Positions 1 through 64,000 of a stretch of DNA of 64,000 nt are shown piece after piece. The notes under the pieces are model-generated. The model was not told the DNA's origin and did no database searches. It saw only the letters and a list, made by a program, of their open reading frames with translations. The stretch lies in contig CM035357.1 in assembly GCA_020137815.1 (NCBI GenBank), positions 7,564,001 through 7,628,000 of the forward strand. The letters are read 5' to 3'. Every line of letters begins with the position of its first letter. Position 1 is the stretch's first letter. The translations under genes and the position numbers were made by a program. Origin of the DNA: Hormiphora californensis (Eukaryota > Animalia > Ctenophora).

Positions 1-27
1 TACCTCAGCATGGCAAAGCGTGTGATA

Positions 28-177
28 CAGTCGGACCTCGATTTACCAGCCCCTCGATTTCCCAGAGCCTCGATTTACCGGGAGCATAAACTTCCTCTGG
101 TATAGAGATCGGTATTCACCTCGATTTACTGGGCAAAACTCTACCCCCGAGCATCCCGGTAAATCGGAGTCCGACTG
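28..177. mobile_element. 150-bp MITE, pogo/Tc1-mariner type
   Basis: TA|CAGTCGGACCTCGATTTACC ... GGTAAATCGGAGTCCGACTG|TA: imperfect ~20-bp TIRs, TA flanks, internal CTCGATTT repeats. Related copies at ~9585-9705 and 51635-51682. Confidence 0.8.
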
Positions 178-1062
178 TATCTTATCTGATAATATAACTG
201 TATCATGTGCAGATCGACTTTTTATTTGCATCACGTGATCAGAAAACAAATCGAGGCAGTCTATTTTTTGAAAGATATAACCGCCGATTGAACTTCACCG
301 TGTCTGAGAATGTGTGGGTGTGTTTCAGAACAATGCTTGCTAGTAGGAGGGGGCTTGTTACGTATCTATTCTGGATCCTCTCCAAGAATCAGCAGTACCA
401 GGTCCCTGTTAGTAACAGTACAGTGTTAGTACAGTGTAACAGGGACCTAGGACACCTTTAACAGTGTAACAGTAACACTACCTGTTCCTGTGTGATTCTT
501 GTACTTTGTCAAGACTCAAGCTTTACATTCAGATATAAAATATGAGATCACCACTCACGCTCTTTATATAGGGGTAATATGTGTTACCATGGTGAATAAA
601 TGTCTCTAGGAACTCATATTTTCAACCCTAATTCTTATCGACCTCGCACTCTCACGCTGGTTTGTTGTGTCAAGCAGATTTATCTGTCTCCATTCCTTTG
701 ACCTATTATAATAGGACTGTATAATAGTAGCTGGATTGCTAGGTGCAAGAGTGTCCAGCAACAAGCGAGTTTCCACTTCCCTTAATCACACGTTCCGTCA
801 ATTGCTAACTAAGAAGAGAGAATGAGAGTGTGTGAGAGAGAGAGGATGAGAAAAGAGTGAGTGAGAGAGAATGGATCAACTGCAAGCTTTTTACTGTCCA
901 GCATGCAGCCCATTCTAGCTGTCAGATTGTCAGAACTTGGAAAAGAGAGAGGAAGAGGAAGATAACAGAGTAATGAGAGGAGAGAAAGAGAGAGTCGACA
1001 ATAATTCCGCCCTTGGCCCTTCAAGTACGCTTGTCCAGTGATTCACTCCATTTATCCGTTCC

Positions 1063-1087
1063 TTTTCTCTCTCTTTCTCGGCCTCTT

Positions 1088-1142
<55 letters not shown>

Positions 1143-1350
1143 TCACTACTAGATCACGTGATAAACTTACCACAACATACAAGCGTTACAAGCACTGAGT
1201 TGAGAGAAAGAAAGATAGAGAGCGGGAGAGAGATAAGGAGATAGAGAACGAGAGAGATTGCTGAGAAAATGAGTCGAGAGAAAGAAAAGATAGAGAGAGG
1301 GGAATAGAAAGGGAGAGAGAGAGAGAGAGTTGAAAAATGAGTAAGAAAGA
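1063..1350. repeat. (CT)n then (AG)n microsatellites; similar tracts at 5402-5457, 7140-7252, 22011-22114, 22597-22680, 27119-27227, 39270-39330
   Basis: Visible dinucleotide runs; they generate the SLSL/RERE ORFs in the track. Confidence 0.95.
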
Positions 1351-2271
1351 GAAGGTCCTGCTTGATGATTGTGCACTTGTTATTTAGCTACTACTCTCAT
1401 TATTTCTCACAGTCTCATGTTGCTTCCAATTTGTTGGTGAGAAACACGTGTGTGTGGAGATTTGAACCTCGTTTGTATCTAAATTGGGTCCAGGTTTGGG
1501 TTAGGTATTCATGAGAAGGAACATTCGGGAACCTAATAGGGTCTCTGAACCGAGTAAGTTGATTTCTTGGCCTCAGATTGAACAGTTTTGGTTTTATTTA
1601 GATTAGAAAGTTTTGAATCAAACTGAACTATTTATTCAACTTGCACTTGTTTATTTCCGATCAGGGTTTTGCTTATTATTCTCAAGGTAATATATGGTGC
1701 CTTTTTTCAGAAAAGTTTGCTCGTGGTTCTGGCAAGTCTCTCTACTACACTCTCGCATCATCAACTGTCCTTGAAAAGACATCGAACAAGTGAGTGCAGT
1801 ACCACAATTGATCAGCCACACCCTCTCATGTTCTCTTCTACCCCCTTCCCAAAAGAGAGGGGACCTCGTACCGAAACAGAGCAGCATGTGATCCACACAA
1901 ATTTTGCTGATTCGTGTACGAACTTGTAGTGTATACTGGGCCTTGGGTCGTCCTTTGCTAGAACTACATCTTCTCCCATCATGTTTGGAACTCGAATTGT
2001 TAACTCTCGGGCCGAGAGTCTCGGCCGCTACTTTGGGGAGTTCCATGATCAATTATCGGTTATTTATAGATGCACCGACATCCCCGATATACTTTTCACT
2101 AAGTCGACTAATCTTTTGACCATATTATCCATGTAACTTGAGCTAAGTATCCTAGCTGTTCCTAAATTTGACAATAAGTAATCTTTTAACCATGTGTTAT
2201 CCATGTAACTCGTTCATATCAGTGGGAGAGTATCCTAGCTGTTCCTAACGTAAATTCGACAAACAACTCCA

Positions 2272-5200
2272 ATGTTCAGTGGGTGTACCCGGGAATTGGA
2301 TAACGTGTTTCTCTCCGCTGCCAAATACGGGGATATCGATATCCTGTTGAGGACCCTAGAGAGACATAGTATCAACATTAATGTGAGGGATGAGACAAGT
2401 GGAGATACCGCTCTTATCTTAGCAGCCAGGGCTAATAACCCCAAGGTAGAGTCTTATTAATATCCTCCTGACACATTCTTTTGATTGATAACCCCAGTTG
2501 TAGTCAGACTCCGATTTACCCACTCTACCACTCTACGAAAACCTAATCATCTCCTAACCGCAAACTCCATTTATGTGTATTTTGCAGGTAGCAGAGGCTC
2601 TAGTAGAGCGTGGTGCGGATGTGACCATTCTAAACGAGGATGGGAAGGGTGCCCTAGATATGGGATCTAACTACATGAAGCTGGCGATGTTATCCAAGTA
2701 CCCTAAGAACCCTGCCCACCACAGTGTAGCTGTGGTAAAGGCTGCCTGGCAGGGAGATTGGGAGTCACTCAAGAACCTCTTGGTATGTACCAGGCCTGTG
2801 CTTTCAGTCCTCTCAACCCCCAAGCAGTTGGGTTGAGAATAGCCGCATACCACGCTTTATCTTCAATACATTGTTCCATTAAATTAATACTCCTTCATAA
2901 AACAAAGTTTTACTCCTTTGTATAACAAAGTTTTACTCCTTTATAAAGCAATGTTTTACTCCTTCATATATTTCCAGGCAGTAACATCGCCCTACAAGTT
3001 GGTATCCCAAACATCAGAGGAAGGTCTCACCCCGTTACTAGTAGTTACCCGTGACGTCAATAATTTTGTGCGATGTGAGTTCTATTTTTAGCCCTATATT
3101 ACGTTAGAGCTACAGAGCTATTGATTCTGAAGCTGACTCCCACGCAGATTATCAACTTTCAATCAGCACACATTATGTAATCAATTATCATTATCTTAGT
3201 TTAACTATTTCAATTATTCTCCCCCATAACAATAGTTTGTGCTATAACTTACATCCCATCTTTCTTTGCAGTACAAAACTCGGTGAAGCTAACATATGAA
3301 CCTTTAAAAGTTATACAAGAGCTACTGCGACATAGAGCGTAAGTTAACACATACACACGTCACACAACGTTTTACATCATGATTCATCGAGTTTTTAAAA
3401 GTCTGCTTTTGTAGTTTTTATCTTCCGTATAATGCACATTTTCTCTGGTGACCTCATCTTAGCACGACAAGCAGATTGTACTATGTCATAATTCCTTCTC
3501 AGCCACACATGATAACCAATCGACATGTTATGTGAAACCAAAGTTTAGGAAAAATACTCTATTCGTCACCTAATTTGTGCCAGGGACAAACTTAGAACTT
3601 TACACCTAGTATCCTGAATCATCACTACCTAAAACCACACTTGTTTGTTTGTGTGTTATCACCACTGCTGCAGTCATTGCGCTGGCAAGGTGACGATAAA
3701 GACTGATATAACACCTGTGCTATTTCAGGGATGTTAATGCAGCTGATATAGAGGGTCACACTGCCCTGCATTTTGCCACTAGAGTCAATGCACAGAAGTT
3801 GTGTCGGGAGATCGTGAACCTGCTGCTCAGTTACAACCCGCTACTTAGTAAGTGCTGAACTGTACAATTAATATAGGGTCTCTACAGCTGTATCATGTGG
3901 GTCTCTACTGTATCAGGTGGGGGTCTCTACTGTATCATGTGGGGGTCTCGATACACCCTGGATAACCCATCTTCCAGCTATTAACATACCCTACCCCCCC
4001 TCCCCCCCTCCAGACCAGTTAGACAGGACGAACCTAGCTCCACTACACACTGCAGCGGGTAACGATAACGCCCATGTGGTATCAGCACTAGTGGCAGCTG
4101 GTGCAGACCCCAATCTACATGGTATCGGGGGAGCAACCCCTCTACACATTGGGGCTCAGCAAGACAGTGATGATATATGTAGGAGGTAACACAATTAATT
4201 ATTAATTGGGAAAGGGTTTTCTACGCGGTAAATTGAGGTTATTCCAATGTTAAATTACATCATTGCTCTACAGGCTGGTTCTGAGTGGTGCAGATGTGAA
4301 TGCCCTGGACAGAGCCGGCATGACGCCCCTTTGTGTTGCACGGACACCCAGGATACGGGAACTCATGAAATGTAGGTGAAGAGTAATTAATTCACTAATA
4401 TTGTCAGTATATGTATATTAGCTGGGTGTGATGGGGAGGATGACCATTTTGTTGTGCTCCCTCCCAGTGAAGACTATAATAGCTAGGAGACTAAACGTGT
4501 GGAGGGAGTGACCCCTGTGGTGATCTCACGTGGTTCAGAATTTGATCAGGCATCACTCCCTCCACATTTCTCCGCCACGGACGGTGCCATCAGCCCTACA
4601 CAGCTGATCCAGAGACTAAACGTGGTCACTATACATTCCTGATAGTAGCTATAGTTAATGGAGAAACTGCAGTCTGCATTCAATGTGATATTGTTAGGAT
4701 AGTCTGAACTAATGGAGTCTACCAGAACAATATATTATTGAGGGTTATTGAGATGAGTAGGTCTGTCTACTTTACTGAGTCTATTATATAGTATCAACTG
4801 TTCTACAACAAATATTAAAGTCTACAGCTCTAATCAGTAATACGTCATGACGTGTGCATTATTTCCTCTTTACCGGCCCATATTAATTAATATCGCCCTC
4901 CTTTCAGCACTATCCCCCTTGACCCCTAAACCCTCTCCTCACCTCAGCGTTGTTCCTAAAGCTAGCCCAGGACAATGGTCTAGAGGTAAAGCTAGTATAC
5001 GAGGAACTAGCGAACAAGAGAAGATTTAAGAGGTTACTGGATACTACCCCAGCTACCCCTGCTACAATGGTGGAGAGTCCAGTTCAGAGGGAGGAGATCA
5101 TACCCCTACCTGACTACAAACACCTTCAAAAGAGACTTATTCTTGCGTGAGTTTTACTGTTTTACACCTACCACTACTATAAAATACACCTACCACTAGT

Positions 5201-5399
5201 AGTGGTCCACTACTATAAAATATCGGGTCGGTAGAGAGGGCCGCTTTTAAATTAGTGGGCTGGTCTACAGAGTCTGTTCGGAGAGGACAGTCTTTTGTGA
5301 GACGAATATAAAGTTGACGATAAAGTTGATGAAGTGCTGCGTAATTATCTAGTTGTGCAGTACTGGCTTCACCGTCTATTGCATAGCGTCTGGTATTTA

Positions 5400-5451
<52 letters not shown>

Positions 5452-7163
5452 TCTCTCGTGATGACTCACAGGGAAACCACACGTCGCATTCCAAAGAATC
5501 ACCGTGTTAGTTAGGACAAGTTACTAAGAATGCGCGAACAAGTCGCTATGATTACCATCCCTAATCTGCCAAGTCTGAGGGGCGAGGTTCGGTATAACGT
5601 CTGTTTCCCAAGGGAGAGACGAACACAAGTGTTGTTTCCACTTTATAGATCATGCCGCTATGTTCTATTATTCCAAGGAGGGAAAGTTTTGAAAATCAGG
5701 ACTTTTCTAGTTTGCACCAGACCCTTTTATATAGCCCAGTTCTTACTACCTACTTACGTAGTACCTACTAAAATATTATAGCAACATCAATAATACCAAC
5801 AACACTGCAATTCTATATAATTCCCCAGGTCCCAGCCCCGGAAGCACGATTATAGCGGGAGTGCCAGGGTGCCAGCAGTATCCCCTGTTAAAAAGGAACC
5901 CCGGACAGTCACCCTGGACTTCCTCAACCGACCAAGAAAACCAAGTGTCCATGACAAACATATTGTCAGCTTGTAAGTATTGGTCTATAACGGACCTGCA
6001 TGTGCTGTAAAGCTCGATATACAGGCCAAACGAATCAAGCAATTGCCTGATGTTTCTGAATAGAATCTCCTTTCTTCACCAACTTGATTCAGGACTATTC
6101 CAATGAAGCACGTGTGTCCCATATTTAATGCACGTTACAATGCCACATGAGGCGTGTTATTATCCAATAAACTCTAATGAGGTGTTATTATAAATGAACT
6201 GATAGCTGGGGTTGAAATATGCAGAATTACTAAAATTAACAGCAGTTTATCCTGCAATGCTTGTATGTGTTACCTAGACCCTAGTGTTATCAGTATACCG
6301 GCCCTATCAACACCCCCGCACATGTGTCATGTAGTGTTTTGGTACCATGGTACCAGGGTGGGGTAACGTGTCAGACACGTGTCGGGGGAAGAGTGATAGT
6401 GGCAAACTATTTGTTCTGAGAGTCGAGAGAGGAAAAGGGGGATAGATAGAGAGGCTGATAGTTAAGTAATCTGAATCCTCTGGAACATTTCCTCCCCTTC
6501 CAAGTTCCTCCTAAAACCTCACTGCCCCCTTCCAAGTTTCCCCTAAACCTCACTCTCCCATCCAGGTTTCCCAGAATCTCTGAGAAGCGAGGTAGCCACG
6601 CTTCAGTAGAGAACTTCAAGCGATCTACCCCAGTGGAGGTAGGGGTAATGCAGAGGAACACAACACGGTTCCGAGAAATAAACCATCGTCACGGAGTGTT
6701 CATTACACAGAAGCACTCGGTCAAGGGTGACAAATCGAAGAGTAGTACAAGGTAAGTTATACATGGAGTAACCCAGATAAATACATGTAGTGACCCACCA
6801 ACAAACATATATTTTGTAATATTACATGCTTCTCGGTAGTTCATGGTAATAGTCAGTATCACAATTTCTCAATTGGTTATATACGCTGACAGTAAACTCC
6901 TTGATCCATGGATCTGTACATCTAGATCTGTGCTATTTAGCAGGCGTACCCTATTGCCATCCATGTTATACTCCAGTTTTTATCCTTGGCCTCCTGTGTA
7001 CTGCTTGTTGCTTCCTTCGTGTACACGTAGACTCGGAAGGAAGTTGGGGTGATCATATAGGTTGCAGATCCTCCTTTGGGGCGGGGGAAATTGAGTTAGA
7101 ATATGTTTTTTATAATATGTATCTCAGCTATTCACTATCTCTCTTTGACTCTATCTCCCTCAG

Positions 7164-7254
<91 letters not shown>

Positions 7255-10200
7255 GCAGAAATTGGAGCGCTGTGGGATTGGAGGTACCCTGCTAACTTGG
7301 CTGGAATGCTTTCTTTCGAACAGAACCCAAGTTGTGGTGGTCAATGGATGCCACTCCTCACAAGCAAGGGTGTTGTCCGGAGTACCACAGGGCACTGTAC
7401 TGGCGGCACTCCTCTTTCTAATCTACATTAACGACTTACCAACGGTTACTCATTACAGTATGGCGAAGATGTTTGTTGATGACAGCAAAGTCCATAAAAC
7501 AATCACCACTGAGGAGGACAGGTCCTTGCTCCTACAGGACATGAAAAGAATCGAGGAGTGGGCGGAACTGAACAGTATGAAGTTTAATGCTGAGAAGTTC
7601 CAGTTATTGCAGCACGGAAGTAACCTGGAACTTAAAAAACCCTACCAACTGAACCCACAGACTGAAGTGGAAGGATCTGAAGTGGTAAGGGATCTTGGTA
7701 TAAATGTTGATGCGGGCCTATCTTGGAAGTCGCACATAACTGACATTACCAAGAAGGCCAGAAAAATGGCTTCATGGATACTAAGAACATTCCGCACCAG
7801 AGAACCGGATCATATGCTCCAACTCTACAAGTCCTACGTGAGACCTATTTTAGAGTATTGCTCACCACTATGGGATCCTCACCTCATCGGTGAAATTGAA
7901 AGAGTGGAAGCTGTCCAGAGATCTTTTACGTCAACTATCAAAGGTTGTGAGGATCTGGACTACTGGTCTCGCCTTAAAGCCTTGGGTCTTTGGTCGCTCC
8001 AAAGACGAAGAGAGAGGTTCAAAATCCTCACTATGTGGAAGATATGGAAGGGATTTTCCTAACCACGGGGATACAACTTTCCTCCTCTTTCCCCCCCCTC
8101 CCCCCTTTCTCTTCCCCCCCTCCTCCCCCCTTTTTGGGGAAAATTTTTTTTTTGGGGCCCCCGGGGGGGAGGGGGGGAAATTTCAACTTGGGGGAGTTTT
8201 TCTTTAAAACCGCCCTTTTTTGGGGGGTCTGGTCCCCCCCACAAGGGGGGTTTTTCCAAAAAGGGAGTATGGGGATTTTCTAACACTTAAATTTAACCCG
8301 TTTCTAAAGAGGGTGAAGGTTTGGGGGGAAGGGCCTAAAAAATCCCCCCAGGGGCCCCTTTTTCCCGAAAAAAAGGGGGAATTTGGGAACGAACAGAGGT
8401 TTTTTAAAGGGGTTTCCTTTTCCCGGAAGAACCTAAAAAAAACCCTAAACCAAACCCCAAAACTAAAGGGGGTCAAAAAGGGGGGCTTTAAATTTTTGGG
8501 CGGGCCTTCTTAAGGGCCCCAAATTTTTTTCCCCCCCCCCCCTTTTCTGCCCGCCCCCCCTCCATCCCCCCTCTCAATCCTATAAACTTTTGGTTTCCAA
8601 TTCCTCCCTTTTTAAAAAAAAATCTTCCGGTCTTTTTCCCTTCGGTTTAATCCCTGGTCCCCCCTTCCCCCTTTTTTTGGTCCCCCAAAAGGGGGTTTTT
8701 CCCCTCCAGGAAAAAAAAGGGGTTGTCCAACCAGGTTTTAAAACTTCCTTTCCCTAGGCAAGGACGGAGGAGCTTAAACCCCATGAAGAATTAACTCTTC
8801 AAGGTATTCCTCCTTCCTCTTTTCAAACCTTCCCTGCTATCACAATCCCTGGTTCTGCCTATCCTCTTTCTAACTCCCACCCAAAAGATTCGCTTCACTA
8901 AAAACGTAATCCTGCTCCTCCCGGTCTGCCCCCTTAAGTCTCGCGCTCGCCCAAATTTTCGTTCCAAGGTTTCTCTCTCTCTCTCTCTCTCTCTTCATCT
9001 TCTTCCTTCCTCTCCCCCTTTCTCTCCTCTCTCCCCTTCTCCTCCTTCCCTCCCGTCTTCCATCTCTTATCCGGAAATGGTGACCATCTCCTTCAAGATT
9101 TGATACTACGTTGGGGGGAGCTACAAATTCACATGCGGTCATGTCAATGTCAGTTCTAATGCCATGTGTCGTGTAGTCAATCCAATTTGTGTCTCCCTTC
9201 CCTGAAATTAAATTAGAAATTCATTAATTAGTCATTAGCAGAAATTAATAAGATGACATTCAAGTGGAGACGTGTGGTTGCAGTGCGGTGCCATGAAGAA
9301 TGAAGAAACAAGACAACAATCTGCCCCCGATTTACTAACCGGTAGTTCCTGAACAAGTTCTCAGACAAAGACTCCGTCCCTCTGTACCATCATTATCATT
9401 TACAAGCAGAATATCAGCGCTGACCAGCGCTATTGCCAGTAGAACAAGAGAAACAACTCGCAGCATTCTAGAAAATCAACTTATAGTTTCTCCGTTATAT
9501 CTTCTCGGTTTATACTAGTTTTACAGCACGGCTAATGTTGTAAAAGCTCTTAAACGAATTCTATATAGCTATTTCGGTCAGGCCCCCGATTTACCGATCT
9601 TATGGTGGGAAGTGTAGCTTTGTGATTCAGGGCGAAGGCTAGATCATTGTTAACCCCTATATCGGGAGAACTTATTATCCGCCCGGTATATCGGGGTCTG
9701 ACTGCAGTGCAGTACGGTGGTCGATGCCACCAGAGGTCATGGCTGGGGATCTGCCTCATTAGATTACAACTGGTTTGCTAGTTCCCGTAGAACTGGGGCG
9801 ATCGGAAATCTAGGGATCCGTCTCTCTCTGATCTCTCTGATATCCCTCCCCCCTCTCACTTGTAACACAAATTTAATGTCAGTAGGTCGAAACCACCGCT
9901 CCCAAAACACACGTGCGGCTATGTTGAGAGGAGAAGTGGGAGTGCTAAGACAAGGAAATCAATCCTCAGTGACTGTACCTCATCTCAAAACAACAACAAC
10001 ACCACAGTAGAAACTACTGAACAGTGGCTACCAGGTAACTGATCTTACCATGGTTACCATGGTTACCATAGTTGGTTACCAAAGTTGGTTACCATAGTTA
10101 CTTGGTTACCAAGTAACTATGCAATGGTAACTAAGTAAGGTCATAATCGGTTAACATATCATATGTTAACAAACTTTGTCTCAGGTGCACCCTATATTTT

Positions 10201-13200
10201 GGGAGAATCAGAAAACTCCCGTCCTACAAGTGCAGTAACGGGATCCTCCGCGTCCTCTGTGACTGCACGGGGTCATCTTACCCACCTGTTAAAGAGCATA
10301 ATGGGAACCAGTGGCTTTGATGAGAACCTGGTGGATCGATATGTCTCACAGCAACGTAGGTGGAGTGAGACAGAGACAGAGACAGAGATTTAATTACTAA
10401 AACCTGCCCTGCTTACCCTCACCCCCTCCAGGTCCTGTTCGTGTTCGTGAAATGAACTTTGTTGATTTCCTCCTCCAAGACACAGACCAGGACCGGCTGA
10501 GCGAGGCTAGTACCCAGAACTACTCCTCTGAGTGCTCCTCCCTATCTGGTCTTGTATCCCCGACCACTACAGTGGCAGAGACAACTCCTGCAATGGTTAA
10601 CCTACCCCAACTGGCAGCGAGGCCCCAGCCCCAGGCACCCAAACCAGGGGATCAAGATGTAGGGGGTGTGGAGCGGAAAAGAGCGGGGTCCATATCACGT
10701 GATCCACTTCTACTTAGGTCAGTACAGATAGTTCGTGTGTTTCACACGTGTATATACATGACACGTGTTGCAGCTCGTTAGGTGCGAGTTTACTGAACAT
10801 CGGTAGTTAATTGTTGACACAGTCAATCAAAATTACAATTGATTAATTTCATCTTTACCCCTCAGGAAGGGTTCGAAGGAGTCGCTAAAAGATATCCCCA
10901 TAGTGAATATCTCCTCTCCATTCTCCTCGCCATCTACAGAGAACCCACGGCTAACCTCTGGGAGGTCCTCCAAGGACAGCGCTTACGGCTCCATGGCAAC
11001 ACTACGGGGGTCTGCTGAGGAGGAACAACCCCCAAAACACATAACAGCCATTGTGGTACAGCAGGATGGGGCTGTGGTGGTGAACAGTAGAGATGAGGGG
11101 GAGGGGGAGGAGGAGGGGGTTACCCCAAGAGAGGAGGAGGAGGAGGAGGAGGAAGGGCAGACAATCACACCAACACCACCACACGAGGAGGATGCATCAC
11201 CTGCAGTAGTTGAGGAGCTGGTAGAGCAGCCCCCTCCAGAGAAACCAATATTAGGTGTTAACAATATCGGGGTGCTAAAGGGATACAAAGTAAAGGCGTT
11301 GCAGAAACCACGGCCTGTTGCCACATCCCAGAATCAGCTTAAAACTGGTGGCAAAGTTGGGAAAGGGAAAAAGGGAGCACTCAAATTCAACCAAAAGTTG
11401 CCCCAGGTATGTGACCCGTGCTCCTTTCTATATGATTCTGTGCATATGATTCTGTGCATATGATTCAATATGATTATGTGTAATATGTGTATGTGATTGA
11501 CACACTCCAACCAATTATGTGTGTATTTGTCCCTGTTATAGATCAAGGAGGAGAAGATAAGAAGAGATCATTCGGCACTGTCTCGACTTAAAAGGGCTGA
11601 TAAGAGACATTTAAAAAGCGCAAAAAGTGGCTCTTCTGAGTCATCATCAGGTGTTACCAATACATCGGTGAGTACCACTGAACCATGGCTACCAATGGCA
11701 CGAGTTTTCAATTCTGCCGGAAATGCCAATTTTCGCTTTCTGCCGATCTGAATCATGTCTCATCCTAAATCCTGTGTATAATACCGATCAATACGGGAAA
11801 AGCGAAACCCTAGTTTTGATCGTTGTTTTGAAACTTGTAACGCTAAGTTAGAATCTTTGGAAAGTATTTGTAGGGTATCCCAATCGTGCATAAAACCCCA
11901 TCCAATTAGTAGATTCAATGTGTATCCAATTAGCGCTCTCTGTAATATGTCTTCTCATAGATATTGCTTCTCCCGTGATGACGTGATCAAAACTAAACCT
12001 CCTAATTTCAGGATCCCTCTACTGTCCGACCCTCTACCACACTCACCAAAACACGACCAATTGTTGGGCTGCAGCAGCGACCTAAAACTGTTGGACCAGG
12101 ACCTACCGACAAACAAACACACAAATCAGGAGAGAATAGTACTGTGACACCTGAAGTTATCAATACGGAACTTAAGGACATAACCAGAAAATACAATCCC
12201 AGTTTACTAAAGAAGCTGGCTGTTGTAAAGGATTTGGATACCTTGGTAAGTTGCATAAGTAGTGCATTATAAGTGCAAGTGAATAATTGTACTTCATTAC
12301 TTTTATTGTCTCGGTAGATCGCGCGACACAGTGACTCAATTGGGAATGCAAAGTTTGGTGCCCCCCTCTCCTCTCCAATTCATTCCCCAGACTATCCTTT
12401 ACCCTGTAGTACAGGGTAATATAAAGGAAAGTCTTGCTTTATTATAACCAGGGTACAGGGCCTGTACCCTGGTTATAATAAAGCAATACTTTCCCTTAAC
12501 AGTTTAAAAAGAGACAAATATCCCTTTTCCTACGAATATTTCTAAACCGCACCAATACGTAATTTAAGTTGCTTTCATTGGCTTTGAGCAGCGTCTAGAC
12601 AGTCTCCTCGTCCCAGGTCTAAGACGCCCCACTCCACCTCTCTCCCCTCCCAGGTTCAAGACGCCCCACTCCACCTCTCTCCCCTCCCAGGTTCAAGACG
12701 CCCCACTCCACCTCTCTCCCCTCCCAGGTTCAAGACGCCCCACTCCACCTCTCCCCCTCCCCCCAGGTTCAAGACGCCCCACTCCACCTCTCTCCCCTCC
12801 CAGGTTCAAGACGCCCCACTCCACCTCTCTGCGGTGGACGAGTCCAGTCAAGAGCGGAGTCCGGCTACCCCCCACGTGACCCCTCCAACACCCCAACTGG
12901 CACAACCTGCTGCACACCATCATGGTCCAAACCACTTTGCAGATACCAGATCTGTATTGAGTGAGCGGAGATCAGTCCTTACCAGCTTCACAGGTACATT
13001 GAATATGATAATTAATTATAATTAGGTAAATCAATTACAACTATCAATTAATTAACGGGTAACTTAACACCAGGAACAACTAAGATTGAGAGTATAATGG
13101 GTGACACCACACAATGGTTAAAGGGCCGGTTACTGGGTACTGGGGCTACTGGGAAGGTTTGGCATGGTGTTACCCAGGAGAAGATTGATGTAGCGGTCAA

Positions 13201-15065
13201 GATGATCGAACTGAAGGGTGACCTTGCAGAGGCGAGGAACGAGTACTTGAAATTACAGGTTATTACCATGGGTCCCCAATCAAGAGTTGACATTAATTGA
13301 ATTGCTTGTTACTGATTGTAGAGTCTACAATGTAGACCACTAATTATGTACTAATTATTTGCTAATTTTATGTCCCCTTGCAGGATGAAGTAAAGCTGCT
13401 GAAGTGTCTAAAGCATGAAAACATAATCCGGTATTACGGCACATGTCTCGCTGAAAATCAAGTCAGCATTTTCATGGAGTATGTTGGTAAGTGGTAACGC
13501 GGACTCATTATATTTTCTACTATTCGACTAAACAATTGGAGAAGTTTGAAATTCTTTATCATGTTTATTCTCACTCAATAAAACTGTCTACTCATCTCTG
13601 CTGTACATTAGACAGTATTGTGACACAGTGCCCCCCCCCCTCTTCTTCTAATTTTGTGACACAGTGCCCGCCCCCTCTTCTAATTTTGTGACACAGTGCC
13701 CCCCCCCCCTCTTCTTCTAATTTTGTGACACAGTGCCCCCCCCCCCTCTCTTCTTCTAATTTTGTGACACAGTGCCCCCCCCCCCCCTCTCTCTCTCTTC
13801 TTCTAATTTTGTGACACAGTGCCCCCCCCCTCTTCTTCTAATTTTGTGACACAGTGCCCGCCCCCTCTTCTTCTAATTTTGTGACACAGTGCCCCCCCCC
13901 CTCTTCTTCTAATTTTGTGACACAGTGCCCCCCCCCCTCTCTTCTTCTAATTTTGTGACACAGTGCCCCCCCCCCTCTCTCTTCTTCTAATTTTGTGACA
14001 CAGTGCCCCCCTCGCCCCTCTTCTTCTATAGTTTTGTGACACAGTGCCCCCCTCCCCTCTCAGATGGAGGATCACTCTCCTCTCGTATCAAGAGGATGGG
14101 ATGTCTACCAGAGAGGCAAATCCAGAACTTTGCCTACCAGATCCTGACTGCACTGGTATACATTCACGCGAAGAGTATTGTTCACCGGGACATCAAGGGA
14201 CAGAATATCCTAGTCACACACGATGATGTTATAAAGCTCATTGATTTTGGGTGCTCACGACGCTTATCTAGGGTAGGTAACACATTGAACATTGATTTTG
14301 GGTGACTCGTTGTTATCTGAGAACTCAGAAACAATTATTTTAACTTATATTAACGCAAACAACTCTCTCCTCCCAGAATTTGAGTCAAAACGCGGATGTT
14401 CTCACCGCATTCCGAGGCACGCCCTTTTGGATGTCCCCTGAGGTGATAAAGGGTGAGGGCCACGGAACCAAGTCAGATATCTGGAGCCTGGGGTGTACTG
14501 TCTATGAAATGTTGACCGGCCACCCACCTTGGTGAGTTGTGGGGTAGAGAGCTGTTAGTAGCTATAGCTTCCTGGCGAAAAATTCTGTATCATTAATTAG
14601 TTTGATTTTGTAATCGGTGTCTTTATTGGCCTATTGAAAACTGAAAAGCAAATATATTGGTACGAAGTTAGGGCAGCTCTGGTGTTACCACCGAAACTCC
14701 AAGCTATCTCAAATCTAACCCCCGTTATATTTCCAGGCACTCCTACCCTGCCATGTCGGCAATGTTTAAAATTGGAAATGGTCAGCTCCCGGAATACCCG
14801 GACAATGCATCAGATTACTGTATCGAGTTCATGAAGGCCTGCTTTGTCGTGTAAGTTATATGTGTAATACACAGATATATTTGTACAGTAGTAGTCTGTA
14901 TACAATTATTAGTAGTCCATGTTGTATTTTATGTGCTTTCTGGACCACTAAACAACTGACCCTCTTTACTTCAGAGACACGAAGCAGAGACCCCGGGCAC
15001 AGGATCTGTTAAAACACGAGTTCATTGAGCTTTACAGCAACCGGATAAAAGATGATACAATTTAG
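2272..15065 (+). CDS. MAP3K19: Ankyrin-repeat + STE11-family kinase, MAP3K19/YSK4-like (about 23 exons)
   Basis: Phase-consistent GT-AG exons: 2272-2445, 2588-2782, 2978-3074, 3272-3338, 3729-3847, 4014-4185, 4274-4371, 4948-5146, 5829-5972, 6566-6751, 9886-10034, 10185-10364, 10432-10717, 10866-11406, 11542-11667, 12012-12245, 12804-12993, 13074-13258, 13384-13486, 14064-14272, 14377-14531, 14737-14850, 14975-15065. Ankyrin motifs [32 protein letters not shown]. Kinase [90 protein letters not shown] closely follow the MAP3K19 pattern. Confidence 0.85.
7253..8062 (+). mobile_element. 5'-truncated CR1/L2-type LINE reverse-transcriptase fragment in a kinase intron
   Basis: [48 protein letters not shown]; starts directly after a (CT)n tract; same general family as the LINE at 29.7-34 kb. 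Confidence 0.93.
8063..8830. other. Probable low-quality read tail (homopolymer-inflated), not interpretable
   Basis: Abrupt switch to runs of C/G/T/A right after the LINE ORF; similar stretches at ~15590-15900, 20640-20985 and 55105-55560. Confidence 0.75.
12424..12497. repeat. Near-perfect ~74-bp palindrome (possible tiny MITE)
   Basis: ...TTGCTTTATTATAACCAGGGTACAGG g CCTGTACCCTGGTTATAATAAAGCAA... with a 1-nt loop. Confidence 0.85.
12612..12830 (+). repeat. 37-39-bp tandem array (6 copies) spanning a 3' splice site
   Basis: Unit GTTCAAGACGCCCCACTCCACCTCTCTCCCCTCCCAG; CAG|G junctions with exon-side starts at 12617, 12654, 12691, 12728, 12767, 12804. Confidence 0.95.
13617..14055 (+). repeat. 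~35-40-bp tandem array (12 copies) abutting the 14063/14064 acceptor
   Basis: Unit TTTTGTGACACAGTG(C)nTCTTCTTCTAA. Confidence 0.95.
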
Positions 15066-15853
15066 GGAACTGTGCTAAGGATAGGTAGCTGTTTGGATCT
15101 GGAGATCCATCGAAGAATACTGTTGGAAAAACGAGGAGCGATAATGATATTTTGGTATTGGATGGGACATTGTTTCTTATCTATTCTATTAGCGACTAAA
15201 ATATGACAAAAGTGTTAGTTCTAGTAGAGTTTGTTTGACAGCTAGGAATCATGATGCTGATATTTGTTCAGAATCAGACTCCCAAAACCAATATACAGAT
15301 GTTGGCAGAGAGAACGAGAGGGAATTAAAGTGCCGTTATTATTTAGTTATGGTTAGTCTTTAGATCTTATCAGTGTATGTTAAACCTAGATACTAACTGG
15401 GTATTCTTAACTAATTAGCTATTCTTAAAACTAAGTTTTGTAGATTAATTAGCGTGTGTGTGTGTGTGTATGTTATTTTCTTATTTCAGTTAACTTTTTA
15501 CTTCCCGTTAGTTATTTGTCATTTTGTGTACCTGAGCGTCATCAAAACAGTGGTCAGAAAATATCAATAAAGGGAAGCGTATCTCTCTCTCTCTCCTCCC
15601 CCCCCTCTAATATCCCTCTCTCGTCTCTCTCTCTCTCCTCATCTCTCTCTCTCATCTCTCTCTGCTCCTCATCTCTCTTCTCTCCTCTCTCTCTCTCTCC
15701 GTCTCTCTATCTCTCTCTCTCTTCTATCTCGTCTCTCATCTCTCAGTCTTCTATTCTCCTCATCTCTCTCTCCTCTCTCCTCCTCTTCTCTCCTCTCTCG
15801 TCATCTCTCCTCTCTCTCCTCATCTCTCGCTGCTCCTCATCTTCGTGGGGTCG

Positions 15854-15895
<42 letters not shown>

Positions 15896-16285
15896 TCCTA
15901 TATTTATCATGCATATCTCTCCAGTTAATTATTCTTCTACCGCAAAATAAAATCGAATTGAAATCTGTGGTTAAACATTAAGTTGTGACTGAACCATAAT
16001 GAATTATTCGGTTACATGTTACATTGACACAGTTTCATATTAGGGCTTCTTTATCGAGCTCCTACTAGGCTTAATTGAGATAGGTGACCATTTGTCAGAC
16101 TGTATTCGCCGAACAGTGAACATACCGAGTTTCCTTCATGATTCCTGGTGCACCTCGTTACCTAATTAAGGATGTCACGCGCAATAATCAGATAACATTG
16201 ATGTGTAAAAAGTACACTCCCCAGGTGTCATTTTGTGCGCGGCGTGGGACGTTTTCCCGCATTTCCGAAAACCGTCGTTCATGTT

Positions 16286-16585
16286 CAGGGGTGTAGGAAT
16301 AGGGGGGGCGAGGGGGGCGGCCGCCCCCCCACTTTTTGCCAGGTTCGCCCCCTCACTTCTGTCACCAACAGTCAACACTTACTCCCAAATGACAAAATCA
16401 TGACTTTTTGGCTCCAAAACCTAAAATTTTTCTCGGGCTGCGCTGTCGCTCCGCCCGATGTATGGTAAATGCAATGGAATAGGTGACTAACTCTTGCTCA
16501 CAAACATTTTCTTAGGCGCTGGCCAGCGCTGTAATTGGTCACGTGACTTCGCCCCCTCACTTGAAAAATCATTCCTACACCCCTG
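16286..16585. mobile_element. 300-bp hAT-type MITE
   Basis: 15-bp TIR CAGGGGTGTAGGAAT/ATTCCTACACCCCTG and perfect 8-bp TSD TTCATGTT (16278-16285, 16586-16593). Confidence 0.92.
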
Positions 16586-19500
16586 TTCATGTTTCGTTGA
16601 TTGTGTCAATTATTAATTTGAACATGACTCTTTTTCTTACTCCTGGAGTACACATTGCGTGACAATCAATAATGCACAATACGTCAATACTCGCAATAAA
16701 TTGAACCAATCAACTCGATTGAGTCAAGGTGCATCATCCTGAACGCGTCTAATCAAGATGTAGAACTAGAAGCCCTTGTCTCCCTGCTCTCACTTCCGCT
16801 CTCAAGGGGATGTGATCCACTTCCAATCCGCCTTGCTTGTTGGACCTTGTCAAGTTTAATTGGTCAACAGCAACTAGGATGATTAGACAGGGATCACGGA
16901 AGAAGATGTTGTTAAATTTCCGGGATGTATCTTTTTGTGATCACATGTTATAGCAAGGCAGCTATTTGCTTTATGACTGTGCTATATAAGTAATCGGGGC
17001 GGTATGATTCAATCAACTAATCTGTCACTTTCCATGTTCACTCAGTAGAATCCGTCTCTCAGTTCTCTGCTGCAGGGCTCAATCTCACTGATAATTATAG
17101 TTGTCCCCTTGGTTTTTACTTCATCTGTCTGATCTGTGTCTACCGTACTAGGAGTCTCTCCTCAAGTGTTTCACCATAGTTATCTCTGTTTCTTTCCATT
17201 ATATATTCTTTAGACCGACCCCCCTCCCCAATATCTTCCTTTCAGTCACGTGTCATGGTCCATCCGTCATACTTTAGTAGATTCCTGATCTCCTGCTATA
17301 ATAGCAGATCAAGGAGCGTAGATATAGAAAATTAGTGGGCAGTGATACTGATACATTGAGTGATGGGAAACATGGAGAGGGGAGAGAGATGAGGGGGAGA
17401 GAAACAGGGAGAGAGGAGAGGAGAGAGGAGAGAAGAGAGGAGGGATATGCTGTTTATTTTGGAAGATGGTTGTTGCCCTTCTTTCTCTCTTGCTACATTA
17501 TCAAATTTTCTATTTGGATACTTCTACAGCACCTTTTCAGATATACCCTGCAAGGCATCAAGGAACTTCAATCAAAGAGTCATTTTTCCACCTCTGTCAA
17601 ACCCATCATCGCACTGTTAGCTAACTGTCAATTTTCAAGTAGCTCATAGGTCCCGTAAAACTTGTCTCAAGTACCATAATTTGTTGTGTACATGACCCCT
17701 TGGATTCTCTCTCCCTACACGCCAATTGCACGTGCTGTTATAGATCACGTGGTTTGATAGAGAGTCGTTACAATTGCCCTCTAGGCGCCCTGATTGATAT
17801 GGAGCTGATCGGATCTCACTGATCAGAGAGAGTTCTCAATTACAGTGGTACTAGTAAACAAGCCATCACATTTGCATAACGAGATCAATCGATGGACCCG
17901 GGTAATTAGATGGAACAGATCCCAAGTCCCAGAGAGTCATTACTTTTTTAGGTTTTACCGAAGGGGCTGCATTTCTCTATCCTCTCTCTCTTAGAAAGGG
18001 GCATTTCTTCCCCTCAGACAGCCTATTGTCTGGTTTTCCGGGGCTTCTCTTGTGTTTGCTAACTTCTTCTCTGTGCGTGAGTCTTTATCCCGATCTGCTC
18101 TCTATATCTCTGTCAAGCAGAGTCCGCCTCAATACTCAAATCCAGTGTGAACTTGGAGATCTTTTAGTGGTTTAAACTAGGGTGGGCCACACTACTACAA
18201 TAGCCTACAACAATATAATTGTCCCCAGCTAGTTTTCATTGAATTTGATCTTGCTAAGTTCCCAATTGAGCTGCAATCTACAGCCATTCCCACCACCATG
18301 TAAACATGTTTTCCGCAACATTTGCCTGTTTAGTGTTTAGAACATGCCCTTCTCTACTGAGTCTCTATCTCTCTCTACTGATTCTCCCTATCTATCTCTA
18401 CTGATTCTCCCTATCTCTCTCTACTGATTCTCTATCTCTCTCTACTGATTCTCTCTCTCTCTCTCTCTACTTCCCCCGTTTCAATCGCTCGCGCTTACAC
18501 TATTTGTGCATATATTGAGGCGTGGGAGAATCGGTAAAAAGTTGGTTTTAACCACCTGCACTACTTAGCCATATATTGGTCGTTAGCTTATCAACATTCG
18601 TGTGTGGTACGCATGGAAAGAGAGCTGCAGTGAGAGATAGATAGAAAGATAGAGAGAGAGACCGGGGGGCTCTGAGTGCGCTCACACTTTCATGCTTTCC
18701 TCGCGGAGAGTCAGGCCAGTGCCTCGAGTGACGCGCTTCAATTCAGCTCTGTCCAGCTCCTCATTTCTTGTCCTTGCATTTTCTATTCCCCCAGTCTCCG
18801 AGCCCCACCTTCAGTTCATGGTCTCTCCACTAGATCACTGCAGTTTCTAGCTGGTCTGATATTTGGCCAGCTGAGCTTATTGAACAAACATGCCCGTACT
18901 CTGGGATCTGTGACCCTTGGTCAAAGCATACGTTTATTCGAACACCCACACTATTCCAGATTAATCCCACCCAATCCATTTGCTGTTGCTTGAGTCGTGG
19001 TAGTAGTGTCTGTTATAGGTGTCAAGGGGAGGAAGCCCTATAGTGTTGGTTTATTGTCGCTGTTGGACAGACTCAGATCTGTCTCAATTCACCACGCACT
19101 TTCTCTGCCTAATGATAATTAGACCTCTAGTTTGTCTTGCCTCCCTTATATCTCCCTATCCCCCTCTCTATCTCTCTCTCTCTCACTCTCTATCTCCCTC
19201 ACTCAATTGGGGATAGTGAAGCCTCTAAACCTCCCCTCCTTGACACTGTAGAAAAGTCACGTGATTCGGTCAGATCGCGTGCTCCGGCACTTACTACAAT
19301 TGAATTCTATTCAATATCAATAAAACACTGTCCTCTCTCTCTCTCACTCCATCTCATCAGCTCTCTATATCGCTACCCCTGTGCTGTTGTATCCAAGCTA
19401 GTACCAGCTATTCAGAATCAATAAGAATATATCTAGCGGCCCAGCAAATATTGCTTGCAGTTAGGCGTGCAGTCATTTCCAATTTGTACAGTGTCTACCT

Positions 19501-20761
19501 AGGCTGTCTGAGGGTAGTTTAGCTTCTCCCTAACAGCAACTCATATTGGAGAGAGAGTCAGTGAGTCGAGTGAGAGTCAGTTGAGTCGAGTGGAGTTGTG
19601 AGTTCAGTGGTTCTAGTGGCGTGGTGATAGAGGGCAAAAGAGGGCAATAAATTATTGTTAACCCCTATCAACAAGTTTTGCTTGTTATAGTCCGCTCGGC
19701 TGGTTGTTTTACACAATTTCCCAATTGCAATATATATTTCCCTTGTAGCAGCTAGCCGATATATTAAGGTGGAATATCAGTTAGCTGTTACTAAAAGTAT
19801 GAGTCGGTGGTGTATTGAGGCGCCTAAGCCTGCCTCAATTTAGCTACTTAGATATCATTACAATCTGTATTTATAATAGACTAGATAGTAGATATGATTT
19901 ATATCAGACGTATATCCGCGGAAGGGGCTGTCAAAGCATTGGCCTGACAGGGAAGGCCCGACTTTATCGCGACCAGTCGACTGAGGTGATGACTTAGGCA
20001 TTGACTTATAAGCTTGCCAACTTAGTTGGAATTATGAGCGACTGCAGTATGATCTGTCTGGCGCCGCTGACCCCATCTGAGCGCCATACAGAGTATGATG
20101 CAGATTGCAGAGACACCGCAGTTTATCTACTAGTTACCAACCTTGATATAGCCTCAATTTACATATTAGTTAGTGCCGTTTGTTACTTGTCGCTTGAGTC
20201 ACTCACATACGGCTTGTTCCTGAAAAACTTTTGAAAAAAGATCGATATTTATTTATTGTTCACTCGATTGCTAAAAGTGAGACCTCGATTTGCCACAATT
20301 GGTGGACGGTGGTGAAATGTGTTTTCCCAGGCCCTTCCCCAAATTCCCTTTATTCACTTATTAACACACACAGACTACCACATTAAATAATAAACCATGA
20401 GCCGGAAGGGAGAGCCATTTACCATAACAACCACCCTCTTTCTCTCTCAATTGTTAAGTATCTATTCTTCTACCCTCTCTTTCGTGTGCCTTACAAGTAG
20501 CTAATTTTGAAAATCAATTTAGATTTTCTCCCTCTTCCTCTCTGTAGAATAGAGCGTACTTGTGAGTAGTGGTATTAGTGGTTCTAATACATAACAAGTT
20601 GATTAGCAAAATTAACGACCTCCCCACCTAGTGTGGTTCTGAGAGAAAAAGATAGAAAGAAGAGAGGAGGGAGAGGAGGAGAGAGAGAGGAGTAAGTGAG
20701 AGGAAGAATGAGAGAGAGATAGAGGAGACGATCGAGGAGAGAGAGAGAGAGAGAGAGCGAG

Positions 20762-20792
<31 letters not shown>

Positions 20793-22037
20793 AGAGAGAA
20801 GAAGAGAGGTAAGAGAGAGAGAAGAGAGAGGAGCTACGAGAATGAGAGGAGGAGAGATTTGAGAGAGAGAGAGGAGGAGCGAGAGAGAAGAGCGAGAGAG
20901 TTAAGAGAGAAGAGAGAGAGAGAGGAGAGAGAGAGCGAGAAAGCGCCCCAAGGAAGAGAGCAGAGAAGAGAGAGAGAGAGAGAAGCCAGAAGGGGGTACT
21001 TCTTTGTATTTGCCGATAATTAGCACAACCAATTTACATAAAACTCGCACGAGTCTCGAAGGAGCTCCGGTGACCACACACACCCGCGACGCAGCGTGTC
21101 AGAGATAGACGCAGGGGGTGGAATCTTAATAGTGAGATAGAGCCACCCTCAGATAATAGAAGCCTTGTCATATACATACCCGGCCGGTAGTAAGTCTAAT
21201 GGTGTGAGACAGTGCCATACGAGATGATCATATACAAGGTTTGATATAGATTGCGTAGTTGTTCGCCATATCTCATAGTTGTTAGTTGGCTGGAATCTCT
21301 TGTGTGCAGTATGTTAGTGTTTTACTTGATCTGTGAAGAAGAGATCCTGGCGAAAGTGCTCGACAGTGTTAACTGGAGCTTGAACTAATTGAAACGAGTT
21401 GCTGTTTGATGTGGAAGGGGTTGTGATTGATTTGAAACTGTACCAGCAACATCACGAGTTTGTTCTTTGTTAACTGATTTACCTGCTGCACTAGTAATGA
21501 GACGCCAGTCAAATTCCAAGCACTTTTTCTCTGTGTGTGAATATGCGTGTTGACTGTCAAGCCATTGCAGACAGTGAAAAGTACACTAAATCAAATTTAC
21601 TTTTACTTTATTATTAATTTGTGGTGGTCCAATTACCCATTCAGGGTTAGCTAGATTCGGCCTTTCTGCTAGAGCCTAAAGGGGGGGTCCACTGTCCACT
21701 GTCCAGCCCTAAAAAAGTCTATCCTGATCCTGGTTTTTGTCGTAATATATTAACTTTTTTAGGGCTGGACCCCCAGGGTAGTTGAGTTATTTCCCATATT
21801 TGTTATGTTCTAACCCTCCTTTACAGAACTAAAAAACAGAGTCTAGCTAGGCAATCCCATATAACAGCTAGACAGCATGGTCTAAATCATTACCCCCAAA
21901 TCTTGCTGGCAGGGTTTTTTGGAGGTCGTTAGACTTGAGATGGGGTCGGTATAAGTGAATTGTCCCAGTCTAGCCGAGATCATGTCCAACTAAAGACAAA
22001 TAAAAGATATCCTCTCTCTCTCTATCGCCCTCTATCG

Positions 22038-22108
<71 letters not shown>

Positions 22109-22592
22109 TCTCTCTTGCTGTGATCAATCGGTCAATTGTCTGATCAGAGCCCTTGAAATCAGCTCCTAAAATCCCCCAATCAATTTAGCCTTGTTGTTAT
22201 GACAAGACCATCGTCACAATATCGTCTAATGCTTGTTCTTAGGTCATTGGTGATATTCTCTAATCTTCTCTCTCATCTCTCTCCCTTTCCTCCTCCATCT
22301 CTCTCCCTATCTCTCACTCCAACTCTCTATATATCTCTCACCATCTCTCTCACTTCCACTATCAAAAGGTGCTAAGGATAAGTGTCTAGATATAAGAACC
22401 GCTTGATATGGAGTCTAAAACTATCCTAACTGCTCCAAGGACAGATGAGGGGGTGTCATAGAGACAGGACTATAGAGTTCTTATTGTTCATTATTTGTCA
22501 CTAGCGAGTCTTACTCAGTTCTCTTCTCCGTAGTGCAGCCCTATCTGCCGACACCTCTAACAAGCCGCGAACGGAAAATTCGCAAACTATCT

Positions 22593-22683
<91 letters not shown>

Positions 22684-23099
22684 CAGCGGTGATATAGACT
22701 CTCTTCAGTTCTCTGTAAATTGTTACTACGTCTATCTGAAAGGAATAACTAGACTGTCAGGACAAGTTTTTGCGCTAATTTTTCAGTCTAATAACAATAA
22801 CGTGCAGATAGCTATAACCCTTCTATGGAACCGGGTTTATAGCTATTTGCTATCTAACTGTAACGCCCTTGTCGCCCTTGAATTCTGATTCTGCACTATA
22901 GATTCTGCACTAAGGGGAACCGACTGTATCGGAACTATTAGTTATAGTTATAGTTTCCCCTCTCGGATATCTTTGGAGTTTTTCGAATGTTTGCCTCTGC
23001 TTGATAGAGTTATTCAGCTTGTCCAACCTAGTTTCCTAACCAGCCCCTCCTTTCTAAGTTCAACAACTCAGTTTCCTAACCCGTTCTATTTTTAGCATC

Positions 23100-28916
<5,817 letters not shown>

Positions 28917-29671
28917 GAGGGTCCTAGAGACTAATTTTAATTAGTTTGATATGTTGGAGATGATGTATACTGTATAGATTTCTATGATAGGCGTTTTGAT
29001 ACTCTCCAGAAATTGAAAGACAAACCAAAAGAGACACGATTATAGCAGCGAAAAGATATGAGTAGAGTGTATAATACTTTAGGCTAGAGTCTAGCTTAGG
29101 AGTCCGTCAGTCCGAGTACTCACATCTACTCCGTGTGTGTTATTTGTTAATGTTCGCGTTGGTCCTTCATCGGCACTTTGTTCTGTCAGGCAGTGCCAGA
29201 TCCCATTTTGATTCTCGATATACATTATACTCAGAATCAGATTGGGTTGGCCGCCAGGCTGAGACAGGTTCTGGTTATGGTTCAACAGGTCAATTTATTA
29301 CCAATTCCAATATAATAACTGAGTCGTGTTTCTCAAATAAATTGTTAATTGCCGGTGGTCAGAGCACATGTCCTAATAACAAGACCCTTTCCAGCGCTGA
29401 TTTCTCGCGCGCAATTATTTTTTGCGCTTGATAATATTTAGCGCCGCGCGCGAAAATCTGAATTAAAAAAAAAGATTTTTTTACGCGTTACAAAAATCGC
29501 GCAGTTGTCAATTTTGATTTTCGGCTTCGCTCGTTTCTCCTCAGAAATAGCCCTGTTTTTAGCCATAATAAAAGCGGTTATACACAGACTAACGTTCTAT
29601 TTATATAATTAAACTATTATGGGTCGTGTGTATATTTTCTTCGAGCTGGACCAAACCCCGAAAGTGATTTT

Positions 29672-30961
29672 TTGACCTCTCGACCCCCCACTGAGATTGA
29701 ATTGACATTACCGGCCAAAAATAGGCAAACCTTGAGTCACCGGATCATCAAGAAGATAGAAAGCCTGTTCCCGGCTCGGTGTACTGACTGTCCCGCCGTA
29801 TACCACCCCGATTTTGAAGCGACACCTATCTTCACATGCTGGTCATGTTACCGTCACTCCCATGACTGTGAAGTTATCAGTGAGCTCGGAGAGGCCATCT
29901 CAAAAATTGGAGGAAGCAATGGCTTCAAATGGCTTTGTCTGGAATGTTCAGAAAAAACAAGTCTTTCTCTCAGAAAGTCACTGACCCTCTACGAAATAGG
30001 ACCAGACCCCCCAGAAGAGCATAAAGATGAAAAGAATGGTCCAGCTGGAGAAGATTCACAATACGACACCATCGACCTCTCCCAGATTGATGCCTCTCAA
30101 CAAGTGGAGAAAGAAGGGGAACCAAAACAAGTGGAGAAAAAAGAGGAACCCCCCTTTGAAAGGATCTCCAAGCAATGTAGCTTCTTCCGCAAAGGAAATT
30201 GTCGACACGGTCCAGACGGGACCAAGGAAGTAGACGGACAGACCTGTCGATATGAACACAAAGCTCCAGCAATCACCCCTACCCAACCACCAGCCGGAGC
30301 CGTGGCCCAGCCTACCGAAACTGACTGTAGGGTGTTTGTTCAGTATGGACGATGTGAGCACGGAATCAATGGCAAAATCAAAAGAGGTGGAAAGGTATGC
30401 CCAGGAAGACATCCTAAAATTTGCAGAAAGCTTAGGAAGGGAGCGTATGGGAAAAATGGATGCAGAAAAGGATCACAATGCGAGTTCCTTCACCCAAAAC
30501 TTTGCAGAGGATCTGAATCTAAAGAGAAGGTCTGCCCAAACCCCACCACATGTAAGTTCTTTCACACAGAAGGAACTCGGTTCGGAACACGACAAGTGGC
30601 ACCTACTACTGGAAGGGAAACAACTACACAGAGGAGCGAGGACAATAGCCCCCGCCCCCATACCCACCCCCATCCCTATACCGATGCACTGAACCACACC
30701 CCGGAGGGACCGGATTCCTCCGAAACATCGGTTTTTCTGAAATCCCTGGTAAAGGAAATGAAGGAAGGGTTCCTGTATCAGGGTCAACAGATTCAACAGC
30801 TGATGAAAGCCCTACTCCAAAGGGACACAAGCTCTCCGGTCAAACCCTTCACCATGGATCACTCAGGGATTATGCCAGACTACATGATACCAACAGAGAG
30901 AATAGGAGAGCTACAGACACTCCATCCTCTGACTCACCGATCTCAAAGGTCCTTCTACTAA
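29672..30961 (+). CDS. LINE ORF1 (PHD-like Cys/His finger plus several CCCH zinc fingers), 5' incomplete
   Basis: CTDC...CWSC.RHSHDC...WLCLEC; CSFFRKGNCRHG...CRYEH; CRKLRKG...CRKGSQCEFLHP; C...C.....CKFFH. No ATG at the ORF start. Confidence 0.8.
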   Translation: MTSRPPTEIELTLPAKNRQTLSHRIIKKIESLFPARCTDCPAVYHPDFEATPIFTCWSCYRHSHDCEVISELGEAISKIGGSNGFKWLCLECSEKTSLSLRKSLTLYEIGPDPPEEHKDEKNGPAGEDSQYDTIDLSQIDASQQVEKEGEPKQVEKKEEPPFERISKQCSFFRKGNCRHGPDGTKEVDGQTCRYEHKAPAITPTQPPAGAVAQPTETDCRVFVQYGRCEHGINGKIKRGGKVCPGRHPKICRKLRKGAYGKNGCRKGSQCEFLHPKLCRGSESKEKVCPNPTTCKFFHTEGTRFGTRQVAPTTGRETTTQRSEDNSPRPHTHPHPYTDALNHTPEGPDSSETSVFLKSLVKEMKEGFLYQGQQIQQLMKALLQRDTSSPVKPFTMDHSGIMPDYMIPTERIGELQTLHPLTHRSQRSFY

Positions 30962-33900
30962 ACTGTAGGTCGATCTCACCGGCAGCTGGTGGGGAAACTA
31001 AATGGAAACTCCCCTACATCCAGGAAACACTGATGTCCCCGAGCTCAAACGAACCACCTGTTTTAGCGGTGGGTATCACCGAAACGTGGCTAAAAAGTTA
31101 CATTTCAGATGCCCAAATATCGATCCCCGGGTATGTTACTCTCAGAGCAGATAGAGAATTGAAAGTCGGAGGAGGTTGCTTGTTATACATCAACAAAGAC
31201 GTGCCGATTACAAAACAATCTTCATGGAGTGACCGCCAGACAAGTCTTGTAACCGCTTTCTCCGAACAGAAAAACCTCTTCTTTGCCTGTATGTACCGAC
31301 CACCAGACACAGAGGAAAAATCGTATGCAGAATCTCTAACGAAACTCCAAGCAGAGATCAACTCGGTGATCGAGGAAAATGATGGGCGAACACCAGAGAT
31401 TGTTATCATCGGAGACTTCAATCTCCCAAACATAGATTGGGAAACAATGACATTTCCATCACAAGGAGGAAGAGAGGCTGGCCCTTACCACCAAACTCTT
31501 GAATTCGTCAACGAGAATTTCATTACACAACTTGTCACAACCCCAACAAGAGGAACGAATATCCTGGATCTGGTGTTCACAAACACCCCTGAATACTTTG
31601 CAAATGTGACAACTGCAGATAGCAAAATATCTGACCATCGTGTAGTGGAATGTACCATGGCATACAACCCATTGGACAGTGTGGTTAACGCTAAAACTGA
31701 AGATGACCCCTTCAGGAAAGTGAAGATACATAATGTTGACTACCTCCCAATGAAAACAAAACTGTGCGAAATAAACTGGGATGGACTACTCCAGATCTGC
31801 AAAAATGGTGATGTTTATGACCTTGAGCAGTTCAAGACCTACGTAACCCAAATCGTACGTGAAATTGCAGAAGAAACCCTCCCTGGTAAGGCCGAACACG
31901 GAAAAGAAAAACGGCATATACAGAGGATATCTGAATCTTTTAAACGGAAGTCAAGAAAAATAAAGAAGAAGCTAGAAGGAGATCTTGACCCACCCAGTAA
32001 GGAAGCTCTTTATGAGGAACTGGACCTTCTAACTGTCAGAAGGAAGGAGAAGATCCTTGAAAACCTAGACCAAGAAGAGATAAACGCAGTCGGAACGATA
32101 AAAATCAACCCTCGTTTCTTCTACACCTATGCGAAAAAGAAGTCTAAAACAGCTTCAACAATCGCACCACTGAGAAGACAGGATGGAAGCCTGACCACCG
32201 ACAGTGCTGAGAAAGCACAGCTACTACAAAACCAATATGTAGGAGTGTTCAGCAACCCTGCTGATGTAGACGCTGAGAAGAGCCTGACCTGGATTAAGTC
32301 GGAACCAAATCTGGTCACTGAAAACTTTGACTTTACGCCAGAGGATATCCAGTCCGCCCTAAAGGAAATTGATCCGTATGGAGCGGCACCGGACGGTGAC
32401 ATCCCGGCTAGGATTCTTTATGAGTGCAGAGCACAGCTTTGCTACCCTTTTTGGCTCCTCTGGAACAAATGAATGGAAGAGGAAGTCATCCCACCGTCTA
32501 TGAAGAAACAACAAGTAGTACCCATCTTCAAAAAAGGAGATAGAACCAAAGCTGCGAATTACCGCCCCGTCTCCCTCACGTCAAATGTCATCAAAACATT
32601 CGAACGTGTCATGAAGAAACACCTTGTCCAACACTTCGAGGAGAATAACCTATTTCCCGAATCTCAGCATGGGTTCCGGAAGCAACGGAGCTGTCTCACC
32701 CAGTTGATTGAACACGTGGATACAATCCTAAAAGAACTAAGGGATGGAAACGAAGTCGACGTCATATATGTCGACTATGCAAAAGCATTTGATAAGGTCG
32801 ACATCAACGTTCTACTTGCAAAATTAGAACGTTACGGTATCCGCGGAAAAGTTCTCAGTTGGATCAGATGCTTCCTGACCGACAGATACCAAACTGTCGT
32901 GGTGGATGGAAAACTCTCATCACTGGAGAAAGTGCTAAGTGGAGTTCCTCAAGGAACCGTACTCGGGCCAATACTCTTCATCATATATGTTGCGGACCTA
33001 AACTCAGCCGTTGTACACTCAACAACCAAAACTCTTGCCGACGACACTAAACTCATAAAGGGAATTGAAAGGGAAGTGTCACATGACCAACTCCAAGAGG
33101 ACCTGACAAACGTGGGAATTTGGTCGAAGGCCAACAACATGAGTCTGAACGAAGATAAATTTGAGGTTTTGCAATACTCTCTCAACAGAACTCAATTACT
33201 TAAACAGTTACCATTCACCCAAGACCTCCAAACATACTATACTCCAGAGGGACTCAAGATTGAACCAAAACATTGTGTCCGTGACTTAGGGGTCCAACTG
33301 TCAGATGATCTATCCTGGGAACACCAAATAGGAAAAATGACATCCGACGCCCGAAAGATAAGTGCATGGGTATTGAGGGCCTTCAAAACAAGGGACGAAA
33401 AAACTATGACTATCCTGTACAAAAGTCTTGTCCGCAGTAAACTGGAATATTGCTGTCCACTATGGGATTCGCCAAAGATCTCTGACATCCAGGACGTTGA
33501 AGCAATCCAGCGGAAGTTCACCAAACGGATCAAGGGAATGACCGAATTAAACTACTGGGAGCGTTTGAAAAAGTTGAATATTACTTCCCTTCAACGCCGC
33601 CGAGAACGTTACAGCATCATAATGATATGGAAGATGGCAAACGGCAACGCACCCAACAACATCGGCATCCGCTTTTATAACAACAACCGTCTCGGGAAAA
33701 AAGCGGAGGTCCCAACATGTCCCACAAACACACAGAAGTCAGTCGCGACGAAGTACCACAACTCGTTTATCTGTAGAGCGACTCGACTATGGAACACACT
33801 ACCCAGGGAAGTGAACTTAGCGGAAGACCTACCGTCGTTCAAGGTACTTCTAGGGGAATGGATGAAGAGATTTCCGGATCGCCCACCGGTTCTCGGATAC

Positions 33901-34033
33901 CCAAAACAAAACAACAATTCAATCTTGGACTGGATACGGATCGTTTCCAGGGAGGGGGAGGCTCTGTGAGGAACTGACACCTGTGTAGTTTGTACACGAA
34001 GAAGATTACAAGATTACAAGATTACAAGATTAC
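29690..34033 (+). mobile_element. Nearly full-length CR1/L2-group non-LTR retrotransposon
   Basis: Zinc-finger ORF1, APE+RT ORF2, short 3' UTR ending in about 4 tandem AAGATTAC repeats (34002-34033). The 5' end appears truncated; no TSD recognised. Confidence 0.93.
30649..33969 (+). CDS. LINE ORF2 (AP endonuclease + reverse transcriptase) with one in-frame TGA at 32470-32472
   Basis: LLNCRSI, ITETWL, GGG, YRPP, GDFN, LDL, SDH; then NYRPVSL, QHGF, DYAKAFDKV, GVPQG, ADD, RDLGV, LQRRRER. Frame is open from 30649; first ATG is at 31033. Confidence 0.9.
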
Positions 34034-34308
34034 GAATTCGGTTCTAAACATGTAAACTTGTAAACTTTCTCTGTGCTCAGTCTTAATAAATAATTAACAG
34101 CGTCGTTATAGTTATTTGTAGCTGACCATCGAAATCACACGGGCCACGGTATGAGGCAATCAGCTTGTCATTTGCCAAGGAACTATCAACTATCAATATG
34201 TTCTCTAAACAACAAAATTCTGTCTTAATCGTGATCGAAAGATTGGACATTGAACATACCAGATATCTTGTATGCCTTGTAAAAATATGTAGTTTCTTGA
34301 CGCATGTA

Positions 34309-35286
34309 TTAGGTAGTTGATCTCACAGTGTTTTGTCTAACTGAGAAGAACGTGCGTGCTTCCCTTGTTAGCAAAAGATATACCAGTGGATCGAATATGG
34401 ACGAGGACAAAGGAAGACAAAACTGTAGAAAAAACTTAACTAGGAAACTCACAGAGTTCTGATCGATTTCATTTCTTGACAACTTATTTATACGATCCTC
34501 GATGTTTAGCAAGTGAATGACAGTGTATTAACTCATGATGAGATTAACCAAACTCCAAGTATTGAGTAGAAAGATCTTTGCCGTCCCTCGGAGGTTTCTT
34601 CTGTTGGAATTTTCAGTGATATTCGGGGCTTTGTGCAGTTGAATTAGGAAGATTAGAGTGAACAGTGTGGCGATCTGTCCTGCAACTTGGAAACAAAGAG
34701 CAGGAACGATGGTAGTAATGTCTGGAAGAACTTTTATAATGTAACTATCCGACCAGCTGGTGATAGGTATAACAAGCCGGTAGCCACAAATAAACAAACC
34801 GGAATCAGGCCATCGGGCTGACAGAAAAGTTCCTTGAAATGCTACTGGAAAAATAAAACCAGTGAAAAGAAACGCCTTAACTATTCTTTTGGATATTTGC
34901 CGCAATGGGAATTTGATTTGAAAATATCTGACGATCATGAAGAGGCCTGTAATCATCATGGCCCCATTATGTAGCCCCACACCTATCGTTGCGTAACCTG
35001 CCCTGGGAATGAAGTTGTTTGTTAGATTGACAATGCCTGTGTTATTACAGATAGGATCCTCCGTTATCCACAGACCCTCGAGGGCCGGGTAAACCAGGTA
35101 GGGGCACGCTACCAGATCAATAGTGTATAGGATGAGGTAGAGATATCGGGATATAGAGGGAGGTTTGTAGAAGTTGTGTCGGACAACCAGAGAGTTCAGG
35201 GGTATTGATATTAGTGGTTGGATTAGGAAGAAACAAAACAGAACAAAGTCTGGGTGTGAAAATCCTCCTTCACTGAACTTTGCCAT
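34309..35286 (-). pseudogene. Intronless rhodopsin-like 7TM GPCR with one in-frame TAA (34528-34530)
   Basis: ORFs 34528-35286 and 34309-34512 are in the same frame. TM1 PLN, TM2 L..ID, TM3 IVRYFQI (DRY-like), TM7 IFDPLVY (NPxxY-like). Confidence 0.72.
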
Positions 35287-36046
35287 TTATAGCAGTACAG
35301 TGTTGTTATGTTCTAACCCTCCAAGCACGGGGATGTCGGGCCAAGGTTGCTACCGGTCTAGTAAAGTCAAATTGATTAGTATAACTTGAGCTGCACAGTG
35401 TTAGTATAACTTGAAATACAAGTAGTAAAAGTTTGTTCATATCTAATAACAAGCTGAAGGATTGTAAAAAACAGAGCTACATGAATAAAACCTTACTAAT
35501 ATTATTTGCTAGAAAACTAGCTTTATCTTAATATTAAAATGGTAAGTCCAGGTTATTTGCGGTAACTATACAATCGGGATTAGACAAGGCCAAGGCAACT
35601 CCGGGGATAGAGCAATTATGATAATCATAGTCTATTATAAGAGCTATTAGATAGGGGAGCATGATAACGAGAGAGGCATTAAGAGACGTTTCTAGAGGAA
35701 ATAGTTGGGGATGGAAGGAACTGAGAGCAAGAGGAATAGAGAGAGAGCTGGCAGAAATAAAATGTATGTGACAGGGAATCAAGAACAGGCCAGAGGGAGA
35801 GAGTTAAGAGTTTTAAAAAAAGGTTTAGAATCATCGCTTTTCTATTCTAGACACTAGCAAAACTGGGGCGATCGTACCGATCGCAAATCGAGGGGTCTGT
35901 TTCTATGTTTTTCTCTCTGTCTGTCTGCTATATGATATGTAATGTGATCCCTCTCTTTTTCTCTCTTTCTCTCCCTTTTATACATGTGATGTGACCCCTC
36001 AAGTCGCAAGCAGTTGTCAACACGTGTGATACGTGATACCTACGAA

Positions 36047-36128
36047 TCACGTCGTCACACTGACGGATCATGTCGTCACACTGACGGATCACGTCGTCAC
36101 ATTGACGGATCACGTCGTCACATTGACG
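36047..36128. repeat. 21-bp tandem repeat, 4 copies
   Basis: ATCACGTCGTCACA(C/T)TGACGG units. Confidence 0.9.
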
Positions 36129-36712
36129 ATAGGGTGTCACATTTCCGTGCAAATTTGCATTAGATATAGTTAGATAGTTAGATAGATAGAGAGAGCAGCT
36201 TTGAATTATTGTTATAGTTAGAGAATATTCTGGACAAGGTTGAAGAATAATAACAAGGTTGAAGGAGCATATTTAAAAGAAAGGCAAAACATGGTCCGTT
36301 ATCGATAATTGTCGATAATTGTTTTGTAGGCAGATGAGTTAACTCTGCGTTGTTATGGTAACATGTCCTCGTGCCACACCTGTAATCATATGGAGAGTAC
36401 ACACCTCATTGCTCCACATGCTTGATGCTAGTTCCCAACGCAGAAACACGCAGCTGTCTCACCGGGTACGGTGATGGAATTGTGTTGGATAATTATAGTG
36501 CTAATAATACTAGGAGAGAATAACAGTCAAGATTAGATACCCATCAGTATCAGCCAGCCCGGTCTGTGGTTTTCCAAAGGTCGGAATTCACACTATATGT
36601 AGTTTCTTTAAAAATGAAATAAGCTCAATTCACTGCACTCTGAACTACAAAACACAACACCACGTTAATCTGCTCGGGACACTTTACAATTGTTTCTCTC
36701 CCTCATCATCAC

Positions 36713-37304
36713 CATCCTGCTGCTCGATGTTACCTCTATCAGACATCATCCTGCTGCTCGATGTTACCTCTATCAGACATCATCCTGCTGCTCGATGTTA
36801 CCTCTATCAGACATCATCATGCTGCTCAATGTTACCTCTATCAGACATCATCCTGCTGCTCGATGTTACCTCTATCAGACATCATCCTGCTGCTCGATGT
36901 TACTTACCTCTATCAGACATCATCCTGCTGCTCGATGTTACCTCTAACAGACATCATCCTGCTGCTCAATGTTACCTCTATCAGACATCATCATGCTGCT
37001 CAATGTTACCTCTATCAGACATCATCCTGCTGCTCGATGTTACCTCTATCTGCAGACATCATCCTGCTGCTCGATGTTACTTACCTCTATCAGACATCAT
37101 CCTGCTGCTCGATGTTACCTCTAACAGACATCATCCTGCTGCTCGATGTTACCTCTATCAGACATCATCCTGCTGCTCGATGTTACCTCTATCAGACATC
37201 ATCCTGCTGCTCGATGTTACCTCTATCAGACATCATCCTGCTGCTCGATGTTACCTCTATCAGACATCATCCTGCTGCTCGATGTTACCTCTATCTGCAG
37301 ACAT
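36713..37304. repeat. 34-bp tandem array (about 17 copies) overlapping the 3' end of the MFS gene
   Basis: Unit CATCATCCTGCTGCTCGATGTTACCTCTATCAGA with recurring variants (TTACTTACC, TCTGCAGAC, CTAACAG). Confidence 0.97.
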
Positions 37305-38543
37305 GTAAAATGCCAGGATGACAGTCACAGCAAGGGCTACAAAGACGGGGGTTCCCAGGGCAAATACCTGTCTCTCAGGTAGATAGTCAGTGAACCATGC
37401 CGCTAGGAGGGGATCTATAATGGCTCCTACATTATAGGACACACATGCTACGTTCATTGTTATTGACATGGCTAGTTCAGTAGTGGTGATAGTAGTTAGA
37501 CTCTGGGCGGATATTGTGATGGAGTTAAGCTGGATTAGGGCGCTGAACACGAGGAGAGTGTTAAAGGAGATGACGGAGATTGGGAAACCCTTCTTGAGGG
37601 GGATGGAGGGACCAAGGAATACCAGTGATACAGCTGCACCAATCAGACCCACTACTAAACCAGGTAGGGTGAGCTTCTCTCCCTTACTGTTAATCACCCC
37701 CGCTAGGAATGCAGCCGCGCTGTAAACCACACTGCCCAGTCCTAGAACAAGTGATGTTCTATCGAGGGTAACTCCATACTCCTCACTGTAGTAATAGGAT
37801 AACATCCCATACACGAACACCATGCATCCTCCAATAGTCATGTTGACAGACCACCCAAATACAAGGAGGGGACTGGTAAAATGCAGCCTGTACACTTCCC
37901 TTGTTGTTGTCTTCTTTACCCTCTCCTCGCCATTACTGTCCCACAGGAGCTGTACTGCAAATCCTATCACGAAGAAGGCCAGTCCTGCTAGGAACATGGT
38001 GTTGGTAAATCCAATGTGTAGTGCTATAATAGCACCTGTGTAAGCACCTATTGCCTGTCCTGTACTGTAGCATACCTCCCATGTAGAGGCTGCTTTAGCA
38101 ACATTCCCCGCCAGAACCTCGGTAATGATCACCACCACATCATTCTTGAGTAGGAAGAGGGAGCATCCCGCCAGTAGTCGTGACGTCACAGCGCACCAGA
38201 TGAACAGTTTGGGGTACATCTCTCCGGGGTAGAAGAGGCAGAACGCTGCAGACCCGGTACAGGCTATAACTCGCTGGGCAAAGTACCGTTTATCTAACTG
38301 GGTTATCAGCGGCTGAATTATTAGTGCAATCAATGATGAAAAGGGCCATGCTACTAGGATTATTGTCGCTTGGAAGTCAGACAGGCCTTTGGAAATAGAC
38401 TCAGGAACCAGAATTGCCATGGGGGAGGTCTGGACAATGCCAAGGAGAACTGAGAGAAGAGAGAGGATGAACCATTTTGTTTTGGAGATGTGATTCTCTC
38501 CAACCAGAGCATCCCTTTCAGTTACAGGTGCTGTAGTGGTCAT
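37260..38543 (-). CDS. MFS transporter (about 12 TM; possibly SLC18B1-like); the original C-terminus may lie at 36684-36733
   Basis: 427-aa ORF with about 12 hydrophobic segments, SRLLAG (MFS motif-B-like) and GQAIGAYTGA (motif-C-like); acceptor TTTTCAG 1 nt before the ATG. Confidence 0.8.
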   Translation of the reverse strand: MTTTAPVTERDALVGENHISKTKWFILSLLSVLLGIVQTSPMAILVPESISKGLSDFQATIILVAWPFSSLIALIIQPLITQLDKRYFAQRVIACTGSAAFCLFYPGEMYPKLFIWCAVTSRLLAGCSLFLLKNDVVVIITEVLAGNVAKAASTWEVCYSTGQAIGAYTGAIIALHIGFTNTMFLAGLAFFVIGFAVQLLWDSNGEERVKKTTTREVYRLHFTSPLLVFGWSVNMTIGGCMVFVYGMLSYYYSEEYGVTLDRTSLVLGLGSVVYSAAAFLAGVINSKGEKLTLPGLVVGLIGAAVSLVFLGPSIPLKKGFPISVISFNTLLVFSALIQLNSITISAQSLTTITTTELAMSITMNVACVSYNVGAIIDPLLAAWFTDYLPERQVFALGTPVFVALAVTVILAFYMSADRGNIEQQDDV

Positions 38544-39670
38544 TCTGAAAAGGGGGAAGGGAGAGAATAGTAACTGTTGAAGTTTAAAATTAACAAGTGC
38601 TATTCTGTTCTGGATCCCGCGACAAAGATTAATATCAATAGTGCTATATCAGTCTACAAAATTTGCAAGTTGCAACAGTACGATTTTTATCAAGTGTAGT
38701 GTGGTGTACAAACTACAGGGTAGATCAATTAGACAATGAAGATCAGGGTTACAATTGGCACACAAAGGATCTTTCGATACTACTACGAGGTGAGAACATT
38801 TTCATTATTTGAACGGTCTAGTGGCTCGCCTCATGGCATTAATGAGCCTGAGAATTAGTCCACCATCATCTGTAAGAATAGTAATACTTGAATTGCTTAA
38901 CACTGTTTCCGTGAGCTATAAACCAAGTATGAACAATTCAAGATAATACTTATCCAAACAATTGATTTAAATCACGTTGCATTGTATCACGTGTAATAGT
39001 TAAATGAACGCAGGTGCTGGACACCTCGCTATTGTTCTCGTTCAGAGTGTCACTCATTGAGTGATGGGTGTTAGGTTCTGCAAAGTTAGGACAGCCACAA
39101 TATCAGTACAACTTAGGAAACTTACAACAATGCTATCAAGGTGACAGTCTCAATCTAATAAAGTATTGCATACTCATAAGAGAGGTAATAAGGAAAGAAA
39201 TGCACCCCAATTCTTTAATCATCCATTTTATTATTCTCTCCCTCTTATCCCCCCTTTCTCTCACTCTCTTTCTATCTCCCTCTCTCTCTCTCTCTTTCTC
39301 ACTCTCTCTCTCTCTCTCTCTCTCTTTCTATATCCCTCCCCTATTTCCCTCTCTTTCCCTGCCCCATTTTCTCATTAAATTCCCAGGCGACAACTTCCTG
39401 AAAGAGATGCCCATAGTAACTAGTAATTGTAACTGCGTTTAGCCGAGTGCAGCAACTAGTTACTAGTTTTAACGTCTGTTAAACTAAGTAATTTATCGAA
39501 CTAGCCAATGAAAAGTACCCTGATACAGTTCCCTACTAAATCAAATATTTAATATTTAGCATTAACCCACCTTGCGCTTTTAGCTCTAGCAGTTAGCCCC
39601 ATTCGTTCACTGACACTGCTCTCTGTTAAATTCTGTTACTAACCTACCCCTCCTTTCTAGCTCTAGTACC

Positions 39671-42600
39671 ATGGGATCGGAAAAGAGAAAGAAGGAGAAG
39701 AAATCAGACTCTAAAAAGAAGAAGCACAAGCATGATAGGTCAGATCGAGAGGAGAGGAAAAGTAAACGGAGACACAGGGACAGTTATTCAGGGGGAGAGG
39801 GGGGAGGTGAGGGGTCGTCTAACTTGGAAAAAGCCTCCCTAAGTGTATCTGAAACTAATGCAGTGAGAGCTAAACTGGGTCTAAAGCCCCTACAGATGGA
39901 TGAGCCAGAACCCTCAAAACCAGCTGAAGAGGACAAGAATGTCATCTCTCTGAGTGTGGAGGAAACCAATAAACTCAGAGAAAAGTTGGGACTCAAACCT
40001 CTTGATGTGGGAGATAAGCCAGGTGGTGATGTACATGTTCCTGCTAAAAACATGAGGCAGATTGTAGAAACCCAGAAACTAGCAGAGAAAATGAAGGTCC
40101 TGAAGGAGAAGAGAAGGATCAAGGAGCAGATGAGCCGGGTCAAATCTCTGGGATCTTCTTCATCAGACCTCACCGACACATTGGCGTGGATCCAGAGGAA
40201 CAGGGATCTAGCAACTAAAAAGGCAGCAGCAGAGGCCCAAAACAAAATGTTGGACAGTATGGATGATGAGTTTGGAGTTGGGGATCTGGTATCGAGGGAG
40301 GAGATCAGGGGGAAGAATTACACTCAACAAGATCTAAAGGATCTCACTGTGTCTCATGGTGTTGATAGTTTTAAAGAGGGGACTGTTACCATTCTAACAC
40401 TACAGGATAGGGGAGTACTAGATGAGGAGGGAGATGATGGCGAGGTGTTAGAGAATGTTAACATTGCATGATAATGAGAGAGTTGCAAAGAGTAATGAGA
40501 ACAAGAAAAGTAAACCTGGGTATAACCCTTATGAGGATGAATTCGATGAAGATGGTAACCCGCGGACTGGAAAATCAATGCTATCCAAGTATGATGAAGT
40601 GATAGAGGGAGAGAGGAAGAAGACGTTTAAACTTGTCTGATGTCCATAGTGGAGAGGTGATCCAACGGAAAATGCAGGAGGGATTAAAACCGAAAAACAT
40701 CAGTCTTGCTATGGATAACTTCGTGAAAAACAGCACAAGAGTATTACACTCATGATGAGGTTGCGAGCTTTAAGAAACCAAGAAAGAGGAAGAGGAAGAT
40801 AAGGAAAGCGAAGGATTTGGAGGCTGATGAGTTAGTTGTGAATGGGTGCGGGTGGGGAGGGTAAGGACCATGGGTCTAGGGACTCCAGGAGGCGTGCTAG
40901 AGAGGAAGGAGATGTGGTGAAGGGAGGAGAGAGGCGGATGGGGCTGGAAACATGGATATAGATATTGGTGAGTTACTGACAGCTTTGTTATTTGACCCAC
41001 TATTACTCATTTTTTGACTGTTTCTTTTGTGTTAAAAACATGAAACAAGAAGTTCATCTAACACCCCACATTATTTATTTACCCCTTTCTCCAACCCCCC
41101 CCCCCCTCTCCAACCCCTCTCTCCAATCCCTCTCCAACACCTCTCTCCAACCCCTCTCTCTAACCCCTCTCTCTCTAACACCCCTCTCTCCAACCCCTCT
41201 CCCGACCCCCTGCAGATGACGAACAGCCAGAACCTCTAAAGAAGTCGAATGGTAAGAAGGGTGTTGTGAGTGAGAAGGAATTATATTCAGTGCCCCTTGA
41301 AGAAGAAGATAATGAACTTGAACAAGCTCTAGCAAGGAGTCGAAGGTGGGTAGTTATCTAGGATGTGGTAGTTTGTATACATCCTCTGTCCTCTGTAGAA
41401 TGTTGTGTGACCTCCCTTTTGGTACAACATCAGATAAAATACTTTCGATATGGATCTCTCTGTTGTTTCTGTGTCTCATTCCCCTGATTCAATCCTTCTC
41501 CCCCTCCTCCAGATCTAAGCTCATGATAGCACATAAGACAGCAGTTATGGACCAAATCTCGCGTTTGCCATCTCAAAAAGAGGAAGAAGAGAGTCTTCCA
41601 GGTGCCGCAAAGTCAAGTTAGTGTTTTATGCTGCCAACTGAGATCCCAGAACTCTTGATAACTCAACCTCAACCTCAACCTCAGCCCCAACCCCAACCTC
41701 AACCTCAACCTCAACCTCAACCTCACATTTAGCCAGGTTTGTTGGTGCTGGACACTACCGCAGAGTTTGCTAAGGGTATTGGTCCAGACTAAGGAGGACG
41801 ATGAGGAGGGGGAAGGATATGGAGGAGGACATGCCACAACCTGAATCACCTGACGCCATGGAAGAGACACCTCAGGGAGATTGGAAAAACTGTAGATTTT
41901 GTTACCTGCTACCTTTGGAGAGGTAGGTTTTGGATGGAATGGGTTGTATTGATCATTACTTTAATTAATTTTGTCTAAAAAGTAGGTCGAGACAGTCGGA
42001 GTAAAGGAATATTTGGCACACAATTTGTTTTTCGGTCACACTATTGCATGTTATTTGACGGAGGGCGCGAAACTTACCGTTCTCCTGATCTCGCGCAATG
42101 TTCAAACCGCGCGCGTAGCTCCCAAAAGCGCTGACAAGCGCCAAAAGTTTGACTCCAAATTCAACATCTTCTTTTCTCAGTTCCAAGATTACGACCCAAA
42201 ACGTGCTGAGCAACAGGAAGTGATTGAAGCAGAACCCTCTCTCCAGCGGGGCCTCATGGGGGCTCTTCAAGTAGCCCAAAGAAAGGGGTTCCTAGAGGTT
42301 GAAAAAGGGGTCAACTCTCGAGATGTCAAGGAAGCTATCAAGGCTACCGGCTCGATTAAAGCCCGGTTTTACCAAGTAGATAATGACAGAGATGATAAGG
42401 ACCAGGGTGGTTCGGGAGGGAGGAGAGGGAGAGATAGGAGGGATGATGATCGACCCATGGGAGGTTCCTACTCCTCTTTCTCAGAAAAGAAGGGATACAA
42501 CCCTGATGTTAGGATAGTCTACACTGACAACCTAGGACGGGAATTAGACTCAAAAGAAGCATTCCGTCAGCTGTCGCACAAGTTCCACGGCAAGGGAAGT

Positions 42601-42900
42601 GGTAAGATGAAGACTGAGAAGAGGTTGAAGAAGGCTCTGGAACAGATGGCACTTAAGAAGATGGACAGTGAGGACACTCCCCTTGGTTCAGCTGCTCTAC
42701 TGAGGGAGAAACAGAAGGATGCTAATGCTGCTTATGTGGTATTGAGTGGGGGTAACAGGTTACCTCAATTGGATCAAAACGCTAAACTAGTCAAAGAGAT
42801 AGGGGACAATATAGACAGATATTGGGATGATAACAATGAAAAGAGGAAACAGAGAAGAGATAGGACGATATATCATGTTGTATTGACAGACAAGTTGTGA
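39671..42900 (+). CDS. SART1: U4/U6.U5 tri-snRNP protein SART1/Snu66 (several frameshifts in 40460-41900)
   Basis: HIND motifs SLSVxETNxxRxKLGLKPL, ILTLQDRGVL, LENVNI, YNPYEDE, MLSKYDE, EYYTHDEVASFKKP, DHGSR; last exon from 42181 with EAFRQLSHKFHGKGSGKMKTEKR and DTPLG. Confidence 0.92.
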
Positions 42901-43194
42901 CTATATACCATGTGTGTGCTGGTGTGTTGAATCCGCATACTATTTTATGATTGAAATACTTCTTCTTTCAGCTACATATGAATTATGAATTGTGTATCAA
43001 TCCATGCTACCCACTACCGTGCAGAGTGAAACCCTTCTGTACAAATCAATATCCCCCGGCCCTAAAGTCTAAACTACCCCAACCATCCAACCCCCTTTCT
43101 CTCTCTATTTAGGGCACCACACTCGCCCACCTACACCCTTCAACCCCACACTAATCTCCTTTTCCCTCTCTATTTAGCCCCTCGATGTAACAGG

Positions 43195-44837
43195 ATGTCT
43201 ATATTGGTTGTAGGGGCTGGTTTCACAGGGAGTGTCCTGTGTAGAAGACTCCGATCCATCCCTGGCCTAACTGTAACTGTCTGGGAGAAGTCCCGAGGTG
43301 CAGGGGGACGACAATCAACAAAACGTGACGGTGATCATTCGTGTGATATAGGAGCACAATACCTAACATACCGACACTCAGACACAGCATTTAGACCTTA
43401 TTTGGATGAACTTAGAGTCACGAACGTTGTGCAGACCCTATCAAAGGTAACAGGAGATTGTAAAAACTTGAAAAAAAGTTCAGTGTTGGACAATATTGTG
43501 TTATTATCCAGACATTTCATACCCCGGCCCCTCCTATTCTAGGGTCAGATAGTGAATGCCCCTTATTCTAGGGTCAGATAGTGAATGCCCCTTATTCTAG
43601 GGTCAGATAGTGAATGCCCCTTATTCTAGGGTCAGATAGTGAATGCCCCTTATTCTAGGATCAGATAGTGAATGCCCCTCCACCCCTAGGATCAGATAGT
43701 GAATGCCCCTGCTCGATATGACGGGGAGGATATCACACACTATGTCGCCAGGAACGGTATGAACTCAACATCTAAATATTTCATGTCCGGTACCCATGTC
43801 CATTATAGCAACAAGGTGGCACGTCTACTGAAGAAAGATAACAACCAGGTAATGACTCCCCCATAGTTAATCAGTTACGGGTTGGTGACCCCTTGGTGAC
43901 AAAAGGTTTCTTACAGTGGTGCTCCGTCATATCGGCCACCCGCATCTAGACGGAGCACTACTGTTAACAAACTCAGATTTTGATGAACAATCTCAACTGA
44001 TTTGTTTAGATTGAGGTGACGAACACTGACGGACGAACAGCGACGTTTGACGCGGTAGTATTCACCATTCCAGCACCCCAACTCCTTGAAATCGACATGG
44101 AGATCCCAAATGAGGTGAGACTGAGAGAGTTTAGGTGAAATGGTACTTTTATTCCAGACTTGAGACCAGATTAGTTTGCTAATACCTTAACTACTAGATC
44201 TGACTTACTAAAATGACGCCCTTCCATTCCCATTAGGAGCGGGACAAGATATCCGGTATTACATTTACCCCCCGGTTTACTCTGATGCTTGTATACGAGG
44301 ACACCCCGCCATTTGATTGGACTGTAAAGTACCACGATAACAGCATAGTGAGGTGCATGGTGTGGGACAATGTCAAGAGAAACAAGGGTGAGTGGTTGTG
44401 TGTAGTTATTCTTTCAGTTCGTTAAAATTAGATAAGATCGAGAACAAAACAAGATCGACAATACATGGCAATTTCTTCTTCCCTCAGGAACAGAACCGAC
44501 ACTGCTAGTGCACTGCCAAGCGCTCTATGCTGTGAAGAACATCGACATCAAAACAAAAGAGGAAGCAGGAAAGGAGCTTCTAGCGGCTGTACATGAGATA
44601 TACCCTGAACTTCCAGAACCGATCAAAGTGATCCCTCATTTCTGGAGGTACGGACAGGTTTATAAACCCTACCCTGGTACACCCGGGTTTATTGAGCTGG
44701 GTAGTGATCCCCTTGTGTTAGCGGGGGGAGATAGCTTCTTCGCTATGTCCAATCTACAGGCTTGTGCACGGGGTGCGGAGTTGTTGGAGGGACGGATTAG
44801 GAAGAGATTTGGTGTGCCCGTGGAGAGTGACAAATGA
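43195..44837 (+). CDS. RNLS: Renalase-like FAD-dependent oxidoreductase
   Basis: Exons 43195-43446, 43690-43848, 44010-44114, 44237-44387, 44488-44837. Motifs VGAGFTG, WEKSRGAGGRQST, DIGAQY, FDAVVFTIPAPQ, DNVKR, WRYGQV, LAGGDSF..SN. Confidence 0.9.
43528..43710 (+). repeat. 29-31-bp tandem array (6 copies) spanning the renalase exon-2 acceptor
   Basis: Unit G(G/A)TCAGATAGTGAATGCCCCTTATTCTAG; TAG|G junctions with exon-side starts at 43543, 43572, 43601, 43630, 43659, 43690. Confidence 0.95.
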
Positions 44838-45537
44838 TAACGATCATATTCATGTTGAGTAGGGGTCAACAAGAACAATTATAATTGTGAGAACATTGTT
44901 GAGTGTTACACACTGTTGTCCATTATATGACCATCTCGCACGAGTGTGAGAATGCTACCTAGCCAGCCTCATTTTTTGGAGGCGTTAATTGGAATATTTC
45001 CCTTTTTTAATAGGAGGAAGATGAAATCAAGTTCATTTGTTAAGAGTTTTTGTTCAGATTAATTTAACCCATTTCCATGCCACGAAACACGGATTATTTG
45101 AAACATTTAGAAACCGCTTTGATGTAGGTCAATTCGAGAACAACTTCCTGTGAGTATGAAAGGCGCCCGCTATGTCAGGCAGGCGCCCGCTATGTCAGGT
45201 CCATGCTCTGACAGCGCCCGCTATGATTGTGGGGAAATGTAAACTTTTAATAAATTCTCAAAGCGGTTTCTAAAAATTGAATTGTTCAAGTCAGTTTTTG
45301 GGAAAAGGATGTAATAAATTAGTTTCCATTGCTGATAAGTTAAACACAAAGAATGGTGACTGGTGACTTCCCCCGGCCCCGTAAAAAGTCATTATAAATC
45401 CCGAACAACACTTTCTCGATTTAACAAAATCCACTCCCTCCCTGCCTGATTACTAACAATTCCACAATTTCCATTTCTATACTCTGTTCCCTACATGGCC
45501 AAAACTTCACTGCACTGTCTAAACTTCACTGCATTGT

Positions 45538-46023
45538 CTAAACTCCCAACTTGACCCTTCGCATTGTCCTTGCCTTCGTCTTAGTACCCAGGCTCATCTG
45601 AGTCTGGTCCCCTGGAAGAAAGATGGTCCCCACGGGCTTGTGGTACGGAATAGTAATCGTGCTCCCATCTGGGTATACAAGTAGGGTTGGGTAAGTTCTG
45701 GGACTCCCCCCGAACCTCATGGCCCTATCAACCTGTCTGGATCTCACATCCTCTGGTGTCCGATCTACAAATGGGATTTGCTGAGGGTACCAAGCAGTTT
45801 TCCGGGTTTTCAGCCTAGTTCTCCCTCCATAGAACTTCCAGTCCTCGGCCTTGGAGTGTTTGATGCGATCAAAGTCGGCCGGTTGGGGGTAGTCGATGGA
45901 GGCGGAAGAGTTGGGATGGTGAATGGGTTTGAAGGATTGTTTGTGTCGGGAGGGCTGGAGGAGGAGGGTGGTTGTTCCTCCACGTAGAAGAGATATAGCT
46001 CGTAGAGTGTTAGGTACTGACAT
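45538..46023 (-). CDS. MRPL55: Mitochondrial ribosomal protein L55 (bL31m)-like
   Basis: RTYPTLLVYPDGSTITIPYHKPVGTIFLP matches the MRPL55 core. Basic/hydroxylated N-terminus MSVPNTLRAISLLRG resembles a mitochondrial presequence. Acceptor CTCTAG 5 nt before the ATG at 46023. Confidence 0.75.
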   Translation of the reverse strand: MSVPNTLRAISLLRGGTTTLLLQPSRHKQSFKPIHHPNSSASIDYPQPADFDRIKHSKAEDWKFYGGRTRLKTRKTAWYPQQIPFVDRTPEDVRSRQVDRAMRFGGSPRTYPTLLVYPDGSTITIPYHKPVGTIFLPGDQTQMSLGTKTKARTMRRVKLGV

Positions 46024-47641
46024 GTTAGCTAGAGTTGGAGAATAGAACATTGGTTAGACAGGGGGGGGGGGGGTAGTTATAGGGGGTTAGAAGGGGGTGG
46101 GGGTTGGTAGTTATAGGGGTGTTATCGGGATTAGAAGTTAGAAGGGGGAGGGTGGGAGTTTGAAGTCATAGGGGTGTAGTGAAACTCATTTGCTTGTATC
46201 AGTTAGTGCAGTATAAAACATGTACAAAGACAACACACCACGAATAAAAATAATCGCTCTACTTTGCAAAAAATAGTTTTCAATGTTTCATCTCTTTCCC
46301 TTGTGTAGAACAGTGTCTGGTAGCACGTACATGTTCCCAATAGCAGCCTGCAAAGAGTTGTTGTTAGTACTCAACATAGTCTAGCTAGGCAACAACAAAC
46401 AAAGAGAAGGTATACATTGCTCTCTCTCTCTATGTAAAGGAGGGTTAGATCATCACAAGAGAAGGTATAGATAGTATCTATTAGATATTTGTGAGAACAT
46501 TTCTAACTGTCAACAAACCGCCCTGGGTTCTGGCACACTCCATCTATTTATGAATTTGGAGAGCAAATTGTTAATTGGTGGTATAATACCACCAATTAAC
46601 AAGTCATTAAATACCTGACGGTGTATCATTTGCAGTGTTTCTGAGAACTTTTTACTGTCAATATTATTGTTGGTTTTCCCAGAATTCCGGAATTCATACT
46701 GTATTCTTCTTATTGCATAGGACCTGGAGAGTTTGTGTGTTAGTCAAATGGGAAGGAGATTCAAATCTGAATATAGAAAACTGTATTCCGCTAATAATAA
46801 GCGAATAACTTCTTCAAGAAGATTATCTGAGTTCTCAAATAGACAAATCTACTAGTACAACTTTATCATGTTCTTAGAGTCGAAGTAAATATGATTGTTT
46901 TACTGATTCATTCTTTAAACAGGTCAATTCTTTCTAACTTTCTTGTGGCATGTGACGTGATTCTCACTCCCACTCTCGAAACGTGAGTCAAATGTGTCGG
47001 CAGGCAGGCGATCGAGCTAAGTCAGATCACGACAATAAGGGCGTGACGCGCAAGCACCTCTGCAAGATAGAGCCCGCGCGCTACAGAACATGGATATAAG
47101 ACACAATACTCGGAAAAAAAAGAGCTGAAAATATACATTGCAGGCTACATTTGGCAGTTTGTATACCGCTGTGTATTGACACACTTTTTATAGCTACCTC
47201 ATTGTGTGATCTTGGAACTGCTGTGCGGCACGAATTAGGGCTCGAAAGGCCGCCCGGGTCGTGGCTTGGGACATCCTATAGGGCGAAATGATGAGAGATT
47301 ATACAGGAAATAGAAATTAACGATATGTATAGTAGACAAACGTAGACACACGCTTTGATTTAAAAATGGACGCATCTTTAAAGTGCTTCTCTGACAAAAC
47401 AGCGTGTACACGGAATACACTAATACTCTCCCTCTCGCTCATTAGTATAGTGATCTGAACACAAAAATAAGCCCACATTGTACTTCTCAGGATAGATTTT
47501 CAACTGCAAAATTCGATATTCCATGCTGGAACACAGAATGCATTCAAATCCTCTTTGCCCGTATTCTATAGACTCTCCAGCAACGGAAATAAAACGTCTG
47601 AACGACACTCAAAAAATAAACTAAATTAACAGGATAGGGTG

Positions 47642-50600
47642 ACCTACAACTATGGCTCATGCAACTATGGCTCATAGAATCTATGAGCCATAGATGCATG
47701 CAACTATGGCTCATAGATTCTATGAGCCATAGATGCATACAACTATGGCTAAAAGAAATGTGATCTGATTAGGTTCTATTAGCCATAGCTAATGAGTGTG
47801 AGAGGGACATGAGTGACACGTGAGTGACACGCGAGTGACACGTGAGTGACACGTGAGTGACAAGTGAGTGACACGTGAGTGACACGTGAGAGATCGAATC
47901 ATATAATGTTGAATGAGCACAAATGTAAACGATTTACATAATAATAAATCTAATATTACATAATTAAAATTACACTATCAGTTCATCTTGGATATAATGG
48001 TAAAAGGGGTCTTTCTTTGGACAGTTCATAGAGCTTCTCACGTGAATCAGCAGCTCCTTAACACGATGTTTATTCAAATCTATGATCGGGTAGGTACTAA
48101 ACAGCCGCCTTGCATTATCACTATCAGGATCCACAGTAAAAAACTCTCCAACAGGTCTGATTTTCGAGAAAGTAGTATAGGTAGGATGTTCCCAGAAATT
48201 GCCTGGCTAAAGTTTCTGATCTTTCACACTCTTCCAAAACCTCCCGGTATAATCCATGGAATCTGGGTCAAATTTTTGACGAACCCTGCATAGTGGAAGG
48301 GCAAAGGTTTCTTTTCACCAAAGTGTAGTCTAAGGGGTCCTTAATCACCAAAAAAAAGTTTACATCCCAGAAGTGGGGGATAAGGGTCGTAATTGGCTAT
48401 AATTGGGTACCTGTATTTTCAGCCTGAGGCCAAAACCATGAGTACCCTTAAAATAGGAGTAGAGACAAATCTGAGGGCACTAAAGTGATCAGCGTCCTCG
48501 CATTAGTGGGGGTAGGTGCCGGAATTAAGTCTCTATCTCATCTGGTTAATTAGATAATTGGATAATTAGGTTCGCGCATAACCGTTTTTAGGCTATATGG
48601 CTATAGCCACTTAGGAATGGTTTAGAGACTTTTCACTGGTGCCATTTTGTAGGCAATGGCCAAGTTATGGGGGGTCGACGTCGGACTTTTAAGCTCTATC
48701 TCCAACCGTTTAGCCGTTATTTGGCTTTTAAGGTGCTGAAAATGACCAAAAATCGGACTTTTTACCATTTTTTGCGGTAAAAAGCCCGAAATGGCACCAG
48801 TGAAAAGTCTCTAAACCATTCCTAAGTGGCTATAGCCATATAGCCTAAAAACGGTTATGCGCGAACCTAATTATCCAATTATCTAATTAACCAGATGAGA
48901 TAGAGACTTAATTCCGGCACCTACACCCACTAATGCGAGGACGCTGATCACTTTAGTGCCCTCAGATTTGTCTCTACTCCTATTTTAAGGGTACTCATGG
49001 TTTTGGCCTCAGGCTGAAAATACAGGTACCCAATTATAGCCAATTACGACCCTTATCCCCCACTTCTGGGATGTAAACTTTTTTTTGGTGATTAAGGACC
49101 CCTTAGACTACACTTTGGTGAAAAGAAACCTTTGCCCTTCCACTATGCAGGGTTCGATACCCATATTCCATGGATTAGTACTCGTTGAACGTTGTAGTGT
49201 TGTTAGTGACGTCTATAACAATTATAGCCAGTGAATCCACTAACAAATTCTAATGAGCGGGATGAATATGTGACAGTGTCACATATCCATCCCCCTCACT
49301 GACACGATTCTGGGATGCTTCATTAGCAGAGTGAAACGATACGAGATACGAAACTTATGATTCGGGGGAGCTCATTAGCAGTGTGAGACGATACGGTATG
49401 TGGAACATGATTCGGAGAAGCTTATTAAGGAGTGTTAGACGATATGAGACACGATTCGGAGACTGTTTTATCGCTCTTTCTAGTTTCTATCTATCTCTAT
49501 TTCTTTTTGTCAATTATCTTGAGAACCAGATGAGATACCTAGTTTCTATCCATACTAATGCGAGGAAGCTACACACTTTGGTGCCCTTATTTTTGTCCAG
49601 CCCCGTTATTTTTAGGGGGATATGTTGTTGTTTTAGATGGAATGGTTTGAATTTGGTCTGTTTGGCAAGACTCGAAAATAAATAAAACCCAACGCATTCC
49701 ATCTAAAATAACATATCCTCCTAAAAACAATGCGGCCGAGCCGATAGGCTCTCATTACCAAAAATAAGGGCACTAAACTCACCAAGTGCGTAGCGTCAGC
49801 TCGCATTATAGTAAGGGTAGGCAACTCTCAAGTCCAAGATAATTGACAAAAAGAGATAGAGATAGATAGAAAGAGCGATAAAACAGTCTCCGAATCGTAT
49901 CTCATATCGTCTAACACTCCTTAATAAGCTTCTCCGAATCATGTTCCACATACCGTATCGTCTCACACTGCTAATGAGCTCCCCCGAATCATAAGTTTCG
50001 TATCTCGTATCGTTTCACTCTGCTAATGAAGCATCCCAGAATCGTGTCAGTGAGGGGGATGAATATGTGACACGGTCACATATTCATCCCGCTCATTAGA
50101 ATTTGTTAGTGGATTCACTGGCTATAATTGTTATAGACGTCACTAACAACACTACAACGTTCAACGAGTACCGGGAGGTTTTGGGAGAGTGTGAAAGATC
50201 AGAAACTTTAGCCAGGCAATTTCTGGGAACATCCTACCTATACTACTTTCTCGAAAATCAAACCTGTTGGAGAGTTTTTTTACTGTGGATCCTGATAGTG
50301 ATAATGCAAGGCGGCTGTTTAGTACCTACCAGATCACAGATCTGAATAAACAGCTGCTGATTCACGTGAAAAGCTCTATGAACTGTCCAAAGAAGGACCC
50401 CTTTTACCATTATATCCAAGATGAACTGATAGTGTAATTTTAATTATGTAATATTAGATTTATTATTATGTAAATCGTTTACATTTGTGCTCATTCAATA
50501 TGATATGATTCGATCTCTCACGTGCCACTCACGTGTCACTCACGTGTCACTCACGTCCCTCTCACTCTCACTAGCTTTGGCTCATAGAACCTAATCAGAT

Positions 50601-50721
50601 CACATTTCTATGAGCCATAGTTGTATGCATCTATGGCTCATAGAGTCTATGAGCCATAGTTGCATGCATCTATGGCTCATAGATTCTATGAGCCATAGTT
50701 GCATGAGCCATAGTTGTAGGT
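47642..50721. mobile_element. Composite foldback: outer inverted arms enclosing two abutting palindromic elements
   Basis: Outer arms 47642-48249/50169-50721; inner IR1 48250-48647/48789-49177; inner IR2 49178-49644/49695-50171. No convincing ORF. Confidence 0.85.
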
Positions 50722-51634
50722 AATCAAAAACTACACAAACATTTGTAACAGAACCCTCTCAACCTTATCCAGAGCATCCTACCCTTGAAACAGGGCAGGG
50801 TACTTTGTATAGAGCTGTCCGAGCACAGAACACAAGGTGAAAATACCATATTGAAATGGCTGACCAAGATTGTACATGGTTATGTTAAAAATGGTGGTGT
50901 ATTTTCCCTATAATCTTCACTCTTCAAAGAGGGTTGAAGGTACCCCTCAACCCCCCTTTGAATTTTCACTCTGCCAAAAAATTACATGGAAACTTCTTTC
51001 GAATGTATATGATTTAGAAACGGATAAAGTATCTTGAGAAATCAACGCGGGTAAGGTAGATAGAAACGGCTAATATATATACATCAATCAAACAAATTTT
51101 AAGCTCCAGCCTTAGCTGACTCTTAGCCTCTGGTCGAACCCAGGATCAAGATTATGACGCTGAAAAATGGCGCAACGTTTTAGGTAAATAATATTTTCCA
51201 CTCAAATCAGATTTCCTCTGAGCAAGGAAACCTGAAGTATCTTTCAGGAAGGAGACAAATTTCACACAAAAACAAACGTAAAGCCAGAGGGAGCGGGGGG
51301 GGGGGGGGTTTCGAGAGGGTCACTATTGGGAGTTACATCACATGTTGTGATATAAGGACACTTTTTGACCCTCGGACCCCCTGGCTTTCCGCTTTATAAC
51401 CGCACACTTAAACGTTCAAACTCAGCTTAATAACACGACACAAAGTTATAACAACAGCAGTCCAGACCCTGTAGGATAGTTTGGGAGAGCACTTTCCAGT
51501 GAATGAAATGGGGGGATCTCTCCAAACTCGTTCCTGAAATTCGCAGCTCTTTTTTGAGTATTGCAAAGGAGGGTCTGGTGCAGATAGATAAACGTGTTGT
51601 TGCTGCAGTAAATGATAGGGGCCTCGAGGTTTTA

Positions 51635-51682
51635 CAGTCGGACCCTGGTTTACCGGGCGGGGAAAATCAGGGCCCCCGACTG
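51635..51682. mobile_element. 48-bp minimal copy of the pogo-like MITE seen at 28-177
   Basis: TA|CAGTCGGACCCTGGTTTACC...GGCCCCCGACTG|TA. Confidence 0.65.
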
Positions 51683-52069
51683 TAAAATCAAGGCACCTAA
51701 AACTATACTGTTTTCTTCGTTATTTGTGTACGATACCAAACCGTTCTAATTCGTCTCCTGCGTTACGGAGGAAACTTATGTAGCTTTCTATTAGCCAGGG
51801 ATACTTAGCTTTCGAATAGCTATGCAAACTTAGCATTATAGAGTCTACATTTTCAACACTACAATTTCATGTAGCAAACAGCTATCTTCCAGATCTTTCC
51901 TGGAACTGAACTAGTAGGGGACACTAGCTTGTGGAGGTACCATTTTGCTCCATGCGTACTTGTAATTGCATACGGTACTGTCCCCTACCAGACAACTTCT
52001 CTTGTAACATCCAATTCTCGCACTACCAGCTCGGTATATTTGTAGGTACAATATATATTTCACAACACA

Positions 52070-53152
52070 GTCACTGCGCTGGCAAGCGCAAAGGTTGCCA
52101 TTCCCCCTCCCCCCAAAAGCGCCGCCAGAAACGCAGTTATACGTTTTATGGGTGTTTTGCCTGAAAAATCGGATTTCGAAAGGTTATAGCGTCGCTCCCA
52201 TTCATCCGATTGACTTGAAATTTGGAATGTATACCCGGCTTGGGGTATTTTACTTAAGTTTAAAATTTCAAGTCTCTATCTCATATGGGACGGAAGTTAC
52301 AGACTGGTCCCATTTGCTGAAGATTCAGTGTAACAGACCGTGCGCGCGCATAGGATAGACGCTTTTTATAAACCATATTCACGCCAAACGAAAAGAGATA
52401 GCAATTTCTCGTTTTCACAGCTGGTAGATCTACTGGATGTGTGTGTATTAGTTGAGGTGGGGTCCCTTTTCATCGCCAGGAACGTCCTACAGAACGTCTT
52501 AAAGTCGTAATTTTTCAGACTCTGACCAAAATTCTTTGAGCTCAATTTACACCCTGAAGACGGATTCTAATCGAAAAACGAAGACTATATCAAGGAAAGA
52601 GAATTGTCTGAACTTTCAGAAGCGATAGTGCGAATTATCAAAACTAGACGTATAAGGGTCTTAAAACGCGTCTAAAGTTTTATGACTGTTTAAATACAGA
52701 TATGACGATATGGGTTTTTTCGCCATAGCGGACTCAAATCTCACCCAATCGATCTCAAACTTGGTCAATATCTTCATCTAGGTAATCCCGATGATATTAC
52801 GTAATTATAATGACGTCATAACGTCGTGACGTCGCGTTATGACGTCAAAATGACGTCAAAAATGAAAATTTTTCAACTTTCCGATTCCATCCTCTCCGTA
52901 CTTTTTCTACTACATCTAAATGGATAAAAAAATCCCAAAAATGATGCAAATTATACCAAAACTAATTGAAATTAGTAGGCCAGAAAGGTTGCCCTATGAT
53001 TTGAGCTACCTTTGGCACCAGTAAATTCCCTTTTGAAGCTAAACGAAGCATCTGTACCCTGTCTGTACCCCATGAAAGTTACGGTGGCAAAGGTAGCTCA
53101 AATCATAGGGCAACCTTTCCGGCCTACTAATTTCAATTAGTTTTGGTATAAT
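52070..53152. mobile_element. Probable non-autonomous DNA-element remnant ending in a ~200-bp hairpin
   Basis: CCGATTGACTTGAAATTTGG / AATTTCAAGTCTCTATCTC motifs, TGACGTCA clusters, inverted arms ~52950-53025/53078-53152. Boundaries uncertain. Confidence 0.45.
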
Positions 53153-53239
53153 CTGTAACACACACATTTCATGATATTCCAATCTTCTGACTCGGTGCAG
53201 TAGTAGCACACAATACACATTTCATGACGTATATTCTGA

Positions 53240-55103
53240 TTATTCGATTGGTTCCACTTTTGGTTCCACTTTTGGTTTAATAAGGTCGAGATCTAGTAGA
53301 CCGTGGGGCAGGAAGGAGGTGGAAGGCCCCACTGGGGAGGTGGATGTGCTGGGAGAGGACATGTGAAACTCCCCGGGAACAATGGGAGGTGTAGTTGTGT
53401 CCCTAGAATCAGGTCTCACAAAGGATGGAAACAGCGCTATCCAGAAGTCACTGGTACACAAAAAGCGAATATTGTCATCTATCTGCTGCTTAGTGAAACT
53501 AGAGAAGGCAAAGGGCCAGTTGTAAGTAACTAACTTGGTGTTACCTGCCTCGTCAGTGTGTACAAACACCTTGGATATCACAAACAGGATGGATTTATCA
53601 GCACACATTAGCCTGGAAACGTGGTGACTGTAACCGTTCTTTTTTACAAAACACGTTGATTTCTCTATCTCTGCCAGATTTAGTAAGTCCTCTGTTAGAA
53701 CGTGTTCAGTGGCGCTCTGAGTGAATGATGGGTACCCAAGGAGGTTGTCAAGGAGGATGTTCCGCGGTCCGAGAAATGTGAAATCAGAATCGAGGATGGT
53801 TTCGTTAACTTTGAATGGATCGATTGGGTTGCTGTACATGTGACTACATATCTCTGCGTAACCAAGGTAGAGCTGCCGATCTGATGAGGGGCGGGTTGTT
53901 AGTTGGGGAGGGAGAGAGGTAGTTTAGTAGGGGATCGGGGAAGGGAGAGAGGTGTCTTGATAGCTATGGGGAATAATATAAGGAAAGATGTTTTATTTAT
54001 AGTAGGGAGAGATATGTTTTAATAGGGAGAGGGGGTAGTTTAGATGAGAATGAAGGAAGGGAGACTCGGGAGAGGGGTGTCTTAGAAGGCACACGAAGTA
54101 TAGATCTGTGATAGAAGGATATCAAGCTTGACCACGTAGTATTAGTGGGAGGTATTTTGTGAAGCTGGGGGAAGAAATTCTTCGGTTATTCTTCTGAAGA
54201 ATAACCGATTATCCAATCAATCAATCAATCAATCAAAGCTACCACGGTGGGTAGTGGCACTGAGCCGCAATAAAATATATAATATTAACGAAAACTGAAC
54301 CACACGGACCAAACTAAGTGGAGATTCGGGACGGTGTAACACAGCCAGATGCTCGAAGACAAGGAGTCTTATGTGTGCATACAACCATGGTACACCATCC
54401 CGTTACCCACCATGTCCTTACAAACAAATGCAGCGGAAAGAAAATAGGCAATACATGATATAGAAAAAGAGATTTCTCCGATCAGGTAAAACGTATTTTA
54501 GAGATAGACTTGCAACTAGCAAGACATTAATAAAAAGTGAAAGAACATCTTTTTTAGTTCAACAGAATCCTACCTCCCTCTAGTTGGTGTATTTTCCCAT
54601 AAAAGCTAAACGGTTCCAGACTCTTGCACCCAGTTTTGTAGTTGTGCATGAAACACAGCACGTACTGGTTCCGTTCTAAGAAGATCTTCTGCAGAACCTT
54701 CTCTCCCATGGCAATGATTTTACCTGGGCAATGAAGTAATGTTACTAGTTATACAGTGGAAAGAGAGAGGGAGAGAGGGAGAGAATTATAGAGGGTAAAT
54801 TCATCAGCAAAATCAACTCTCAGTGCCATATTTTTTATTAAATAGAGAAACTGTCAGATAGCTTGTCAACATAGCACGTCAGTAAATAGTAATCACTGTC
54901 ATACTAATAGTAATATAGTAACTAAAGCTCCCCAACACTAAATGACTCACTGATATGTTCCCCGATAACATCCTCTTTATGACCGAGTGCCGTCAGGAAG
55001 TTAGGAGAGGTATACACTATCGTCCCTGGTTGTTTATCCCCAGTCCAACGCTGTTTCGTGCCATCAAGATCTTGTTTAGATCGTCCGATGAGAGAGACAT
55101 TTC
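53240..55103 (-). CDS. Divergent tandem-PAS protein (bHLH-PAS-like), 3' part
   Basis: In-phase exons 55103-54951, 54723-54574, 53880-53240. PAS-A-like GTIVYTSPNFLTALGHKEDVIGEHIS; PAS-B-like TILDSDFTF...LLGYP...SATEHVLTEDL...NGYSHHVSRLMCADKSILFV. Upstream exons not found. Confidence 0.6.
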
Positions 55104-56039
55104 CTGAAAAGAGAGAGAGAGAGAGATTTAAGATAGGAAAGAGAACGCATAAAAGAGGCGGAGAACCAAAAAAAAGAGAGATCGGATCCCTTTCCCCCTT
55201 TTCCTTTTCTCTTTCCCTTCCTCGCTTCTCTCTCCCCCCTTTTCCCCCTCTCTCCCGTCTCTCCCCTCCTCCTCTCCCCCTCCTCCCTCTCCTCTCTCTC
55301 TCTCCTCTCTCCTTCTTCGCTCCCCCCTCCTTTCCTCCTCCCTCTCTCTCTCTCTTTCTCTCTCTCTCTTCTTCTCTCCTCTCCCTCTCTCTCTCTCTCT
55401 CCCTCCCCCCCTCTTTTCCTTCTCTCTCCCTCTCTCTCTCGCCCCCCCCCCCCTTTTTCTTTCCTTTTTTTTTTTTTTTTCCTTTCTCGTTTCCAATTTT
55501 CCGTTTTTCTTGGCATAATTTTCAAAACCCCATTTAAATTTTTTAACCCAAAAACTCTCCAAATATCAACTACGGTGGCCCCAAAACAGGCGCTGCAAAA
55601 CATACTCTGAACATATTCAAAAAGACCATCTGCTTTTATTTGTCCCGTATTGTGTGTTTGTATCTCGCAGTGTGTCGTTTAATATTTTTGTCTTTCCCGC
55701 ATTTTTGTTTTAAATGTTTGTCCCCTGGCCCCTTCACCCTTTTTCATACTGCTCATTATTTTTTGGGACCCCCCCCGATCTATTCCTTTTGTCTTTTCTT
55801 ATCCTATATAAGTATCACACTTGTACACATTCTCTCAATTAAACTATATTTACGTTAACGTACCACATATACATATATTTTCTTCCCTCGCTATACATTT
55901 TCCTAGCAAACCCCATTTTGTTCCAGACCCCCCCCTCGTCTCATGTCTCACCCATCGCACTGCAATAAAGACGAAGTAGGGCCGGCCCAGTGGAGAGGAA
56001 TGAGGAGAGGAAAACAGTTTTCGCCGCTGCACTGACATA

Positions 56040-59000
56040 CTATTGCTGGTTGGGCAATACAGGAAGCCTGAGAGGGGGTTAAGGGGGATGTTGGGTAGAA
56101 AATAGGGAAAATAAGTGCTTCTTGAGTCTAAAACAGAAATATAATAAGTGGTGATTGCCTGACATCACTAGGGAGAGTATTCCCAGTAGGAAAAGGAACG
56201 ATAAAAGAAACTGTTACGAAACAGAACTGGTAGCTCTAATGAACAACATAAAGTAGTGAAGTCGGTGTTATCAATGATGTCCCTGTTAGATCTAGTGGAT
56301 AAGCCACATCAAGAGGTGACTTAATGTAGAGGTAACTAGGAGAGTGACTGGGACTAGACCAGTCATAACCTTGTAAAGAAGCTTCATATCATTACACTTG
56401 AATTGAAGGTGAATAGGGAGGATGTTAAAGTGAGAGTGGACCGGATCAGAATTGGACAAGTTTGTTGTAGGTAGTAGAGAATAGCTCTCTGAGCATTTTG
56501 CCTTTTTGCCGCTCAAAATCGCCCCCCCCATCACTGAGATATTTTTGTTATGTTGGGAGAATTCTGCTGGATCAGTATTTATCAAACAGGATAGAAACAA
56601 TCCTTGTTTTTTACTAACACATTCTTTAAATTTTATATGCTGGCTTGCATTGCCCTGCTTCTGTGCATGGACATGTCAACCTCACTGCTTATATTCAGAA
56701 TGTGTTAGTAAAACACTACGATTGTTTCTATTCTGTTTATACATACTGATTAAACAGGATTTCTCCCCAACATAACAAAAATATCTCAGTGAGGGTGGTG
56801 TTTTGAGCGGCAAAAACGCAAAATGCTCAGAAAGCTAATCTCTACTACCTACAACAAACTTGTCCAATTCTGATTCGGTCCACTCTCACTTTAAGAGTAG
56901 AGAGGTGGCTGAGGTAAACCTCATTGCTCCAGCTAGTGAGGTGAGAGACACAATGTATCCACTTGATTGCTCTCTTCTTGGGCAGCCTCAAGGCAGTCAA
57001 GAACTCCCACATGTGAGGGGCCCAGACCGATGAGCAATGCTCCAAAAGAGATCGAACCAAAGTCAGATAAAGAACACACGGCGCTGGTGAGGGTTCTTGA
57101 CAAGTGGGTGGTTCTACTGGACAAGGTTGAATCTATCAGTAAATCTATCGAGAATGTAATCAGTGTGATTATTCCAAGTGAGATGGTTATTGACAATAAC
57201 ACCCAGATCTCTCTGAACAGTGACATTATCCAGACAGTATCACCTAGAACATAGGATTGTAGGAAACAGGGAGCTCGCCCCCATGTAGCCTCACACCTAG
57301 ATGAACTGGTAAAATTACTTTGCACTTACTAGGATGAAACTTCATCTTGTTAATGTTAAGGTTGTCAACAGAGATTTGCATGTCAGTGTGATCTTGCATA
57401 CCATTGATCCTAGACCAAAGTTTCAGATCATCAGCATACAAGGCGATCTTACACTCACCACTCACACACTCAGTGATATCATTAATGAATAGTATGAAGA
57501 GGAGGGGACCTAAAATGCTGCCCTGGGGAACTCCCGAAAGAACGCTGAGGTTAGATGAAATCTTCCCGCCTATCACAACTCTCTGAGATCGACCAATAAG
57601 ATAGTTTTCGGATAAACGACAGCATCTTACCATTATCCCAAATTTAGTTGAAGTTTAGAAAGGAGTAAGTCATTGATTAACGCTGTCAAACGCTTTGGAG
57701 AAATCAAATAGAATCAGGTCAGAGGTGCGCTTGTCGTTATCATTCAAGCTAGGTCATCATAGACAGATATCAGCTGGGTGAGACAATTCTACCAGGTAAA
57801 AACCCATGCTGTCTGCTATCTATCATGTCATAGCAATGGTCCAACAAACGGCTGGTGACAATTCTCTCATAAACTTTGCTAGCAATGCAGGTCAGTGAAT
57901 TGGACGGTAGTTCCTGACATCCCTCTTGTCACCCGACTTGTGAACAGGGACAAACATTGGCTGTCTTCCAGATTGCTGGTAGACCACCGCCACTGTACGC
58001 CTGTTCAAGAGGAGGACAGAGGAAAAGCCAGGGACCCCGCACATCTCTTGAATACAATGTTGGATGTTATCAGGTCCTGGACCTTTGCGGGCATTAATTT
58101 TTAGAGAGAAACTTGATAAACAGAGCTAGCAGAGAAATCACATTCAATGGAACTGTCATGTACTATCAGTGTCAATGTCATATGTGCTAGCTTCAGAAAA
58201 ATTAGAGGCAAATTGGTTCATTGAAAGATCAGCTTGTTCCTCCAAAACTGACCTGAACACCGTCCCATTGTTGACAGTGGGGGGTATCCTGGTAGACTTG
58301 GAGGTTACTTTTACTTGCCTCCAAAATTTCCTACTTACTACATCATGATCATCAACATCACAGTAAAGTCTCGCACTAGATTCACACACGTTTTTAAATG
58401 CTTTCTCGCGGCTTTGAAGTTATCCAAGTCAGTCTCAGAACTAGAGTTCTTCCAACGTTTTCTTAGATTTTCCTTCCTAACCCTTGCACTCTCACACTCG
58501 TGATTATACCAGATGGGAGAAGGATGGGTTTGACAGATTTGATAGGAATGTACTTATCATGAGGGTGGTGACAATGATGTTGAATCTGTTAACGTTGTAA
58601 TCTATGTCGCCCGAGAATTCAGTAACCCAGTCAATAAAGCTCAGGTCAGAATTAAAGGACTCTAGTCCCCCTTATCATAGATACTATGTTTCTCCGCGCC
58701 TGGCGAATGGGACCTACATCGACATCAATCAAAATAGAAATAGGAAGTGGTCACTATAGCACAGCTATGTTGGTCTAGAATGTCGATATCTGTCACACAC
58801 GCAGGGTCGTTGGTAAAACATAGATCTAGAGTTCGGCCCTTGCTGTGTGTGGAGGAGTTAATATAAGTTGAGAATGACCTAGGTCATCTAGAAGATAAGA
58901 TAGAAATAACTCCTCCACACGATTGCGTGGCTGAGAGGCCGGCCAGTTGACATGAGAAAAGTTAAAATCGCCGATAAGGACGTGTTTGGATATGTTCCTA

Positions 59001-59450
59001 GCTGAGAATAAGCAATCAAAATGCTGCTTGAATTCAGCAAAGTTATCATCTCCAAGCGTCCCCACCCGGTAGAAAGTTGAAAAACAGAGCTTCTTCCCGT
59101 TAAGAAGAGAGAAAAATGGTTGAAGCTCTGCTTTAACGTTCGGTTTAGAGAATTTGAAACTAGAAATAGAAATGTTTTCCCGGTGTGCAATGAGGACACC
59201 ACCCTCCATTCTCCCTAAATCTAGTGGGATTTGAGGGATCACGGGGGTGGGTGTGCCCAGAGCGATCTAATCTGAAGACTTTATATTTGGTGGGAAAGAT
59301 AAGTTCGAACTAATCTGGGTTTCAGCCAAGTTTCGTTCAGAATTATGAATCAGCAGAATTACCATACACAAAATCCTGGATCTCGAAAACTTTGGTATAT
59401 TCAGGGAGGGGAGACCGAGTCTAGATGACCTGGACTCACCACCCCTGAAC
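56040..59450 (-). mobile_element. Degenerate CR1/L2-type LINE (APE+RT, many frameshifts); may extend to ~60480
   Basis: GGVLI, FYRVG, IGDFNF, SGVPQGSILGPLLFILFIND, YADD, RSLLEHCSSVWAP split across frames. Confidence 0.85.
56429..56890. mobile_element. 462-bp palindromic MITE with TTAA TSD (Kolobok-type) inserted in the LINE
   Basis: TTAA|AGTGAGAGTGGACC...GGTCCACTCTCACT|TTAA with ~190-bp imperfect arms; removal rejoins the RT peptide YLSHLSTL+NILPIHLQF. Confidence 0.88.
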
Positions 59451-60510
59451 ATTGTTATAAATCACTTTGAGGCCACGAGGTCCAGGGTTAAGTATAGAGC
59501 AATTGCAGATAACCAAAAGTAAGATATTAGGTTGGAGAGAGATATAGGGGTAGGGGAATGGTAGTAGAACTAACCTGTGCCCAATAGAACCAGCAACAAC
59601 AGCAGCAAACGCAGCAGAACCTCCTCCGTCTCCTCATCTCCTCCTCACATGAGTCAACCCAAACAAAATTCATGTCATGCAATGGTGGGAGAGGGATAAC
59701 AGGTGTTAGTAAGGCAAAATAACTAATAATTGACCAAGTTAAGTTAAACATGTCAAATGTCAATTATACAAATAAGCTAGAAAATGAAAGGGGTAAAATC
59801 TAAGATGAAAATAAATAGGTTACAGAAGTAGCACAGAACAATCTGGAACACATTCCATTCCTCCACTCACAACAGAAAATGTGAGACAGAGAGGGAAAGA
59901 AATAGAACAAATTGTGCGTAGTAAAACTAGTTCTGTTCTTGTTACAATCCTCTGTTTCTTAGTACATTTTTGATAAATTTGTCTTTACCATCATCCTTCT
60001 TTACACACACAGTAAACAAGCGGTGACCCGAAAAGGCCACCCATTTGACACAAGCTAAATCTTCTAAGTCCTTCTTCCTCCGTCTGAGTCCCTCGGACAA
60101 GCGGTGGAAAAGAATCACCTCGTGGTCAGTCTTCAGCTTGCTGCGGCTGTCCTTCCTCATCAACGTGTCTTTCCTAGAAGCTCTCGTCAGAACACGGTGA
60201 TATCGGCCAGCTGAATCAGGCTTCTAGTCTTCCCATTGCGTGTGGGCAATTCCTCACTTGTCTGGTGATGGTGGGGTCTGACTTCTTGAGCATGTCCACA
60301 AGATTGTTCTCGAGAGAATCAGGTGTTTCAGAATCATCCTCCGGAAGACCTGCCACAAAAATTCAGAATCATCCTCCGGAAGACCTGCCACAAATAATAT
60401 GGCTAAATCTATTCTCAAAATTCTTCTGAAGTAGTTTCCACTTCCCCATGACCGGCACCATGACTCATACCCTTTTGACATCTCTCTCTCTCTCCCCTTC
60501 CCATCTCATC

Positions 60511-60610
60511 NNNNNNNNNNNNNNNNNNNNNNNNNNNNNNNNNNNNNNNNNNNNNNNNNNNNNNNNNNNNNNNNNNNNNNNNNNNNNNNNNNNNNNNNNN
60601 NNNNNNNNNN
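60511..60610. other. Assembly gap (100 N)
   Basis: Run of n. Confidence 1.
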
Positions 60611-61982
60611 CGAAATAACACCAGGGCAGTGAACGGGGTGGAACAGAAAAAGGATCGAATTAAATCGCTAATAGGGGAGGCGATGATCAACGGTACAGCA
60701 GAAAGGTAGATAAAGGTCTAGACGGGGAGGGGGTGGGAAGAATAGGGAAGAGTTGGAAAATACACGTGATAGGGAGGCTTGGGAGCTCAGCAGAAGAGAA
60801 GGTTACGAGGAAACAGGACGATTTCAGAGAAGGACATTTTAATGACCTGGATACGTTTTACCATTTTCTCTCTTTTGTGCGAGTATTTCTCTAATTTACT
60901 TACACATATTTAAGTATTTTTAACCTAATGCATTGGTTTTTACCCTATTTAACATTGATACTTTTGTGGTGTGTGATCCATATTTATCTGTATATTGAGC
61001 ATATTTAATATTTATGTGTGTGTTACGTATGTATGTATGCGAGTATGTGTGTACGTGTGTGTGTTGTGTGTGTTTGTTTGTCTGTGAGTGTATGTGTGTG
61101 CCTACTGTCTAGCGTTATCCCTATACTTTTAGAATAAACCTTATGATGTGGAGATTTTAGTGCTTGTCAGTTGGATTTTTTTTTATCTATTTTATTATAG
61201 TATGGAACTGTGTTGGGTGTGACCTGTCATGGTGGCGTACAAGCCACGTTGGTTGAGCCCTGAGCCGGAGGACGACAGATATTTGACGAAACTATTTGCT
61301 TTTATAATTTTCGGTTTAAATGTTTTTCCCGATAAAAAAAAAATTAGACAATACAATAAGCGAACGCGTTTTGCTTAACCATTTAGCTAGGTTAATACAC
61401 CTGTTGAAAGGCTATAAATACAACGAAATAGTTTAATTACAAGATCAAATTATCTAAATCATGTCAGGTTGGGGAACAAACTCTTTGGAGTTGAATTTGT
61501 TCTGACCCTCTTTAGGGAATTCGATCAAGGCAAAATGTGTGTTAGAACTTGGAGAAGAAAACTCATTCTAAGTGTTAAGTGGAAATGTATTAAAAACTAA
61601 CAAAACTTAATTAAAAACAAACAAATATTTTCTGACTCGTGACAATAAAAAAGAGATTCAAAATACATTAGTTGTATATACCTTCCGGAAGCTTCCCCCA
61701 GCTCTGCAAAACACCACACTCACATTCCCATTCCCATGATCACGTGGATTTATTTTGTTCAAACCCCGGAAAGAGAGGGTGAAGCAAGGCAAGATCACAT
61801 TTATATCATGTAACTTTGTTTTGTGATACTGGTGATGTATGTGGTTTATAATCCCAGTTATACTCCTAGTTATACTTCCCCCTCCTAAAGTTTCCAATTA
61901 GAGGCCAATTAGATCGGTAATCACTGTCGACGATTACACTCGACGATTGTTTCCGGAGTTGATTACACAGTGATTAGGTGGA

Positions 61983-63777
61983 TCACGTGATCTCCCCAGT
62001 ATTCCCTATTACACCAGTCATGTCAAGAAACTGGGTTAACAGTACTGCCTCAAAAGTTTGATCCATTACAAGATTCCAGATATTTACAGCGGTCTCACTG
62101 TGACTCTCCCCTGACCACCTCATACTACCCGCCTTGATGGCCGCATCACGAGCACTGGGTCGCTCTAAAGGGTCCCGTGAAAGGAGGGATCGTGTCAGTT
62201 CTGAAAGTTGGTAGTGAGATATCTGGGGAAGGTCTGATAAAGTGTAGGTTTTAGGAGATAGGCCACCAGGTGAAAAAGGACATTTGTCTCCCATCATTTC
62301 ATAGATCATAGTCCCGACAGACCAGACATCAGATTTAGAGTAATCACAGAACCCTCCCTCCAATGTAGATCCTATCTCAGGGGGTATTAACGGGTTACCC
62401 CAGGATCGCCCGTGTGGCCATGAATCACTGACAGTCATACCATGGTGACACATCCCAAAGTCAGTTATAACGGCATGCAAGGTACCACACGGCATCTCCC
62501 TGATTAGAATGTTTTCTGTTTTAATGTCCCGGTGTACTAGACCGTTCTTGTTGATGTGGTGTACCCCAGAGAGGACTTGGAAGAGAATTAGACAGATTTG
62601 GGAGGGAGAGAGGGTTGAAGTGGAGAGGTGGGAGGAGAGGGAGCGGTCAAATAGCGGCATCTCGATGAAGAGGGTCCGATCGTAGGCTATGTTGTGGTCA
62701 AATACAAGGGAAAACTCACCAATCACCTAAAGAGGGATAATATATATGTGTATTGTGTTGAAGATTGGAAATTTAAAACTTATAGAAATTGAAAACTTGT
62801 AGAATAGAAAACTTGTTAAACAAAAACATTCTGCTTAGTAGAGTATTCAGTAACCAGTAATAACCAAGTGCTAAACAAAGTACCACTTTCAAAGGACACT
62901 GACCTCATCGGTTAATGGTATGTTGTCATCAACAAAATATCCAGTTATCTGAACCACATTCCGATGTTTTGGAACTCCCTTTAGACTCAGCTCTGCCCCG
63001 AAATACTCCTCTCTCAGCATGTCATATGATGATCCAGTGAACCAATTAAACATGGCCTTCAGGGCAACCTCCTTGCCAGTGTTCTTGTTAGTAGCTTTGT
63101 ATACCAGGGCACAGGTGCTCATGTCTCCTATCTTGGCAGTTATCTGGAGGAGGAAAAGGTGATACCAAAGAAGAAAGAGTCACCGCTTGTCACGTTACAT
63201 GAACCATGATAAAAACATATCAATGTAAAGCTAAACATGGGATTCAGTAAATAACGCAAATGTTTGGCTACGAATTCACCCTTACTATTAAGCTGCATAT
63301 AGCTCACGATGAGGGGTAATTTTCATTACCAACGCAAATGTGGGACATTCAGAGTAGTTTACGATGTAAAACTTTTACAGTAAAAGACTCACTGAATAAT
63401 CTTGTAGAGTTAGTGTTAGGGATCCCATACTATCATCCTCCACCTCCTCCTCTTCCCAGTTCACTCCACTCACTAAAAGGGCACACAACTTCTCCCACTG
63501 TAACGAACTAGTGATAGAAACAAGTTGTGTAGCTCACACTACTGTGAGGGTTCGGCAGAGCAAGTAGCAATGGATAAATATAAAAAGCCTTGGATTCGGT
63601 GGAATGTTTCTATATTGCACATCCTACTGTAGGAAACACCTCAAGCAGCGATATATCATTCTACCTCTCTATATTACCTGTAACTTGTCCCATTCTTCCA
63701 GGGTAAGGTGTGGCCCAAGGAGAGTGAAGGCAGTAGAAGTCAACAGTTGTACCAGGTCTGACTTCTTCTCGCAGTAC
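61983..63777 (-). CDS. PINK1: PINK1-like Ser/Thr kinase (5' end outside the window)
   Basis: Exons 63777-63678, 63497-63393, 63143-62904, 62726-61983 in phase. LQDYSITAKIG..CALVYKA, ALKAMFNWFTGSS, PKHRNVV, RTLFIEM, HRDIKTENIL, VITDFG, DYSKSDVWSVG..YE...CPF, LSPKTYTLSDLP, RPSARDAA...RWSG follow PINK1 signatures. Confidence 0.82.
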
Positions 63778-64000
63778 CTGCGGTGGGGTAGTTACTATTT
63801 GTGAGGTTTGAATACGTTATTAGTAACAAGAGGAGAAGTTGATATTAAATGTGAAGTGATAGAATACAGTTATAAAAAGAAACACTGTTTCACGAGCTAT
63901 TAGGATATTCGATTATATAGCTTAGAAGTGAGAAGAGTAACGATATAATGTGCTTTATTCCAATAATAACTTTGGGCCATGATTTATAATTGGAGTTAAA

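What the first reader, a model, noticed from the sequence alone, without database searches (positions are those of the whole stretch)
36684..37304. Exonic tandem expansion strands the original MFS C-terminus, with AG|GT in every unit: a possible nascent intron
Seen: on the minus strand the ORF reads ...MSADRGNIEQQD and hits an array-derived stop (DV*, 37260). Past the last unit the unique sequence reads GNIEQQDGDDEGEKQL* (36734-36684), which looks like the ancestral ending. Each 34-bp unit holds AG|GTAAC, and two variant units (~36902, ~37079) carry a full AG|GTAAGT. Splicing from the first GT (37288) to the last AG (36734), 555 nt, would restore the ancestral frame exactly. Established: this is the geometry of the tandem-duplication (AGGT proto-splice-site) model of intron gain. 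Inference: splicing is uncertain because the acceptor is GAG with no pyrimidine tract; the alternative is a tolerated 7-aa shortening of the C-terminus.
Basis: partly seen in the sequence, partly recalled or inferred. Interest (0 to 1): 0.8.

Follow-up and report, generated by a model that had tools for sequence, protein, structure and literature searches.

The report
Comb-jelly repeat trims a transporter tail
In a comb jelly, a 34-base piece at the end of a transporter gene is copied about 17 times and creates an early stop that likely just trims seven dispensable amino acids, so this is probably an ordinary tolerated repeat and not a newborn intron, although no RNA data could test splicing.

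Summary
A 34-bp minisatellite (17 AG|GT sites) puts a stop into a 427-aa MFS transporter gene of a Pleurobrachia-type comb jelly. It strands the old tail, which the P. bachei orthologue confirms. The array is real DNA: contigs from two samples hold it, including on a second haplotype that also stops early.

The intron reading is unlikely. In-register removal of any tandem duplication restores the old frame, and 145 of 1205 34-mers of this gene would yield AGGT when duplicated. The needed acceptor is GAG with 7/17 pyrimidines and 6 AGs just upstream; 3 of 3 resolved SART1 acceptors are CAG with 11-17/17. The second haplotype lacks AG|GT in unit 1. The two GTAAGT units are likely one event, copied. 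The tail varies between haplotypes, and 15 of 15 distant homologues end shorter than the trimmed form.

No RNA could be laid, so splicing is untested. Best reading: a tolerated 7-aa truncation by an unspliced 3' repeat (about 0.8). The scan has already noted AGGT-duplication introns in other genomes and frequent local repeats in this one.

The parts
37260..38543 (-). Uninterrupted MFS transporter ORF, 427 aa, ending QQDDV* at the array-derived stop
   Evidence: Pfam MFS_1 E 3.4e-18, 66.1 bits; 93% identical and colinear with P. bachei sb|3464832
36713..37295 (-). 34-bp minisatellite, 16.8 copies, made of the codons for M-S-D-R-G-N-I-E-Q-Q-D plus one base; units 5-9 and 10-14 look like a higher-order duplication
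   Evidence: held by public contigs of two samples
37260..37262 (-). Premature TGA created by the frameshift at the unit 1/unit 2 junction
   Evidence: a second haplotype also stops here, reading QQDGV* (inferred)
36684..36733 (-). Stranded ancestral tail GNIEQQDGDDEGEKQL*, likely 3' UTR now
   Evidence: orthologue tail; variable between haplotypes
36734..37288 (-). Proposed 555-nt intron (GTAACA...GATAGAG); splicing untested, acceptor poor
37079..37084 (-). GTAAGT donor-like variant in unit 7, 176 nt past the stop
36902..36907 (-). GTAAGT donor-like variant in unit 12, 353 nt past the stop; same place in the duplicated 5-unit block
36640..36660 (-). T-rich acceptor-like sites (TAG at 36645, CAG at 36640) about 90 nt past the array; better acceptors than the GAG
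   Evidence: not shown to be used
38545..38565 (-). Strong acceptor-like site (17/17 pyrimidines, CAG) just before the ATG; possibly a 5' UTR intron or trans-splice acceptor (inferred)

Best explanation
A 34-base piece of the last codons of an MFS transporter gene was duplicated and expanded to about 17 copies; because 34 is not a multiple of three the reading frame stops just after the first copy, and the transcript likely keeps the array unspliced as 3' untranslated sequence, so the protein would lose a net seven residues of a likely dispensable acidic tail. Shown: the array, the stop, the ancestral tail, the array on more than one haplotype, and the poor acceptor. Inferred: origin by slippage or unequal exchange at a short ATG/TG microhomology, growth by block duplication (units 5-9 and 10-14), lack of splicing, and near neutrality of the trimmed protein. 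AG|GT in each unit is then a chance by-product of the codons AGA GGT.
For: Acceptor: GAG, 7 pyrimidines in 17 (mean of all 9059 AG sites in the window 7.4), 6 AGs in the 40 nt upstream. The 3 resolved SART1 introns have CAG, 11, 14 and 17 of 17, and 0-1 AGs. GAG is the least preferred acceptor in mammalian work (PMC2018619, PMC2699507, passages). Only 1 of 16 in-register acceptors restores the tail, and the others have the same or nearly the same upstream context. A second haplotype in runs X1, X3 (sample S1) and X5 (sample S2) runs from the coding sequence through a variant unit 1 without AG|GT into a second unit and stops. No array-free junction appears among the 6 of 6 records laid for X3 or the 7 of 7 for X5. 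The tail differs among haplotypes: one is two codons shorter with another end (X5 record 9), one is net 5 nt shorter and so out of frame (X6 record 26). The last hydrophobic helix ends near residue 414, before the change, and 15 of 15 aligned distant homologues have shorter tails (14-27 residues past the anchor) than the trimmed form (28). Minisatellites are common here: 4 arrays with period of 25 or more and 5 or more copies in 64 kb, 2 of them holding AGGT.
Against: No transcript was seen, so retention of the array is inferred. The ancestral tail is still intact and in frame in the window haplotype and in frame in one other. Each unit holds a branch-point-like CTGAT (-43 and -9 from the proposed AG). 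The local acceptor pattern rests on only 3 introns; a fourth was not resolved. The distant homologues are predicted proteins from unnamed contigs and some may be cut short. The out-of-frame tail rests on one contig, which cannot be assigned to an array-bearing or array-free allele. Only 8 of 71 X6 records were shown, and contigs can hide alleles: the window's own 5' junction is not shown joined to the coding sequence in X3.
Confidence: 0.8

Rival explanations
1. Nascent intron by AGGT tandem duplication (Rogers model): the spliceosome joins the first GT (37288) to the last AG (36734) in part of the transcripts and restores the 434-aa protein.
For: The geometry is exact and the 555-nt length is ample. 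AG|GT occurs in 17 of 17 window units. A CTGAT branch-like motif lies at -43. Precedents exist: ATP2A1/2 minigenes spliced at 6-16% (PMC3265369, parts 1-2 of 4), and fission-yeast 24-bp arrays (seen only as cited in PMC4974935).
Against: The acceptor is GAG without a pyrimidine tract, with TAG, CAG and CAG upstream; ATP2A had 7 of 8 pyrimidines at -12 to -5. Fifteen near-identical upstream acceptors and 15 inner donors, two of them stronger, would have to be skipped. The second haplotype has AC|GT at the first donor. One haplotype's tail is out of frame. Little selection is needed to rescue 7 residues.
Confidence: 0.07
2. The array does supply a donor, but not a frame-restoring intron. A GTAAGT unit (37084 or 36907), or the first GT, would be joined to the T-rich AG at 36645 or 36640. 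This gives a 3' UTR intron that could lower mRNA by nonsense-mediated decay, or a different short tail.
For: Two full AG|GTAAGT donors lie 176 and 353 nt past the stop. The downstream sites have 10 pyrimidines in 16, 9-10 of them T, and a TTAAC at -24. The 50-55 nt decay rule is recalled, not tested.
Against: The GTAA duplications were not among the indels listed for public contigs. One haplotype's 3' flank diverges from the window right after the tail (X5 record 9). No RNA evidence.
Confidence: 0.1
3. The array is an assembly artefact, or a 'mirage' copy of a real pre-existing splice donor at which the gene already had an intron.
For: The window has at least four single-base frameshifts in SART1 relative to its 98%-identical orthologue, so the assembly is likely imperfect. 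Mirage-type repeats are reported as common in this genome (unchecked notes).
Against: Independent contigs hold the unit, its variants (the CAG insertion, the CAT variant) and unit-to-unit junctions, at single-contig depths about 16 and 25 times haplotype depth in X3 and X1, against 9.2 expected from one window-type array (depth is a rough guide only). The orthologue peptide is colinear across the site, which fits an exon.
Confidence: 0.03

Closest known systems
Intron gain by tandem duplication of an AGGT-containing exon segment (Rogers 1989 model; ATP2A1, PMC3265369 parts 1-2 of 4 read; review PMC3443670 passages; potato RdRp and cited fission-yeast 24-bp arrays, PMC4974935 part 1 of 5)
   Same: Exonic segment with AGGT duplicated head to tail; in-register excision would leave the ancestral peptide unchanged; multi-copy array as in the cited fission-yeast cases.
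   Different: Acceptor is GAG with no pyrimidine tract; no transcript shows excision; the duplication lies 16 codons from the stop, so failure to splice costs only 7 residues; AG|GT is missing from unit 1 of another haplotype.
Internal tandem repeats (about 30-bp minisatellites) that modify gene structure in human paralogues (PMC2812944, outline and passages)
   Same: Minisatellite expansion inside a coding exon that changes the protein end, with variant units and allelic differences; the paper warns that apparent introns without good splice sites are often structural polymorphism or RT-PCR artefacts.
   Different: Here the unit is not a multiple of three and makes a stop; the species is a ctenophore; no segmental-duplication context was tested.
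Amphioxus 'mirage' minisatellites (PMC3087553, passages)
   Same: Locally amplified short units carrying AG/GT signals, variable between haplotypes, reported not to disturb normal splicing.
   Different: Mirages span an existing exon-intron border; this unit is wholly exonic by comparison with the orthologue.

Membership tests
AGGT tandem-duplication intron | Intron sequence is a tandem copy of flanking exon | tested here: met
   orthologue tail
AGGT tandem-duplication intron | AG|GT in the duplicated segment at both ends | tested here: met
   17 of 17 sites in the window; but absent at unit 1 of a second haplotype, and expected for 145 of 1205 34-mers of this gene
AGGT tandem-duplication intron | In-register excision restores the ancestral peptide | tested here: met
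   true of any tandem duplication, so no evidence of splicing; would not hold for the net -5 tail contig
AGGT tandem-duplication intron | Usable acceptor: YAG with a pyrimidine tract and few upstream AGs | tested here: not met
   GAG, 7/17 pyrimidines, 6 upstream AGs; 3 of 3 resolved SART1 acceptors CAG, 11-17/17, 0-1 AGs
AGGT tandem-duplication intron | Branch point suitably placed | tested here: inconclusive
   CTGAT at -43 and -9; from the -43 site several AGs come before the needed one
AGGT tandem-duplication intron | Transcripts lack the segment while the same animal's DNA has it | not testable with these tools
   no RNA holder listed; the one guessed RNA run laid 0 records
Mirage minisatellite | Unit spans a pre-existing exon-intron boundary | tested here: not met
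   orthologue peptide continues colinearly through the site; the orthologue's gene structure was not seen
Exonic minisatellite (VNTR) | Head-to-tail units of 10-100 bp with variant repeats | tested here: met
Exonic minisatellite (VNTR) | Unit types differ between alleles | tested here: met
   variant unit 1 and variant last units in public contigs
Exonic minisatellite (VNTR) | Copy number differs between alleles | tested here: inconclusive
   short-read contigs collapse the array; only rough depth ratios
Major Facilitator Superfamily (host gene) | Pfam MFS_1 above the curated cut-off | tested here: met
   66.1 bits against 33.4

The most novel reading that the evidence does not exclude
A young ctenophore intron caught at birth: a 17-copy exonic minisatellite is cut out of part of the transcripts from its first GT to its last AG through a weak GAG acceptor, so one animal makes both tails, while haplotypes that keep, lose or strengthen the donor segregate in the species. 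It would be a population-level test of whether a nearly neutral duplication can be turned into an intron.
Probability: 0.07. Interest if true: 0.55.

Novelty: new member of a known kind. Interest (0 to 1): 0.2.

Why it matters
On the favoured reading it matters little. It is one more minisatellite in a repeat-prone genome that happens to clip a dispensable tail. It is useful mainly as a negative example: AGGT duplication geometry alone is not an intron. If long RNA reads did show excision, it would be a segregating natural case of intron birth by the Rogers model with an unusually poor acceptor. That mechanism already has experimental and natural support, so the gain would be a population-genetic test case, not a new mechanism. 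Searches for ctenophore cases listed no paper on this topic; most subscription papers are not in the library.

Tried and rejected
No whole genome is held for this window, so a genome-wide splice-site model and a count of exonic arrays were not possible. Sequencing runs: no RNA holder listed; the guessed RNA run X8 laid 0 records, which says nothing on expression or splicing. The reads were laid on the two flanks with only the edge units, so no joint across the whole array could be listed; 'joints: none' is no evidence. My first reading, that X3 and X5 hold an array-free allele, was wrong. One search places the same contig ends on 36727-36775 with 3 differences and no gaps, and this placement differs from the array-free one at 13 of 49 positions, so the contig enters a second unit. 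The exact 427-aa protein is not in the protein collection. The metagenome scan found no relative: 276 pattern matches, 0 confirmed. A homologue search for the gene near the 37-bp array found none, so it added no introns. The fourth SART1 intron could not be resolved. Paper searches: one search gave 0 papers, only the potato paper, one unrelated preprint. Earlier-findings look-ups near the locus and by sequence were empty. No fold or complex prediction was run: a 7-residue tail change would not be resolved by it.

Full report
What is there. The minus strand carries an uninterrupted 427-aa ORF (38543-37260) that matches Pfam MFS_1 above its cut-off. Its only close relative in the protein search is a 435-aa Pleurobrachia bachei model, 93% identical. 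The neighbouring SART1 is 98% identical to the same species' protein over the piece searched. The window is thus from that comb jelly or a close relative. At the gene's 3' end TRF finds a 34-bp array of 16.8 copies (36713-37295). My split gives 17 AGAGGTAA sites and 16 full units, 10 of them identical to the consensus. The unit is the coding sequence for M-S-D-R-G-N-I-E-Q-Q-D plus one base, so translation shifts frame at the first junction and stops (QQDDV*). Behind the last unit lies GNIEQQDGDDEGEKQL*. The orthologue ends NIEQQDDDDDEKQS, so the stranded piece is the ancestral tail.

Is the array real? Yes. Six runs from two samples in two studies hold part of the stretch; sample S1 may be the source of the window and is not independent of it. 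I laid contigs on the two flanks. They hold the unit, the CAG-insertion and CAT variants, and unit-to-unit junctions. In X3 the core contig has depth 683 against about 43 for haplotype-specific contigs; in X1 496 against about 20. One window-type array would give a mean 31-mer multiplicity of 9.2, so these ratios roughly fit two arrays; depth is only a rough guide. The exact unit count and the two GTAA duplications are not verified. The window is probably imperfectly polished: SART1 shows at least four single-base frameshifts against its orthologue.

Other haplotypes. One contig type in X1, X3 and X5 leaves the coding sequence, lacks the CAG, and carries a variant first unit. I first read it as array-free. 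One search places its last 49 letters on 36727-36775 with 3 differences and no gaps; all three differences lie in the 30 letters printed, and the array-free placement differs at 13 of 49 positions. It therefore enters a second unit and reads MSDRRNIEQQDGV*. So a second haplotype, seen in both studies, also stops early, and its first unit has AC|GT instead of AG|GT. All 6 records laid for X3 and all 7 for X5 were shown and none is array-free; only 8 of 71 were shown for X6, and contigs can hide alleles. The tail varies too. X5 record 9 has a last unit followed by QQDDGGEKQLY* and a different flank (read from the 30 printed letters). X6 record 26 covers 81 window bases with 76, a net loss of 5 that puts EKQL out of frame; this is one contig and it cannot be assigned to an array or array-free allele.

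Does the geometry argue for an intron? Little. Removing a whole number of units between equivalent positions restores the pre-duplication sequence for any tandem duplication, so the exact frame is not evidence. AGGT is also common: 145 of 1205 34-mers of this coding sequence would carry it when duplicated, and 2 of 4 long-period arrays in the window do. The two GTAAGT units (7 and 12) sit at the same place in a repeated 5-unit pattern (units 5-9 and 10-14), so they are likely one slippage event copied once. Both lie past the stop and cannot restore the protein.

Could it be spliced? The one useful acceptor (36734) is GAG with 7 pyrimidines in positions -20 to -4, below the mean of 7.4 for all 9059 AG sites in the window, and with 6 AGs in the 40 nt upstream. 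The three SART1 introns that I could fix against the orthologue (of four gaps tried) end in CAG with 14, 17 and 11 pyrimidines and 0, 0 and 1 upstream AG. Mammalian work ranks CAG > TAG > AAG > GAG and treats GAG as rarely used, though not never (PMC2018619, PMC2699507, passages); its transfer to ctenophores is an inference. In the best-proven case, ATP2A, the duplicated segment had a pyrimidine tract and branch point and still spliced at only about 6-16% (PMC3265369, parts 1-2 of 4). Here the spliceosome would have to pass 15 near-identical acceptors; each of those gives a 420-428-aa short form. In favour of splicing: a CTGAT branch-like motif lies at -43 and -9, the length is ample, and multi-copy AGGT arrays have become introns in fission yeasts (seen only as cited in PMC4974935, part 1 of 5). 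If a donor in the array is used at all, the T-rich sites at 36645 and 36640 look like better partners. No RNA could be laid, so none of this is tested.

Is the short form tolerable? Probably. The last hydrophobic helix ends near residue 414, and the change starts at residue 427. The profile search gave 30 proteins. I aligned the orthologue and 15 of the other 29, leaving out 14 (mostly fragments whose match does not reach the last helix). All 15 end 14-27 residues after the anchor proline, against 28 for the trimmed form and 36 for the orthologue. These are unnamed predicted proteins, 27-41% identical in the alignment, and some may be incomplete. Together with the early stop on two haplotypes and the variable tail, this fits a tail under little constraint.

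Comparison with known kinds. The locus has the shape of the Rogers AGGT model (PMC3443670, passages) but fails its acceptor requirement and lacks transcript support, so I do not file it there. It fits exonic minisatellites that alter gene structure (PMC2812944, outline and passages). It is not a mirage (PMC3087553, passages), since the unit is exonic, though unchecked notes report many mirages in this genome, which points to a high background of local duplication. The scan has noted AGGT-duplication introns in other genomes, some described with transcript support (unchecked). Searches for a ctenophore case listed none; supplements were not consulted.

Verdict. A real exonic minisatellite that most likely shortens a transporter by seven residues without splicing (0.8). 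A 3' UTR intron or other splice to downstream sites (0.1), a frame-restoring nascent intron (0.07) and an artefact or mirage (0.03) are the rivals. New member of a known kind; interest 0.2.

Noticed in passing
window 12603-12830 (+): 37-bp array of 6 copies in which each unit has a pyrimidine-rich run ending CCAG|GT. Its acceptor-like site is far better than the one in this finding; it may be a mirage of a real acceptor or a better duplication-intron candidate. The host gene found no homologue.
   Followed up: partly
window 39671-42800 (+): SART1 gene, 98% identical to P. bachei in its first part, with at least four single-base frameshifts between 40468 and 40842, likely assembly errors; three introns fixed at 40968-41215, 41346-41512 and 41617-41736, two holding short tandem repeats.
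   Followed up: partly
window 38543-39671: The MFS gene and SART1 are divergently oriented with start codons about 1.1 kb apart; a strong acceptor-like site lies two bases before the MFS ATG.
   Followed up: no
window 37917-37936: A strongly diverged haplotype block (9 substitutions and 4 gap letters over 124 nt in X3 record 4; a 6-nt insertion in X5/X6) falls in the loop where the window protein and the P. bachei orthologue also differ.
   Followed up: no
window 29609-33969 (+): LINE-like retroelement: three long ORFs in different frames, the last with Pfam RVT_1.
   Followed up: no
window 34528-35286 (-): 252-aa hydrophobic ORF that looks GPCR-like by eye; no Pfam match at E 0.1.
   Followed up: no
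window 43535-43710 (+): 29-bp array of 6 copies right at the end of an ORF (43066-43542) with a GxGxxG dinucleotide-binding motif recognised by eye.
   Followed up: no
window 60511-60610: A 100-N scaffold gap.
   Followed up: no
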